Assembly: GCA_965285935.1 (NCBI GenBank)
Contig: OZ260664.1
Location: forward strand, 4,588,001-4,652,000
DNA from: Ophelia neglecta
Lineage: Eukaryota
Direction: 5' to 3'
Length of the DNA stretch: 64,000 nucleotides
Positions 1 to 64,000 of the stretch are shown piece after piece (the first letter of the stretch is position 1; each line of letters opens with the position of its first letter). Made by a program: the position numbers and the translations under genes. Below the pieces are notes generated by a model that was given only the letters and a program-made list of their open reading frames with translations, had not been told where the DNA came from and ran no database searches.

Positions 1-1131
1 ACTTTTAACATGGGTTATTTGTGTCTTTGGTAAACGATCCATTCTCATACTTGGTGCGTATGTTTGGAGTGGATAATCCTCGTTTATCTCGTGCGTTACG
101 CTTCTTAGGAATCTATACCCGAATATTTCTTTCATAAATGTCCGGAATCTTTGACCAAATACGAAATAAACAAGGAAGTTAAGAGATGAGTTTATAACCA
201 TAAATAATTGACTTACAAGATTCAATCTGATGAGTGCTTTACTGAATTCCCTTGTGAATATGGCCGTTTTAATCTTCCGCTCAACAACTGCTGCCATTCT
301 TAGAAATAGTTCGGGCGTCTCACAGACAATAAAAAGTAGAACAATTATAATTAAGACCCGAGTGGCGTTGTTCTCGCTGTAGTCTGAGGTAGTGCTACTG
401 TGCCGATGACGCCTCTTTGAGTTGTAAATAGCCTGCACAAGGCGAGCGTTCATATAGGACAATGCGAAAAGGGGCACGATATACAGCAGGATTATACACG
501 CCCCCTGTTTGTAGATGTCGTAATAAAGTGGATGATTGAACTGAGGGCTGGTCACACTACGAATTAAAGTAGTATTATTGCAGGGATTAAACCACTCTAC
601 GATACAGCTGTCAAAATATCTGGGCAGGTTAAAAATGATACCAGCGATAAAGACACACACAGCTGTCCTTCGTCTAGTGTCTCTTTTGAACATTTGAAGT
701 GCAAAGAATGGCTTACATATGTAGATATACCTGTCTAAAGTAACCAGTACAATAGTCCAAATGGTGATGGTCTGACAAGTCTTTAGCATGGGAAAGATGA
801 CTGGCTGCATCTCGATATAGTGGCGGTACACGGGAATCAAATACTTTAGCGGATATCTTAAAATTGCAACTATAAGATACAGTCCATCAGCCAGAGCCAG
901 CACCTGAAGTAGTAACGTGACCTCGCGCCTCTCCTTGTCTCGACGAAAAACAACAAAAGTCAATACATTACCAAATATCCCTAACAGACACACGAGCCCG
1001 ATCAGATAAAGCTCTACCAAACGTTGTAGGTTAATAAAAGGGCGGCTCACGGAAGCTGCCGATACGTTGTCATGTAAGAGAAAACATTGTGAAATATTCA
1101 TCACAATGAGACCACACCCTTGATTATACAT
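1..1131 (-). CDS. Intronless class A 7TM peptide GPCR, FMRFamide-receptor-like; 3' end beyond the window
   Basis: Hand translation is open from ATG 1131 (or 1101, MNIS) to base 1. Motifs: TM1 LGIFGNVL, TM2 LALADGLYL, TM3 TIWTIVLVTLDRYIYICKPF, TM4 FNLPRYFD, TM5 YIVPLFALSYMN, TM6 FIVCETPE, TM7 VINSSLNFLVY, helix 8 GQRFR. Absent from the ORF track because the stop is outside the window. Confidence 0.95.
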   Translation of the reverse strand, partial: MYNQGCGLIVMNISQCFLLHDNVSAASVSRPFINLQRLVELYLIGLVCLLGIFGNVLTFVVFRRDKERREVTLLLQVLALADGLYLIVAILRYPLKYLIPVYRHYIEMQPVIFPMLKTCQTITIWTIVLVTLDRYIYICKPFFALQMFKRDTRRRTAVCVFIAGIIFNLPRYFDSCIVEWFNPCNNTTLIRSVTSPQFNHPLYYDIYKQGACIILLYIVPLFALSYMNARLVQAIYNSKRRHRHSSTTSDYSENNATRVLIIIVLLFIVCETPELFLRMAAVVERKIKTAIFTREFSKALIRLNLVSQLFMVINSSLNFLVYFVFGQRFRTFMKEIFGYRFLRSVTHEINEDYPLQTYAPSMRMDRLPKTQITHVKS

Positions 1132-2312
1132 TACCGTAATTAAATAGTGGCAAAGGGAATATGGCTGTAACCTTTGGATGAAAAAGGAAAAGGCGATTGC
1201 GCTGTTCTGTATGCTGAATAGTGTCAGGTATTGAAGTAGTTCGGATTGCGCTCTTGTCTTCTGAAGAATACTGTATTCTGATAAGAAGTGTCTTCTGAGG
1301 AGTTGTTTCGACTGATGTATAGTATCTTCTGATGAGTATTGTTAGGTTTTGAAGTAGTGAAGAAACCCTTCAGCAAAAGAAATCATATAACTATATATAA
1401 CCAAATTACTCAGCACTTTTACCATTACACCATTGGTGTTAAAGAATGTCAGAAACATAGAAAAAGCGTATGTACACAACTGCTGCAAGGCAATGACTCA
1501 TTGGTTTCTTTGTTGTTGAGATTTTTTATTAATAAAAATCTAAAAGGATTGACCAAGGCGAGGTTATTCCACTTTTTTTCCACTATGTAGATTTTATCCG
1601 ATAATTAGTTTAAGCTATCACGTTATCACCACAACTGTAGTAGAGAATCATGTCAATGACCAGTTCCATGGAACTCTATACGTCTCAACAGACAAGCACA
1701 ACAACGCACTATGGTCACAGATGACCATTTATATGAAAGTAAATCACATTCATTCAATCTGGTCAGTTCAGGAACATAGACATTGACGAAGTATCTATCC
1801 TTTGACCTGTGTTGTAAGCCACTATTCCAATATAGTGGTCTTCTTAAGGATAAATGTGGCACGATGAATCCTATATATTAGCTCTGCCCTCAACTGACAG
1901 GTTGTCCTTTTACAATGAGCAGAGCACAGGTTGGACAAGCCTTGTTCTGGTTTCCAATCAATGTTATTTAGTTCGGGCGAAGAGTTGGTTGAGACAAGGT
2001 AATCTCCGTTAATAAATAAACGATTTGGTTCGGGCTAGCCAAATTTATATAGCTGATGAATAATGGCCCCAAAGAGACTGAATCCGATTTGGCTTTAACA
2101 TCCAGAGTATCCTTAATGCCGCACTTGTTGACAGGTTTGCAAGTGTACAGCGTTGCGCTTGTCACACCAGGCATGGTCAAGGTTGAGATAATCTAAAATG
2201 GGTTTTGTCTTCGTATTTCCACAGTTAGAGCAGCGGTCAAGTAAAGTGCGCGATATTCTGACGTAGTGAATTGCTTAAATAAGTCTTAGTCCAACGCCAT
2301 GAGGAAGCTTAC

Positions 2313-2426
2313 CTGCTGATGCCACTAGTACATAATCCTTGTCATTAAGATCAGCTCTATGCTTTCCAATTTTACATTAAGATCCCGAATCTCCCAAATT
2401 AAAGTTACTGTATTCACAGTTGGGTC
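2313..2426 (-). other. Candidate 114-nt exon, possibly 5'UTR exon of the GPCR
   Basis: Strong acceptor ttttgttttattttccag and donor CAG|GTAAGC on the minus strand, ~1.2 kb upstream of the GPCR ATG. Confidence 0.35.
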
Positions 2427-3192
2427 CTGGAAAATAAAACAAAAGTATTTAATATAATTCTCTGTCAACCTTTATATATAACAGCTCAATGTTATAACAG
2501 CCCAATAATTGAAAACTTCTAACCAGAAGATTGGACATCCAAAACATGACAGAATATGAGTTTTATTTCATTACTCCAGGTTTAAATATAGGGAGAGAAG
2601 TCCAGTGTTTACAAACGTGTTATACAGAAATATGTTCATTTACCGTCAGGCTATGGGCCAAAGTCCTAAAAGCGGACCTGCGGCTTTTACAGTCCCGGAT
2701 GGCGCTCATTATATGTGTCAGGAGATGCTTCGTCCACAACTGGTCAGACGTACACCAAAATTCAGTGACTTTATTAGGCTTGAAAGAAGAATATGGACCA
2801 CTTCGAAAACAAAAACTCCTTGTTACGACGCAATGATAATGTACACAATTTCAACACACTGTCATAATAGCTAACACAAGACATGCCTATTCACCGCGAA
2901 GACCCACTTACGAGTAAGGTGGTTTGCCTTCCTTTATAGATTGCCTTGTATTGGCCGCGCACTGCGCTTTCGTGCACTATGCACGACCATGTAGGCCATC
3001 CAAGATGATTATATCTAAATACGAGAGTGTCCCACGCCGACTTGTAATGTTCAAGGAAAATAGCCTATGGTAGGAATTGTAATTAAAAAAAGAAATATAA
3101 TTATTAAAACAGTAAGTTAATCACTAGGTTGATATAAAATAGGCGAGTTTCCAAAAAAAACCCGGCTACTTGGATGTTATATTCAGTTTTCT

Positions 3193-3437
3193 GGGCCCGA
3201 TTTCTAGAAGCAGTTTTAACTCTTTAATTGGATTGAAATCAGGATTGTAGTGATTAAAGTGCTTAATCGGTCTTCACTCGCTGAGCGGTGCTTTTGGAAG
3301 CTGGATTAGGCCTCAATCCTGGTCAGTGTGGTCATGAACTCGGTCTCGGTCTTTGGAAATAAAGATTATATGCTCTGGTAATCGCTTAAAGCCTAATCTA
3401 ATCACTAAACTTTAGACGGCTTCTAGGAACCGTGCCC
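3193..3437. mobile_element. MITE with GGGCCC terminal inverted repeats (PIF/Harbinger-like)
   Basis: Left gggcccgatttctagaagc and right gcttctaggaaccgtgccc are imperfect inverted repeats; related copy at 9517-9747. Confidence 0.65.
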
Positions 3438-4216
3438 CGTGGATTTGATCCCATAATTGAAAGTTGACTGAAGCTACGAAGGATTTCTGGCAATAGGGAA
3501 CGACAGGAGGGAGTACCTTGATGACAAGCTGCAAACAATGGTGATTATAAGTGAAAACTGTATATCAAAGGCTGGTCTCTTTTGACACTGGTCATATATG
3601 ATAACGCATGAGTACTAATCTATATATATTTTGTATATTAAGTATATATTAAGGGGGGCAATATGCCAAGTATAGTTTCTTACGTTTACTTCCCACTGTG
3701 ACAAAAACAAACGTATTCATATATTTTATCATACGAGCTGATATGGTCCGCCATTTAAAACATTTTGCAATGAAGCAAATAAAACAATTTTACAGTGGCT
3801 ACGTGTCCTGCAGAAATCCAAATGCACAATGCATAAAAATCTGAAATTTGTTTTATTTCTACATAAATGTTTTAATGTTTTAACGGATAAAGCCATCAAC
3901 ATACAGGATCTTTGAAAATCAAAATAAATTCAATTAATTCAAATACATATGATTGATTGATTGATTGATTTCTTTATTTCCTCCAATTCTGGAGAGTAAG
4001 CACAGTAAACATATATATCAAATCAAATAGTAAGGTTACAAAACTTAAAGTAAGAAAATGGCTTGAAAAAGTTATGAAGAAGAAACATAGGGTTAATTAC
4101 ACACAAGAAAGATTATACGACACATGTACAACTTTGTCTAGCGGCATAAAAGTATTAAGCATTTACAGCGAACCCAAGATTCTACCTGATCGTAGCTTAA
4201 AGGGCGACCTTCATGT

Positions 4217-7200
4217 CTACCTATACACGTTTTCACCGAGCAGAGCCGAGCGGACGAGATATAGCGAGTGGATGAGACGTGCAACAACGTCGCCCTCCGG
4301 AGCACCGCCGGCAGACAACAACCAGAGGAACACGTCTATATCACAATGTGAACACGAGTGTGAACACCGGGATTCGACGAGTTGACGTAGCGGGCCTCGG
4401 TATGGTTCTAGTACATGGCATCTTAACAGGAGGTGAATGTCGTCTTCGGGAGCTTGCTGGCACATACGACAGAGATTAAAAAAGGGGTTAACAGAGGGAG
4501 TTGGCCATCCGACTACCCGCCTCCGGTTGACCTCAATACAAATGTCCCCCACTGATAGCTTAACCATGAAGCGGCACGCCCTAAGACTGCCCGGTATCCT
4601 GACAGCTGTTCGCCACCAGTCACTCATCATTGGCTTAGTGTACACAGTGCGGAAGGTTGACAGACCACCGTATGTCAGGCACGAAGCTCGGAAATAGCTG
4701 TCAGTCGAGAGCTTGATAGCCCGACGAACAGAGGTTTTCCAACGATGATTTTCCGGAGGCACCCTGCTGAAAATGATATCTTCCAACAGCGTGTCTAGGC
4801 CGTATTTGTGGCATGCTCGGGTCATCTGAGCGATTGGGCCTACTCGTGATTGGTCTCCTTCGTGTTGGATGTCCAACACCCGGTGGATCACCAGGTTCCG
4901 TAGAAGTGAATTCGGCTTTGCTGTAAGAAGGCTGTATAACAACAATAACCTGTTGTAGTCCAGCTCTGCTTCTACAGAAAACCATCCTAGAGTGCTGTAG
5001 CTTACAGGCAGGGGTACGGAAGGAGAGAGGCCCTGGATCCGCTTTCCATGAAACCTGTGTGCCGTCTCTAGATTTCCTAGGTCTGAGGGAGACATGTCTA
5101 CCAATTCCAGACCATAGAGCATGCTGGGGAGTACGATACTACGGTAAAGTTTACTGGCTATGATAGGCTGGAGTCCTCCAGACGAACTACCCATGCCAAA
5201 TAGCGCATTCATAGCCCGCCTTGCCTTTGAGATTCTCTCGTCAATCACTTCTGTCATACACTTGCAGTTCTGCGTAGTCGGGATGCCCAGATGAGAGCAG
5301 CTCTTCGTGGGAAGAAGGTGGTGACCGTCGACGAGAAGGGCAGAGTCCTTCCTTTTGTGTGCCTGTAATGGGTGGAACACCATGTAGATTGACTTTTTCG
5401 CGTTGAAACTAAAGCGCCATTGCCTACTATAATCCAGCGCAGCATCTACTAGCCTCTGCAGATTAGTCAGGAACAGGGACATGATGGCAACGTCATCTGC
5501 GTACGCGGGATCTCCACATGAATATTGGTATATACTAGTGCAGAGACCCATATTTTCCAGCAGCTTTAGGAAGTCGGCAATGTAGATTTGGTATAGCCTC
5601 ATCGAGAACTTCCCTCCCTGAAAGACTCCTTGTAACACCGGGAAGAATTTAGAGAGCGATCCGCCCAGTCTGACAGAGCACCGGAAGTCACTGTACCACA
5701 GTAGCAAAATCCTCCACAGCTTCCCATCTATACCAATCCGATACAGTTTGTGAAAGAGGCCATCGATCCAGACGCGATCGAAGGCCTTTCGAGTGTCCAG
5801 GAAAGCAACATGTACCGAACTTCCTCTTTCATTGTTATACGCTATCACCTCACGAACAAGTAATGCAGTGTGTTTACTGGAGAGCCCCGGCAAGGCGGCA
5901 CCTTGCATCCGGCAGAGTCGGTCATCACTTATTAGCCAGTCATCACATCTCGACAGCAGGGCGCCCTCAAAAAATTTGCACAGCACCGTGAGTAGGGTTA
6001 TCTTACGATAATTGTCTTTTTCCTTTCGGTCCTTCTTCCCTCCTTTGAAAAGGGGTATAGCGATTCCTCTCCGGAAGGAATCTGGCAAAATTTCGTGCTT
6101 TACTATCCCGTTAACTAGCGCAGTGAGGGCAAAGGCAGTGTTAGTACCACCATAGTACACGTGCTCTGGGTCGATGCCGTCGTGGCCGCCTGTCTTACCA
6201 CAGTTCACTTTCAACATTAGTTTTTGAATTTCAGGCACTGTAAATGGTATTGACAAGAAGGGACACGGATTATATTCTGATGAACGACGCATCTCGATAA
6301 TCGAAGACTCAATATGGCTCTTGAACTTCTCGTCGTATCCCCCGTCATTGCTGGGAGTAGCAAGCTTCTCAAAGTAAGCCCTCCATTCCTCACACATCGC
6401 TTCTGGCGTAGCTACCATTTCCCCTGACTCTGTACGTATTGGGCTGAAACGGGGGCCCTGGGGGGCTTTCCTGCGTTTGTTGACTAGGTACCAGAAGAAA
6501 CGGTGATCCAATTCGTGGCTGTCACAGAGTTTCACTTGTTCTCTATGTTCATATTCATGCTCGGCATGCCGCCGGGCTTGTCTATACACTCGTTTGGCGT
6601 CTTTATAAGCTCTATAGATCGGGTTTGAAGCATCTCGGGGGCGTCCTGCCAGGTCCCATCTTTCCCGACATTCAAAGTTCTCGTTTTTGGTTTTACTAAG
6701 GCCTCTTGACCAATAGGGTTTCAAGTATGGCCGATAGCACGAGGTTGGAAGACAGTTGTCCGAAGACGCGTGGAAGGCCTTGCTAAGGTTGTTTGCGAAG
6801 CTGTCTATGTGACTAGAATAAAGACAGGGCTCGTCATCTTCAGTGCTGAGACCATACTCCGATATCAGCTGCGATAGCGCGGCTTGCAGCGGAGTAGTAT
6901 ACAGTTCATTTTTCTGTACTCGGCTTAATCTATGCCACGCTTTTTTTTGCTGAGTGAAAACAATGGGGGCATGAAATACAAAATGATCTGTCGACACAGC
7001 GATATATACAGGTAGGTGGTCTGATGTATTTTGTACACACTCGTCAAAGACACTTACACATTTTACATTATCAGACATACTATCAGTTAAAAGGCAGTGA
7101 TCTATATATGACATTCGCCCGGAGCTATTACAAAAAGTATATGTCGGTCCTGTACACCTGTTTGACAAATCGACCAATATCAGGTCGCTCTCCTTACAAA

Positions 7201-7771
7201 GGTTGAGGATACTACGACCGTTAAGGGTAGAGGAACCCCATCCTCTCGGACCACCCTCCGGACCAATGTGGGCATTTAAATCACCTAATACTACACATGG
7301 TCCCGCTGCTTTCTGGACTTGGATTAATTCGTATAACTGATCTATGACATGCGAGGGATCTGCTATACGACAACCTTCATAGGGTAAGTATACACCAATA
7401 ACATTGAATACATAGTGATCGTTAGAGACTTGTAAGCCAGTGATTCTGTCAGAGTCAGAGCTAATTATCGACACATTAGTGATTGTTTTACGATAGAGTA
7501 TAGCGATACCTCCGTGTCCTATCTTATGACCGTAGTCTGCACAGTCAAGCATAGAGCTGGCTTTAGCAGTTTTGTAACATGTAAAATCATTGTGAATATC
7601 ATCCAGTTTGTAAAGCTCACATTGGTACAACCAATGTTCGGTCACGACAAGAATATCACATTTATCAAGTAGTTCACACAAATATTGTCTTTTACCATGA
7701 ATGCCATGGGCATTCCATGTAATAAAACGAAGGCAGTTACTGTATTGTGAGTCTATGTTTGATTCTACCAT
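4217..7771 (-). CDS. LINE ORF2: apurinic-like endonuclease, reverse transcriptase, C-terminal CCHC zinc knuckle (1184 aa)
   Basis: APE motifs TWNAHG, TEHWL, GDLNAH, YIDH, SDHLP. RT motifs YRKITLL, FLDTRKAFDRV, GVFQGGKFS, YADD, HLGI. C-terminal CRMC..ED..HLLLRC. Confidence 0.97.
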   Translation of the reverse strand: MVESNIDSQYSNCLRFITWNAHGIHGKRQYLCELLDKCDILVVTEHWLYQCELYKLDDIHNDFTCYKTAKASSMLDCADYGHKIGHGGIAILYRKTITNVSIISSDSDRITGLQVSNDHYVFNVIGVYLPYEGCRIADPSHVIDQLYELIQVQKAAGPCVVLGDLNAHIGPEGGPRGWGSSTLNGRSILNLCKESDLILVDLSNRCTGPTYTFCNSSGRMSYIDHCLLTDSMSDNVKCVSVFDECVQNTSDHLPVYIAVSTDHFVFHAPIVFTQQKKAWHRLSRVQKNELYTTPLQAALSQLISEYGLSTEDDEPCLYSSHIDSFANNLSKAFHASSDNCLPTSCYRPYLKPYWSRGLSKTKNENFECRERWDLAGRPRDASNPIYRAYKDAKRVYRQARRHAEHEYEHREQVKLCDSHELDHRFFWYLVNKRRKAPQGPRFSPIRTESGEMVATPEAMCEEWRAYFEKLATPSNDGGYDEKFKSHIESSIIEMRRSSEYNPCPFLSIPFTVPEIQKLMLKVNCGKTGGHDGIDPEHVYYGGTNTAFALTALVNGIVKHEILPDSFRRGIAIPLFKGGKKDRKEKDNYRKITLLTVLCKFFEGALLSRCDDWLISDDRLCRMQGAALPGLSSKHTALLVREVIAYNNERGSSVHVAFLDTRKAFDRVWIDGLFHKLYRIGIDGKLWRILLLWYSDFRCSVRLGGSLSKFFPVLQGVFQGGKFSMRLYQIYIADFLKLLENMGLCTSIYQYSCGDPAYADDVAIMSLFLTNLQRLVDAALDYSRQWRFSFNAKKSIYMVFHPLQAHKRKDSALLVDGHHLLPTKSCSHLGIPTTQNCKCMTEVIDERISKARRAMNALFGMGSSSGGLQPIIASKLYRSIVLPSMLYGLELVDMSPSDLGNLETAHRFHGKRIQGLSPSVPLPVSYSTLGWFSVEAELDYNRLLLLYSLLTAKPNSLLRNLVIHRVLDIQHEGDQSRVGPIAQMTRACHKYGLDTLLEDIIFSRVPPENHRWKTSVRRAIKLSTDSYFRASCLTYGGLSTFRTVYTKPMMSDWWRTAVRIPGSLRACRFMVKLSVGDICIEVNRRRVVGWPTPSVNPFFNLCRMCQQAPEDDIHLLLRCHVLEPYRGPLRQLVESRCSHSCSHCDIDVFLWLLSAGGAPEGDVVARLIHSLYLVRSALLGENVYR

Positions 7772-7774
7772 GAT

Positions 7775-9349
7775 TTAACTAGAATAATAACTGTCGTAAT
7801 TACAATAGTAATCGTTGTCTTTGTCGTAGTCGTGGCTGTAGTACTCGTGTTCTCGCCTGTCATCGTAGTCTCTCTGTCCAGATTCTACGCGCTCACGGCG
7901 ATTGTACTGCTGGTCGTACCGGTGATTGTTAAGTTGGCGATCATGATCCCGACGTCTTTGTTGTCTTTCCTCTCGACTGACTCTATTAGGGGGTTCAGAT
8001 GACCAGACACGGCAATCTATACCCTCCGGCCAGAATCCCGCGTTGAGGCATCGGTCAGCCTGTGAGGCCGGAACTACGATCATACAGCCCAGCGATGTGG
8101 TGTAGACACCGCGTCTAGGCCTTATCACTCGGGCCGAGATTATAGTGATGTTTTTGGTGTTTGTCCAACCTCTAAGGTTAGATATAATGTCCTTGTCCGA
8201 TTCTTCTTCTACGTAGATGTTTTGTACGTAAAGCGAGGTGTCGTCTTCGCGCCTGTGACCTTTTAGGGCTGACCCCGTCCTTTTGGTAGGTCCACAAGCT
8301 GCAGAAGACCGGTTTGTAGTGGGGTCGGGCATTGGTTCAACGCCACTTCGTTGGTTGTGCCCTTTCCTTCGTCGGTTCTTTACATCCGTCCATAGACCTT
8401 CTTTTTGAGTGAGGACGCCGCTGTAGGACGTTTGTTGCTCAGACACCTGTTCATTTTTATCGGTCCAACGGAGTGGTTCAGATGGCGATGATACGGGAGC
8501 TACAGATGCGCTTGGCTCCCTGCCGATACCAGATACACGCTCATTGTTAGTTTGGGTTTTGAGCGACACCGAGTCAGTCTTAGATTTTCCATCGTTTATT
8601 TCTATTTCCGCTTCGTGGGTGGTCAAGTTTGGGACTACAGCATTTGTTGTTTTCCCGCCGCTTGTCATGACACTATCTTCGCTACTTTTTGATTGGTCAC
8701 TGATCATTTGTAGGATGCGCGCTAGCAGACCATCAATGGTGGTTTGTTGTGCTGTCACCCTCTCCTTCAGGTATGCAATTTCTCCATTACATTTACAGTT
8801 ACACCCTTTCTCCAAGTCTGTGACTCTTTCAGAAAGGGATTGCACAGTGGCGGCAACTCTAGCGATCTCTACCATGGCCGGAAGCGAGCTTGGGTCCGGT
8901 TTGGTCGTTTTCAAGTGATCTGGTGTATCCAACTGGTTCTTTTGGGCTTTGACAACTTCGTCCGGGAGTATTGACATGGAACTAAAACAGTTCCTAGGGA
9001 GGTCGTTCAGGAGACAGGAAACATAGAGATATAGGGATAAGACATCCTCGGCCAACGCCTCCTGAGCTCTCTCCCCACGACGATCTTTGGGTTTCAGGTT
9101 AAACCCTTGGCATATACCGTTCGCCTCACATTGTTCGTCGAAGCGTCTTGTAGCTTCGGCAAGAAGGCAGTCGCGGGCATCCTTTAATTCTTCCCGGTCT
9201 ATATCGCGGGCGAGGGACTCTATTACCACTTGCCTTGGATCTATATCAGCTTGCAACAGAATATTGGAGATGGCACCGTGAATGTCTTGCAGGATTGGCG
9301 GTCGTGGCATTTGTGCACTGTCTATCTGGGTGCCGACTAGTTGAGACAT
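7775..9349 (-). CDS. LINE ORF1 (coiled-coil plus RRM-like nucleic-acid chaperone, 524 aa)
   Basis: Directly upstream of ORF2. Heptad-like VQSLSERVTDLE..IAYLKERV segment; C-terminal LYVQNI...FWPEGIDCRVW motif typical of LINE ORF1; R/D/Y-rich tail. Confidence 0.9.
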   Translation of the reverse strand: MSQLVGTQIDSAQMPRPPILQDIHGAISNILLQADIDPRQVVIESLARDIDREELKDARDCLLAEATRRFDEQCEANGICQGFNLKPKDRRGERAQEALAEDVLSLYLYVSCLLNDLPRNCFSSMSILPDEVVKAQKNQLDTPDHLKTTKPDPSSLPAMVEIARVAATVQSLSERVTDLEKGCNCKCNGEIAYLKERVTAQQTTIDGLLARILQMISDQSKSSEDSVMTSGGKTTNAVVPNLTTHEAEIEINDGKSKTDSVSLKTQTNNERVSGIGREPSASVAPVSSPSEPLRWTDKNEQVSEQQTSYSGVLTQKEGLWTDVKNRRRKGHNQRSGVEPMPDPTTNRSSAACGPTKRTGSALKGHRREDDTSLYVQNIYVEEESDKDIISNLRGWTNTKNITIISARVIRPRRGVYTTSLGCMIVVPASQADRCLNAGFWPEGIDCRVWSSEPPNRVSREERQQRRRDHDRQLNNHRYDQQYNRRERVESGQRDYDDRREHEYYSHDYDKDNDYYCNYDSYYSS

Positions 9350-9516
9350 GGTTCATAGGTTTGTAAGTAGTTCTTCTACACGTCTACCGATTGACCTTTG
9401 TCAGAACCTCCTGGTTAAGAAACTACTTACGCTCTCCAACGGCCAGCCGGACGGCCGCTTTCACACTTGAGCGATGTGTATGCTATTCTCTGGAAGAATA
9501 ACGGCGATAATACCCA

Positions 9517-9747
9517 GGGCCCGGACAGCGGTCTTAACTCTTAATCGGATTTAATTCAGGCTATTAGTGCTTAAACGGTTTTAACTTGTAATCGGGGTTT
9601 TTCAAAGCTGAATCTGGTATCAAACCTAACCTTGCGGGTCTTAAACGTATTCCTGATCGATAGAAACACCGAATAATGTGGTCTCGCTCAATCGGTAATA
9701 GACTAAATTTATCCCTAAACTTATGACCGCTCCTAAAAGCCGGGCCC
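9517..9747. mobile_element. MITE with GGGCCCGG...CCGGGCCC termini, relative of 3193-3437
   Basis: Terminal inverted repeat, similar length, and shared internal words (ttaactc(t)ttaat, agtgcttaa, ctaaactt) with the 3193 copy. Confidence 0.6.
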
Positions 9748-11240
9748 ATGATAACTATCTATTACAATAGGTCCTAATTCATCAGTAACAATCAGCTGCA
9801 GCCTCACAGACATTCGTCATCAATTCATTGAAAATATGCTTGTACTTTGTTTTAATGTCTATGGCACGACAGCGTTCGGTCACTCGACACATAATGCACT
9901 CATATCCACTCCACTAGGCTCACTCGAGTTTGTAGTCACCCGGTTACATGCAGATCATGAAACTGGTATGTTTATTAAGCGGAACTACAGCTTACTTAAC
10001 AAGTGCCAATTTGCATCCTTACCCCCGGGGAGCTTCACTTATGGAGGCTTTTACTGATTAAAGTATCATCTGTCATGACGTGGGTAGACGTTCCTTTGGT
10101 GAATATTAGAGTATCTGAACTGCGAGCTACAGGTCTATAATTGCATTCTTGTTACCAGATGGTAGAGGCCGCCAATATCTGCCAGAGAGCGATGTTAGAG
10201 ACTGAAATTGGCGACAGGCTACCAGATTATAGAAGATAAAAGTTGGGTCTTTCAAGTTTGGCAAAAATATAAGTTGGTCTCTCTGTTTGAGGTATACTTT
10301 CCTATGTATTTGGCCAAAAAGGTAGGCCAAGGCAGTTTGAGAAAAAAAATAGTGAAACAAAAATTCCTACTTGTGCGTCTCTCATAGCGAGAATTGTTTT
10401 TGGTTTTGACTATAGAATGCGCTATACTGAATGTAGCTTCTCTTTTTTTAAAGCATGATCTCGGTTTAACACACATTTCACTTCCCACAAATGTAAGTGA
10501 ACATTTTGACAGATGCCTGCCTCGGGTGCGGGTTTTAAATCACAGGAATGTGTAGGGCATGTCCTTTTTGATATATGACCTTACATGTTTGAACAATTCT
10601 AAAAATATATCCATATTTAGAGGGGGCCTAGGTTGAGAAATTCCTTACAGGTTATGTTGGCGGGCTGGCAGCGAAATTCGGTCCCGAACATTTCCTGGTG
10701 TACAGTCATGACATTAATCTTTAGATATATTAATAAAGTTGGTATTGAAGAAAACCTCGCTTAGTGAATTAATGCCCCCACATTGTCCCCACAGCACAGC
10801 TGTCAATTGGTTTCATGAATTACTGACCTGGCTTTGCCCCCACAACACATCTGGCACCTCGGCCATGAACCCAGTAAGGTGTCCGCCTTTCACATGTTCT
10901 CATGCATCGAACAATCAGGAAATATTGCGTTAGTGCCACTCAAATATGACAGATGATTTACATAAGATCGATTTATGGAATCACAATTTCAGCACTTTAC
11001 TAGAACCATGCCGCAAAATGTTGTCACGCGATGCAAACAAAATAGTAGACTAAGTGCGATACACATTACTTTTCAATGTTTATGTGCAGAAAACTATATT
11101 AGTTTCAGCACTTGTAACTTTAAAGCCATAATTTGCATAATTGTCTCATAATAATGTTTTGTAACGGTTATATGGTTGGTTTCATGATAAGTTGCTTTGG
11201 AAGCGTTGCGACCATGTTCATTGTACATAGAAACAGAAGT

Positions 11241-11349
11241 TTTCTGGTTTACAGTAGTTTTCCTGCTGTTTGTTCTCTGGTTTACAATAGTTTTCCCGCA
11301 TATTACTGGTTTGTAGTAGTTTTCCCACAGTTTCTCTAGTTTACAGTAG
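11241..11349. repeat. Short degenerate tandem repeat (ctggtttacagtagttttcc core, ~4 copies)
   Basis: Core recurs every ~28-33 nt. Confidence 0.6.
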
Positions 11350-11939
11350 AAGTAAAGCACGGCTTATGTGTGACAACAACCAAAGGGACAGTCTACGCAA
11401 GAGATTAAATACCCAGAGCCCCTTCCATCGCCAGCTAACATAGGCAAACTCCCCAGGTTATACGTTAATGCTTCTACATGCCTGTATGGCATATTTACAA
11501 TAAACTCTCAGGATGGAATTCCTAATCTTTATTTGGAGACATTCAACTTCTGCAGGGGTAGATCAATGTCCATGGCCTACACGTAACATTAATAACAGTG
11601 ACGAATCGATTGGCATGGTCAATAAGGCATAGCGCCACAAAGACTTAATGTGCAACTTAAAACAGACTCTTTTGAAAACAGGCTTTTGATTAAAAGCGGA
11701 GGCGCGTAGCCTTGCGGAGGTAAATCCCGAAATTAGAACAAAGCACTAGACCTATCAAACCTGTCCCTAACCCTTCCCCTAACCCTAAAATTAACCCTCC
11801 GTCCTAACCCTTTCCTTGCTGACGATTATTTGCTTCATGCCACTCAGAAATACTCATGACCTCCGCCTCCTCATAGCCTCCGAACCTCCGCGTTTAATAA
11901 ATAGCCTGAAAACATGTTAAAGATTCTTAATATCTGCTT

Positions 11940-12205
11940 CTTTGATTGTGTCATGAACTCCGAGAATAAAAATCGCAGTAAGTGCAGGTAAACATTCCAT
12001 CTTACCTCTGCAATGGGGCAAAAAAAGGTAAGTAGCTGCTCTGATAGGAAATGAACGCCTCCGCAAGGTAGGAAGAGGTAATTGGTTCCTATGTCAGGCA
12101 ATATCCGTGAATGTCATTTGTTTAAGTCGACTGCCATTTCGAATATAAAGAGACATTTTATATAAGAGGCCCCATTATACCTGTCTAAAGTACAAAAAAC
12201 GGACA
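11940..12205 (+). repeat. Diverged dispersed repeat, paralogous to 19453-19895
   Basis: Colinear shared blocks gaactccgag, tcgcagta, ggggcaaaaa, taagtagc, ttggttcct, tccgtgaatgtcat, tataagaggc, acctgtct, aacggaca. Confidence 0.75.
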
Positions 12206-12489
12206 GGTTAATTCATAGAGACATCCGGGCAAGCAGCACTGACAGCAGCAGGTTACATGTGACATTAAGGCAGATGGCTCAAATTCACATGGGGAATGAT
12301 GCGGTCAATGCAGCGGGCATGGTTGTGATATATAATATTCTGAGACCATTACGTGATGCCTGCAGGTGATATATAACTACAGAGGCCAGCTAGTGTGGCT
12401 TCTGAAAGCAAAAGTTTGTTGTCACCTACGTCTGAAAAGAAAGTCAACCCAATAGTTATGGACTTTAAGTAAGACAAAGCACACCCGTC

Positions 12490-13400
12490 AACTTGAGGAA
12501 CAGGTACAAAGACCTCTGCGTTTGTAGTGACCCACAGTGTTTGCAATTAAGATATGAACCATGTGGCCATGTTGTTAGTGGTAACCTCGACGTCATTACT
12601 AATACCCAACTTCGAACAATTATTTCAAAAGGTCCGAAATACAGGGAACAGAGAAGAATCTCATGGGGAAAAAAATCGCCAAATTGACAAATATGCTTAG
12701 GGTTGGGTTAAGAGGGAGGAGGCGTGCAAGTCATCTCTGTTGGAGTGGCTTGGGACCATAAAAGCAGAGGTAGACCAATGTTTTTACAAATAACGTTACA
12801 AGATTGTCCAACCTCCTGCTCTAGTTCTAGACGATCCACAAGTAAAATCCTACCATTTTTTTAGTTCCAATTGATCAAGTAACAAATAATGTTCCATTAA
12901 TATACAAAACATATTAGTTCACATATTTGTCTGAAGAATAAATGCTTTCCGTTACAAATAAAAAATGCAATTATACCTATGAATTTATTCCATTTCAGGA
13001 AATTATTTCTAATCATCTTACGTTACCTGTAACCAACAAGATTGTAGCTTCTGGTCTAGATCTTCCTAGAATATACTAGCAACGGAAAATGCACAAGAAC
13101 CCATATAATTACCGCTTCTTAGCAGGGTCTAAAAATGCACTACCAAAAATCTTTCGGCACTGATTACGAAAGCATTACGAGCTGCCAAGGTACATTGTAG
13201 TAGCACAGACGTCAACCCTATGTGAATTCTGAAAGAAAGAACGGACATGTCAAAACCTATTACCGGTCTGTTTCCACCAGGGACTTCCCTACCCTGTATA
13301 CTACACTTCCGCATAACGATTTAAACCTATGTCTGAAAGAAGAACTCATAAAAATGCACATTTCTTAAAACAGGACATCTTTGATAAATGTAACAACTAC
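12490..13400 (+). mobile_element. Degenerate Penelope-like retroelement RT (5' part)
   Basis: Frameshifted and stop-interrupted peptides YEPCGHVVSGNLDVITNTQLRTIISKGPKYRE, DLPRIY*QRKMHKNPYNYRFLAGSKKCTTK and DFPTLYTTLPHNDL match invertebrate PLE RT motifs as I recall them. Confidence 0.85.
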
Positions 13401-14185
13401 GCAGTAAAAGAGTGCAATGGCTTTGAGCGATCAATTCCGCTCATCATACTGGTACGTTTTAACTAGTTTATATCTTACTGCACAACAGAGGTGTATTAAT
13501 GCCTTTTCATCTTTAATGTGTAAGGACCTTGTACATCCTTCTCTTGTCTCATGTTTACCGACGTCCCGGTATCCGGCGCTTTGATTTGACTTTGTCTACC
13601 GCGTATCCACTCAGTTCTTTAGGTAATATATGGATTCTTGGAACCTGATACACCGTATGCAAATTTCACGTAAATATTTTAAAATGAGAAATGGGAATAC
13701 AGGTTTCCACTCATTGACTCGGCAGACAAAAAATTATCCGGCGTTCAGACTATCTTTGTTCACTCCGAGTAGCCGGAGAATGTACCATCCGGATTTACAC
13801 TGACACTGTGTAGGTTTGGTTAATAGGGACACACACAGAATGTGCCTACAAACTACAGAACATGATTACTTAAAGAGCCTTTTGTGAATCAGAGAAGTAT
13901 TATACAGAAATATTTATATAAGTGCTGTAATATAGCATATACCTATACCTACGTTTGTTTATTGAATTGTTTAGAGGCATTTGATGCATGGTTTCCTAAC
14001 TGCTGCTAATGTGTCCGGTTTTTTTCCAATTGATTATATTTCAGCCAAATTTATTCGTTTGTTATATTATCTGGAAAATTATGAACAGAAGCACAAGGCC
14101 CTTGTAACAGTTCCTAGATTCACCACAAAAAAATTAATGTCATGCTTAGAGCCAATATGCAGTTGTGTTACAGCCGCGTATTCAC

Positions 14186-14296
14186 TCCTTCCTACGCCTC
14201 TGTATATGTTTTACCAGTACGACATTATGAAGCAATGGTCGGACCTGCTTCACGTAATATCGTACTGGTAAAACATATACAGAGGCGTAGGAAGGA
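14186..14296. repeat. 111-bp palindrome with perfect 37-bp outer arms
   Basis: tccttcctacgcctctgtatatgttttaccagtacga (14186-14222) is the exact reverse complement of 14260-14296; the inner part pairs imperfectly. Confidence 0.95.
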
Positions 14297-14325
14297 AAAT
14301 CAAAGTGAGGGGGCCAACTTTACAT

Positions 14326-14808
14326 CAGCGGCATAAAACTGAGGGGGGGGGCAAAACATATGATGCCCCCCCCCCCCCCAACTTTTATGCTGGTCACACA
14401 ACCCATATCGTCCCAGACCCCCCCCCCCTCTCTCAACCCATTCAGCCCTGGCCTAGTCAATAAGTTCATAGTCAACACTCCTAGGCCATTCCACTCTCCT
14501 AGACCATTCCCATTCCCCAGCTTAAGTCTGGGAACCCCCCCCCCCCCAACACGCACACACCCTTCCCGCCAGCCACACCATCCCAGACACCCCCCCTCAC
14601 CCTTTCCCACAAACCCATACCTCTCAGTATCCCAGGTTAATACTGGGAACCCACCCCCAAGCGCTCCATGCTTTTGCCTTCCCCCTCCCCCCCCCCCCCC
14701 CCAGTACGATATAATTGAGGGGCTGGAAGGCGGTGTCTAAGGGAGGGGCACTGTTTGCGCATATGCACCGGATATTCAGATGAATGAAAGGAGACACTAC
14801 GCCACCAG
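14326..14808. mobile_element. Possible non-autonomous DNA element with poly-C/poly-G interior
   Basis: Ends cagcggcata... and ...tacgccaccag resemble CAGTGGCGTA-type TIRs; interior is C-rich low complexity. Confidence 0.35.
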
Positions 14809-15215
14809 ACTAGATCTGGTCATGCGGTATTTGATAGAAATCATTCTCATACACTTTAACATATAAATTATTAAATTATATTCAGTAATACTAAGTGAGC
14901 TGGAGTTGACTTGGTAGTATTACACTAAATGTCTCGGGAGAGAGCTCGTCCTTAAGCTTCCCTAGCTGTATGTGTTTGATTGAAAACAAGGAGATTGTCA
15001 TCTGCCATTAGAAGGCATACCCCTGCATTGCCTTTACATGCGTAGTCACAATTCTTCAAAAGTAGATGTAAACACTGACATTCATGCATTGTTACATATT
15101 TTTACCCAGCAGGACACGCCTCGACGAACACCAAAAATCCCCTAAAACCTAATCACAAAGATACCTGCGCTGCAGACACACACTATATCACTGGTTTAAA
15201 CAAGTAGAGCACATC

Positions 15216-15375
15216 TGGTCGACTTGTGGGAGATCATTTCGTGATAGACGCCATTCATAGATGTTATGCTGGCATTAACTATCTTAGTTGAATTGTTTTT
15301 TAATGCTTCCGAGCCAGAGATACGGGACTTACATAACAACATATAGGTATTCAGGATTTTCCTGATCTTTGACCC
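15216..15375 (+). repeat. Dispersed repeat, second copy at 28944-29093
   Basis: Shared ggtcgacttgtgggag, catagatgttat, cgagccagagata, ggactta, ctttgaccct. Confidence 0.8.
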
Positions 15376-15398
15376 TGAGTGCACTTAGACAAATCGAA

Positions 15399-16190
15399 AT
15401 GCGTTGCAAAACTTCTTGTTTTGTGTGTATTTGTAGTTTAATAGTTTCTGTATTGACTGGCGTGGCTGCGGTGTTCTACGGAGGCAATTATTTTGGATTA
15501 TGGTTGTTTTCTGTATGTTGGACGATCATGACATTAGCATTATTAATACCCTGGTGTTGTACTTTGGGTACAGAAGGTAAAATGACTAGTCGACACCTAC
15601 AAATGTCTTCACCTCTCAAGGATTCAGGCACGACGTGGACAAAAGATTTCCTCACCACTTCTGCAATAGCTCGATTTCTAACTGTGGAGGAGCTGTGGGG
15701 GAATTTTAACAGATTATCACAAATACGAAGATCGCAAATGCTCATACACTGTCATGACGTTGTGCTATTTTTACTTATTGCCACCTCAGATCCAAGGAAA
15801 CTATTGCCACGGAAGAGTTTACCCTGCGGTCGCCCTACCTTTCACAATTTCCACTTAGATATAGGCCTACCGGAAACCCATATCGGCACACCCTATTTCC
15901 CGATAATACCCATCCTGGACGAGATGGGGTTACGTCTTGCCCATGTTGATGTGATGCGCATAGTACGCACATTATCGGGAACATGTCTCTCGTTAGGTCA
16001 GTCCTGTCGTCAGGCGATAAGGAAGTCATTAAGGCCCAATGTGATATTTGGCAATGAGAAACTACCACTTCCTCTACAGATGAAGAAATATTTATTGTTT
16101 GAGTACACGCTGGACGAACTATTGACCTTAAATGTTCATATGTATGTGGCAATGATTGAGAAGGATCTTATCGATATGATTAGCGCCTAA
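15399..16190 (+). CDS. Intronless SOCS-box protein with two predicted N-terminal transmembrane helices (263 aa)
   Basis: First ATG at 15399. C-terminal LSLGQSCRQAIRKSL...EKLPLPLQMKKYLLF fits BC box plus LPLP Cul5 box. N-terminal hydrophobic stretches. AATAAA at ~16711. Confidence 0.75.
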   Translation: MRCKTSCFVCICSLIVSVLTGVAAVFYGGNYFGLWLFSVCWTIMTLALLIPWCCTLGTEGKMTSRHLQMSSPLKDSGTTWTKDFLTTSAIARFLTVEELWGNFNRLSQIRRSQMLIHCHDVVLFLLIATSDPRKLLPRKSLPCGRPTFHNFHLDIGLPETHIGTPYFPIIPILDEMGLRLAHVDVMRIVRTLSGTCLSLGQSCRQAIRKSLRPNVIFGNEKLPLPLQMKKYLLFEYTLDELLTLNVHMYVAMIEKDLIDMISA

Positions 16191-17795
16191 AACAAAGGCA
16201 TTATTATCATTACTACCAAACACAGGTTTGTAACCATATAACTTAAGTTAGCATATTATGGCCCAGTCCAGTGTAGCTGTGTGGAGTGAACTCATTGGGC
16301 GCCAACGCCCAGCATTCAAGCATACTTATTATGTTGCACTACCAGGCCAATAGCCAATAGAAGATATATATAGTTTATTTTGAATCCGGAATATGAACTG
16401 TTACATGTGACGTTTATACATGATATTTACATTATGGAATTTAAATTGTGAAGTTTTGAGACAGAATTTAAATTAATTTCTAAAACGACACAAAAATCGG
16501 TTATGATGACGACATCTGAGACATGTAGCTAGAATAATCATTTTGTTTACCATTACCATAATATGTTCATGCGAATAATAGCGACCTTATATTTTACATT
16601 CACATGTGGGACGTGCAATGCATCCTTAACATGCATGTATATGAAATCATGCGTCCATAGATGAATACCGATTTCTTTGGGTCTATTGGCAATGTGCCAT
16701 TTTATGTTTTAATAAAGAAGTCTTATAAGTGTGTTTATACATAACGTCGCAACTCCTATGTAAACACGACTAACATTTCGGTGGTAAACAGATGTGTACA
16801 TGGGATTCAATTAGGTGGTATTACATAGAAATTAGCTCCTTAACACTCGAGCGTTCAGATTTAATGTTTGTGATTAATTATTAAAGGGATTTATGACACA
16901 CAGAGTGACAGCCACCCAGATCAACACCTGCCAAACTAAATCAGAAGAAACATTGCGTTTATTTTATTTCCCGTTAAAGTCATTGGTCATACCTAGCGGA
17001 CTTCCATTGGATTTACAGGAGGGAAGGGGGGGTGGGGAAGGCGGGTGTGGCGGTTGGAGTGGGGGTGAGTGGGCAGATTGGGTTGGGAGGTAGGGGCGGG
17101 GGTGGAGTGGGGGGAGCTAATTATTGGCCTTTCTATCAATTTACAGGTATGGATGTGGGTTTATAGATCATGAGTATTGCTTTCGAATGAAGGGGCGCGG
17201 ATACATCAGTGGCCTACCATTTGCATTATAGGGGAGGGGGTGGAATGGATTGGGTTGTGTGTGAATGGGGGGGGGGTCGCAAACCTTGTCAGGGAATCAA
17301 GGAAAATTAAAACAAAGCTATTAAATTGTTTCTTTCAGGTAGCTTAAATTTCTAATGTGTCATTATTCCAGACTTTCTAAATATGCAGAAGGAATTGTTT
17401 CTCAGATGACTAATCAGTCGTTAGAAGTAGCTGGACCCTGACCCTGCTATGTTCAGAAATTTCGAGCATCTTTTCTTAGTTTAGCATTAATATCCCTATA
17501 CAATAAATATGAATATATAATGAGAAGATACCTCTATATTTTTCCAAACATAATGTACATATTTAGGTTAATTTGTAATCGTTTTATCTTTGTATTTTAA
17601 TCATGATTTGTATTCTCCTAACAAACGCTTGTTTTGGTTCTCACTGAGCATTATATTTAAACGTATTTCGTCATTGCTTATTAAAGCAATACAAGCAGTC
17701 AAGGACTATTTGTAAAGCTCTTGTGCTGTATTTATTCGTTACTCAAACCTTTGTTGATTCTAAATAATTAGCAAGGACCTGATAGAAAGCCTAAA

Positions 17796-17945
17796 GCTCA
17801 CTTTTCAAACAGTGAATGTCGAGGTTACTACATATGGAGATCATTCTAATGTGGCAAGGTACATTACTTCCTCGTCGATAACGTTTTTGTCCAAGTGGGT
17901 AGTGAGGTGATTCGCCAAACTATTGGTGTTCAAATGAGGACCGAT
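17796..17945 (+). mobile_element. Penelope-like RT fragment (continuation motif)
   Basis: AHFSNSECRGYYIWRSF*CGKVHYFLVDNVFVQVGSEVIRQTIGVQMRTD resembles the PLE FLLDNIF...QIVGIPMGT motif. Confidence 0.75.
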
Positions 17946-17949
17946 GGAT

Positions 17950-18660
17950 GATGACCGGGGACCCGTGGGCCTGAGGCTGACGGTTGTTGACTGTAGGCAT
18001 GAGGCTGATGGTTGATGACTGTGGGCCTGAGGCTGACGGTTGATGACTGTGGGCCTGAGGCTGACGGTTGATGACTATAGGCCTGTAGGCTGACGGTTGA
18101 TGACTGTAGGCCTGTAGGCTAACGGTGTATGACTGAGGGCCTGTAGGCTGACGGTTGATGACTGTAGGCCTGTAGGCCGACGGTTGATGACTGTAGGCCT
18201 GTAGGCTAACGGTGTATGACTGAGGGCCTGTAGGCTGACGGTTGATGACTGTAGGCCTGTAGGCTGACGGTTGATGACTGTAGGCCTGTAGGCTGACGGT
18301 TGATGATTGTGGGCCTGAGGCTGACGGTTGATGACTGTAGGCCTGTAGGCTAACGGTTGATTACTGTGGGCCTGAGGCTGACGGTTGATGACTGTGGGCC
18401 TGTAGGCTGACGGTTGATGACTGTAGGCCTCTAGGCTGACGGTTAATGACTGTAGGCCTGTAGGCTGACGGTTGATGACTGTAGGCCTGTAGGCTAACGG
18501 TTAATGACTGTAGGCCTGTAGGCTAACGGTTGATTACTGTGGGCCTGAGGCTGACGGTTGATGACTGTGGGCCTGTAGGCTGACGGTTGATGACTGTAGG
18601 CCTGTAGGCTAACGGTTGATGACTGTGGGCCTGAGGCTGACGGTTGATGATCGTGGACTG
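17950..18660. repeat. Minisatellite, 28-29-bp unit GATGACTGTAGGCCTGTAGGCTGACGGTT, ~24 copies
   Basis: Directly visible tandem array with variant units. Confidence 0.98.
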
Positions 18661-19452
18661 CAGCTAGCCCCCATTTTAAATATTTTTGTGTTTGCCATCT
18701 CTGAATTTGATACTACTGTAATTTGGCCTTAAGTAGTAAACAACCATAACTCTAAACGTAATATTTCAATCTATGATCTACTTAAACAATTCCTCCGTAA
18801 GCAGTATCATCGCGCTTGAATATAAGTAGACAACATTAAATTATATTTTTACCTAGCAACCTCAGGAAAACATCCGTTGCCTTGGACAAATCAACTCTTA
18901 CAGCGGGTGCCGTTTTGAAGTTTTGAAATCGCTGCGGCATTTACGTCAATTGGAGTAATGTTAAGGTCCTGATCAGAATATAAATATTACATGCTTCGTT
19001 CGGTGATCAATTGTTGTCCTTGTGTCATGCGAGTTTTGGCCCAATTGACAGCTCATTTCGCCGTTCTACCAGCCTTTATTGTCCAGTGTCTGCTATTTTA
19101 TTGATCGTTCATAATCAATATTCTTCTGTTAATTCATCATGAACCCAATACAAACACATTCATACATAATTTGAATGGTTAATTGCTTAATTGTTAAATA
19201 CAAGTAAAAGTAGACAAACCATAATCATGAACGAAATGTTGCACTTATAATGTCCAAATGTCTATGCCACATGTAAAGTTTATTAGAAAGCGGGCCGATT
19301 GCTTTTCAAATGGCATGGCTAATGTTTTAAAACAAGAGATGAACCCCCCCCCCACCCCCACCCCCACCCCACCCCCCACAAAAAGCAGAAGCAACTTTCA
19401 TAAAGAGTAAACATATATTCCATCACCATCTAACATACGTAAACCTCTCAGG

Positions 19453-19895
19453 CTTTGATTGAACTCCGAGGATGAAAGTCGCAGTACCTGCCAGGAGACA
19501 TTCTATGTTCCCTCTCCACTGGGGCAAAAACAGATAAGTAGCGTATCTGCATGTAATTTACGCTGCTCTAGGTTAAGAACAGGTATTTGGTTCCTGTTTA
19601 TGTCAATTTCCGTGAATGTCATAAACTTAGGATAACGGATGAATCATCAAATTGATGAGTCGACGAACTAACGGCATTGGATGTCGTCAAGTAGTTCACG
19701 CTAACGATTGATAACCCAAGGCTGTATTAATGGTATTTATGTGGACAGTTGGGTGGAAAACACCCGGGAAAGCGGATTTCCTACACACTATAAAAATTTT
19801 GAACCGACTGTAATCTGGAATATACTTCTTTTATGTTTTTCTTGTTATATAAGAGGCACTTCCATCAAACCTGTCTGAAACACAAAGAACGGACA
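19453..19895 (+). repeat. Diverged dispersed repeat, paralogous to 11940-12205
   Basis: Same colinear blocks; this copy has a longer middle. Confidence 0.75.
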
Positions 19896-20981
19896 TTCAT
19901 ATTTCTTATCCATCCTTGAAGGACACTTCAATGAATAACTGCAGATAAATAAATGACACAAAATAACTAAGGCAACATAAAGTTAATGAATTGATTCTTA
20001 GTGTGCTCCTCATCTATTAGAAGCTACCGGTGTTTAAGAAACGGGAGCAGATACCCAGTTAACAAATTAAAAGTGATGATCACATATAATTAGATAAAAA
20101 TGTTGACAGTGCGAAAAAAGATGTTAATTTTTTTTAAGATGAACCAGTAACGCCTGTGTTGTACTGGAATCTTGCATATGCATCATGCGCAGATGGGCCA
20201 TTAAGTAGTAGGTGAAAATAGTTCTTAGCCCTAGAGTGAAGTAAACATATCACTTAAAGCTTTTACAGGCTTTCACAATCTGCATATCTAGGTTTTTTAT
20301 TTAAACTACTTGAATTGTTTAATGAATCAGGAAAGAACATGGCACATGTCTTCACAATGTGATGTTCCCAATATTTGACAAATCCCCAATCGAATTGATT
20401 GGTATGCACCTTTAATTGTTTAAAACGACCAAAATGCGATTCTGCACATTTACACATCCCGGATCACTAACAGAAATTCGTACAAAATGGATTGCACACT
20501 GGATTCATATATGACATTGATTTATTTTGCAAGGTTGTAGAGAGAAACTTTAGTCAACGACCTTTGTTGGCCAAATGATACACAAAGAGCATACCAGACC
20601 TGGGAAGAATTACGTGAGAAATCAGGTGGTCACCCTCATTGTGTCGCAAATAATATTCAATACTATATGGGTGAAATCGATTTCTAACTGTCCATGGTGT
20701 CTCATCTATCGGTGCATTATATACATGGAACAAACCAGTTTCTTTTCAAAGGAAGCTATCTTTTCATAACCTACTTAGCTCTCATGATTGACTACACACA
20801 AAATTAAACTCGTTGGGTTTGACGAAAGAGCTTCTTTTTCTGTATAACTGCTTTCTATTGATGTACATGTACACTAGTATTGATAAAACTAATAACATAT
20901 TACATTCTTGTTAAATTTTAATAGTATTTTATTGAAAATCGTGTTTACAAACGTGCAGTTACAAAAGTATATATAGGTTTA

Positions 20982-21178
20982 CTATCTGACAGTATGACCA
21001 GTAGGTGGATTAGTAGTATGTGGCATACCCCTCAATGTTTTGAGCAGATCGTAAAACCTTTGTTTGATGAAATGATAAAAATCATAGTCAAATTTCAACT
21101 TGGTTTTCATTATTGCTATTGTGGTGTTGGTTGGCGGAGGTTTCTTCTTTGTTTTCAATTTCTGTTTAAAGTCGTCTT
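20982..21178 (-). CDS. Sulfotransferase exon 7 (terminal)
   Basis: atgcag|DDFKQK...FDYDFYHFIKQRF...HTVR*. Confidence 0.9.
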
Positions 21179-24100
21179 CTGCATAAGTAAAGAATAAACG
21201 TCTTAATGGTCCGAATAAAATAAGCTGAACAATAAGTTGTAATTCCAGTGATTCCTACAGACAATATATTTGAACTGTATCAAAATGTTATTGGAAATTT
21301 TAAAGATGTAAAGTTTGTTTCACTTGAGACCAGTTATTAGTACCCGGGAGGGGGAGGGAGTTGGACATCAGAGGGCAAAATCAGAAAATCCCCTCATCGC
21401 AACCCCCCGATCCCCATCCCCAAACCCTGCCTGTTTCCCAAACCTCCTGTTTTGTCAAGATTAAATCTTACTAAAAGAAAAAATTCAAGGAGCTTAAGTG
21501 ATTTGAATGACCATTGCCATCTATACGTATGTTTCACCCACCCCCATGTTGGACCTCTTATTTCTATATGCGTTCATCCTGTCTAGTAATAGCAGTTTGT
21601 TTAGTGCTGAAAGTTAAGATTAGGAAGTTTTACTTACTTAGGTAATTAATTATCTGAGAAAATATAACTAGAATGCGTACTTTTGAGTGCAAATGTTTTT
21701 GCAGCATTGGTGAAATACCGAGGGAACATGATCTCGATGGCTTCCAGAAACGAGTCGACGTCCTCGGCGATACCAACCACCGAGTAGTGCTTGATCACAT
21801 TCTCTTTGGCTCGATCCAACGCCCATTGACTAGGAGTGCTAAAACATTAGAATAGATCAACTATATTTATTAATATTTAGCGTAGTTTATTGTCAAGTGT
21901 ATTGTATATTGTGAGGTTTAACAGTAACATATATAAAGATTACATGACCGAATAGGGGTTGAATTCGAAAAAAGAGATCACTTTTTATAAGTCTTCGGGT
22001 AATATGTTTTTTTCTGTAATCTAACCATGGGTCGCTCTCCCATCCCAATTACTATTATACACATCCAATTGTTAATTTTATTGGACTGTTATTTAATAAC
22101 TAAAGATTATCGGATTCTGAGCACAGGAGTAGGGTATAACCCTACAATAATGACGTGTCTACGTACTAGCATCGTGGGTCCTGACCACAGAAGTAGGGAA
22201 TGATCCTGAAGTAACCGCCGGGTCTCGGCCCCACACATTCAGGGTGATCTGTCTGGACACATTCGTCATAGGTCTAAACAACAAACAAATCTTAAGAAAT
22301 TCTACAAAGATGAAAACATAAAGTTGCACTAATGGCAAGCCGCATTCTGGATATAACACCTGTTTCATTCTGTATGGTGCACTACACCACCACTGTTTTT
22401 CTGCCCATTGAGAAATTAGTACTATTTATGTCTCATTTAATTCAATAAATGTCTAATATACATGTAAATTGCTGTGAGAGGTTACTGTCATGCATGTTAG
22501 TTGGCGCCACTCACCCTGTGTTTGTCCTCTGCCTTCTTGGGGAACATGCGACCGAGGTGGAATCGTATGAAGTAGTAGTCCGACACCAGTCTCTGCAGTG
22601 GCTCCCTCACGACGTTGATGTAGATCGGCTGAGGGAAGCCATGGAAATGAAAGAGTCAAACTTTTATAACTTTTTCAAAGCCCTTTTTCATACTGGGTAC
22701 ACTGGATATACTGGTTGTATCTAATCCTCTGTATAAAAACGGGCTGCTGTCCACACTTCTGATTACAAAGAGACGAACCTTTCTTTGTTAAGGGACGACT
22801 GCCCCCCCCCCCTCTGCCCCTAGCCCCTTTCTCGCAGTAAAACGGCAACCCCCCCCCCCCCCCAAGATGGACGGCCTACCCACCTTCGGTATAGGAAAAT
22901 ACCGACCTTCATCTCTAAAATAAGTGGAGGGCTGGCCCACTTCTATGTTTAAAAGGAAAGGCTAGCCCCCTTCTCCGTGTAGAAGGTCAGTAAAGTCTAA
23001 TTGTACCGCTGTCCAAACACATGTTTATCACATGACAAACAACAATTAGCAGCACCGTATAGGTTTATGGTCTAAGTCTCAAACTTACCTTCCCTTGTGT
23101 ACCTGTAATATCGGACTTTTTAAATGAAGTCAGTTGGTATACGTGTATTTACACCCCCTACAATGCAGTGTACGTGTATTGACCAGACTTCCAACTGCGT
23201 ATGCGTGTGGTTACATACTTTCACTGTAGTGAACATGTATTTACTGACCTTTTGAAATCTATGAAGAAGACATGTCTGACGAAAACAGTGGGTCTGTCGT
23301 TCTGATATAATTTCTCTATCAATTCTCTCTGAAATAAGCCACAAACGCCGTATTAATCATAAAAGTATTATTTGAATTATCACATAAAAATAATCCGAGA
23401 ATGATAGTGTATCATTGGTAAATACAGTTTTCCTATAGGGACAGGGGTAACCAGTTGACAGTAATGTTTTAATCCATTTTTATAATACTGTCAGATCTTT
23501 GACCCTATGAAGGCTAGAGCCACTAGCAATAAAAAGGAGAGTTGGCCAAAACTTTATTAACTTTTTCCCGTACGATTCTCCGCAACCTCTCAGGAGTAGG
23601 ACCCCCTCCACTAATTGATTGGCCATTCTAGCCATACCTCCCCACCCCAATCCCCTCCACGTAAGAAGGGAGGCTCCCCGCCTCTGAACCCACTCTTCTT
23701 ATGATTCCCCCTAACCGAAATTTTTTTTTTTTTTTAAGTTCACCTCTTTCTTGAAAGTAATACTCTCCCTGTCATAGATAGTGGAAATGACGAGATTAAA
23801 GTCGTTATGTCTTGAGACGTTCTTCATGATGAGGTAAGTCGCCGTACTGGCACACTTGGGGATCCTGTTGTACATGACAAGCCGGTCGTTTTCGTATGGG
23901 GCAGCTAGGTGGTGCGCAGTCTGACCCTGGGCCCCGAGAAGGGTAGAGTGGTGAACCTGGTCCCTGACGTAGGTAGGCTTGCGATCCTCATCCCCTAGGG
24001 GAGCAGACTTGTGACCCTTGGCGGTAGCTCCCCCTACAGGGCTTTCACGGGGTGAAAAAGTGGTCCTCTCAATGGTCTTTAAGTTTGGTGTCCCCTGTAG

Positions 24101-25087
24101 CAATAGAAATAAATTAAACTTTTAGTGTATCTCTTCGCTTATTTATATATACAGTGAAACCAGCGTTAAAAACCACCTCTATAATCAGACCTGCTGTCAA
24201 CTCGGACCACTAATATGAGGCCTGCGCTGTATACATTCAATGTTAAACAACCTTCGATATCAGACCAGTATTTTCCAGTCCCTTGGGTGGTCTTAATTCA
24301 CAGGTTTCACTGAATTGGCAAAAATTAGCCGAATAAACGGGACGAAGCAGCCAGCTACGCATATATATAACGGACCAAGAAGAAGCGGTCTGGAGTATCT
24401 TGTGTTCTAGGACAGCGTCTGCCGCCAAGGCACGGTACGCTTTGATTAGTGATTAGAATATAATACGTCACTGTAATGCGTGTTGAAGGAAAATATATGG
24501 CATTAAGTATATGACTACTTTATTCCACTTAGTTGCATAGATATAGCGAATAGCTTTTTGTACAGTACAAGTCTCATTTGCGTAAAAATCCTGGTTAAAG
24601 GTATGATAAATAAATGCCAAAGTGGAACTCTTCATGGAAAACTTAATTTAAACGAACACAGTGTCACTGATGAAAGAATCATAGCTAATATTTCTTATTA
24701 TTTCCTTTATCAACAAAGGTAAAATTAGTAAGAGTAACCCACATGCTGACAATAACCCTCTGATATATATTTAAACCCAGCAGACTGTATCAATGTATAT
24801 AAAACCCACCTCACACAGAACATATGTGAATAGTTAAGCGTCTTAAAGTACTGTTGCCGATCAAATCAAACTTACAATTTTACAGCAATACCAAAAATAC
24901 AGTTACTCACTGTCAACCTGATGTTCTCATCTCTTGCAGCTTCGTCCAATTTCATTTTGTCAAGCCACTTGATTGAAGAAGTCACATATATCACACATAT
25001 CAATGTAATGAACAGAGTGACCTTGCGAAAGGGTGAGGTTAAAATCGTACTGCCACAAAATGAACGGTCACTGGATTCTTGATTCAT
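20982..25087 (-). CDS. Uronyl 2-O-sulfotransferase / HS2ST-like gene, 7 coding exons
   Basis: Exons 25087-24911, 24094-23744, 23328-23249, ~22644-22515, 22273-22167, 21838-21681, 21178-20982 join in phase at GT-AG sites except the exon 4 acceptor. Type II TM anchor, PAPS loop YNRIPKCAST, YINVVREPLQRLVSDYYF, IPYFCG, WALDRAKENV, YDFYHFIKQRF. AATAAA at ~20930. Confidence 0.93.
21681..21838 (-). CDS. Sulfotransferase exon 6
   Basis: ttttag|TPSQWALDRAKENVIKHYSVVGIAED...FPRYF...|gtacgc. Confidence 0.9.
22167..22273 (-). CDS. Sulfotransferase exon 5
   Basis: gtttag|TYDECVQTDHPEC...IIPYFCGQDPRC|gtacgt. Confidence 0.9.
22515..22644 (-). CDS. Sulfotransferase exon 4 (acceptor anomalous)
   Basis: HGFPQPIYINVVREPLQRLVSDYYFIRF...KHR|gtgagt; no AG at the expected acceptor. 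Confidence 0.85.
23249..23328 (-). CDS. Sulfotransferase exon 3
   Basis: tttcag|RELIEKLYQNDRPTVFVRHVFFIDFK(R)|gtcagt, phase 2. Confidence 0.9.
23744..24094 (-). CDS. Sulfotransferase exon 2 (stem and PAPS-binding loop)
   Basis: ctacag|GTPNLK...YNRIPKCAST...FKKE|gtgaac. Confidence 0.9.
24152..24312. mobile_element. Tc1/mariner-pogo-type MITE in sulfotransferase intron 1
   Basis: TA|CAGTGAAACC ... GGTTTCACTG terminal inverted repeats; shorter relative at 34799-34888. Confidence 0.8.
24911..25087 (-). CDS. Sulfotransferase exon 1 (cytoplasmic tail and TM anchor)
   Basis: MNQESS...VTLFITLICVIYV...IRLT|gtgagt, phase 0. Confidence 0.8.
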
Positions 25088-25370
25088 TGTTGGCAATATC
25101 GATAAGATACTTTAGTTACAGTAAATTTATCTTCCTTAGATTCTCTTAGCATGCCAATCACCTCCCAACTAAAGATAACGTGGTCCATTCCAAAAGGATT
25201 TGGCTAAATTTACTAGTGAAAATAATAAAATGTTAATGCAAATATTCTTCGAATACATCACGTACGAAATTGTATTTGCATGGGAGTATGTCCCTCGTGC
25301 ATATCCTCGAGCTGGTGTATTCCGCAATCTTATAATATCGATAAATATTTTTCACGCCACATGGTATATG

Positions 25371-25548
25371 CTTAACCGGCAGCAACATGAAGGTCGTCTA
25401 TTAACTCAGTTGCTAAATGAAGGTCATTTATTAATCCGGCCGCCATGTGAAGATCATGTGTTAACAGAGCTGCTAAATGAAAACAATCTATTGACCCAGC
25501 CGCTATTTGGAAGTCTTCTATTCATCAAACCGCCATCTGAAGGTCAAC
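25371..25548. repeat. Degenerate 30-bp tandem repeat x6
   Basis: ttaa...gc..tgaaggtc..ta register repeats every 30 nt. Confidence 0.75.
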
Positions 25549-26582
25549 CCGGTAACCACACAGGAATGTTCCATAGCATGGCTCAATCCAAAAGATTCTC
25601 TGGAACAGAAATCAGTTTGGTTTATTGCGATACTAATATCCTTATGATTGGAAAAAGCGAAATTAATAACAAGGTTAAACTTTTTACGTGTTTAATGACC
25701 AGGTCGTGATGATCTGATTAGACAATGTTGACTCATGTCATGCGTTATGGTGTTGTGAAGTGATTGAATATTATTAATCTAAGAAGTATATCACTCATAG
25801 CTGATGCTTCACATCGATATCATTTTAATAAATTCTTGTTTTTTGGCTGTTGTGTGTTGGCCTGTCGCTGGCGGTTTATGATGCTTGCGGGCACATCAAC
25901 TAGGTTTTCATTCATTAATGATTGTGATTTTTCTGCCGATAGTCCACTCCCGTTTTTATCTTATTATTCATTATTTTCCATTGTTGGATTTCATGAACGG
26001 GTTTTTATTAACATAAATTCTTTTCTCGTAGTCTCTTGTTTTAATCCATGCAAACATGTTTGTATCTATTTGCTTATTTACTGTGGATTTCTGTTGCACA
26101 TTACTTTTTATTTAAATTCTTTACCTGAATACCTCCTATATTGATGTTTATATGTTTGCCTTGTGGTTTGGGCATTACTCTCTGGTTGGAACAAATTAGA
26201 TTGTCTTCAATAGATATGACTACCAGTGAATACATATAACAGGTAAAGTGGACTGATAAGAATCCAATTCCTTGCCTTACGATAATTATATATTTACCAT
26301 GTTGATGATTGATTTAAATCCTGGACATCTCATGCACCGAACTCCATCGTGGATCTCAAGTTGGGACGGGTGGAGGTAAGTTTGTCACCCTTATTAAGCT
26401 TTAGTTAGGTCTGCCCTACCAAGGATCTCTAAGTTGTGTAGGTACAATGGCCACCCTTCTAAAGCCTATAAATTCTATAAATTTTACTGGCTAGTATTTA
26501 CCGCTATATTTTGTAGCTATATTGTCAGTTTAATTGGCAAGTATGGTTGGTAAATGTCATAACAGTGTACAGAAAAAGAACG

Positions 26583-26942
26583 AATACTGTACATCGCTTA
26601 ATGATGTACATGGACAGCTGGAGATTCAGCGGTTGACATGACAACAGTTTCAGTGAGGAATATAAGGATTATTTTAAGTTAATGTCTGAATCATTACGAC
26701 ATTTCGCCATTACGACATTTTATGGAAAAATCGAAATGTAAAATCCAACTTGAAATAATACTGTACGTCGCTTAATGCTGTATAAAAACAGTTGGCAGAT
26801 TAAGCGGTTGACATGACAACCGGCAACAATTTCAGTGAGGAATATAAAGATTATTTTAAGTTTATGCCTGAATCATCACGCCATTGCAACAAATTCGACA
26901 GCAATAAATATTCCAAAATATGGTAAAATCGAAATGTAAAAA
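26583..26942 (+). repeat. Diverged tandem duplication of ~170 bp
   Basis: 26583-26743 vs 26757-26942 share aatactgtac, agcggttgacatgacaac, tttcagtgaggaatataa, aaaatcgaaatgtaaaa. Confidence 0.9.
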
Positions 26943-28943
26943 CTGCCTTATCTGTGATGATTAGGTCCCCCTACCTGAAAGTTAACTAATTCAAAAGCCG
27001 AATTCAAGACCCCGCGGACGAGATAAACCAGTGTTTTTGCGACCGAAATAAATAAAGATCTTTATACCAGACCCCAGATATACGAGGTTTACTAGACCGG
27101 CGCAGTTAGTGAATATAGCCAGAGGACTCGCAAAACTTGTACACCAGCAGCTGTGGGCACTGCACTGAAAAGTATGTATACAACATATATTTGTATGTAT
27201 ACAAACATACGTCCTTTATTTAGCCTCTTCACTAGGCAAGCGGAAAGTGTCACACACACCGCAATTCAATATACTATAGGGTAAAGTCAAGAAACAAGTG
27301 TCCAACGCCGGCACTGAAAATGTAGAAGTTTACCAAATGTTTACATACTAACTCCGGTAAGGTCATCTTAGCCGCGACTTAACGTCTGCAAATGGACTTA
27401 GTTACCTGTCTTTTCCTGATACAATTAAGCATCGTTAAGAGTGTACTTGTGTTTACCTGCACCAGTATCAACAGGATCTTAATTAGGGGTCCGTTTCTGC
27501 AGCCGATCAGCCTTTTACGCTGGCCAGTCCTTAATTGACATAATACATTGTGTGTACCTTGCATGTAGGCTGGTATTGGTATTGTTGATAGTCTAAGTTG
27601 TATAGCTGTTATGGTCCCTTCCCTACCTATCATATTGGTAACACATGTCCCTTCAAGACATGGTGAGTCTCGAACATGTACATTTGTAAGGCTGGGACTG
27701 ACAAGTCTGTCCCTAACAGATATAATGAAAATTTAACATACTTAAACACGTGAAGCCTTTGCCTCGCACAGCAGCACTGTGTACTCCGTGGTTCTCCCTC
27801 GGCGGCTATCTGTGAAATGTCCTATACAATAATCAAACTCCTGCTAAATGATGTTGTTCATTTACACTGTGTCACCAAAACCTTTCGAAGTTGTCCCCTA
27901 CCATATATCAAACTCTCAAAAAACACATACGTAAATAATGCGCTTTTATATGAAGCCGAGGGTTCCCTCTTCCATAATTGCGTTCGGCGCATGTAGTACT
28001 TTCTTAAGATAGCGGTTGTGATTACCGAAGCGTGGCGGTCAATGTGTGGATGCAATGGCTGAGTGTATTGTATTGTGTTTCAACATTCCGTATAAAAGGT
28101 CATTCTATATTTTATGAATAGGGTATAGAAATCGGGGGTGACCTACGCTGCATTCTGTCTAGCCCTAAGCGGGATTCTAAAAATAATAAGATAACATTGC
28201 AAACCAACCCCTGATGAAGGAGAAGAGGGCCAAAAATGGCCCTATTAAAGAGATAACCCACCATTAAACGTTACTAAACGTCATCAGACACCAAATTATA
28301 TGCCTAAAACTATAGTCTGCGCATTTGCATGATGCCTGTAACAATGTGCGACCCCTCTGTGCTTATCTGTCCAAAATACGTGATATGCATCGAAGCCCGT
28401 TGTACCAATCAGCATTATCAACAACCGTTATTATACTATAAGTCTCATTGTTCATTACATTTATTTAGAATACAATAACACTCTCGCCACAATTTCCATA
28501 TATATATATATATTTATATATCATCATGCAGAATTTCAAAAATCAAGGGTTTGCTTTTTATCGCGGGTCGCCGAACCGAAGTCACGCTTCAATGAAGCAC
28601 AATGTCTCCGCACTCCTACAAAAGGGAAATAATTATGAGAAATGTAAATATAAGTATAGAAGTTACAGTAGTAAAGACTACCAAGAATTATTGGGCATAA
28701 GACAGAATTCACTTCCATTTATTTCCATATAACATCTTAAAATCAATTAATGGAAAGCGTGTGAAGACTTTTCTGAAGTTTGTTTTTTAATTTTGGTATT
28801 TGGATGAAAACACACAGTAAATCAAAAATATTCGTAAGTGATTTCCTTGCTCCAAAGTTACTCACTCTTAAGCACTACTACTCATTGGTGATATTTCTTG
28901 CCGAACATATATGGTGAAATATCGTTTTTTACCTTTTCGTCGA

Positions 28944-29093
28944 GGTCGACTTGTGGGAGGCCATTTCATGGTTGACGCTTCCATAGATGTTATCCTAAAA
29001 TCAATTATCTCAGGTGTTTAAAACTTTCGAGCCAGAGATAAGGACTTAAATAATAACACATAATGATTCACTATTAACCTGACCTTTGACCCT
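28944..29093 (+). repeat. Dispersed repeat, paralog of 15216-15375
   Basis: Same shared words as the 15216 copy. Confidence 0.8.
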
Positions 29094-30588
29094 CCATCAC
29101 TACCACGCCCTTCGCTTACCCAAAATCCGCCAATAATCTCGCACTACACTGATATGCACTCCGATATTTACATTTAGGGTGGTGGTAACTAAGCTGATGC
29201 ACCGATGGTTCATTTCGCTTAACTTGTGTTTCTACCAAATAATGTTTACAAACTGCACCTGGTTATCAATTGAGACTACTATAGTGGGCATTCCCGTGGT
29301 ATGTAGTATGGTGACAGCGTCAGACCACAGCGGGAACAGGCTGAAGCATAAATACAGTAGTGAGCTACACATACACTGCAAGAGGCAGCTTAGGTGTCCG
29401 TCAACGTTTACTGGACAGTAGTATTTAATCTGATGATTCAAACTTACAAAACAACTTCCGATAAACATCGTATTTCATTTCTTGCTAATATTAGGAGGCT
29501 GGGATGTATTCACACCAGGCTTATCTTCATGCGATGCAGTTTTCAGGAAGCTTAATATCAATTTTTCATCTTTCTTGATTCCACTGACTTGTTCATAATA
29601 GTTTAAGATTACGCACTACATTGAGTCAGTTTAAATGTCCCGTGTTCATATCTGTAATTGTTAAAGAACTTAAGCTATCTTTAACATCTTAAAAAAGAAA
29701 GTAATACTGCCGTCTCAAGATAATGAACTTTCCATACGGTAGATCCATGGTGCATTTTCTAGGCTATCACATTTCGTAGCTGTCAAGAAAGATATTAACC
29801 AGAAGGTCTCTGTCATGAATGTCTTTTAAATCAACAAATAGTTACCAATACACTACGAAACAAATATTCTCCAAGTTCAGGGTACCGAGAGAATAGGAAA
29901 TTAGCTGCCCCCTTTTCTCTAGATTTGTTGACTGATTGACTCTCTTTCGATGTTACCTGAGCAATATCGACCTAGATGTGAATACTTTCCTTAACGTAAC
30001 TTTTAATCAAACACAATGGTTAATGCCGTTTGGGTGCCATCATGTCCCCATGAAACAATCGCTTGAGTGTGCATAAAATGTTTTTAAAAGTTTAGTAATA
30101 ATGCCCTGTTCTGTCTGCCAACACTCTCAAAATGTTCTATCATAATATAAATTATTGTCCAAGCATCATGTTCTACAACAAGTTTGAAACTAGCGTCCCA
30201 GAAAAGCGTAAAGACCTAAAACGTTATGTAAATTTATGTTGCCAATTTATAGTTTATTGACTCTTTAAGCGACACGAACCAGGTACTATGGCTAGCCCAA
30301 ATTACACTAAGTATTTGCACTACGTATATACATGGGGTCAATGCTGGCAAGCATCGGCCAACATTGGACCAAGGTAGGGCCAATCTATGCATAGTGTAAT
30401 GTGGGGAAGCGTTTCTTGATCAGGTTAGCCAACAAGAATAACATAAATACTGACAAAATACGTCACAAACCGCTAGCGCCAGTAAACGCCCAATATGACA
30501 ATGTCCTGACCGTGGTTATAATTTACTATACGTGAAATAGCTAAATTCCTAAATGCCAACGCCCAGAATACCCATCTAGGTACTTACT

Positions 30589-30590
30589 TA

Positions 30591-30626
<36 letters not shown>
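30589..30626. repeat. (TA)n microsatellite
   Basis: Direct observation. Confidence 0.95.
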
Positions 30627-31321
30627 ACAGTCTTGGATAAAAATATAAGAGAAAAATTGGTAAATTGGAACTTTCCTGACATCATTTTCAACCAGACACA
30701 TAAGGGTATTGATAAACGGTATAATAGAATATTATAGATAACTAACCACTTAAAATATAAGTTCAAGATGCACATTTTCTTCTTGTTTCGTTTCTGTTAA
30801 TAAGAGAGGGTCATTATTTATATTCCAAATCCTGTTCATTCGCTTACCTACATTCAAAATGAAAACATTCAATTGTAGCTACTCCAAGTTTGTAACATGC
30901 TCAGTTTCTATGGATACAATCCTGTGCTCAATGATCGTCACCTTACTGTATATAGTCAATATAAGCTTCTTACCCTAGTCCACCTGAACTCCTGAAGATG
31001 TTACCTCAGAATGACGCTATAAAGTTACTACTGGGGCACCAAAGCAGTAAATTTGTAGCCGTGAAATGCGAATTGTGGAAATTTCCATTGTATGAGCAAA
31101 ATAAAATTTACATATTCCAAAAGACCTCTTTAATAAAAAATAGTTGAAATTTTTACTTTACATTTTGAAGGAGTGAGGAAAAAAGATCTGTTGAAGAGAA
31201 GGCTGTAGGATAATTCCAATGCCCCATGATAATTGGTCGCACCTTTTTTGTCTATTGATTATTGTGTACCACTTTCATTGCTGAAAGTGTGGTCTGCACT
31301 ATTTTTCCATCATTTGTTCCG

Positions 31322-31433
31322 CTATCTTTTGTTTGACCGCAACCTTCTTTTGTTTAAGGGAGGAGACTCTTGCGATGGCACCGTTGGGAAATCCGCTGCA
31401 TCCACTGTTTCACATACGTCTTCCTGGTCGCAC
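31322..31433 (-). CDS. UbL gene terminal exon
   Basis: tttaag|CDQEDVCETVDAADFPTVPSQESPPLNKRRLRSNKR*; phase matches exon H. Confidence 0.75.
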
Positions 31434-34400
31434 CTTAAACCCAAGCAATATTTAATGTATAATAACGTATTTACAGAACATATATGCTCTGTATGGGGAA
31501 AGTTTTCTATCAACAGACCTTAAATCAACAGCCATATTTACAGAGTAGCTGAATTACCACACACAAATAAAATAAGCCAATATTCTATTGTCTTCCGAGC
31601 AAGCACCTCGTAAAAGTGTGGAGATATTGGCTTCTTTGGTGTGAATATAAATTGTCGTAGGCCGACATATTCAAGATGCAACAACCAATAATAGTTGGAA
31701 TAGCCTTCAGATTTGGTAATTTATGTAGCAATAATAAAGGATTTTTTTTGCCATGAATGCACTAGTTGGCTTATATTTGCTCAGAATATGCAAGAAGTAT
31801 GCACAGTTTAATGTTTAGCACACTAATAACGTTAAAGCTGCTGTACACTGATAGTAGTATCAGTAAGGCAGGTAGACTTGCTTTACAAAGAAACAAATGC
31901 AAAGTTAAGGAAAAAAATTGAAATATTATTTAGTACAGATAATTTAAAATATTAGTATATTTTTTACCTTTCGACCAGTCTCAAGGTGAATTTTGTTTCT
32001 CTTGACCGATCCACTCTCATTGCGTCCACAGTTTGGGCACTTTGCAGACTGACTTTTCCAGGAGTTTTGGTTCCCGCTGTCAAGTGAGAATCGGGAGAGG
32101 TTTTCTTCTTCTTTACGGACCTGTCAATTTCTAAGAACAAAGAGCCAGTACTTATTTAAGTAAAACGTCACTGCATCGTCTGGATTTCTATAGTATCCAT
32201 GGTAATAACATTTAATAATGGTTTTTTTATTAATTACGGAAATACCTACTTATAGGTAATTATCGATTGAGTATCTATGATCTATTAACGATTAGCAGCC
32301 ATGACTAGACAGCGGACAAACCCTGAAAAAAAGTATTTTCGGTACTCTTAGATTGATTACCTAACATGACGTCACCAGCTTTTATTTGGAGACTCGGTTC
32401 AAAAGGTCTACTCCTCAACCCTGAAATAACAAACAACATCTAGCTTTATTTTCTAAATGTATACGAAGTTAAAATGTTTGTAGGCATATTATACGCTTAC
32501 CGACCAAATGTCACTTTGATTGTATTCATCCAGGACAGTATCTCTGCAAAATGTTTTAACATAAAAGAATTTTTTTATTACAAATGCTCATACACATGCC
32601 AAATTCAACATTAGTAAGTTTGCAAAGTTAACATGGTTGAATAGGAATGAAACCACATGGTGGGTTTTGTATGGGAGTAGAGACGGCAACGAAATAAAGC
32701 TTTAAACTCAATTAAAATCAAATGCATGATTCCAGTTTCCCTAATAGCTGGGAAGTCTCTAACACAACCTTCATCTGGCAGTTGTCTTCCAGCAACAATC
32801 AGTCGCTGCTGATCTGGCGGTAGTCCTTCCTTCATATGTAACATTAGTCTCACGGTCTTAATGCTGGTGTCATCGGATAACAACAAGGGAGCGACCCGGC
32901 CCGTCAGACAATACACTAAAACCTTTTTTTTTTTTTTTAAACCAAAAAAAAACATTTAACATTATCCTGTAGCATATCATGATTAATGTAAGAGATCTAA
33001 ACGTGCGCCTCCGTATAAGGCTTTCCCTTATTGGACTTTAGAATGTTATTAGTATTATTGAGGTCACCATTCATAATGACAATATCAATTGAAAGCATGT
33101 GAGGAGTATAACGAAAAGCTATCGTGGCAGGATTCAAAGATCAGCCTGGTATCTTTATGCCACAAAGAATAACTGCCAAAAACAAATACAAGAAAAAACT
33201 ATGAACTGCTAGTGCCATGTTTTCATAAAATTGTGAATCACTGAAATAAACTACACCAGTATGCATATGCCTTTATGGAGAAACAGAACCCTGCACGACA
33301 TATTTAGCGAATGTTTCCAACATGATATACATGTTTGTTCGGTCTATTCCTCATAAAATTAATACAGGGAAAATCAAAAATTACACAGAAATACGCTCAT
33401 GTGCAATATGAAAATAATTGCAAGATTCCTGTCAAATTCAACTTCATATAATTCACATAATACTGTTTATTTATATTGCAATATATGCATAAGCTGTGCC
33501 TGCCGCCATTCGAAGCATAAGTATATCTTTTTGTGATATCTTGGTTCAATATAATTTCTGGTACACGTCTGATATGCAACGTATCAGTTAATGGAAAATG
33601 TTTTTTACTATTTAAAATGATCCCTAAAATTTTACCCTAACTAATATTTGTTCTTGTGAAGATGAGTTTAAAAACGCGTCTGTAATATATTCCATTTAAA
33701 AACCAACAGCCCGTTTGTGGAGCAAGCCATGTCTCTGCCCTTCCGTAAAAATAATGCAATAATATCAAACTCACATCGAATGAGGTTGGGTCAGGTCTTT
33801 CATCAAATACCTCTAAAACCAGGATGCCAGTATTTGCAGCTTCAAGTATTTCATTCTTCCGCAGCAGAGAGTAAATATGGTCATTCTCAATGGTCTGGAA
33901 AAAAAACACTTCTAGCATTTCGAAACAAACTCAATTTGACAAGTTAACAAAAAATTAGATGCCATGCTATGATTAGCATTACCTTGATCCACGGAGACGA
34001 ACAGAAGAGTCTTCCAATCACAGTCGACAAATAGAATATGGGCAGTTCTAGCTCAGCGACCATTTGAAATACATCCTTCATCTTTGGTTCAGAGAACGCA
34101 CGGTGCTCAAAAGTGCGACCTTTATATTTAATTCTTACTGAGCTGATTTTTGGTAGACAGTCAATATAGTAGTGTCCTCGTTCATGGTATCCATCAAACC
34201 TGAACACAAATTTAAGACATTACATCCTGGCACGAAACCCACACTCTCTGATAGAAATTAAGATTAATATTTTTACAACCATACTGGATACAATTTATAC
34301 TTTTATACATTTATTTATACATTTTGTTGTATAATTTAAGCTTGTCTCAGTTTCAAGAAAAAGTCTACGTGGTACGTGGTAAAAAATTTCAACATTCATC

Positions 34401-36952
34401 CAGCAATTCAAGGGGATGAAAATTGTAAAATACGTGTGCTCTCCTAGCATTAAAGATTTGAACATTAAATATTTCAGGAATTTGACAGGGTAGGCATGTG
34501 TTCAGCTTGCATGTTACATTCTGAATAGCATTAATGACACGCACATCATATGATTTACATATAAGCTGTAAACAAGGCTCTTCCCTTTACAGGCCTTACA
34601 AGTTGAACGACTATTACCGGTAAGGGCCTGGGGATTGATGTATTGATACGTGTGGGCCTGTAGCAGCTGTTTCCTGATTATTTATGAGGGATTCGATGGA
34701 CTTATCTGATGAGTTTGCTTTGTCTACGGTGTATTTACTCTGTATCGGTTATGTAAAAATGTATACATATAAAACCCTGACAGGGTAAAATGGACATACA
34801 GTAAAACCTGCCCTAAAAACCACCTGCAAAATCAGACTAACAATATTAGGACCATACTGTATAGCGGAGGTGCAATCAGTTTGAACTGTTATTAACTATG
34901 ACAGCAAATGACTTTAAAAAAAAAATACTCGAATAGCTCGGAATCATGATAGATTCGCAGGCTTGCACGGCTGCTGACACGGGTGAATAATTACACTGTG
35001 AAGTAGTGTATCTAAGAGTAAGAATACTACTGATTTTGAAAGCTCATAATAATGACAAAATCTCTGGCTTGCATGGCCGCTGACCCGGATGAATGTTACT
35101 CTACGAAGTAATATTCCTAACAGGAAGTATATTGCAATGTTCAATTAGATTGAAAGGCAATTTTTTCTTTTGTATAACTAGTTTTAAGTTCGATGCTCTA
35201 ATGTAGCCAATAATGGCTGAAGACAGGTAATAACAATCGTTATTGTGAAATTCTTTCCGTATGTACTAACTGTAAAAATTGTTTGGTGTCGCCATCTAGA
35301 TCAAAAAAGAATCGTGTTCTCATGCAACTGTCCACATCTGACGAAAACCATCTTATTAAGTCATGCTTTGATGTATCAAAGACTGTGTATTTTGATGCCA
35401 AGATATCTTTGATTCTGTTCGCCAAGTCTTTGGTGGAGTGCTTCGAAAACAGACTGAACTTAGTGGGGTTGCGACAAGGCATGGACAGCGTAAACTGGAA
35501 AGAAAACATATGTCATTATTTAATCACTAGTGAAATGTGAACACGTTACCAGGCACGTTTTACTGTTTACCAAATAGAACACAACTGGATTTTTAAAGAT
35601 ACTTTTTCATATTTGATTCAGCTGCTGTTTTTTTATTAAAGGATTATTCTTGATAAACTTTCAGCCTATGTTCTTAATATGTGTAATACATATTATTTCC
35701 GAATACATTTAGACGTTTGAACATGGGGAAAGAAAACAGATTCATATGTAGGCGTGATTGGTTTTACTGACATCAATTGAATCGGCTCCTATTTCAGGAA
35801 TAAAGCTACAGGTGAGCAGGCGATTCTGATTACCGGACCCTGACCATTCCACTGTACATTCGTCCCGATAAAAGGTGAACCTTTTGGACCCATCCGCTTG
35901 TCCTATATTCCCCGAACTTTGAGATTTGAGTTGCCAAGATCCTGTAGCAAAAGATTGCGATAGTTAGTTCTATTTAACGTTCCTACTAGAATTTTTATCG
36001 AAGTAATTTGAATCCTGTTTAAATTGTAGAATGGTTTAAACATTTCTTGACTGTCTAGTGATTATAGCATATTCATTTATGTAAGATTCGAGGCAACCCT
36101 CCTTAGTTTGTGTAATAATGAGCATTTTCTTAGATTTCTCATACTTGTATGGGAAAATATGCAAACTGAGTCAGATATATGTGTATTAAAACTGTGTAGA
36201 TGGAATTATGGGAAACTCACAAGATACAATGATGTTGTATACATATGAAAATAGGGTTATATGATTAATTCATAAGTGTAATACATGTATTAGCTTTGGC
36301 GTTTCGTTTTTAAGGTAATACATTGGTTACTTTTCTAGATTTTCGATTGGCGTTTTATCACGGCTGCTGGTCAACTAGCTATCGTAAAAATAATATCACC
36401 GTAAGTTTGTCAATAATTTCATAACTGAAATTCTTCTTATGTAAACGTATTATTATGGTATTTTTACTTACTATACTGAATGCTTGTTAAAAAGATCATA
36501 TACCTTCACACAAGACCCGCAAATCTATGGGGCAATATAATGTGCAAAAAATCACTTATAAGCTTAAATAACATTGTTTTCATAACCGAAATCTGAAAGT
36601 AATTAAGATATGTAACAAGATACAAGGGAAGGGTACATTGTGAACTCATTAGGTCTTCATGCAAATACAGTGTAATCAAAGCAGGGCAGTTTCCGAGTAT
36701 GAAACTTGTCCCTAATCCATCGTGTTTCTGCTGGGCTAGGTAAAAGGTAAAATTACCTTGCTCTTTTCCATCTATGTTCAAGGTGAACCGACACGTATGC
36801 ATATTAAAGTTGATTACATTTAGGCTGTATTCTGTTCCATGATTAAGATACACTACTTCTCCCTGCGGGGTGTTAATATGTCTGCCTTCCTTGATCTCAA
36901 TAGCATAACCTGCTTGGAAAACCCCTTTGAAATCTGGGAATAATACCTCCAT
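31322..36952 (-). CDS. Multi-exon ubiquitin-like-domain protein with a split uncharacterised flanking domain
   Basis: Exons 36952-36757, 35941-35772, 35494-35271, 34199-33983, 33894-33775 and 32922-~32712 join in phase. Then 32543-32501, 32130 (or 32120)-31968 and 31433-31322. The donor after the UbL exon and the true start are uncertain. Confidence 0.8.
31968..32130 (-). CDS. UbL gene exon H
   Basis: ...TAGTKTPGKVSLQSAQTVDAMRVDRSRETKFTLRLVE(R)|gtaaaa, phase 2. Confidence 0.75.
32501..32543 (-). CDS. UbL gene candidate 43-nt exon G
   Basis: ttgcag acceptor and gtaagc donor; reading frame uncertain. Confidence 0.5.
32712..32922 (-). CDS. UbL gene exon F: ubiquitin-like domain
   Basis: VLVYCLTGR...KEGLPPDQQRLIVAGRQL..MHLIL aligns to ubiquitin; no LRGG; 3' boundary uncertain. 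Confidence 0.9.
33775..33894 (-). CDS. UbL gene exon E
   Basis: ttccag|TIENDHIY...PTSFD|gtgagt. Confidence 0.8.
33983..34199 (-). CDS. UbL gene exon D
   Basis: gttcag|FDGYHERGHYY...SPWIK|gtaatg. Confidence 0.8.
34799..34888. mobile_element. Deleted relative of the 24152 MITE
   Basis: TA|CAGTAAAACCTG..aaaaaccacct..aatcagac; degenerate right end. Confidence 0.5.
35271..35494 (-). CDS. UbL gene exon C
   Basis: ttccag|FTLSMPCRNPTKFSLFSKHSTKDLANRIKDIL...|gttagt, phase 2. Confidence 0.8.
35772..35941 (-). CDS. UbL gene exon B
   Basis: ctacag|GSWQLKSQSSGNIGQADGSKRFTFYRDE...NRLLTCSFIPEIGADSID|gtcagt. Confidence 0.8.
36757..36952 (-). CDS. UbL gene exon A
   Basis: YAIEIKEGRHINTPQGEVVYLNHGTEYSLNVINFNMHTCRFTLNIDGKEQ G|gtaatt, phase 1. 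Confidence 0.8.
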
Positions 36953-39900
36953 GTTAAGAATGAAGTATCCCAAATACTGTATACTGACCTAACTATAGGC
37001 TACTTGGCTGTGTACAAGAGTTCAAAGGTTGTACCACCGATAAGAACTGTATCACGTCCAACTGATATGGTCTAACCTACATTAAGCTGATAGTGGTTAA
37101 CTTATATCTAACTGGTATAAGCTTTGTATAAGCTCGCCTGTATTTTTACCAACAGGACCATCCATTGCCTGGAGGTCAGAGGTCAAAGTTTGACTCTGTT
37201 CAACGTTTGTATGGATTGGCAATAGGGCCAGTCGGACCATGCTACTGCGCGTGACTAGTCCGCAGCTTTGGTAGAGCTTAACTAACGATTTCACAGCGAT
37301 AACATGCTGATTGCAATCCTTGTAGCAATCCTACCAAAATAAACGTAACTTGGAAAGCTTCTTATACATAAATTATCCCTGATAATTATTTTCAGCAGCT
37401 TATTGGAAAACCTCAGTTACACGAACCGTCATTGCTGTCAACATTTTTATTAATTTTCATGCAAACTTAAGGACAGAAATGAGCTACTGGTAAGGAGAAT
37501 ATGAACCTCCGATTGACTCTATTGGCCTAAACATCTTAATCTAGCGCAGAAAATTTCGCGAGCGGAATCTCCATGAAATAAAGTCACGAGGGCTATACAG
37601 TGACCGGCACCACTAAGGATCCTTCCTTCCTGAATTACTGTCTAAGAACAGTAATGATGAAACATGGAGTCATGTCTTACATCAGGTTTGGCCTTTTAAC
37701 AAGCAGAACTATATAACTATACTCAAACATGTAGACGTTCCCCAACTGAGAAACATCCATCTTAGGGAGTATGAAAGAAAACTGCCGCAGTGCCGGGATA
37801 TATCCTTACTAATGGCTTTTTCGTTTCCTGTGTATCTACTTTTCCGTTGTAGGAGAGAAGCTAGCCAAGGAGCATGCTTCCGTTTAAGAAAACAGAAAAT
37901 ATTCTGCCTGGAAATGAACCCCTAATTGCATACTGTATAGGACTCATTTAGAAGCCACTTAATTATACTACAATGTACCTCTGATAAAATCATCCATAAG
38001 AGTAAGTACCTTAGACGCGTTGAAATAGGAAAGAGCTATCTATTTTCATTACAATAAGTAGGATATATCGTTTGATAGGAGAAAGAAAAAAATTACAGTA
38101 TATCAAATAGAAGTGACCTCGGCAATCTAGCGAGTAGTAGTAAAAGTATTCGTAATAAATAAAAGGCACTCTTGTATGATGTTTTCCATGGAAATTGAAC
38201 TTTATGGCCAAGGTCTTTACCTTTTATGTAATATATTCCCTTTAGACCAACATTATTGATCAAAGTGCAATTTCAGAAAAAGGATTTGACAATGAAGAGC
38301 TTAACTCAATACAAATTTTTAGGGACTAGCAAGTTTTTTCATTACGTTAAAATCCTGACGCATTAGTAGATAAGAAAGTTCTTTATGTTTCACTCGCTCT
38401 GGAATTGTTATTTTACTGCTGGGCTTGTAGACAAGGTTGTATGTGTTTCCCAGTGTATCCAGGAATTGAACGAGTAGTCCCATTTGGTCCCCACATAGTC
38501 AGTTCCTGCCGGTGTAACTATCAGCCTGCCCTCTTTATGTTCCAGGACATCAAAGGGTGTCATTAGAGCCATAATGTCTGTAGTTAAAGGATGTCACGCA
38601 ATGTGTTGAGTGTGTGCTGACGTCAGAATACACTAATTGCTAACTTCAAAGGATGCGCTTTAACCATCTCTAGTACCTCTTAATCAAAATCCGTTTTTAA
38701 AAGATAGTCCGTTGGTTTAAGAAATCTGTTTGATCTAAGTATAATCTTCATCATAGGCGTTACAGCCGATTTAATCACAATGTGGCACATATCAATTAAG
38801 CTTGATAATGATAAGTTGAAAATGAACCATGGAAAACATTAGAAACATATGTAACGACCTTATAAATCAGTGGAACCATGACGAGTTGGCTAGTCACAAG
38901 TCTAAAATTTAATTCCATCAGGGAATGACCATCGCTACAGGCGAGATACAATTGGCCATATAACAGGATGCAATGTCAAGCTATATTCGTTTTATGATTA
39001 CAATTGCAGTTTTACACACCAAAATGATCTTCGCCATCCTCGTTTCACTAGATACTCTATTATTGATGATCATGCAAGGGGCAGCAAATCATAGAACTTT
39101 CGTGAACCTTTCGTGAAAATGTTCCTATGCCAAGAATGTAAAATATGCCAACATGACACCCCCGTTTTTCCAAACAATGACACTTTTTCATGCTATTTGG
39201 TCCTAGATAAAACCTGTGTTATAATAAGAGGGTCTTATAAACCAGGATCCCACCACACAAAATTGTGCATCCGGTTTAGGTTGAATGATATGGGCTCAGG
39301 TGTGCTTGTCACTAATAATTACCGGAACAACGGACTTCGGATTAAGTAAGAAAAGCTGCAGGCACAGAACGACAATGCTAAAACAAAAACCTTTGAGATA
39401 TATGGGGAGAAGCTTCACTTCAATTAGGAATGCATCTAGTATTCGTGGATTGTTATTTAAAAAGTTGCATTTTGCTACATGCGTGTTCAATGAAAATAAT
39501 TTTAAAAAATACCATTTTTGTTTATATGCTAAATAAATACAAATTCGGGGTTGGCGGTGTAAACTGTAATGAAATATACGATAGAAATTTCATGTGCAAT
39601 TGTTGATTCATAATCACTAGCACATGTAAATATAACTGAAAGATTTCTGACGCAAACTCCAAAACGCTTTTCTGATGTTCAGGAAAAGACATAGCCCTGA
39701 TATTCAATAGTGTAAGTTAATAACACAAATGGTTCATAATCTTGGTCGATTTGGTTTGATTCATTATTCTTTATCGCTGATTACCAGTCGTTGCCGGGCA
39801 TTCGCTCCCTAATTTTGTCGGGTATCCGCCCCCAGACCCTGCCGTGTATAGGCCCCGTGTTTTTGTCAAATGCATTATTATAATCTCCAATTTCCTGACA

Positions 39901-42591
39901 TGGAAGCTTTCGTTCCTAAAGTAATTAGAATTTCCCGCAAAAATACTAATTGATGTTGCCCCGTGATAAATCCCCTCTGTTAGAGACAAGAGTATTTGTC
40001 CCTTTCGTCGAAGGCTGCGTTGGGAAAGACATTATTTGTATATGATATACTTTGTTTATTGCCTTACGTCCCTCTTAACATGATGACTTATCCAAGCCTT
40101 AATCCTCACAAACGATATGTATGGCATAAATTGTCTCAACTCTGCAGTATGATGAGAAAAAACCCTCTGGGATTCCATCTTTGTATCAATCTACTGCTTA
40201 AAAAGATAATTGTTTCTGAACTGTTCTTTGCCATTGTCAACATTATAATTTAGTTCAAGAATTAATTAGTTCATAAAAAGGTTGGCGCCACAGTGTGGTA
40301 AATTAATGTATAAACAATTCCATTCACAAATGTAGCGCGGTCCTTATTTTTATTCATGTTTTGGCAAATGTATATGCCCCTGGTTTGACATAATACCTAA
40401 TAAAAAGATATCAACAGAATTGTATCTTTATAGACTCTTTCCCTTTTTACACTTCACTCAGCTATTCTGCTTTATCAAATCAACCACAGATAATTTTTCA
40501 TATCACAAGTAATTCCGGTCGCACAACCCTAGTTTGAAAGTAAGAAAAATAGAAATTGACAGTCTTTTAATCCATATAATTCAACGTCAGTCTGCTTTAT
40601 ACACGAATCAATATTGCGATATTTAATTTTTATTATTTTGCGCCATTTATTTATAATATTTTTGGGGGGAAATATTTACAACATGCAGCTTTAACGCTTT
40701 TGAATACGTAGGAAAGGGTGAGGAGCGGTGAACCAACAGCATGTACGCTGATTCGATGAGAGTTGGCTGCTGATACATTTAACCAGCATACAAGGAGTGA
40801 CCCACCCGGCAGACTCACTGAACATTAAAGGGAAACATTAAACCTGGAAGATCGGTTCTAAGAGATTGACATGCAATGCGTTGACTTACATGTAGCCAGA
40901 ATGAACAAATCACTACTTGAAAGCATACATCACATCCAACGCAGGTTTATCGTATTGATTTTAAATAGCTTTATTCAGAATCTTGATGACAACCGCTGTA
41001 TCGCAGATCGGCGATCCCTCGATTTCAATATTTCGTGCGTAGTTTCGTCATTTCCCTATATCGGGCATTGACTCGGAAGTAATTGGGCACAAAACGCTCC
41101 AAAAATACCATAGTACGGTAATGGCATGAACGGCGTAACTTTTAATCAAGGGTACCCAATTCTATCCTGAGTGATGCTGCAATATCTTATCAGACTTTTC
41201 TTTGTAATACATATAGTATAAGTCGGGAATATAAATTGACCCACAACAATGGAAAACATCATTTAATCTATAGTTTATCGTGTTTTCTTGCTGATTTTTA
41301 ACCTTGCTATCTATGAAGCATATACCAAATGAATGGTAGGAAAGAAGAAGAAGAAAATTAAAGAATGAAAATGTAGAATAGCCTCCCAGTCTGATATTTA
41401 TATATTAGAATAATGCATAGCTGGCAATTCATAAACAAGTCAAGTTGGTTATAATTTTATAAGCATTTATATCACACACACAAACTTAGGGAAATAATAC
41501 AAATTGTGTGAGGGTTTTAAATACAGCCCCAATATTTTATTCAAATTCTAAGGCTAACCAGAGTAGTGATATTGCCATTTCTTACCAGACTCTGTATTGA
41601 TCTTTTTCCTGTGATGAATCCCATTTGTATGAAGTTAGTGGATTTCTATATTGTCTGGGATACTTTATTGAGAAAGCAATCGTGCTTATCCAGAATTCTT
41701 CCATTTCCGTTGACCTATTGTTTCTGTGATGGCGATATCTTCCTCAAACATTATTTTCTCGCAAATGGCATTGCATTCCGGTTTGCCCTAATAACTCAAA
41801 ACAGTTCTAGTCACATTACAAAAGCATGGAGAGATTGCTGATACCAGTCCACAAATCACAAATAACATGCCCCTGGAACATTCTTTGACATTCAATCGTT
41901 TTCAGTGATTTATTTTCAACAGAAAATACAAGGTCATGGTGTTTATGAGAAAACAATGCAGGAAAATTACCCAGCCACCCAACACCCCCCCCCCCCCAAA
42001 CCTCCACCCCAATCCCCTCCCACAAGCACACATCCCGGAGGATTTCAGGCAATATTCGTTAACAATACACATTTTTCACTTAACATCAGGATCGTGTTAT
42101 GACCGGTCCCGGTGCTGGGCTGCAGCAATTGCTGTGCTTAAATCTGGAGTTATTCTCTGACTTCATGCAGATTTCTTAGTTCATTTAGTCCAAAGTAAAC
42201 CTCTAGTCGAAATGAAATAGGTTCGCTACGATGTTGTATGTACATGATCTTGGGGACATCACGTTATTCTTGAACTGTATGGTTTGCTTTTGGTACTATA
42301 TCCCTACCAACACACGTCCCTGTCGACATATGTCACGTTCTGCGAAAAGCTTGGTAAATGTTATTTAAAAGCACCAGGACAAACATAGACAGAGTCAGCA
42401 CAGACAGAGCAGGAGCATTCGGGAGCAGATACCAGGCATACAAAGCAAAATAATTAATCAAGTCATGTCCATAAAATAGGTTAAATCATTATGAACCGAG
42501 GGCCCCACATCAGGACCGTAACTGTGAATAATCTTCTATCGAATTCATTGTAACAGTCTTTTAATGAAATGTAGTCAATAGCGCGTCAGGG

Positions 42592-42919
42592 TTGTTGTTG
42601 TTGTTGTTTGGGGTTTTACGTGGCTTTCAACGCTTATCTGGTCATATCACCACAGTGCCTACTTGTGACAGGTGTCTCAATGCCCTCTTTATAGTGCTGC
42701 CTGGAGTACCTGCCGTAGACACTACACAGGGAACCCCACCCAGTCACATTATACTGACACCTGGTTGACCAGTCCTAATACTACCCCCGAAATACCGGGC
42801 GCCTGGCAGGGGGGCTATCAGTACCTAGTTTTACGTATTGGGTTTGACGCGATCGAGATTCGAACACCGATCTCCCACTTGCGAGGCGGACGCTCTAACC
42901 ACTCGGCCACGCTTTGGTT
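42592..42919 (-). mobile_element. tRNA-derived SINE with (AAC)n tail and 7-bp TSD
   Basis: Minus strand: A box TGGCCGAGTGG, B box GTTCGAATC, central GGACTGGTCAACCAGGTGTCAGTATAATGTGACTGGGTGGG (Meta/MESC-like as recalled), tail (AAC)n. gtcaggg at 42585-42591 and 42920-42926. Confidence 0.92.
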
Positions 42920-45900
42920 GTCAGGGTCAGGGCACAACAACAGAAAGAGTCGGTGGTTAACGTAGGACAGAGATGAAATATATCTTAGGGGGGTCTATGA
43001 ACTAATAAGCTTTGTCATACTTGTAAAGAGTTTAGATGAATTTTTATCGACAAAGGCACAAGACCAGAAAAGGATATAAGTCTCCTTCCATGCTAAAAGG
43101 GGAAAGGGGCACTCTAGAACAGCCTTCAAAGACATGGCATAATATCCCAATGATGAGGGCTCAATTCTAAGTACCAAATCTTAAGCTAGGACGTGTCTAC
43201 TCATGTGTATAGTGTGAACAAGTTCCCTATCCCAACTCCAGCGCTTATGGGAGGTTAAGCATTTACATTAAATTTGACACACGTGTGACTGCTTTGTGTT
43301 TGAGTTACTGCTGATGTCATACCAAATCAGTCGTTTGTTTTCTGAAATATGTATGCAGTACTTATAACGTTACAGCCATGTTTACAGTTCGGGAACCGGG
43401 GATTGATGTATGCAGGCCTGCATCTGATGAATCCTGTTGCCTTCAGATTGATTTTATGGACTCTTCCTGGTTCATGACCTGGTATTGTCTGCCAGGTATC
43501 CACTCAATTTTTTGTGAATTATCTACGCTGTGAATGATGGCGTACCATGCTGATCATCGGCCACTAAAGGGGCCATTACGGCCAAGAGATCCTTTAGGAA
43601 CGATTGACATGCAACCGGCAAACTGACTGATGACATCACAAAGTACTAACTGCAACCTTCAAAGCGTACGTCTCAGGAACCCCGCATATACCCTTAAGAT
43701 AAATAATGGTTAACACACTCGCTGTTGTGCCCTGATTTTGAAATTATTTTAATATAAGCTTTACTGGGACACTGCTTGAGATATATTGGCTTGTTTTTGA
43801 TTGACTGTTGGTGGCAGAACTCGCCTTCGTATTCTTTGAGCAGGTATAAATATAAATCAAAAAATTAATCTTACTTTGATTTCATGGAAACTGTTATATT
43901 TTTTCTTTGTGTGGAATCAAACACAAATTTAGGACTATCACAGAATCCTATTCCCCGTAAAATGAACAAGCCAGCTGATATATTTGATGTTAGCCAGAAG
44001 AGCGATGTTGGCAATATCTTAGCCGAGCTTCGATTGATCGGGTCCATGAGAAATTTCCTTTGTTAGAAACTAGAGGATTTTTCCATTTTCCCAGAGACTC
44101 TTCGGAAAAAGTCATCCGTTTTATCTGACTTTCGTCTATTCTCTATTACCTAGTATTTGTGTAAAGTTGATGAATAATCCCCCCTTTGGACCCCACAACC
44201 CATATTTCACACGATATTGACAGCGCATATCGTAACCTCTGTATTAAGATTTGATAAAATACCTCCCGAGACGCCATCTTGATTGAAGTCCACTAGTCAG
44301 AATGTCAGTTCGTGCTGGAATATGCTTTTATAGTGATTACTTCCCGACTTTACCCGGTGATATACTACTAATATATCTTTCTCAGTCATTTTAAGGGGGG
44401 GGGACTGAGATACATTACCCAAAATGACTTCTTTGTTCAGGCTTCTTAGTTCTGGAAAAATAAGATAAATACTAGACCATTTTATTAGTTTTATGTTGGC
44501 ATTTGTTGTAAATTTTATTGTCTTATAATAACTTCCATCTCTTCCTTATGGTTAGACAGTACATTCCTTGGGGTGGCTCTAACGCTAGCGCATCTAACTG
44601 ATACGTAGTGAGAGTCTCCCAGTCTTAATATTCTTTATCCTCTATGCATTACTTACTTACTCTTCCCTCAGACTTAATTGTAATAGAGTTTTCGGTTTTT
44701 GGCCTTGTTCACTAAACACGTATAATACTTTATATGGAACATCAAATCTGCCGGTCAACAGTATTGTATGCACGTTTGAACTGGAATATAATTACTGTCA
44801 CTAGTGTTGTGTGTTCACATTACTGTCCAGAGGGAAGCATAGGAAGGACAGACATTTACAGTAACCCCCCGTCCACCCCCCCCCCCCGCCAACATATATA
44901 CTACTTCCAAGTGAAAAAGCGTAGGTGGGACAGACATTTACAGTAGCTCCTGTGATTATCTAGAAAATCGATTAAACGTGTTTGTCTCCCGTTTTATCTG
45001 GTTGTTGAGCAACTTACACCACATCCTAAATCCGGAGGCCTTCCCACAGAATGTATGGAACATCCTATTGGGCTGAGATTTACTAATATCGCTCCAGTGA
45101 TCACAATTCCGGGAATCTGAAGGTGACAATTTTTTTCCAACTTCATATTCAGCCGGTCTTCCTCTCATGTGATTAACGCGCAATCAATGTACAGTTCACA
45201 GTGATCCGATTGCCAAGCTGATCAGGAGCCCTTTTTTATTGGCCCACTTTATTTGGTTCAGCAGCCAAATAAACATAGTGTGTACCGAATAAGTACAAAT
45301 ATGAGTAGTTTATTAGCCTAAAGCATCTTATAACAGTTGTTTTGTGTTATTAATTTCTAACAATTGAAAAGTGGTCTGTGTTTTTGCCGAGGTAGACAAA
45401 TAACAAATAGAACTGTAGATGAAGTGGGGAGGATATTACATTAATACAGTTTCAAATTGCACCGACATATCAACATTGTCGAACTTGAATATATTCCAGC
45501 TGACACTTCATATTGCAGAATAGGACTGACTGATAATCCGTATTCACGATATCAATACAAATTGTCTGACAAACATGTCGGGTTCGATAATGCACTTGTT
45601 GGTAATAGATATTCTAGACATCAATTCACCGTGATTAAGTTCTTATAAGAGACCAGTTTTCATGGCTGGTTATAACTATTTCAAGCATGTATTGATAAAC
45701 GCATATCCCAGAGACAGGACGCAGTAAATTCCTGGAGAAATGGGAGCCCAGCTGCAACTGAACTGCCGTAGGGAGGAAGTCTATGCTCGGCACACGATGT
45801 ATGTGCGAGTCTCAGGTGTTCAGAGGTTAAGTAAAATGGCGGAGAGGTGTGTGGGGCATACATCTTCATTAGGGTGTGCAGTTTATGGCCGGAACTACCT

Positions 45901-46529
45901 ACAGTCCAATGTACTTTGACATAAGTGAACGCTTGGGGAGAACACTTCGGATTAAGCTTTATATATCACATAGGCGGCTGTGTACACAAATGAATCGAAA
46001 AAATGAACGCCTAATGTACTGGTTCTCCAATGGGGTCCAAATGTAGTGATTTACACACATCACACTCTGTACAACAATAATTGAAGTCCATTTTGTTTAC
46101 CAAGAATGAAGTGGAGTTTGGTTTTTAATTAGGTCATGTGTGAAATATGCCATATTTACGTGTTCAGCATAAAATAATATAAATTTATATTCATGTATTG
46201 TGAGAAAAAGTACATCAAAAATGATGTCGTCCAAAAAAATATATTTATTTTTAATACCAAATTTGCATATTCTCGACTAGGCAGCGCCATATCTTTGCTG
46301 AAAGAAAGAAAATACCGCCCTTTAATTAGCCAAGACTCACAACACTTTAATGCCTGAACTTTTAAGAAGAATCCCAACATAACATTCGTCAGTGGAAGTT
46401 TTCAAATTTTTACCATTTACTCTTCATTCGAATACAATATGGTGAGTCTACAATTAAAGACTAAAAACCAATATAATCTGCCTGTTGGACGGATCCATAA
46501 AACTGCCCGGAAATATAGAGTCCTCTTTA

Positions 46530-46790
46530 TAAGCAGCACGGTTAGGTCGTGGATATGGCCAAATAAAAGACGGCACCGAAGACAGAGCCCTGCCGGTACG
46601 ATTGTAGGACAGAAAATTGCTCAGATTTCACAGCGTTGATGACAAGCTGGGCGTCCCTGTATTCTCTGAATGAACTATACTGTCTTCCCCGGGGTTCACC
46701 TTTGTTTTCCACACTGTTCGCAAAACTAACATACACCTATGTGTTTTCTCGGATGCCTAAAGTCTTCCAATAGGGGCGAAGATTTTTACG
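46530..46790 (-). mobile_element. Highly decayed LINE RT fragment (CR1/L2-like)
   Basis: With frameshifts: GIRENT ... QLVINAVKSEQFSVL..VP-QGSVFGAVFYL..IHDL, resembling GVPQGSVLGPLLFLIYINDL. Confidence 0.5.
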
Positions 46791-49700
46791 ATATTTTCTA
46801 ACATGAGCCTGAGCGCCGTAATAAAAGTCAATCAGCGTAAAGTATAGCTTAACCCTTCTTTTTTTGATTAGTGAAATTGTTGAACGTTGATTTACATCAT
46901 CTCATCGCAGGATTACCTGACAGATGAATAACACCAAAATGAAGCCCTATAATCCAATATTAGTACCCACGGATCCCTTTGTGTCCGTGATAATCATCGA
47001 GCTAATAGACCTGGTATGAAGTCAAACAAAGTACAATCTTGGCTTGTCTGACCATTGTCAATTATTTAATTGCTGTCCACTGCACTGACGTTTTAATGGT
47101 GATTAGAATCCGTCATGGCGCCTTTAGTATCTCCTCTCTGTCGTAAGACCTCTGGTTTATATGCCTCAGTGGAATGTAGTTAGTAACGTGTGTTCATAGC
47201 TTTGCACAAATTGACCCTTAATATAAACAGATTAAGGCATTATAACTCTATGGGTCGAAAAAGGTCACTCCAGATATGGGTGGTCTCTATTTTTAATATT
47301 TTATTATTAATTTCATAAAAATTTATTTTCTGTTGATGAAATAGGGATTAGTACTTTTAGGGGTGCAGCTGGTGGTGTCTCATTATTTCATTCCCCACTT
47401 AATGCACTATTCATAATGTTGCTTTGTCAGCCGGGTGTTCACTCCCGGTTTTTCACGGGAAGAATGAAGTCTAATTTTGGGTACTTTCGAGGTAATCAAT
47501 TTTACTTGAAGAATGCTACTCCCAGCATGTAAAAAACGAACCAGTCAAAAGTTACTGACCATCATTTAACACCAATTACACAATTCATACTTGCAAAAGG
47601 ACATGGGAAAATTTGTAGCTTTCAATTTATTCTGGACATATGCGCGGCCAACATTAACAGCTACTCCTGACCCTGTAACTCTTAATGTGGCTAGCTCTCA
47701 CTTGACCATGCCTGACATTATTAAAGCGCATAATTATTTAATACCTCTATCAAGTCCAATTGTCAAGGATTATATTTCGGTTAGTCAAAACTAAATTCAC
47801 AAATCTCAAGGCATTCCAGGGGATTTACCATGCGACCCTGGCGCTTTTATGATTGGATATATCCGCCAGAATAATGTTTAATAAGGGAACGTACACTGAT
47901 ACATGTGATGGGAATAGAACATATACTTGTGTAGATCTGGTAAAGTATAAGTAGATATTATCTACTGCTGTTAGTTTCCTAGGAATTATATGGCTTATCA
48001 AATACCTGCAGTAAGGGCACTAATTACAAAAGTGCAGATATATCTAAAATGGAAAGCTCCCCCCTTATTTATTGTAATAAGTTTTTAAAATGTCTTTATG
48101 TAAAATAAATCCTGGAGAAATACATGGCTTAGGTGTTACATATTATATCACAAAACATTTTCCAATGAAGAAGTGACAGGTGTCTTGAATTTTTGAGACA
48201 CTAGTTAACTTGCTCTTCTGGACATTACTACATATCAGAACTATTAGGCAAACACTCTTGCCGAGGGAAAACATTTCGTGAGCAGTCGTTGGTAGTTTAA
48301 TGACAAATGGCACTTATTTTATGACCCTAAAACTGACCTTCGATTAACATGTCCGCAAAATGCTTTACAAAGGAAGTTTATTCTTTTATTGAGTAGTAAA
48401 TCAATACGTCATCTATTTACAGCCAACCAGCAGCAATAAACACCCAACGGGCATGCGCAATGGCTCATAATTTTACCATTTATATGCCATTATGTTTTTC
48501 CCTTGATGTTTAGTGAATGATTTACATTCATATCGCTCTGATAAAAATGCACCTTTCTCACTTTTGTTTTCCTTTTTGGTTGCAACTCGTGTCCCGTGAT
48601 TGTAAATTGACACACCGTCAACATAACATCAATAACAGTGAGTTTTAATGGTGAGAAAGATAAGGTCCCCATTTAGGAGATCTCGCCTTGCACAACCGCT
48701 TCATCAAAACGTCGCAGCAAGGCCGGAATAAAAAACGTACAGCTTACAAAAGGTTGGAAGTTTTGTGTTGATTTGGTAAGGCTTTCTGCGGGCATAACTA
48801 AGATTGTAAAAATTAAGTTTTATTCCATTAGTACAAATTTCATCGCCACGATTCACTTGGACGCTAGCATGACATTCTAACAAAGCTTATATAAGAGTGA
48901 CTTAAACATAATGAGAATATATCAACACATGAAGAGTATAACACAAAATAATAATAATAAAGAATATGAAAAACAATATTTGTTAATACATGATTTGATA
49001 TATGATTTAACTATCTATGAAGCTCTTAAGCTATTTTCACTAACTGACAAAATAAGTTCATACGAGCAGATCAGCTTATAATCTATAAAGCTCGCGGCCA
49101 TCTGATCATCTCCTAGGGACCACAATATGGACCTATATGTTGTGGAAACCCTAGTACTTGCCACATGTAACTGCATATTTATTGAAGTGCTGCTGGGGAG
49201 CAGAGAAGTATGTGAATGACTACTCTTTGATATGCGTGCTAGCTGGCAAATAAGAACAGATTCTTTTTATATCAACGTTGTTTAGAAACTCTTATACAAG
49301 GGTTATATACTTGGCAGATTTTACTTTTTGTGTCAGTTTGTTTGACCAAATTGACCTCGGGTGCCAATGCCTCAGCGGGGATTCCATCCAATGAACACAG
49401 TGTAGTTGAGCCTGGGACGGATATCGTTTAAGCAGGGAAGGCATCTTCTGACATTTTCATACCGAGGAGTGACCGGCGAATGAGAATGACAGAAAAGCTG
49501 CCAGCATGCATTAAACACTGCAGCATCGCTCAAGGGCGCTCGGGATTGGCCTAACAGTAAGCCGTGTAAAAAGGATTAACTCTGACTGCCAGACGCGTAT
49601 GGCAGGCTAATACGTGCGAATTTACATTCCCGGAAATGGTAGAACATTTGAATATGACAACAGTCAAAATTTAGCAAACCTTTAACTAAAGCGCATAAAC

Positions 49701-50149
49701 AAAAAACTAAGCTACACATTCGCCGCCTAGAAATTTTAACATACATATTTTCGACCGTAATAACCAAAAGCAAATTATTAACAGTCTGAAATAACTATGA
49801 TATTTACGAAAACAAAACTACGATACATGGGGGGACCCGATAACAATACCAATAATTTGAACTCACGTTTGATTCCAGAAAGAATTTAAGAATGTAGCAC
49901 CTGATAATACAAACATCAAAGAACATATTAGGAAATGAGGCAAACACCAAAGAATGTATCACGTCATAAGATTAATATTTGATAATGTGTCATGTAATAA
50001 GACAAGCAAAAGCATGGAGGCAACAGAACATATACGACAAGGATAAAGCATAGCCGCTGGGCAGGACGGAATGGATGTCAGAAGAAGAATGTCTGGAACA
50101 AAGGCATATTCGTCGAAAAGAAATGCTGATGTTATTTTAAAAGTTTGCA

Positions 50150-51142
50150 TCGCATTGGTAAAGTACTATAAAATACACAGGCACAGCAGTAGTAAAGTAC
50201 TATACAAAACATTGGGACAGCATTGATAAGAAGCCTTTCGTGGACTCCGGATCTGGAGCATGATGGCCAGAATTGGAATAGTTCGCAGATCAGGACGCCG
50301 GACATTTTCATCCATTTCGGGAGCCTCGAGAAGGGCCAGCAGGTGGAATCTGTTGACATCACCCGGAAATTTCTCTTCATATCAGAAGAGTTACATCCTT
50401 TTTAGATCTTTTGAAGAAGGTAAAGTACTATAAAATACACAGGCACAGCAGTAGTAAAGTACTATACAAAACATTGGGACAGCATTGATAAAGAACTATA
50501 CAATATATTAGGACATCATTGATAATCTACTATACAATACATTGGGAGAGCATTGATAAGGTACTTTATAATACACTGGGACATCATTGATAAGGTACTG
50601 TACAATACACTGGCACAAAATTGATAGGTACTGTACAATACGCTGGGACAACATTTAAAAAGGCATATATAAAATACACTGGGACAGAATTGGTAAGGTA
50701 CTATACAATACATTGGGATAGCATTGATAAGGAACTACACAAAACACTGTGACAGCATTGATAAGGTACTATAATATACACTGGGAGAACAGTGATAAGG
50801 TACTATACAATACACTGGGAGAGCAGTGATAAGGTCCTGTACAATATACTGGGAGAGCAGTGATAAGGTATATAAATAATACACTGGGACATCATTGGTA
50901 AGGTACTATACAATATACTGGCCCGGCATTGATTAAGAACTATACAATATATTGGGACAGCATTGATAAGGTACTGTACAATACACTGGGACAGAATTGA
51001 TAAGGTACTGTACAATACACTGGGACAGCATTACTAAGGTACTATATAAAACATTGGCACTGCATTGATAAAGAAATATACAATACACAGGCACAGCTTT
51101 GGTAAAGTACATGTACTTCACAACACACTGGGACAGCATTGA
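50150..51142. repeat. Minisatellite, ~33-bp unit ACAGCATTGATAAGGTACTATACAATACACTGGG-like, interrupted by a 190-bp insert
   Basis: Direct observation; explains the repetitive YCIVPYQC-type ORFs. Confidence 0.97.
50229..50418 (+). repeat. 190-bp copy of 51451-51640
   Basis: Identical apart from four substitutions found by eye. Confidence 0.97.
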
Positions 51143-52065
51143 TTTATATTTTTGCCTTCAATTGGTTTTAGGTTGCAAATGGCTGTGCCGTTATCAGGAA
51201 ATGGACCTCAGGTGACATGCAAAGGAAGCACATTGTCTTGCTCTGAAATATCATATCCTGCTTGAGGTTATGGCACTCGGGAAAGGCCTGCCGGTGATCA
51301 AACGTGACCGTTAAGATGACTAATGGCTGGACGGATAGCAGGAAGGATCGACAGGGAACACTGACCCATCTAAAGAGCGTCTGGCGCGGCTAAAAGTCGA
51401 TCTGTGCAAGACACAGCCATCAGGAGGTCTTCTGTCCTGGGTCAATACGAAGAAGCCTTTCGTGGACTCCGGATATGGAGCATGCTGGCCAGAATTGGAA
51501 TAGTTCGCAGATCAGGACGCCGGACATTTTCATCCATTTCGGGAGTCTCGAGAAGGGTCAGCAGGTGGAATCTGTTGACATCACCCGGAAATTTCTCTTC
51601 ATATCAGAAGAGTTACATCCTTTTTAGATCTTTTGAAGAATTGGGTAAAGGATGATGGTCGATCTGGGACCACTGACTGTTATACCGACGGCATGAGTAG
51701 CACATTGATGGCATGGACAGATGGTTTTACGTTAAATGGATAGCAGAAAAGTAGTTAACGTTGGGAATTGCAAGTGGAACGCTATGCCACTATTTATATG
51801 TGCCCTACTAGTAATATGTCAAGACACATTGCATATCACACTTTATTCAGTGCTCAAACAGTTTAACCATCCGTGGTACAGCAAACGTCATCTCCGCTGT
51901 TTCCGCATTAATGCCAATGCATTTCGTTGTCATTTTAACAAGGCGTCTGGTGCCATTCTTATTTCAAATAATATCAATATTTTCCTTTAGAATGTTTTTC
52001 ACACGCCCATAAAAATAGGAAACAAGAACCAACTAAATCTAGTTAGTTTCGTTTAAACATATTTA

Positions 52066-52111
52066 TTTATACTGGTTCCCTCAAAAAGCTGTTGGAGGGA
52101 ACCAGTATAAA
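52066..52111. repeat. Hairpin with perfect 17-bp arms, possible Helentron/HINE-type terminus
   Basis: tttatactggttccctc / gagggaaccagtataaa. Confidence 0.7.
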
Positions 52112-53461
52112 AAACTTAATCAAGTTCAAGGTTCTGTCATCATGTGAGGCTCAATTATCAATTAACATCAGATATTATTTTGGGGCGATGTAGAGCGCTG
52201 GAAAATATTGCACTCTTAGCCTGCTCAACTGTATAAAGTTTTGTTTTTACTCCAATTCTAGCCGGCTAACCATTTATCCGACGTTTAGAAAGCACCCCAG
52301 TCGTTGTTCACCTAGTTTAGGGGAAAACTAATAATTTTTGTTATGTCTTCGGCTAGGCTTGATCAGTACTCCAGGCAATGTTACATATAGACTTCATTTA
52401 ATGAGCATTTTTTCGACATTACTAAAATGGATCATGGATCATTTTTTACGCGATTTCAACGGAACGTTTGTAGCAGGTAAATCACTCCAAGCCAACAATG
52501 TACCAACACACCCTAAATAAACTTACAATACAATTTTTTAAATAAATTACACTTGCAATCATCTGCAATGAGAATACGTCGTATTGCATACTGGTTCCTG
52601 TCGGTAGCTGTATCTGAGAGGTCAACCCAATTACCTGTTGTCCCATAAAGCAAAACCAAAACAGCTTGTGTCATGTTATATGTTTATGCTCCTATATACT
52701 CAGTTAAGTATGTCAAAGTGACGTCCCAGCTCCGTCGGCGTCTAGTCACCAGAACAGGAAGACAATCAAAATAATTTAGATCCAACAGTTCATCACTCGC
52801 CAAACAATGAAAACAATCCTAGTGTCCCCTTCATCAGGGATCTCTACATAAAGCCTGAACTTAACGGGCAGTAAAGTAGTTCATATCACCAGACCAAGGG
52901 CCCCGTCTGGAGCTGAGTAGAACTCAATAGGCCCGGACAGACAGTGGTAACCTCATTACTGAGCAAGCTCATTATCTGAGTACACTTTAAATCAAGAAGG
53001 ATTGGAGCCTGGAAATTTTCGCCAAAAATAATGTGGCAAATACACAAAATAAGCCACCCTGATTAAATTGTAGTTAAAGAAGGTTTGTTTATTAAATACG
53101 AATGGTGTGCTAGCCATTTCGTATAGCTGGCTGTAAAGCATATCATACGAAGCGCTGTCCACCATCATATCCTCTTGGACACTGTATGGAGCGACCGTAG
53201 CATGTGTTGTGTATCATCCTTACACTATATGCGTTGCGCGGTGATTCGATCGGTCATAACAAGCTGGTTTCCTCATATATGTGTGTGTTTTGGCAGATAT
53301 CCATTACTGGATCATGAATCGCACTCATTTCCTGCCGAAACAATGCTTAAGAATAGAAGAGTGGACAATTTGTGGCCTGCTCTTGACGACTTAGCAGCTA
53401 TCATACTGAATGGTGGTCTCATTACACTAACATATGTGTGACACTGTGATATCACTCACTT

Positions 53462-54908
53462 GGGAATATATCTTTCAAATGTGTTGAAAGCAGCCAATAA
53501 GATTTGCCAGGTTGTCTCATTCAGGGCTGTTTAGGGAGACATTAAAACCGCCGTTAATACAATTGCATTAGAGTGATAGCCAATTCCCTTCCCTCCGAGT
53601 GACAGGTTTTATGGGTGTTTACATCGTATGTTGGCTCTAGCAGCAATAGTCATTTACTGCCTAATTCTTTCTCCTGACATTATGATTGGCGGGGCGTTTG
53701 GCTGCCAAAATTACAGATATCTATTCTGATTTGGCCTATCCCTAGTGAAAATAGGTTAAATGCTCTTTGCAAACAACTAGCAAATAATTGAAGGCACGTA
53801 AGCAAGTGATGACACCTCCAGCCGTCCCCCGTCCACCCCACCAACTCTCACCCGCTCCAACCCACTCCCATTCTTGTCGCCTCCTCCAAAGCCAAACCAA
53901 ACCTGCGCCTCCCATCACCACACCACTCCATACCCCACTCATGGTTCCTTCCTTCACTCAGACCTCTCCGATGCCCAAGCCCCCCCCCCCCCCCACTCCC
54001 TCATGTTAACAATAGTGGCATTTAGAAGCACGCCATATCCCACAATGATCTGATGTAATAACTCATCATGACAAGACTATCATGGACTGTTTATGTTTCA
54101 TTAGGAGCTGTCAGACTCCACCAGCCATTTTGTTGTTTTCATGACAAAACGTATCAAAAAACAAATACATTATTAGATCTACAGATTACTTCTGACAGAA
54201 AGATGTTTCCTATCGCAGAAAGCAGATAATAGTTATGTCTCTTTTACTTACTAGTGTTTCTCGTGTCTAAAAATGCTGAAACAACACGAAATCTTTACAA
54301 TATCCCATCTGTACATTATATAGAACAGTTGTAGTAAGTAACATCTGTGTTCGAGCAAATCCTTCTACATGTGAGTTTGTACAGTTATTATAATTTCATT
54401 TGTATATATGGTTCCTATATCTGGTGGTCATTGAGCTCTTTATGAATCATCCCAAACCGGATTGTTTTAAAGCTACGATGCCAGGCGAGGCATAAAAGCA
54501 ACCATACAAATATAATAATGTCCAGCACATATGTCTGTCAAACTCATATAATACAGACAATGTAGAAGAATTTTGAATTATTTAAGGCTCAATGGACTAA
54601 ACTGTACTAACATATGGCGGACCTTCACTTCATTGGACATATTTCTATCATTGCTCAATTGGTTTTTTCACTGGCAATATATCAATCATACGTGTTTCAA
54701 TCAGCCAATAAAATGATTGATACCAGGTTGTCTCATTCAGGGATGTTAAAGAGGACATTAAAACACAGTTAATAGAATTCTATCAGAGTGATGGGCATAT
54801 TCCTTTCCTCCAAGGCACAGTTTTTGTGCGTGTTTACCTGTAATGATTGTCCTGGCAGCGACAGTCATTTACAGCACATCTTTATACTTTCTTTAGACAT
54901 TATGGCAG
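53462..54908 (+). repeat. Diverged ~230-bp direct repeat pair (53462-53690 and 54673-54908)
   Basis: Shared cagccaataa, ccaggttgtctcattcaggg, gacattaaaac, agagtgat, gtgtttac, agtcatttac, gacattatg. Confidence 0.85.
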
Positions 54909-57900
54909 GTGTTTGTCTGTCAAGATTTCAGTCCCGCTTTCAGGGTTTTTATAAACCATGGTTCCAACATGCAAAGTGCACCCATAATGGAAGCATATAC
55001 CCCAACTAACCTTACACATGAATAGGGTCATGGTAACCCGCAGAATAAATGACACTACCTCTGCCGTCTGAATCATAAGGCAGCTCGGAGAAAATGACAA
55101 TGGCTGTCAGTGGGTTTTCTTTGGCCACGGAAATATTATGCAGATACTTAATCTAGAACCATTGTTTACTCGTACCGATAACATTCATAACCCTGCCTCA
55201 TTCACCTGTACATTTATGTTGTTTTTGTATAGCTGGTGTTTTCTAGGTGGACACAATAATGTATTTTTAGGTTGTTGTGCAATCATGTTTCCATCTCTGA
55301 GTAAGACCTTCAGAAACACCGTCCATAATTTCTCACTATTAAACTAGCGTGCTTGATAATGCATGATTGCGGCTTGGAATGTAATTAAAATTTTGAATAC
55401 AAACCAACATAAACCAGAAAATACCCGGCAGAAAAATCAAATCCTTAGTCAAGAATCTATCAGGTTGGCCCGAAATCATTAGAAACTGCCAATCACGAGC
55501 TTACACACACCAGTCCCGAGTTCACTTGCTGTTGACATGCTTGTGATGAAATTAATAATAAAAGGCATGCACTTGATATCACTTGCAATGAGAAGAAAAC
55601 AAGAGTTTTCCACGGTGCGAGTCAGACCCCAAAACAACAGCCAGAGGTAGAGGTCAACCTAGGACAGAGATTAATGATTTCCTAGGATAGTCTCAAAAGT
55701 TCTCTCGTAAGTTATTGATGGATTTGTCTTATTAAACACAATACCTGAGAATGATGTAAATTGTCCCTACATATCAAGGAGTAAAATGTACTTTATTACC
55801 AGGGTAGTGCAATCAGATATACGCAGGAGTGAATACACGGTAGACAGAACTAAAACATCAAGAATAGTACATTAAATTGGAACGGTCAACCAAAAACCAC
55901 AAGCCCAGAACTTCTAGTTATCTGTCAGCTTGACAATACATGTAGGTGGACATCTTTTCAAGGGCCAATTCATAAGTTATTATTGGATATCAATGCCACA
56001 AAGACATAACACACATTCACTTCAAGTCACAGGCATGCATAGATAAAACATGATAAACGTCATGAACATGAACATGATAAACGTACCTATATCAATCTGG
56101 TGTATGCAGCCTTGGAGTATATAATATCAGACAGCTAGCTTTGCTTCATAATCTATCAGATTCCCAATTGTTTCTAGTCCAATGTAAAAAGTAATATTTG
56201 TTTTAGGGATAAATCCAATTATTCCATTTAGAAACAAGGCGCCTTATATCAATTCACATTTGCAAACGTTTGTGGACAGACAATGATGAAAGTAGTTATC
56301 AACTTCCAGCTGGGATGCAGTTCAACCGCGCATGGCATGGTAGTTAACTTCATTCAAACAGCTATGCTCCAATTGGCCAAAACGTCCTAACCTGATGCGT
56401 TAATTTATATTAAGGATAGACAGGGGGAGGTTGTTTAATGGTTCTTAGACTTGGGCTTGAACTTTTTCATGTAGTTTCATATTTTGACTTGAACTACTGA
56501 CTTTAAAGTTAAATGACTTTCACTTAAGTGGGTTGTGAAACGTTTCTTCGGCTTAAGTCAAGTTTGATTTTAGTCTCAGACCTCGCCTTTTCTCAAGACT
56601 GCTAAATAGGAGGTGTGTACGATATGATACTTTTACTTAAGATGCCTGCTAGAAGTTCAAGTCAAAGAAGTTTTGAAGAACCGACTTTAGCCTCAGTCCG
56701 AAAAAAAATACTCAAATAAAAAAAACAAGCCGAAACTTGATGCCAAGAATCCCCAGGGCTTACATGCCTGTCAAATTTCCCCATGGACACATTATTACTG
56801 TATCTTTTGATTTTAGCGTTATGCGCTGTTTGTTTTTTTGCAACAAAACATCTATTCAACTTGATCAAAATTGTGACAACTATGGCTTGTGTTTGCCTTT
56901 ACAGTCGATCTTCTTCAAAGGTTATCAATTTCAATTCCTAAAGTTATTTCGTAACGTAAACATGATTATGCCGTTAGCTATTTAATGCATGGTGTGCATG
57001 CCTAAATCGATGAATGCACGCTCAACCCAACTGAGTTAAACCCTTCAATTTTTCATGAGTTAATTGGTACTGTGATTCATTATAAGAGAACGATTGTTGG
57101 CAATGATCGATGATTTGAGCTGAGTCACCTACAAGTTGAGCATGTACTCAGACCACTAAGTGTGCATGCACAATTTCGCTGTTGGATACAGTATGGCGCC
57201 TGTCTGGTCTCGCCGGCAAATTTTTAAACGAACTAATTTTTAACAACGCACAGATCTCCCAGTAATTTGTTTTGCGAATTGCCTACGGCACATATAATTG
57301 CTCAGATAAAGAAAAGAAACCTTCGAACCTCATTCTGAAAAATTCGCATGGTCTATTTTCCATCGTTAAACACAGTTCGATAATAATGCTCTGGGTCATT
57401 TCGAGACAAAGCATTTTATAATCAAGTTTGGTAATAGGAATAATCGAACACATTGTTGCCGAGTCATTGTTGTGTAGTTTGTGCCAATATCCCACAGGGC
57501 ACTGAATAAAGGATGCGCAAATCTTAAACACAGCCTGGCAAATCGAGACAAAGGGGGCTATGCTGCTCAATAATCTCTTGAATATGTGTACGATTAACTT
57601 ATTGATGTGTGTGGTGCTGGTTCCTGATGAATTTAGACCGATTTAGTGTACTACTACAAGTGTACTACTCTAGTGTACTACTCAAGGCTGATGATTTATT
57701 TCTGTCTGCCGAGTATCCACTCCCGTCCTTTGGAACTCAAACCGTATTATATTATATATATTGTGTATACCGCAAACAGAATTAAATCTCGTAGCTGTCT
57801 AGTTGTCTAGCTGAAGTCCGTACTAAGAGGAGATTGAAGCGAAGAGTAATAATTGTAAGCCAAGACCTGGCGCCGTTCGCTAAAAAAACGTGTATATATT

Positions 57901-58952
57901 GAAATATATTGGTATATTGTTTCGGCTTGACGTAAATCTGAGAATCATTTGAGATTATGATTTGAAAATTTACTGAATCTTTCCTGTGCCGAGTTTATTA
58001 AAGGTATTTTTGAATTGATTACTTTTATCCAACCAAGCTAATAATGTTGTTAAGTCGAGACTTGGAAATAAAAAATGCACACATACACTAAATACCGCAG
58101 TGTAATATCACTACATATTATCCTATTATAAGTAGATTCAACTCCTCTTTTTGTAGGACATCGAGCCTGGGGATTCAGATACAATTGTTATTATCAGCTA
58201 AACCACAGGCTTGTATGGTTACCATTTGTGTACTTACTTAAAATCATTTAAGCAAGCCATGCATTTATTATGGTCAGTGTATTAAATGATCTGCGTTTAG
58301 GGCAGTAAACGGGCAGAGCGATATGATTTAGAGAGTATGCCATTTTTTAGTGTGGAGGAACCCATGTAATGTAACCGACCCATAAAGAATTGCGTTTATT
58401 GACCCGGCCTCCCTGCTTCCACCTGCTGAGACCCGGATTCATAAAGGGTGATGGATGGATCATTACTCCAATCAGAATACGATCGACTTATTTCAGCGTT
58501 TCTACTTAATCTATAATGTACATGGAGCATCCAATTTCATATAAGATGGATCTGGCCATCGGGTTAAGGGCAACTGGGCATCCAGAAATCCTAATACATC
58601 ACTCTAAATCTGCTCATTGACACTCGGCTAATGGTGAGATATGTAAAGGAACCCTAACTATTACAAAAAACACGCCCCGTAAGTGGCTACCTATGAGGTA
58701 CATGGACAACTGTTTTTTAAATTTTCAGTTGCATTTTAAGAGCATTTTAGACTGAACAGGTGAAGAATCATGCTTCCTAAAGGACAGGATGACATGGGCT
58801 ACTAAGAACAAATGAAAAGGGTGACTCAGAAGAACATGATGATGAAGTGGGTGGGCTACTAAATAGGACAGTAATATGGCTGCTATAGTGGATACAGTTT
58901 GCCTGCTTCTTGAGATATTCAGTTAAACCAATTCTAATCTTGTTATTACATG

Positions 58953-59200
58953 TATTTATTTCTTTATTTCTTTATTTCTTTATTTATTTATTTATTTATA
59001 ACGCGCATATGCAAAGTTATAAGTGCAATACAACATACACAATAAATAAGGTGTCGAAGCAAGATTGTTCTCGCTAATTACGACCAAATATATATATTCA
59101 TCCCAAAAAAGGCTTAACGTTGCCACCTGTTTCGGTAAAGCGCATTCCATTGCATGGTATAGAACAATGGATTCGAATTCTTAGTCCAAATGAAGTGAAG
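58953..59200 (-). mobile_element. Decayed 3' end of a CR1/L2-type LINE with (TAAA)n tail
   Basis: (ttta)n run on the plus strand next to minus-strand TMQWNAL-PKQVATLSLF, similar to the CR1/L2 C-terminal WNSLP motif. Confidence 0.5.
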
Positions 59201-59632
59201 CTGATGCGCGAACATACAGCACACCCACTTTTTTGATGAACAGGGGTTTGAATTCCATTCGGAGACAATTGCACATTCAACACTTACAATGACAGTAACG
59301 CCACAATTTCATCGCCATCGAAAATATGGTTATAGATTATCAGTATATATTATTATTGTTCATACATACAACTTGTCTCAGGGATGAACACGGACCATTT
59401 TATCTTATTTAATTGGATACTCTTGCCACTTAAATTTTATCACCTACCCAGCGACCTGGACTAGCAAGGATACGTTAAAACTTTTCATGCGAACTACAAC
59501 GCGCACATGTCAATACATATATCACTCTATATTCAAGATAAACCATAAACAGCTATCTCAGTCACATTAAGTAATAAATCCAGATAGATACACACAAAAA
59601 AGAATTGATAACTGGTAAATCACATGGATGAA

Positions 59633-59792
59633 AGCCCAATGGCTTAGTGATGGAGTGCTAAGCTGACTGCCTAAAGGAAACTTGGATTCCCCCCACCGGA
59701 TATGTTGCTATGCGCCTTTGGCCGAGGTTTTTAGCACTCATCCCCCTATTGTACCCTTCTGCAAACGCGCTCCAGTTTGTGATGGTACCTGC
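59633..59792 (+). mobile_element. Decayed tRNA-SINE remnant
   Basis: A-box-like tggcttagtgat, degenerate B box, tgcgcctttggccgagg and gatggtacctg words resembling conserved SINE central domains. Confidence 0.35.
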
Positions 59793-62700
59793 ACCTTCGA
59801 TGGTCCGTTGTCCCGCCAGGGGTAGACTAGTTCCCGGTTGCTTACGCCAATGTCTGTTTCAGCATGTTACCTGTTAATGCGACGAGTATTTTTCATGGTC
59901 TTTAAATGCTACGCGTAGAAGTGATTTGATGATAGGAACTAATTCATTTCATACTAATCTTGCATGCTATCAAGTTAGCGCCCTCTGGAGGCAATACAGC
60001 TGTATTACTGCTTTGTTTGTCTATCGAGTTATCTCTGATGCTAAGACTTATATTGATCAGCGTTATAGTTGTTTTTACTGCATTTCCCAAGGAGGGCTTT
60101 TTTCTAGTTAAATCAAATCACGTCATTTCTTGCATTTCATTAAAAGCTTTTATTCTATCAATGTTTATAATTTTCTCTCTATTTTTCTAGTAATCTATCT
60201 TTTCTAGTAATAATAAATGAACCATGAAATGAATTAAACAAAATCAAAACTACCGACAAAAATGGAATAAATATGCGGTGCAAAGGAATATGTAAGAAGT
60301 TTGGAAGTTTGGAAGTTGAAAGCACAATGTAAGCTGGTGTTATCTGTCTCACACAATCCTTGACGTCAATCAGAATTCTGGGCGACATTTATGTCTTCAT
60401 TTGCCGTGAAATTGTTCTCCCCTGAGTAGCGTCACATTGACAAGTGACATTGCTCTCCTGGTGGATTTCAAACCCTCCAGTGTGCCTTAATTCAATAGTC
60501 TTAAGATTACACTTACTGCAATGGCACCATCTGTAGACAAAGTTAGCATTCCCACAAGGATATTACTCACACGCCATCCCTTGAGGCATATCAAATAAGT
60601 TAACAGAGGAAGTCAATGTAATTGACCACAATGGACGATTGTTTGAGACAATGGAGCCAGACTAAGATATCGCTTTCCCTTGGGAGCCGCAGGAAGAGAA
60701 AGCACTTGATGTTATTTCCGCATGCACCTAGAAACGTGCCTGATGGTAACATTCATTCCGAGTGTATTAGATGAAGCATTCGCATTTATGCTTGTCTACA
60801 TCACACTCAAGACAATGCAACTATCCCATAAGACACACTTCATCAGTAGACTTCCCAGTGAATGCGAATTTCCATGCAATTTGCTGGTGAAGACTCAGGC
60901 GAGATTTATAGTGAGAATTGAGGGAAAGGAACCAAGGCCACAACTAGATTAATCTTTCGTTTTGCGCCCAAAATGCGATCCTACCTTTTTATAGTAAGAT
61001 CTGCTAGCGTACTTTGAACCGACTTAACAGACTATTTTGGACTTTTAACGATTTTTTCTTTCGCCACGTATCCACTGCCATTGTTTGAACAGGCATAACT
61101 TGTGTGAAATATGCAGACCTGAAAACGCGTTCGTCAAAGGTTAGTGTTCACATCGAATAACATACCTTCAGCACCAACTGGGGACTGGTTATGATGGTAA
61201 TGACTGAACTATTTAGAAGGTGTAGTGCCTTAAACTTTGTATCATTTGTTGTTGCAGGCGCCTGCCAAGGCGTCCAACTGTTGTTTGCACCGTTGCTCTG
61301 AGATTGTTCATGGACTTTGCTGAACAGGCCTTTAAAATAACTTAAATATAACGGATTCGTTCGGTGTGACTCATTTTCGGTTTACTAGAGTATCTTTGTA
61401 GAGCAACAAAAATTGAAGAAACATTCAGCCTTAATGCGGGTAACCGCATTCGATGCTTTGAGGCGCACAGTGTCTACTGCCCATCTCAGAACACATCAAA
61501 CCGAAGCTCCGTATGAACCATATGTATGACAACTAGACTACTACTATGCGAATTGAAATCACAATTACTACATTGGTAAGTAACAATATTTTATGGCTAA
61601 AACTAAAGGACATATACAAACGGCTGGCTAGATTGCTGCATTTGCTGTTTTTGTACATGATTTGTGCAAATGCTATCTATTTACAAAAACTCTTAAACAA
61701 ACAACACAAAGTGCATAGCCTTGACTATGTTGAATGAAGTAGAAAAATAATTAAAATACAATTCCTCACATTTAAGCCAGACACTAGCCGACTTTACATA
61801 TTGCTGATGCCACTATCGTATTGGGATGTGGGGATAACATTCCAACGTGCGCTTTGGATTAATTTAATGCTGCTTAATTATTCCTTTGAAACAAGAGATA
61901 CGCAGCTTTGAACTAAATTGCCTCCTTCAGCAATAACTTCAATTGCGTAGTGGGAATGGCGGTGGATACCCGGCACACAAGTCCATGTCCTTATTAGGAA
62001 TAGTCGATTAAATCGATCCAAACACAGGTTGGCCACACTATAGTTCGTGCCATAGCAAGATCTTGTCGTCGTCAGCAGATATTTGGCAATTTTTTCACTA
62101 AGCAATTCTAAACACATCGACTATAATTTATTATGATTGGCTGAAGGTTATATGCGTTAACACAATGACACATTTCTGTAGATGAATGGCTTATTTTGCC
62201 CATAAACCTGTGCATTTTATCGGAATAAGCTGTGAATGGAAATGTTTTGTTTCATCCGAGGACAACATTTGCATCCCAGAGGTTAAGTAAGCAATTTCCT
62301 GAAACCTTTGTCGGCATGGTTCATGGTTCTTCAGCATCTCCAAATCGCAGCTGTTGGTGTGATGGAAGTTCATTTCTATGTGCTGAACATGCTTGGAATT
62401 ACGTATAACGTATCAGGCACGGTTTGCATAATCCTACAGTTCACAGTACTAACATGTAAGAAGCCTTAGCGGAAATTATAGATTTTCGATAAATCTGCGG
62501 CATTGTTGATATTCTTAACGCTTTGGCTTACTGTTGTCCATGCACACTGAGAGCTTAATTTTGTTCTCTGTGTCTTACATGCCTCTCATGTTTTCATAGC
62601 CTTAGTAGCAGCCCTTGCAAAGCATGCTGAAGTGACATGTGTCTAAGCCGTGGCCCAGCGACTCTCAAACACCTGGGGTATAATTATGATGAATGTCTTA

Positions 62701-64000
62701 AATGGTGTAAGACAATGTATGACATATGGTGATCACGTTCTGCTTGTCACTAACACAGTCCTCTCCCAGAGCTGTATCAGATGTAGTACAATGAAGAGAC
62801 AGAAAACAAGAAAAACAATCAGAGCAAAACATAACTTACACATGTCTTCTTCCCAAACATTAACAATACCCGACACGTTTACAAAACACCTCCAAGCTGT
62901 GATATTTGTCCACACTGACACACTGATAGCTGGGAGAAGAATATATTAGTTAATAAAAATTGAAAGAAAAAAAGGACGCAGTATAAGATACATTGTTTGT
63001 GGGGCGAATGGTAAGCAAAAGCTCAAAAAAGATTTGTTTTCGCATAGCAGACAAACATTGTTATTTTCGAAATTTCAAACAATTTTCCCACCCCTCCGTG
63101 TATCTAATGGTGCCTCGTTTATTATTGCAAGAATGCACTCACATTGCCGTCGTCCAAATAGTTTTTTGGACTTTTGTCCGATAAACATATTTCTTCAAAA
63201 AAGTCATAAATTTGTCCTGATTCAATGCAAAAAGTTAACAAATTGTCATGACTAATTGCAAATCATCAGTTTTGCATGTAGCTTAAATCAAATAGACTTT
63301 ATTAAGGTATTGCATCCATCATTTGAAGCATTAAGTGTTTCGCATTGTGTGCGTTTGCTCATGTTTTTTGCCATATCCAATACTATGCTATGAGTCTTAG
63401 TTTCCTCGCCTGCAAAACACTGATTTGATAAACTTTTCGTGTTCTACCCTCTCCTTTTATGCTGTTCTGTACGGCGCATATTTATTAAACTATCAGGCTG
63501 ATAAAGAGTCTATTTACCAACCAGGTAAATGGTAAACGGAATCAAGATGCATGTTTATGTTTGGATACTTCATGGTAGCACCTATACCAGTGCCCAAACC
63601 ATCTCATTCATCAAAAACAGAAGCAGTGAATTCTGGGACGTTTGTCCTTCGCTGCCTGTCATTAATGTTGTCTTACTTTTATTAAGGTTCCAATAAGAAG
63701 AAATCACAGCAAAGAGGTGTCAATTGTTATTACATTACATGCAAAAGGTACATTAAAGGAGAAGAGAAAGAAGGAAACAAGTCCGACATGTAACCTTTTA
63801 GCTGATTGTATTCTGCAATTCATCAAACAAATGTAAATGTCTTTATAGCAGCACTCCTCTGTCTTATAGAAGGCATCGTTGAAAGCCTGTCAATACTCAA
63901 CAGATTGCCAGGATTTGTAAGGCTTCTATGTCTGGTTTTACCCCATAAACCATGGTAAGTGATGGCACGCCTCTGACATGATATCCAAGTGCTGTATATT

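Follow-up and report, generated by a model that had tools for sequence, protein, structure and literature searches.

A ubiquitin-like domain very probably carried between the halves of an apparently undescribed scaffold domain in Ophelia neglecta

Why would an animal gene hold a ubiquitin-like (UbL) domain inside another domain that occurs uninterrupted in viruses and bacteria, and is such a gene intact? We addressed this question at a minus-strand locus of the window, the 64,000-nucleotide stretch of Ophelia neglecta DNA analysed here, with genome searches covering one 762-Mb assembly of 223 contigs. The gene consists of nine exons, its ATG lying at 36952 and its stop at 31322, and encodes both halves of a scaffold domain around an insert of about 300 aa, of which the UbL domain forms the end. 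The segments quoted in a preliminary description of this DNA all lay where it had placed them, on the minus strand. Exon 1 (36757..36952) carries the first N-half strands and exits in phase 1, and exon 2 (35772..35941; donor GTCAGT, exit phase 0) carries the remaining N-half, with the F-x-P-E strand last. Exons 3 (35271..35494), 4 (33983..34199) and 5 (33775..33894) encode two insert segments, exon 6 (32712..32922) the UbL domain, and exon 7 (32361..32420; phase 1 in and out) the UbL tail followed by a linker. The scaffold C-half is encoded in exon 8 (31968..32130; exit phase 2), which is followed by the last exon, exon 9 (31322..31433). A 43-base candidate exon at 32543-32501 was rejected, as it fits no phase. 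We consider this architecture, a UbL-bearing insert between two scaffold halves, to be very probable.

The scaffold halves were identified with a profile (A6) built from 123 relatives in which the halves are contiguous. Searched against the spliced window model (three targets), the profile matched the N-half at E 1e-17 (positions 4-115) and the C-half at E 3.5e-6 (positions 136-190), in order and flanking the insert; searched against 3588 unspliced frames, it matched exons 1, 8 and 2 at E 7e-8, 7e-4 and 2e-3, respectively. Exon 8 has diverged further from the family than the corresponding exon of a paralog at C5:75.30 Mb, for which the profile gave E 1.5e-8. The 123-row profile had no match in the PDB, and a 15-row family alignment matched no significant Pfam, NCBIfam or PHROG family for the scaffold domain, in agreement with the earlier description of the domain as uncharacterised. 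The best sub-significant matches were to ubiquitin (E 0.0075, most likely from a UbL-bearing member) and to DUF7918 (PF25534), the latter matched by one of the 15 family members at E 0.031, below any threshold; the scaffold domain may resemble DUF7918.

An AF2 model of a contiguous relative was predicted as one immunoglobulin (Ig)-like sandwich, with a low-confidence loop exactly where the insert sits (pLDDT per ten-residue block of 91-98 over residues 1-110 and 151-190, and of 51-72 over residues 111-150). Folded as three chains, the window's exons 1, 2 and 8 scored 0.58 against 0.00 for the best control (partner pLDDT 49-50; at least 60% of contacts common to runs), a score to be read against a calibration in which 51 of 78 solved pairs and 2 of 108 mismatched pairs passed, and in which only 5 of the 78 solved pairs but all 4 passing mismatches stood at 0.60 or below. 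The claim that the halves form one sandwich is therefore predicted to hold by the model of the relative, and the three-chain fold weakly suggests that the window's own exons 1, 2 and 8 may do the same. Loop position is fixed across phages, bacteria, giant viruses and animals, and loop length and content are variable; in the 40 of 56 rows parsed, the loop measured 302-305 aa in Ophelia neglecta, against 13-110 aa in the rows from outside animals.

The UbL domain noted previously as clear proved to be so. Exon 6 matched PF00240 at E 1.9e-9 (37.6 bits against a curated cut-off of 25.4; the paralog UbL reached 59.3 bits) and aligned with ubiquitin residues 4-71 at E 8e-11. On its surface the equivalents of L8, I44 and H68 are kept, V70 is replaced by I and K48 by R. 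The tail encoded by exon 7 reads RLRSR, lacking the C-terminal di-glycine, whereas the C5:75.30 Mb paralog keeps RLRGG; in relatives P0023 and P0047, GG is the end of the inserted domain. The rest of the insert is less clear. Segment 1 occupies exon 3 (53-57% identical to the paralog, with a beta-beta-alpha pattern by eye) and the beginning of exon 4, and gave no signal with Pfam, the PDB or hhalign, in which 11 of 40 shuffles did as well (alignments three rows deep). Segment 2 lies mostly in exon 4 and ends, probably with its last strand, in exon 5 (55% identical to the paralog); it showed a weak likeness to beta-grasp domains, the best beta-grasp rows being PB1 and UBX. The proposal that two beta-beta-alpha segments are beta-grasp folds was thus weakly borne out for segment 2 and found no support in segment 1. 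Insert size does vary among relatives, as the idea of a variable array of UbL domains implied, but an array of three UbL units is unproven.

The exon chain had been called phase-consistent, which is not the case in the assembled sequence. Exon 6 has no good donor there in the phase required by exon 7, and its other in-phase donors are weak. Its 3' boundary was set by homology to the paralog, in which the last A of the exon is followed by GTAAGC; in the window it is followed by TTGAGT, with TT at 32710..32711. We examined three DNA runs (X1, X2 and X3) from one sample. Contigs from two of the three, X2 and X3, carry the GT form at base 32711, and a 271-base contig from X1 is identical to the window, TT included. 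Both donor alleles therefore exist, and an assembly error was rejected as the source of TT because the X1 contig also has it. With the homologous exon-6 boundary the whole chain is a single frame of 490 aa, which the GT allele restores; if the TT allele is read through, the product is 412 aa long and lacks the C-half, and this allele likely yields either that product or none. Skipping of exon 6 as a bypass was rejected, as it shifts the frame.

The paralog count raised in the preliminary description gave two paralogs on another contig, with an exon structure common to the window gene. The C5:75.30 Mb paralog matches the window gene in its first eight exons and their phases, at 49-74% identity (74% for exon 1). 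The third copy, at C5:75.73 Mb, has an open 500-aa frame of eight exons, with one boundary shifted and the other phases kept. No fourth copy came up when further exons and proteins were searched against the genome, which sets the copy count at three or more; a candidate at C7:20.9 Mb was rejected, having no second exon match and, by eye, an SH3-type exon.

Comparison of these copies bears on whether the window gene is a decaying duplicate in a real family of which only the C5 copies function. Besides the donor-loss allele and the lost di-glycine, several features agree with decay. Exon 9 is a homolog of the paralog's exon B (DNA alignment, score reached by 2 of 500 shuffles), and near its end a one-base gap relative to exon B turns the end of the family's proline tail into a basic run. 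An acceptor two bases 5' of the ATG is present in both paralogs and absent from the window copy, and a relic C-half lies 13 kb from the window gene. The scaffold-core branch measured 0.62 for the window copy against 0.15 for the C5:75.30 Mb paralog in a 44-row tree (0.63 against 0.18 in a 56-row tree); the window copy evolves about four times faster. Of 43 conserved columns it retains 25 and the paralog 31; however, relative P0047 likewise retains only 25. Decay is also opposed by the GT-allele frame, which is open over 490 codons despite a dS of 1.6-1.9 between window and paralog, by a dN of 0.32-0.33 and hence a pairwise dN/dS of about 0.2 (0.17-0.21), and by the differences between runs: among the 40 listed (165 more exist), 11 are coding, 6 of them silent and 5 replacing. 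We regard decay as unlikely. Because dN/dS is near 0.2 but the branch is long, exon 9 carries a gap and the acceptor is missing, the window copy appears to have been constrained for most of its history and to be now relaxed or redirected.

The family is old in animals. In the unrooted 44-row tree, from which 17 rows had been left out beforehand (near-duplicates, long branches, run time), animal and presumed-animal members formed a clade with UFBoot 92 whose sisters are unnamed environmental proteins; in the unrooted 56-row tree, one phage fell inside the animal group and amphioxus outside it. Neither tree indicates in which direction the domain passed between virus and animal, and the trees thus speak neither for nor against the domestication proposed in the preliminary description. 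Core identity to most phage, cyanobacterial and giant-virus rows was 24-33% for the window copy and 31-37% for the paralog. A three-row exon-1 profile matched 54 proteins at E ≤0.001 among 1.84 billion, the named ones being from Stylophora and Branchiostoma. A death effector domain (DED) was present in 6 of the 16 exon-1 profile matches scanned. The DED-fused named relatives are Stylophora, Pocillopora and Branchiostoma proteins, and many coral and amphioxus family members bear this domain. Members with contiguous halves likewise occur in coral and amphioxus. In Ophelia neglecta, the DED had nine genome matches, none near any of the three copies, and the stretches scanned around the copies held no coding-strand DED frame.

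Outside animals, two further protein searches found relatives in 19 of 5922 and 213 of 5141 candidates (120 of the 213 listed), mostly environmental proteins of about 200 aa with contiguous halves. Relatives made up 33 of the 97 pattern matches in IMG/VR and 10 of the 95 in GTDB genomes, nine of the latter titled as cyanobacteria. A second motif gave at least six relatives among 89 loci examined (40 further matches), including one on a giant-virus MAG contig at E 3e-43, and Foldseek matches of the family model included giant viruses, with RING-fused giant-virus rows at ranks 14 and 20. Other queries yielded none: a word search with the exon-1 alignment (0 of 175 candidates), exon-1 patterns in IMG/VR (0 of 75), P0065 (0 of 7), P0143 (0 of 12) and two queries of an isolate phage collection; clusters of 10 single-exon matches contained no full-length or named protein. 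Unnamed viral clusters from the ESM Atlas, at 0.94-0.96, were set aside because recognition fell short of the tool's threshold. The statement that giant viruses and bacteria have the two halves joined was borne out by the giant-virus MAG, the Foldseek rows and the cyanobacteria. Among the relatives listed, no named mollusc protein appeared that could bear on the stated co-occurrence with ubiquitin in molluscs. Giant-virus relatives do exist, as the label "giant-virus-like" held, but the label is too narrow because large tailed phages dominate the viral matches.

Genomic context speaks to a further reading: a passive scaffold, structural or oligomerising, that descends from virion proteins, with a ubiquitin insert that serves only to control folding or turnover in the way known from ubiquitin-ribosomal protein fusions. 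Stand-alone scaffold copies do occur in large phages, some adjoining capsid or tail genes, and the predicted white spot virus relative discussed below is also listed as an envelope protein. However, among 30 phage loci scanned (87 neighbour proteins), capsid, portal or prohead-protease families were near only 4, and no neighbour gene was constant; an N-terminal folding-tag role is impossible for an internal ubiquitin, and the DED and RING fusions indicate signalling. We regard this reading as very improbable. Cyanobacterial loci also had no conserved neighbours, and phage and cyanobacterial loops had no common motif. A few phage loci have ligase, PNKP and TROVE neighbours, but the RNA-repair context that these suggest was rejected as not conserved.

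The one CHARACTERISED relative, if the predicted tie holds, is ORF390/WSSV449/AAP-1 (wsv390) of WSSV. In PMC3317351, ORF390, WSSV449 and AAP-1 are one protein, a caspase inhibitor and substrate with sites at 230-233, 269-272 and 300-303. In PMC3897518 and a table of PMC12656988, wsv390 and WSSV449 are both listed as the envelope protein VP38B. WSSV449 is reported to activate NF-kB and to resemble Tube at 16-19% (PMC3171479); the main text of PMC7016691 does not mention wsv390. Foldseek matched the family model to wsv390 at E 2.7e-5 (probability 1.00, TM 0.44, 10% identity) and to three nimavirus wsv390-like rows at E 2.4e-5 to 2.6e-4 (10-11% identity). The natural protein has 321 aa, with its caspase sites at the published positions. 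Its sequence match to the family profile was not significant (score reached by 53 of 500 shuffles); two weak, non-significant profile stretches, one at 126-159 for the N-half and one at 291-305 for the C-half, are collinear, and a third is out of order. On these alignments, sites 233 and 272 appear to lie in the loop between the halves and site 303 on the C-half. We treat the tie to wsv390 as a lead, remote and predicted. Together with the DED fusions, it lends support to the link that the preliminary description had worded as possibly immune.

We propose, at a probability of roughly 40%, that the window gene is a fast-evolving paralog of an old animal family in which an Ig-like clamp presents a UbL-ended loop as bait or decoy for ubiquitin-cutting or ubiquitin-binding enzymes. 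The two halves would fold into one immunoglobulin-like clamp holding both ends of the loop; the strands of the C-half would complete the sandwich, and a cut in the loop would therefore not release the halves. The loop may be displayed to cysteine proteases or ubiquitin readers. Deubiquitinases cut after RLRGG, and in the RLRGG paralog a deubiquitinase might engage the loop as caspases engage that of WSSV AAP-1, leading either to inhibition or to a cleavage-triggered signal, which in corals and amphioxus could be relayed via the fused DED. The RLRSR copy of the window may instead bind uncut, as an uncleavable ubiquitin mimic, because the I44 surface is kept and the di-glycine lost. Because host deubiquitinases constitutively cleave linear fusions of RLRGG type, a cut would not by itself imply trapping. 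The ancestral role may also be unrelated, since phage and cyanobacterial loops lack a common motif or conserved neighbours. A broader version, which we consider rather unlikely, is that the sandwich is an ancient reusable bait clamp in host-virus conflict, with the loop bearing caspase sites in large DNA viruses of animals, as in WSSV AAP-1, and RLRGG-ended UbLs wired to DEDs or membranes in invertebrates; the host proteins would be sensors or inhibitors of pathogen deubiquitinases, and the window copy an uncleavable mimic segregating with a null allele.

The same insert could instead belong to a non-catalytic adaptor that remains uncleaved, with the sandwich as stalk, the UbLs as binding modules for the proteasome, p97, E2 enzymes or WW-domain ligases, and a prenylated tail anchoring some isoforms, as in MUB/UBL3. 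We think this somewhat unlikely, although several features agree with it. Each paralog has a candidate last exon, in phase 2, that closes with a basic run and a CaaX box (CIII, CTLS). The CTLS exon is the only basic-run plus CaaX match among 1290 acceptor-led frames; the CIII exon resembles a neighbouring last exon (9 of 2000 shuffles), and its acceptor lies under the filter threshold. Two of the three genome copies, the window's included, lack the di-glycine, the third copy carries a PPxY motif, and the PB1 and UBX rows matched by segment 2 fit binding modules. The last exon of the window gene has no terminal cysteine and no CaaX. Three features had escaped the preliminary description: the TT donor, the di-glycine loss, and the paralogs' exons that end in CaaX. 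MUB proteins provide a precedent (PMC4996978), and the third paralog's model is like MUB/UBL3 in having a UbL without di-glycine and a C-terminal CaaX; MUB/UBL3 differ in consisting of a UbL alone, to which the CaaX is joined directly, whereas here the UbL is inside another domain and the window protein has no CaaX.

Returning to the bait reading, its working principle is like that of the baculovirus substrate inhibitors P35 and P49, in which a scaffold presents a cleavable loop and remains bound (PMC3317351), but P35 was not among the PDB structure matches listed. Against the bait reading stand the two genome copies without di-glycine and the lack of a DED near any copy. The caspase-type pattern D-x-x-D-[GSA], which leaves x-E-x-D outside, was absent from all nine animal loops parsed, those of window and paralog included. 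The wsv390/AAP-1 protein has a predicted fold in common with the family and a long inter-half loop that, on weak alignments, appears to hold protease sites, but it has no UbL and offers caspase tetrapeptides as bait. Uncharacterised proteins from several viruses (Marseillevirus, Pithovirus, Yasminevirus, Sylvanvirus, Edafosvirus, ISKNV with its ORF098, and P. monodon nudivirus), from large tailed phages and from cyanobacteria have the same domain with contiguous halves; they differ from the window gene in being single-domain, with a short loop, no introns and no UbL. The family is real, and it and its architecture appear to be undescribed, as no description was found in the literature at the level of titles and abstract openings, with supplements and most subscription journals outside that scope. 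The domain, nameless in Pfam, NCBIfam, PHROGs and the PDB, spans phages, cyanobacteria, giant viruses, fish and crustacean viruses, corals, amphioxus and Ophelia neglecta. Should the wsv390 tie hold, a well-studied anti-apoptotic protein of a shrimp virus would gain a fold and a family on the host side, and many viral genes so far uncharacterised would gain their first functional lead; if the loop with ubiquitin serves as bait, invertebrates would possess a guard against pathogen deubiquitinases. Natural RLRGG and RLRSR paralogs in one genome make the bait idea directly testable, and the C5:75.30 Mb paralog is a better experimental subject than the window copy.

The nearest named relatives are Stylophora PFX33141.1 and LOC111347007, Pocillopora pdam_00010298 and Branchiostoma LOC118425622, with core identities of 40-49% to the C5 paralog. 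The Pocillopora protein has UbL domains after the N-half. The coral and amphioxus proteins differ from the window gene in having an N-terminal DED and a short loop or one UbL, with no 300-aa insert. With cFLIP/CFLAR they have a DED in the same gene, which was not found in or near the window gene or its paralogs. By the features tested, the window protein does not belong with MUB or cFLIP, and probably not with P35. One of the coral and amphioxus DED proteins carries a CFLAR label from its source; because these proteins have no caspase-like Pfam domain, the label rests on the DED.

Among the family proteins found in the database profile searches, three from amphioxus (P0042, P0034 and P0064) carry YRGG and then an acidic run in their short loop, possibly the relic of a ubiquitin-like (UbL) tail. 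P0023 and P0047 each combine, within one predicted protein, a death effector domain, the N-half, a single UbL-like insert with GG at its end, and the C-half. They sit on contigs of 17 kb and 46 kb, and their genes may be intronless.

The first paralog on another contig of the Ophelia genome (G000:C5, ~75.307 Mb) has two tandem look-alike last exons, at 8871-9083 and 9108-9197 of stretch L004, which follow a GC donor. A basic run plus CIII closes one of them, and the family's proline tail closes the other; a possible reading of this sequence arrangement is a switch between membrane-bound and soluble forms. The third copy, near 75.73 Mb on the same contig, is very divergent (L006 6387-599 and L056 9736-9631, both minus strand). 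It has a PPxY motif within a proline-rich insert and CTLS at the end of the last exon. Its subfamily looks widespread, because about one third of the 54 proteins matched by the three-row exon-1 profile (E 0.001 or better, among 1.84 billion proteins) resemble its first exon by eye.

In one phage locus (L015 642-8394), the neighbours of the family member, judged by eye, include genes resembling tail sheath and tail tube genes as well as a thymidylate synthase that contains an intein. Several phage members (L038, L041, L043, L047, L023 and L029) were found near RNA ligase, PNKP, TROVE, DUF2828 or poly(A) polymerase-type genes; the neighbourhood is not constant.

The window also contains an isolated relic of the family, a C-half exon at 18854-18940 on the minus strand, which the family profile hits at E 0.01 in a set of 3588 frames. 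A stop lies immediately upstream and a donor-like GT downstream, and no further exons of this copy were found. Tandem repeats of ~30 bases each form an array at 17920-18640, in which the minus strand keeps long open reading frames. Intron 3 of the nine-exon window gene harbours a high-copy repeat (34519-34932) for which contig depth runs into the thousands, and inverted 92-base copies lie by it at 34935-35131.

A long, apparently intact LINE-type element occupies 4220-9352 (minus strand), with a 525-aa ORF followed by a 1185-aa endonuclease/reverse-transcriptase ORF. The multi-exon sulfotransferase gene at 21010-24121 (minus strand; Sulfotransfer_2, E 0.037 on one exon) is presumably of the 2-O-sulfotransferase type. 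A rhodopsin-family GPCR frame (1-1341, minus strand) and a SOCS-box frame (15366-16187, plus strand) were also detected.
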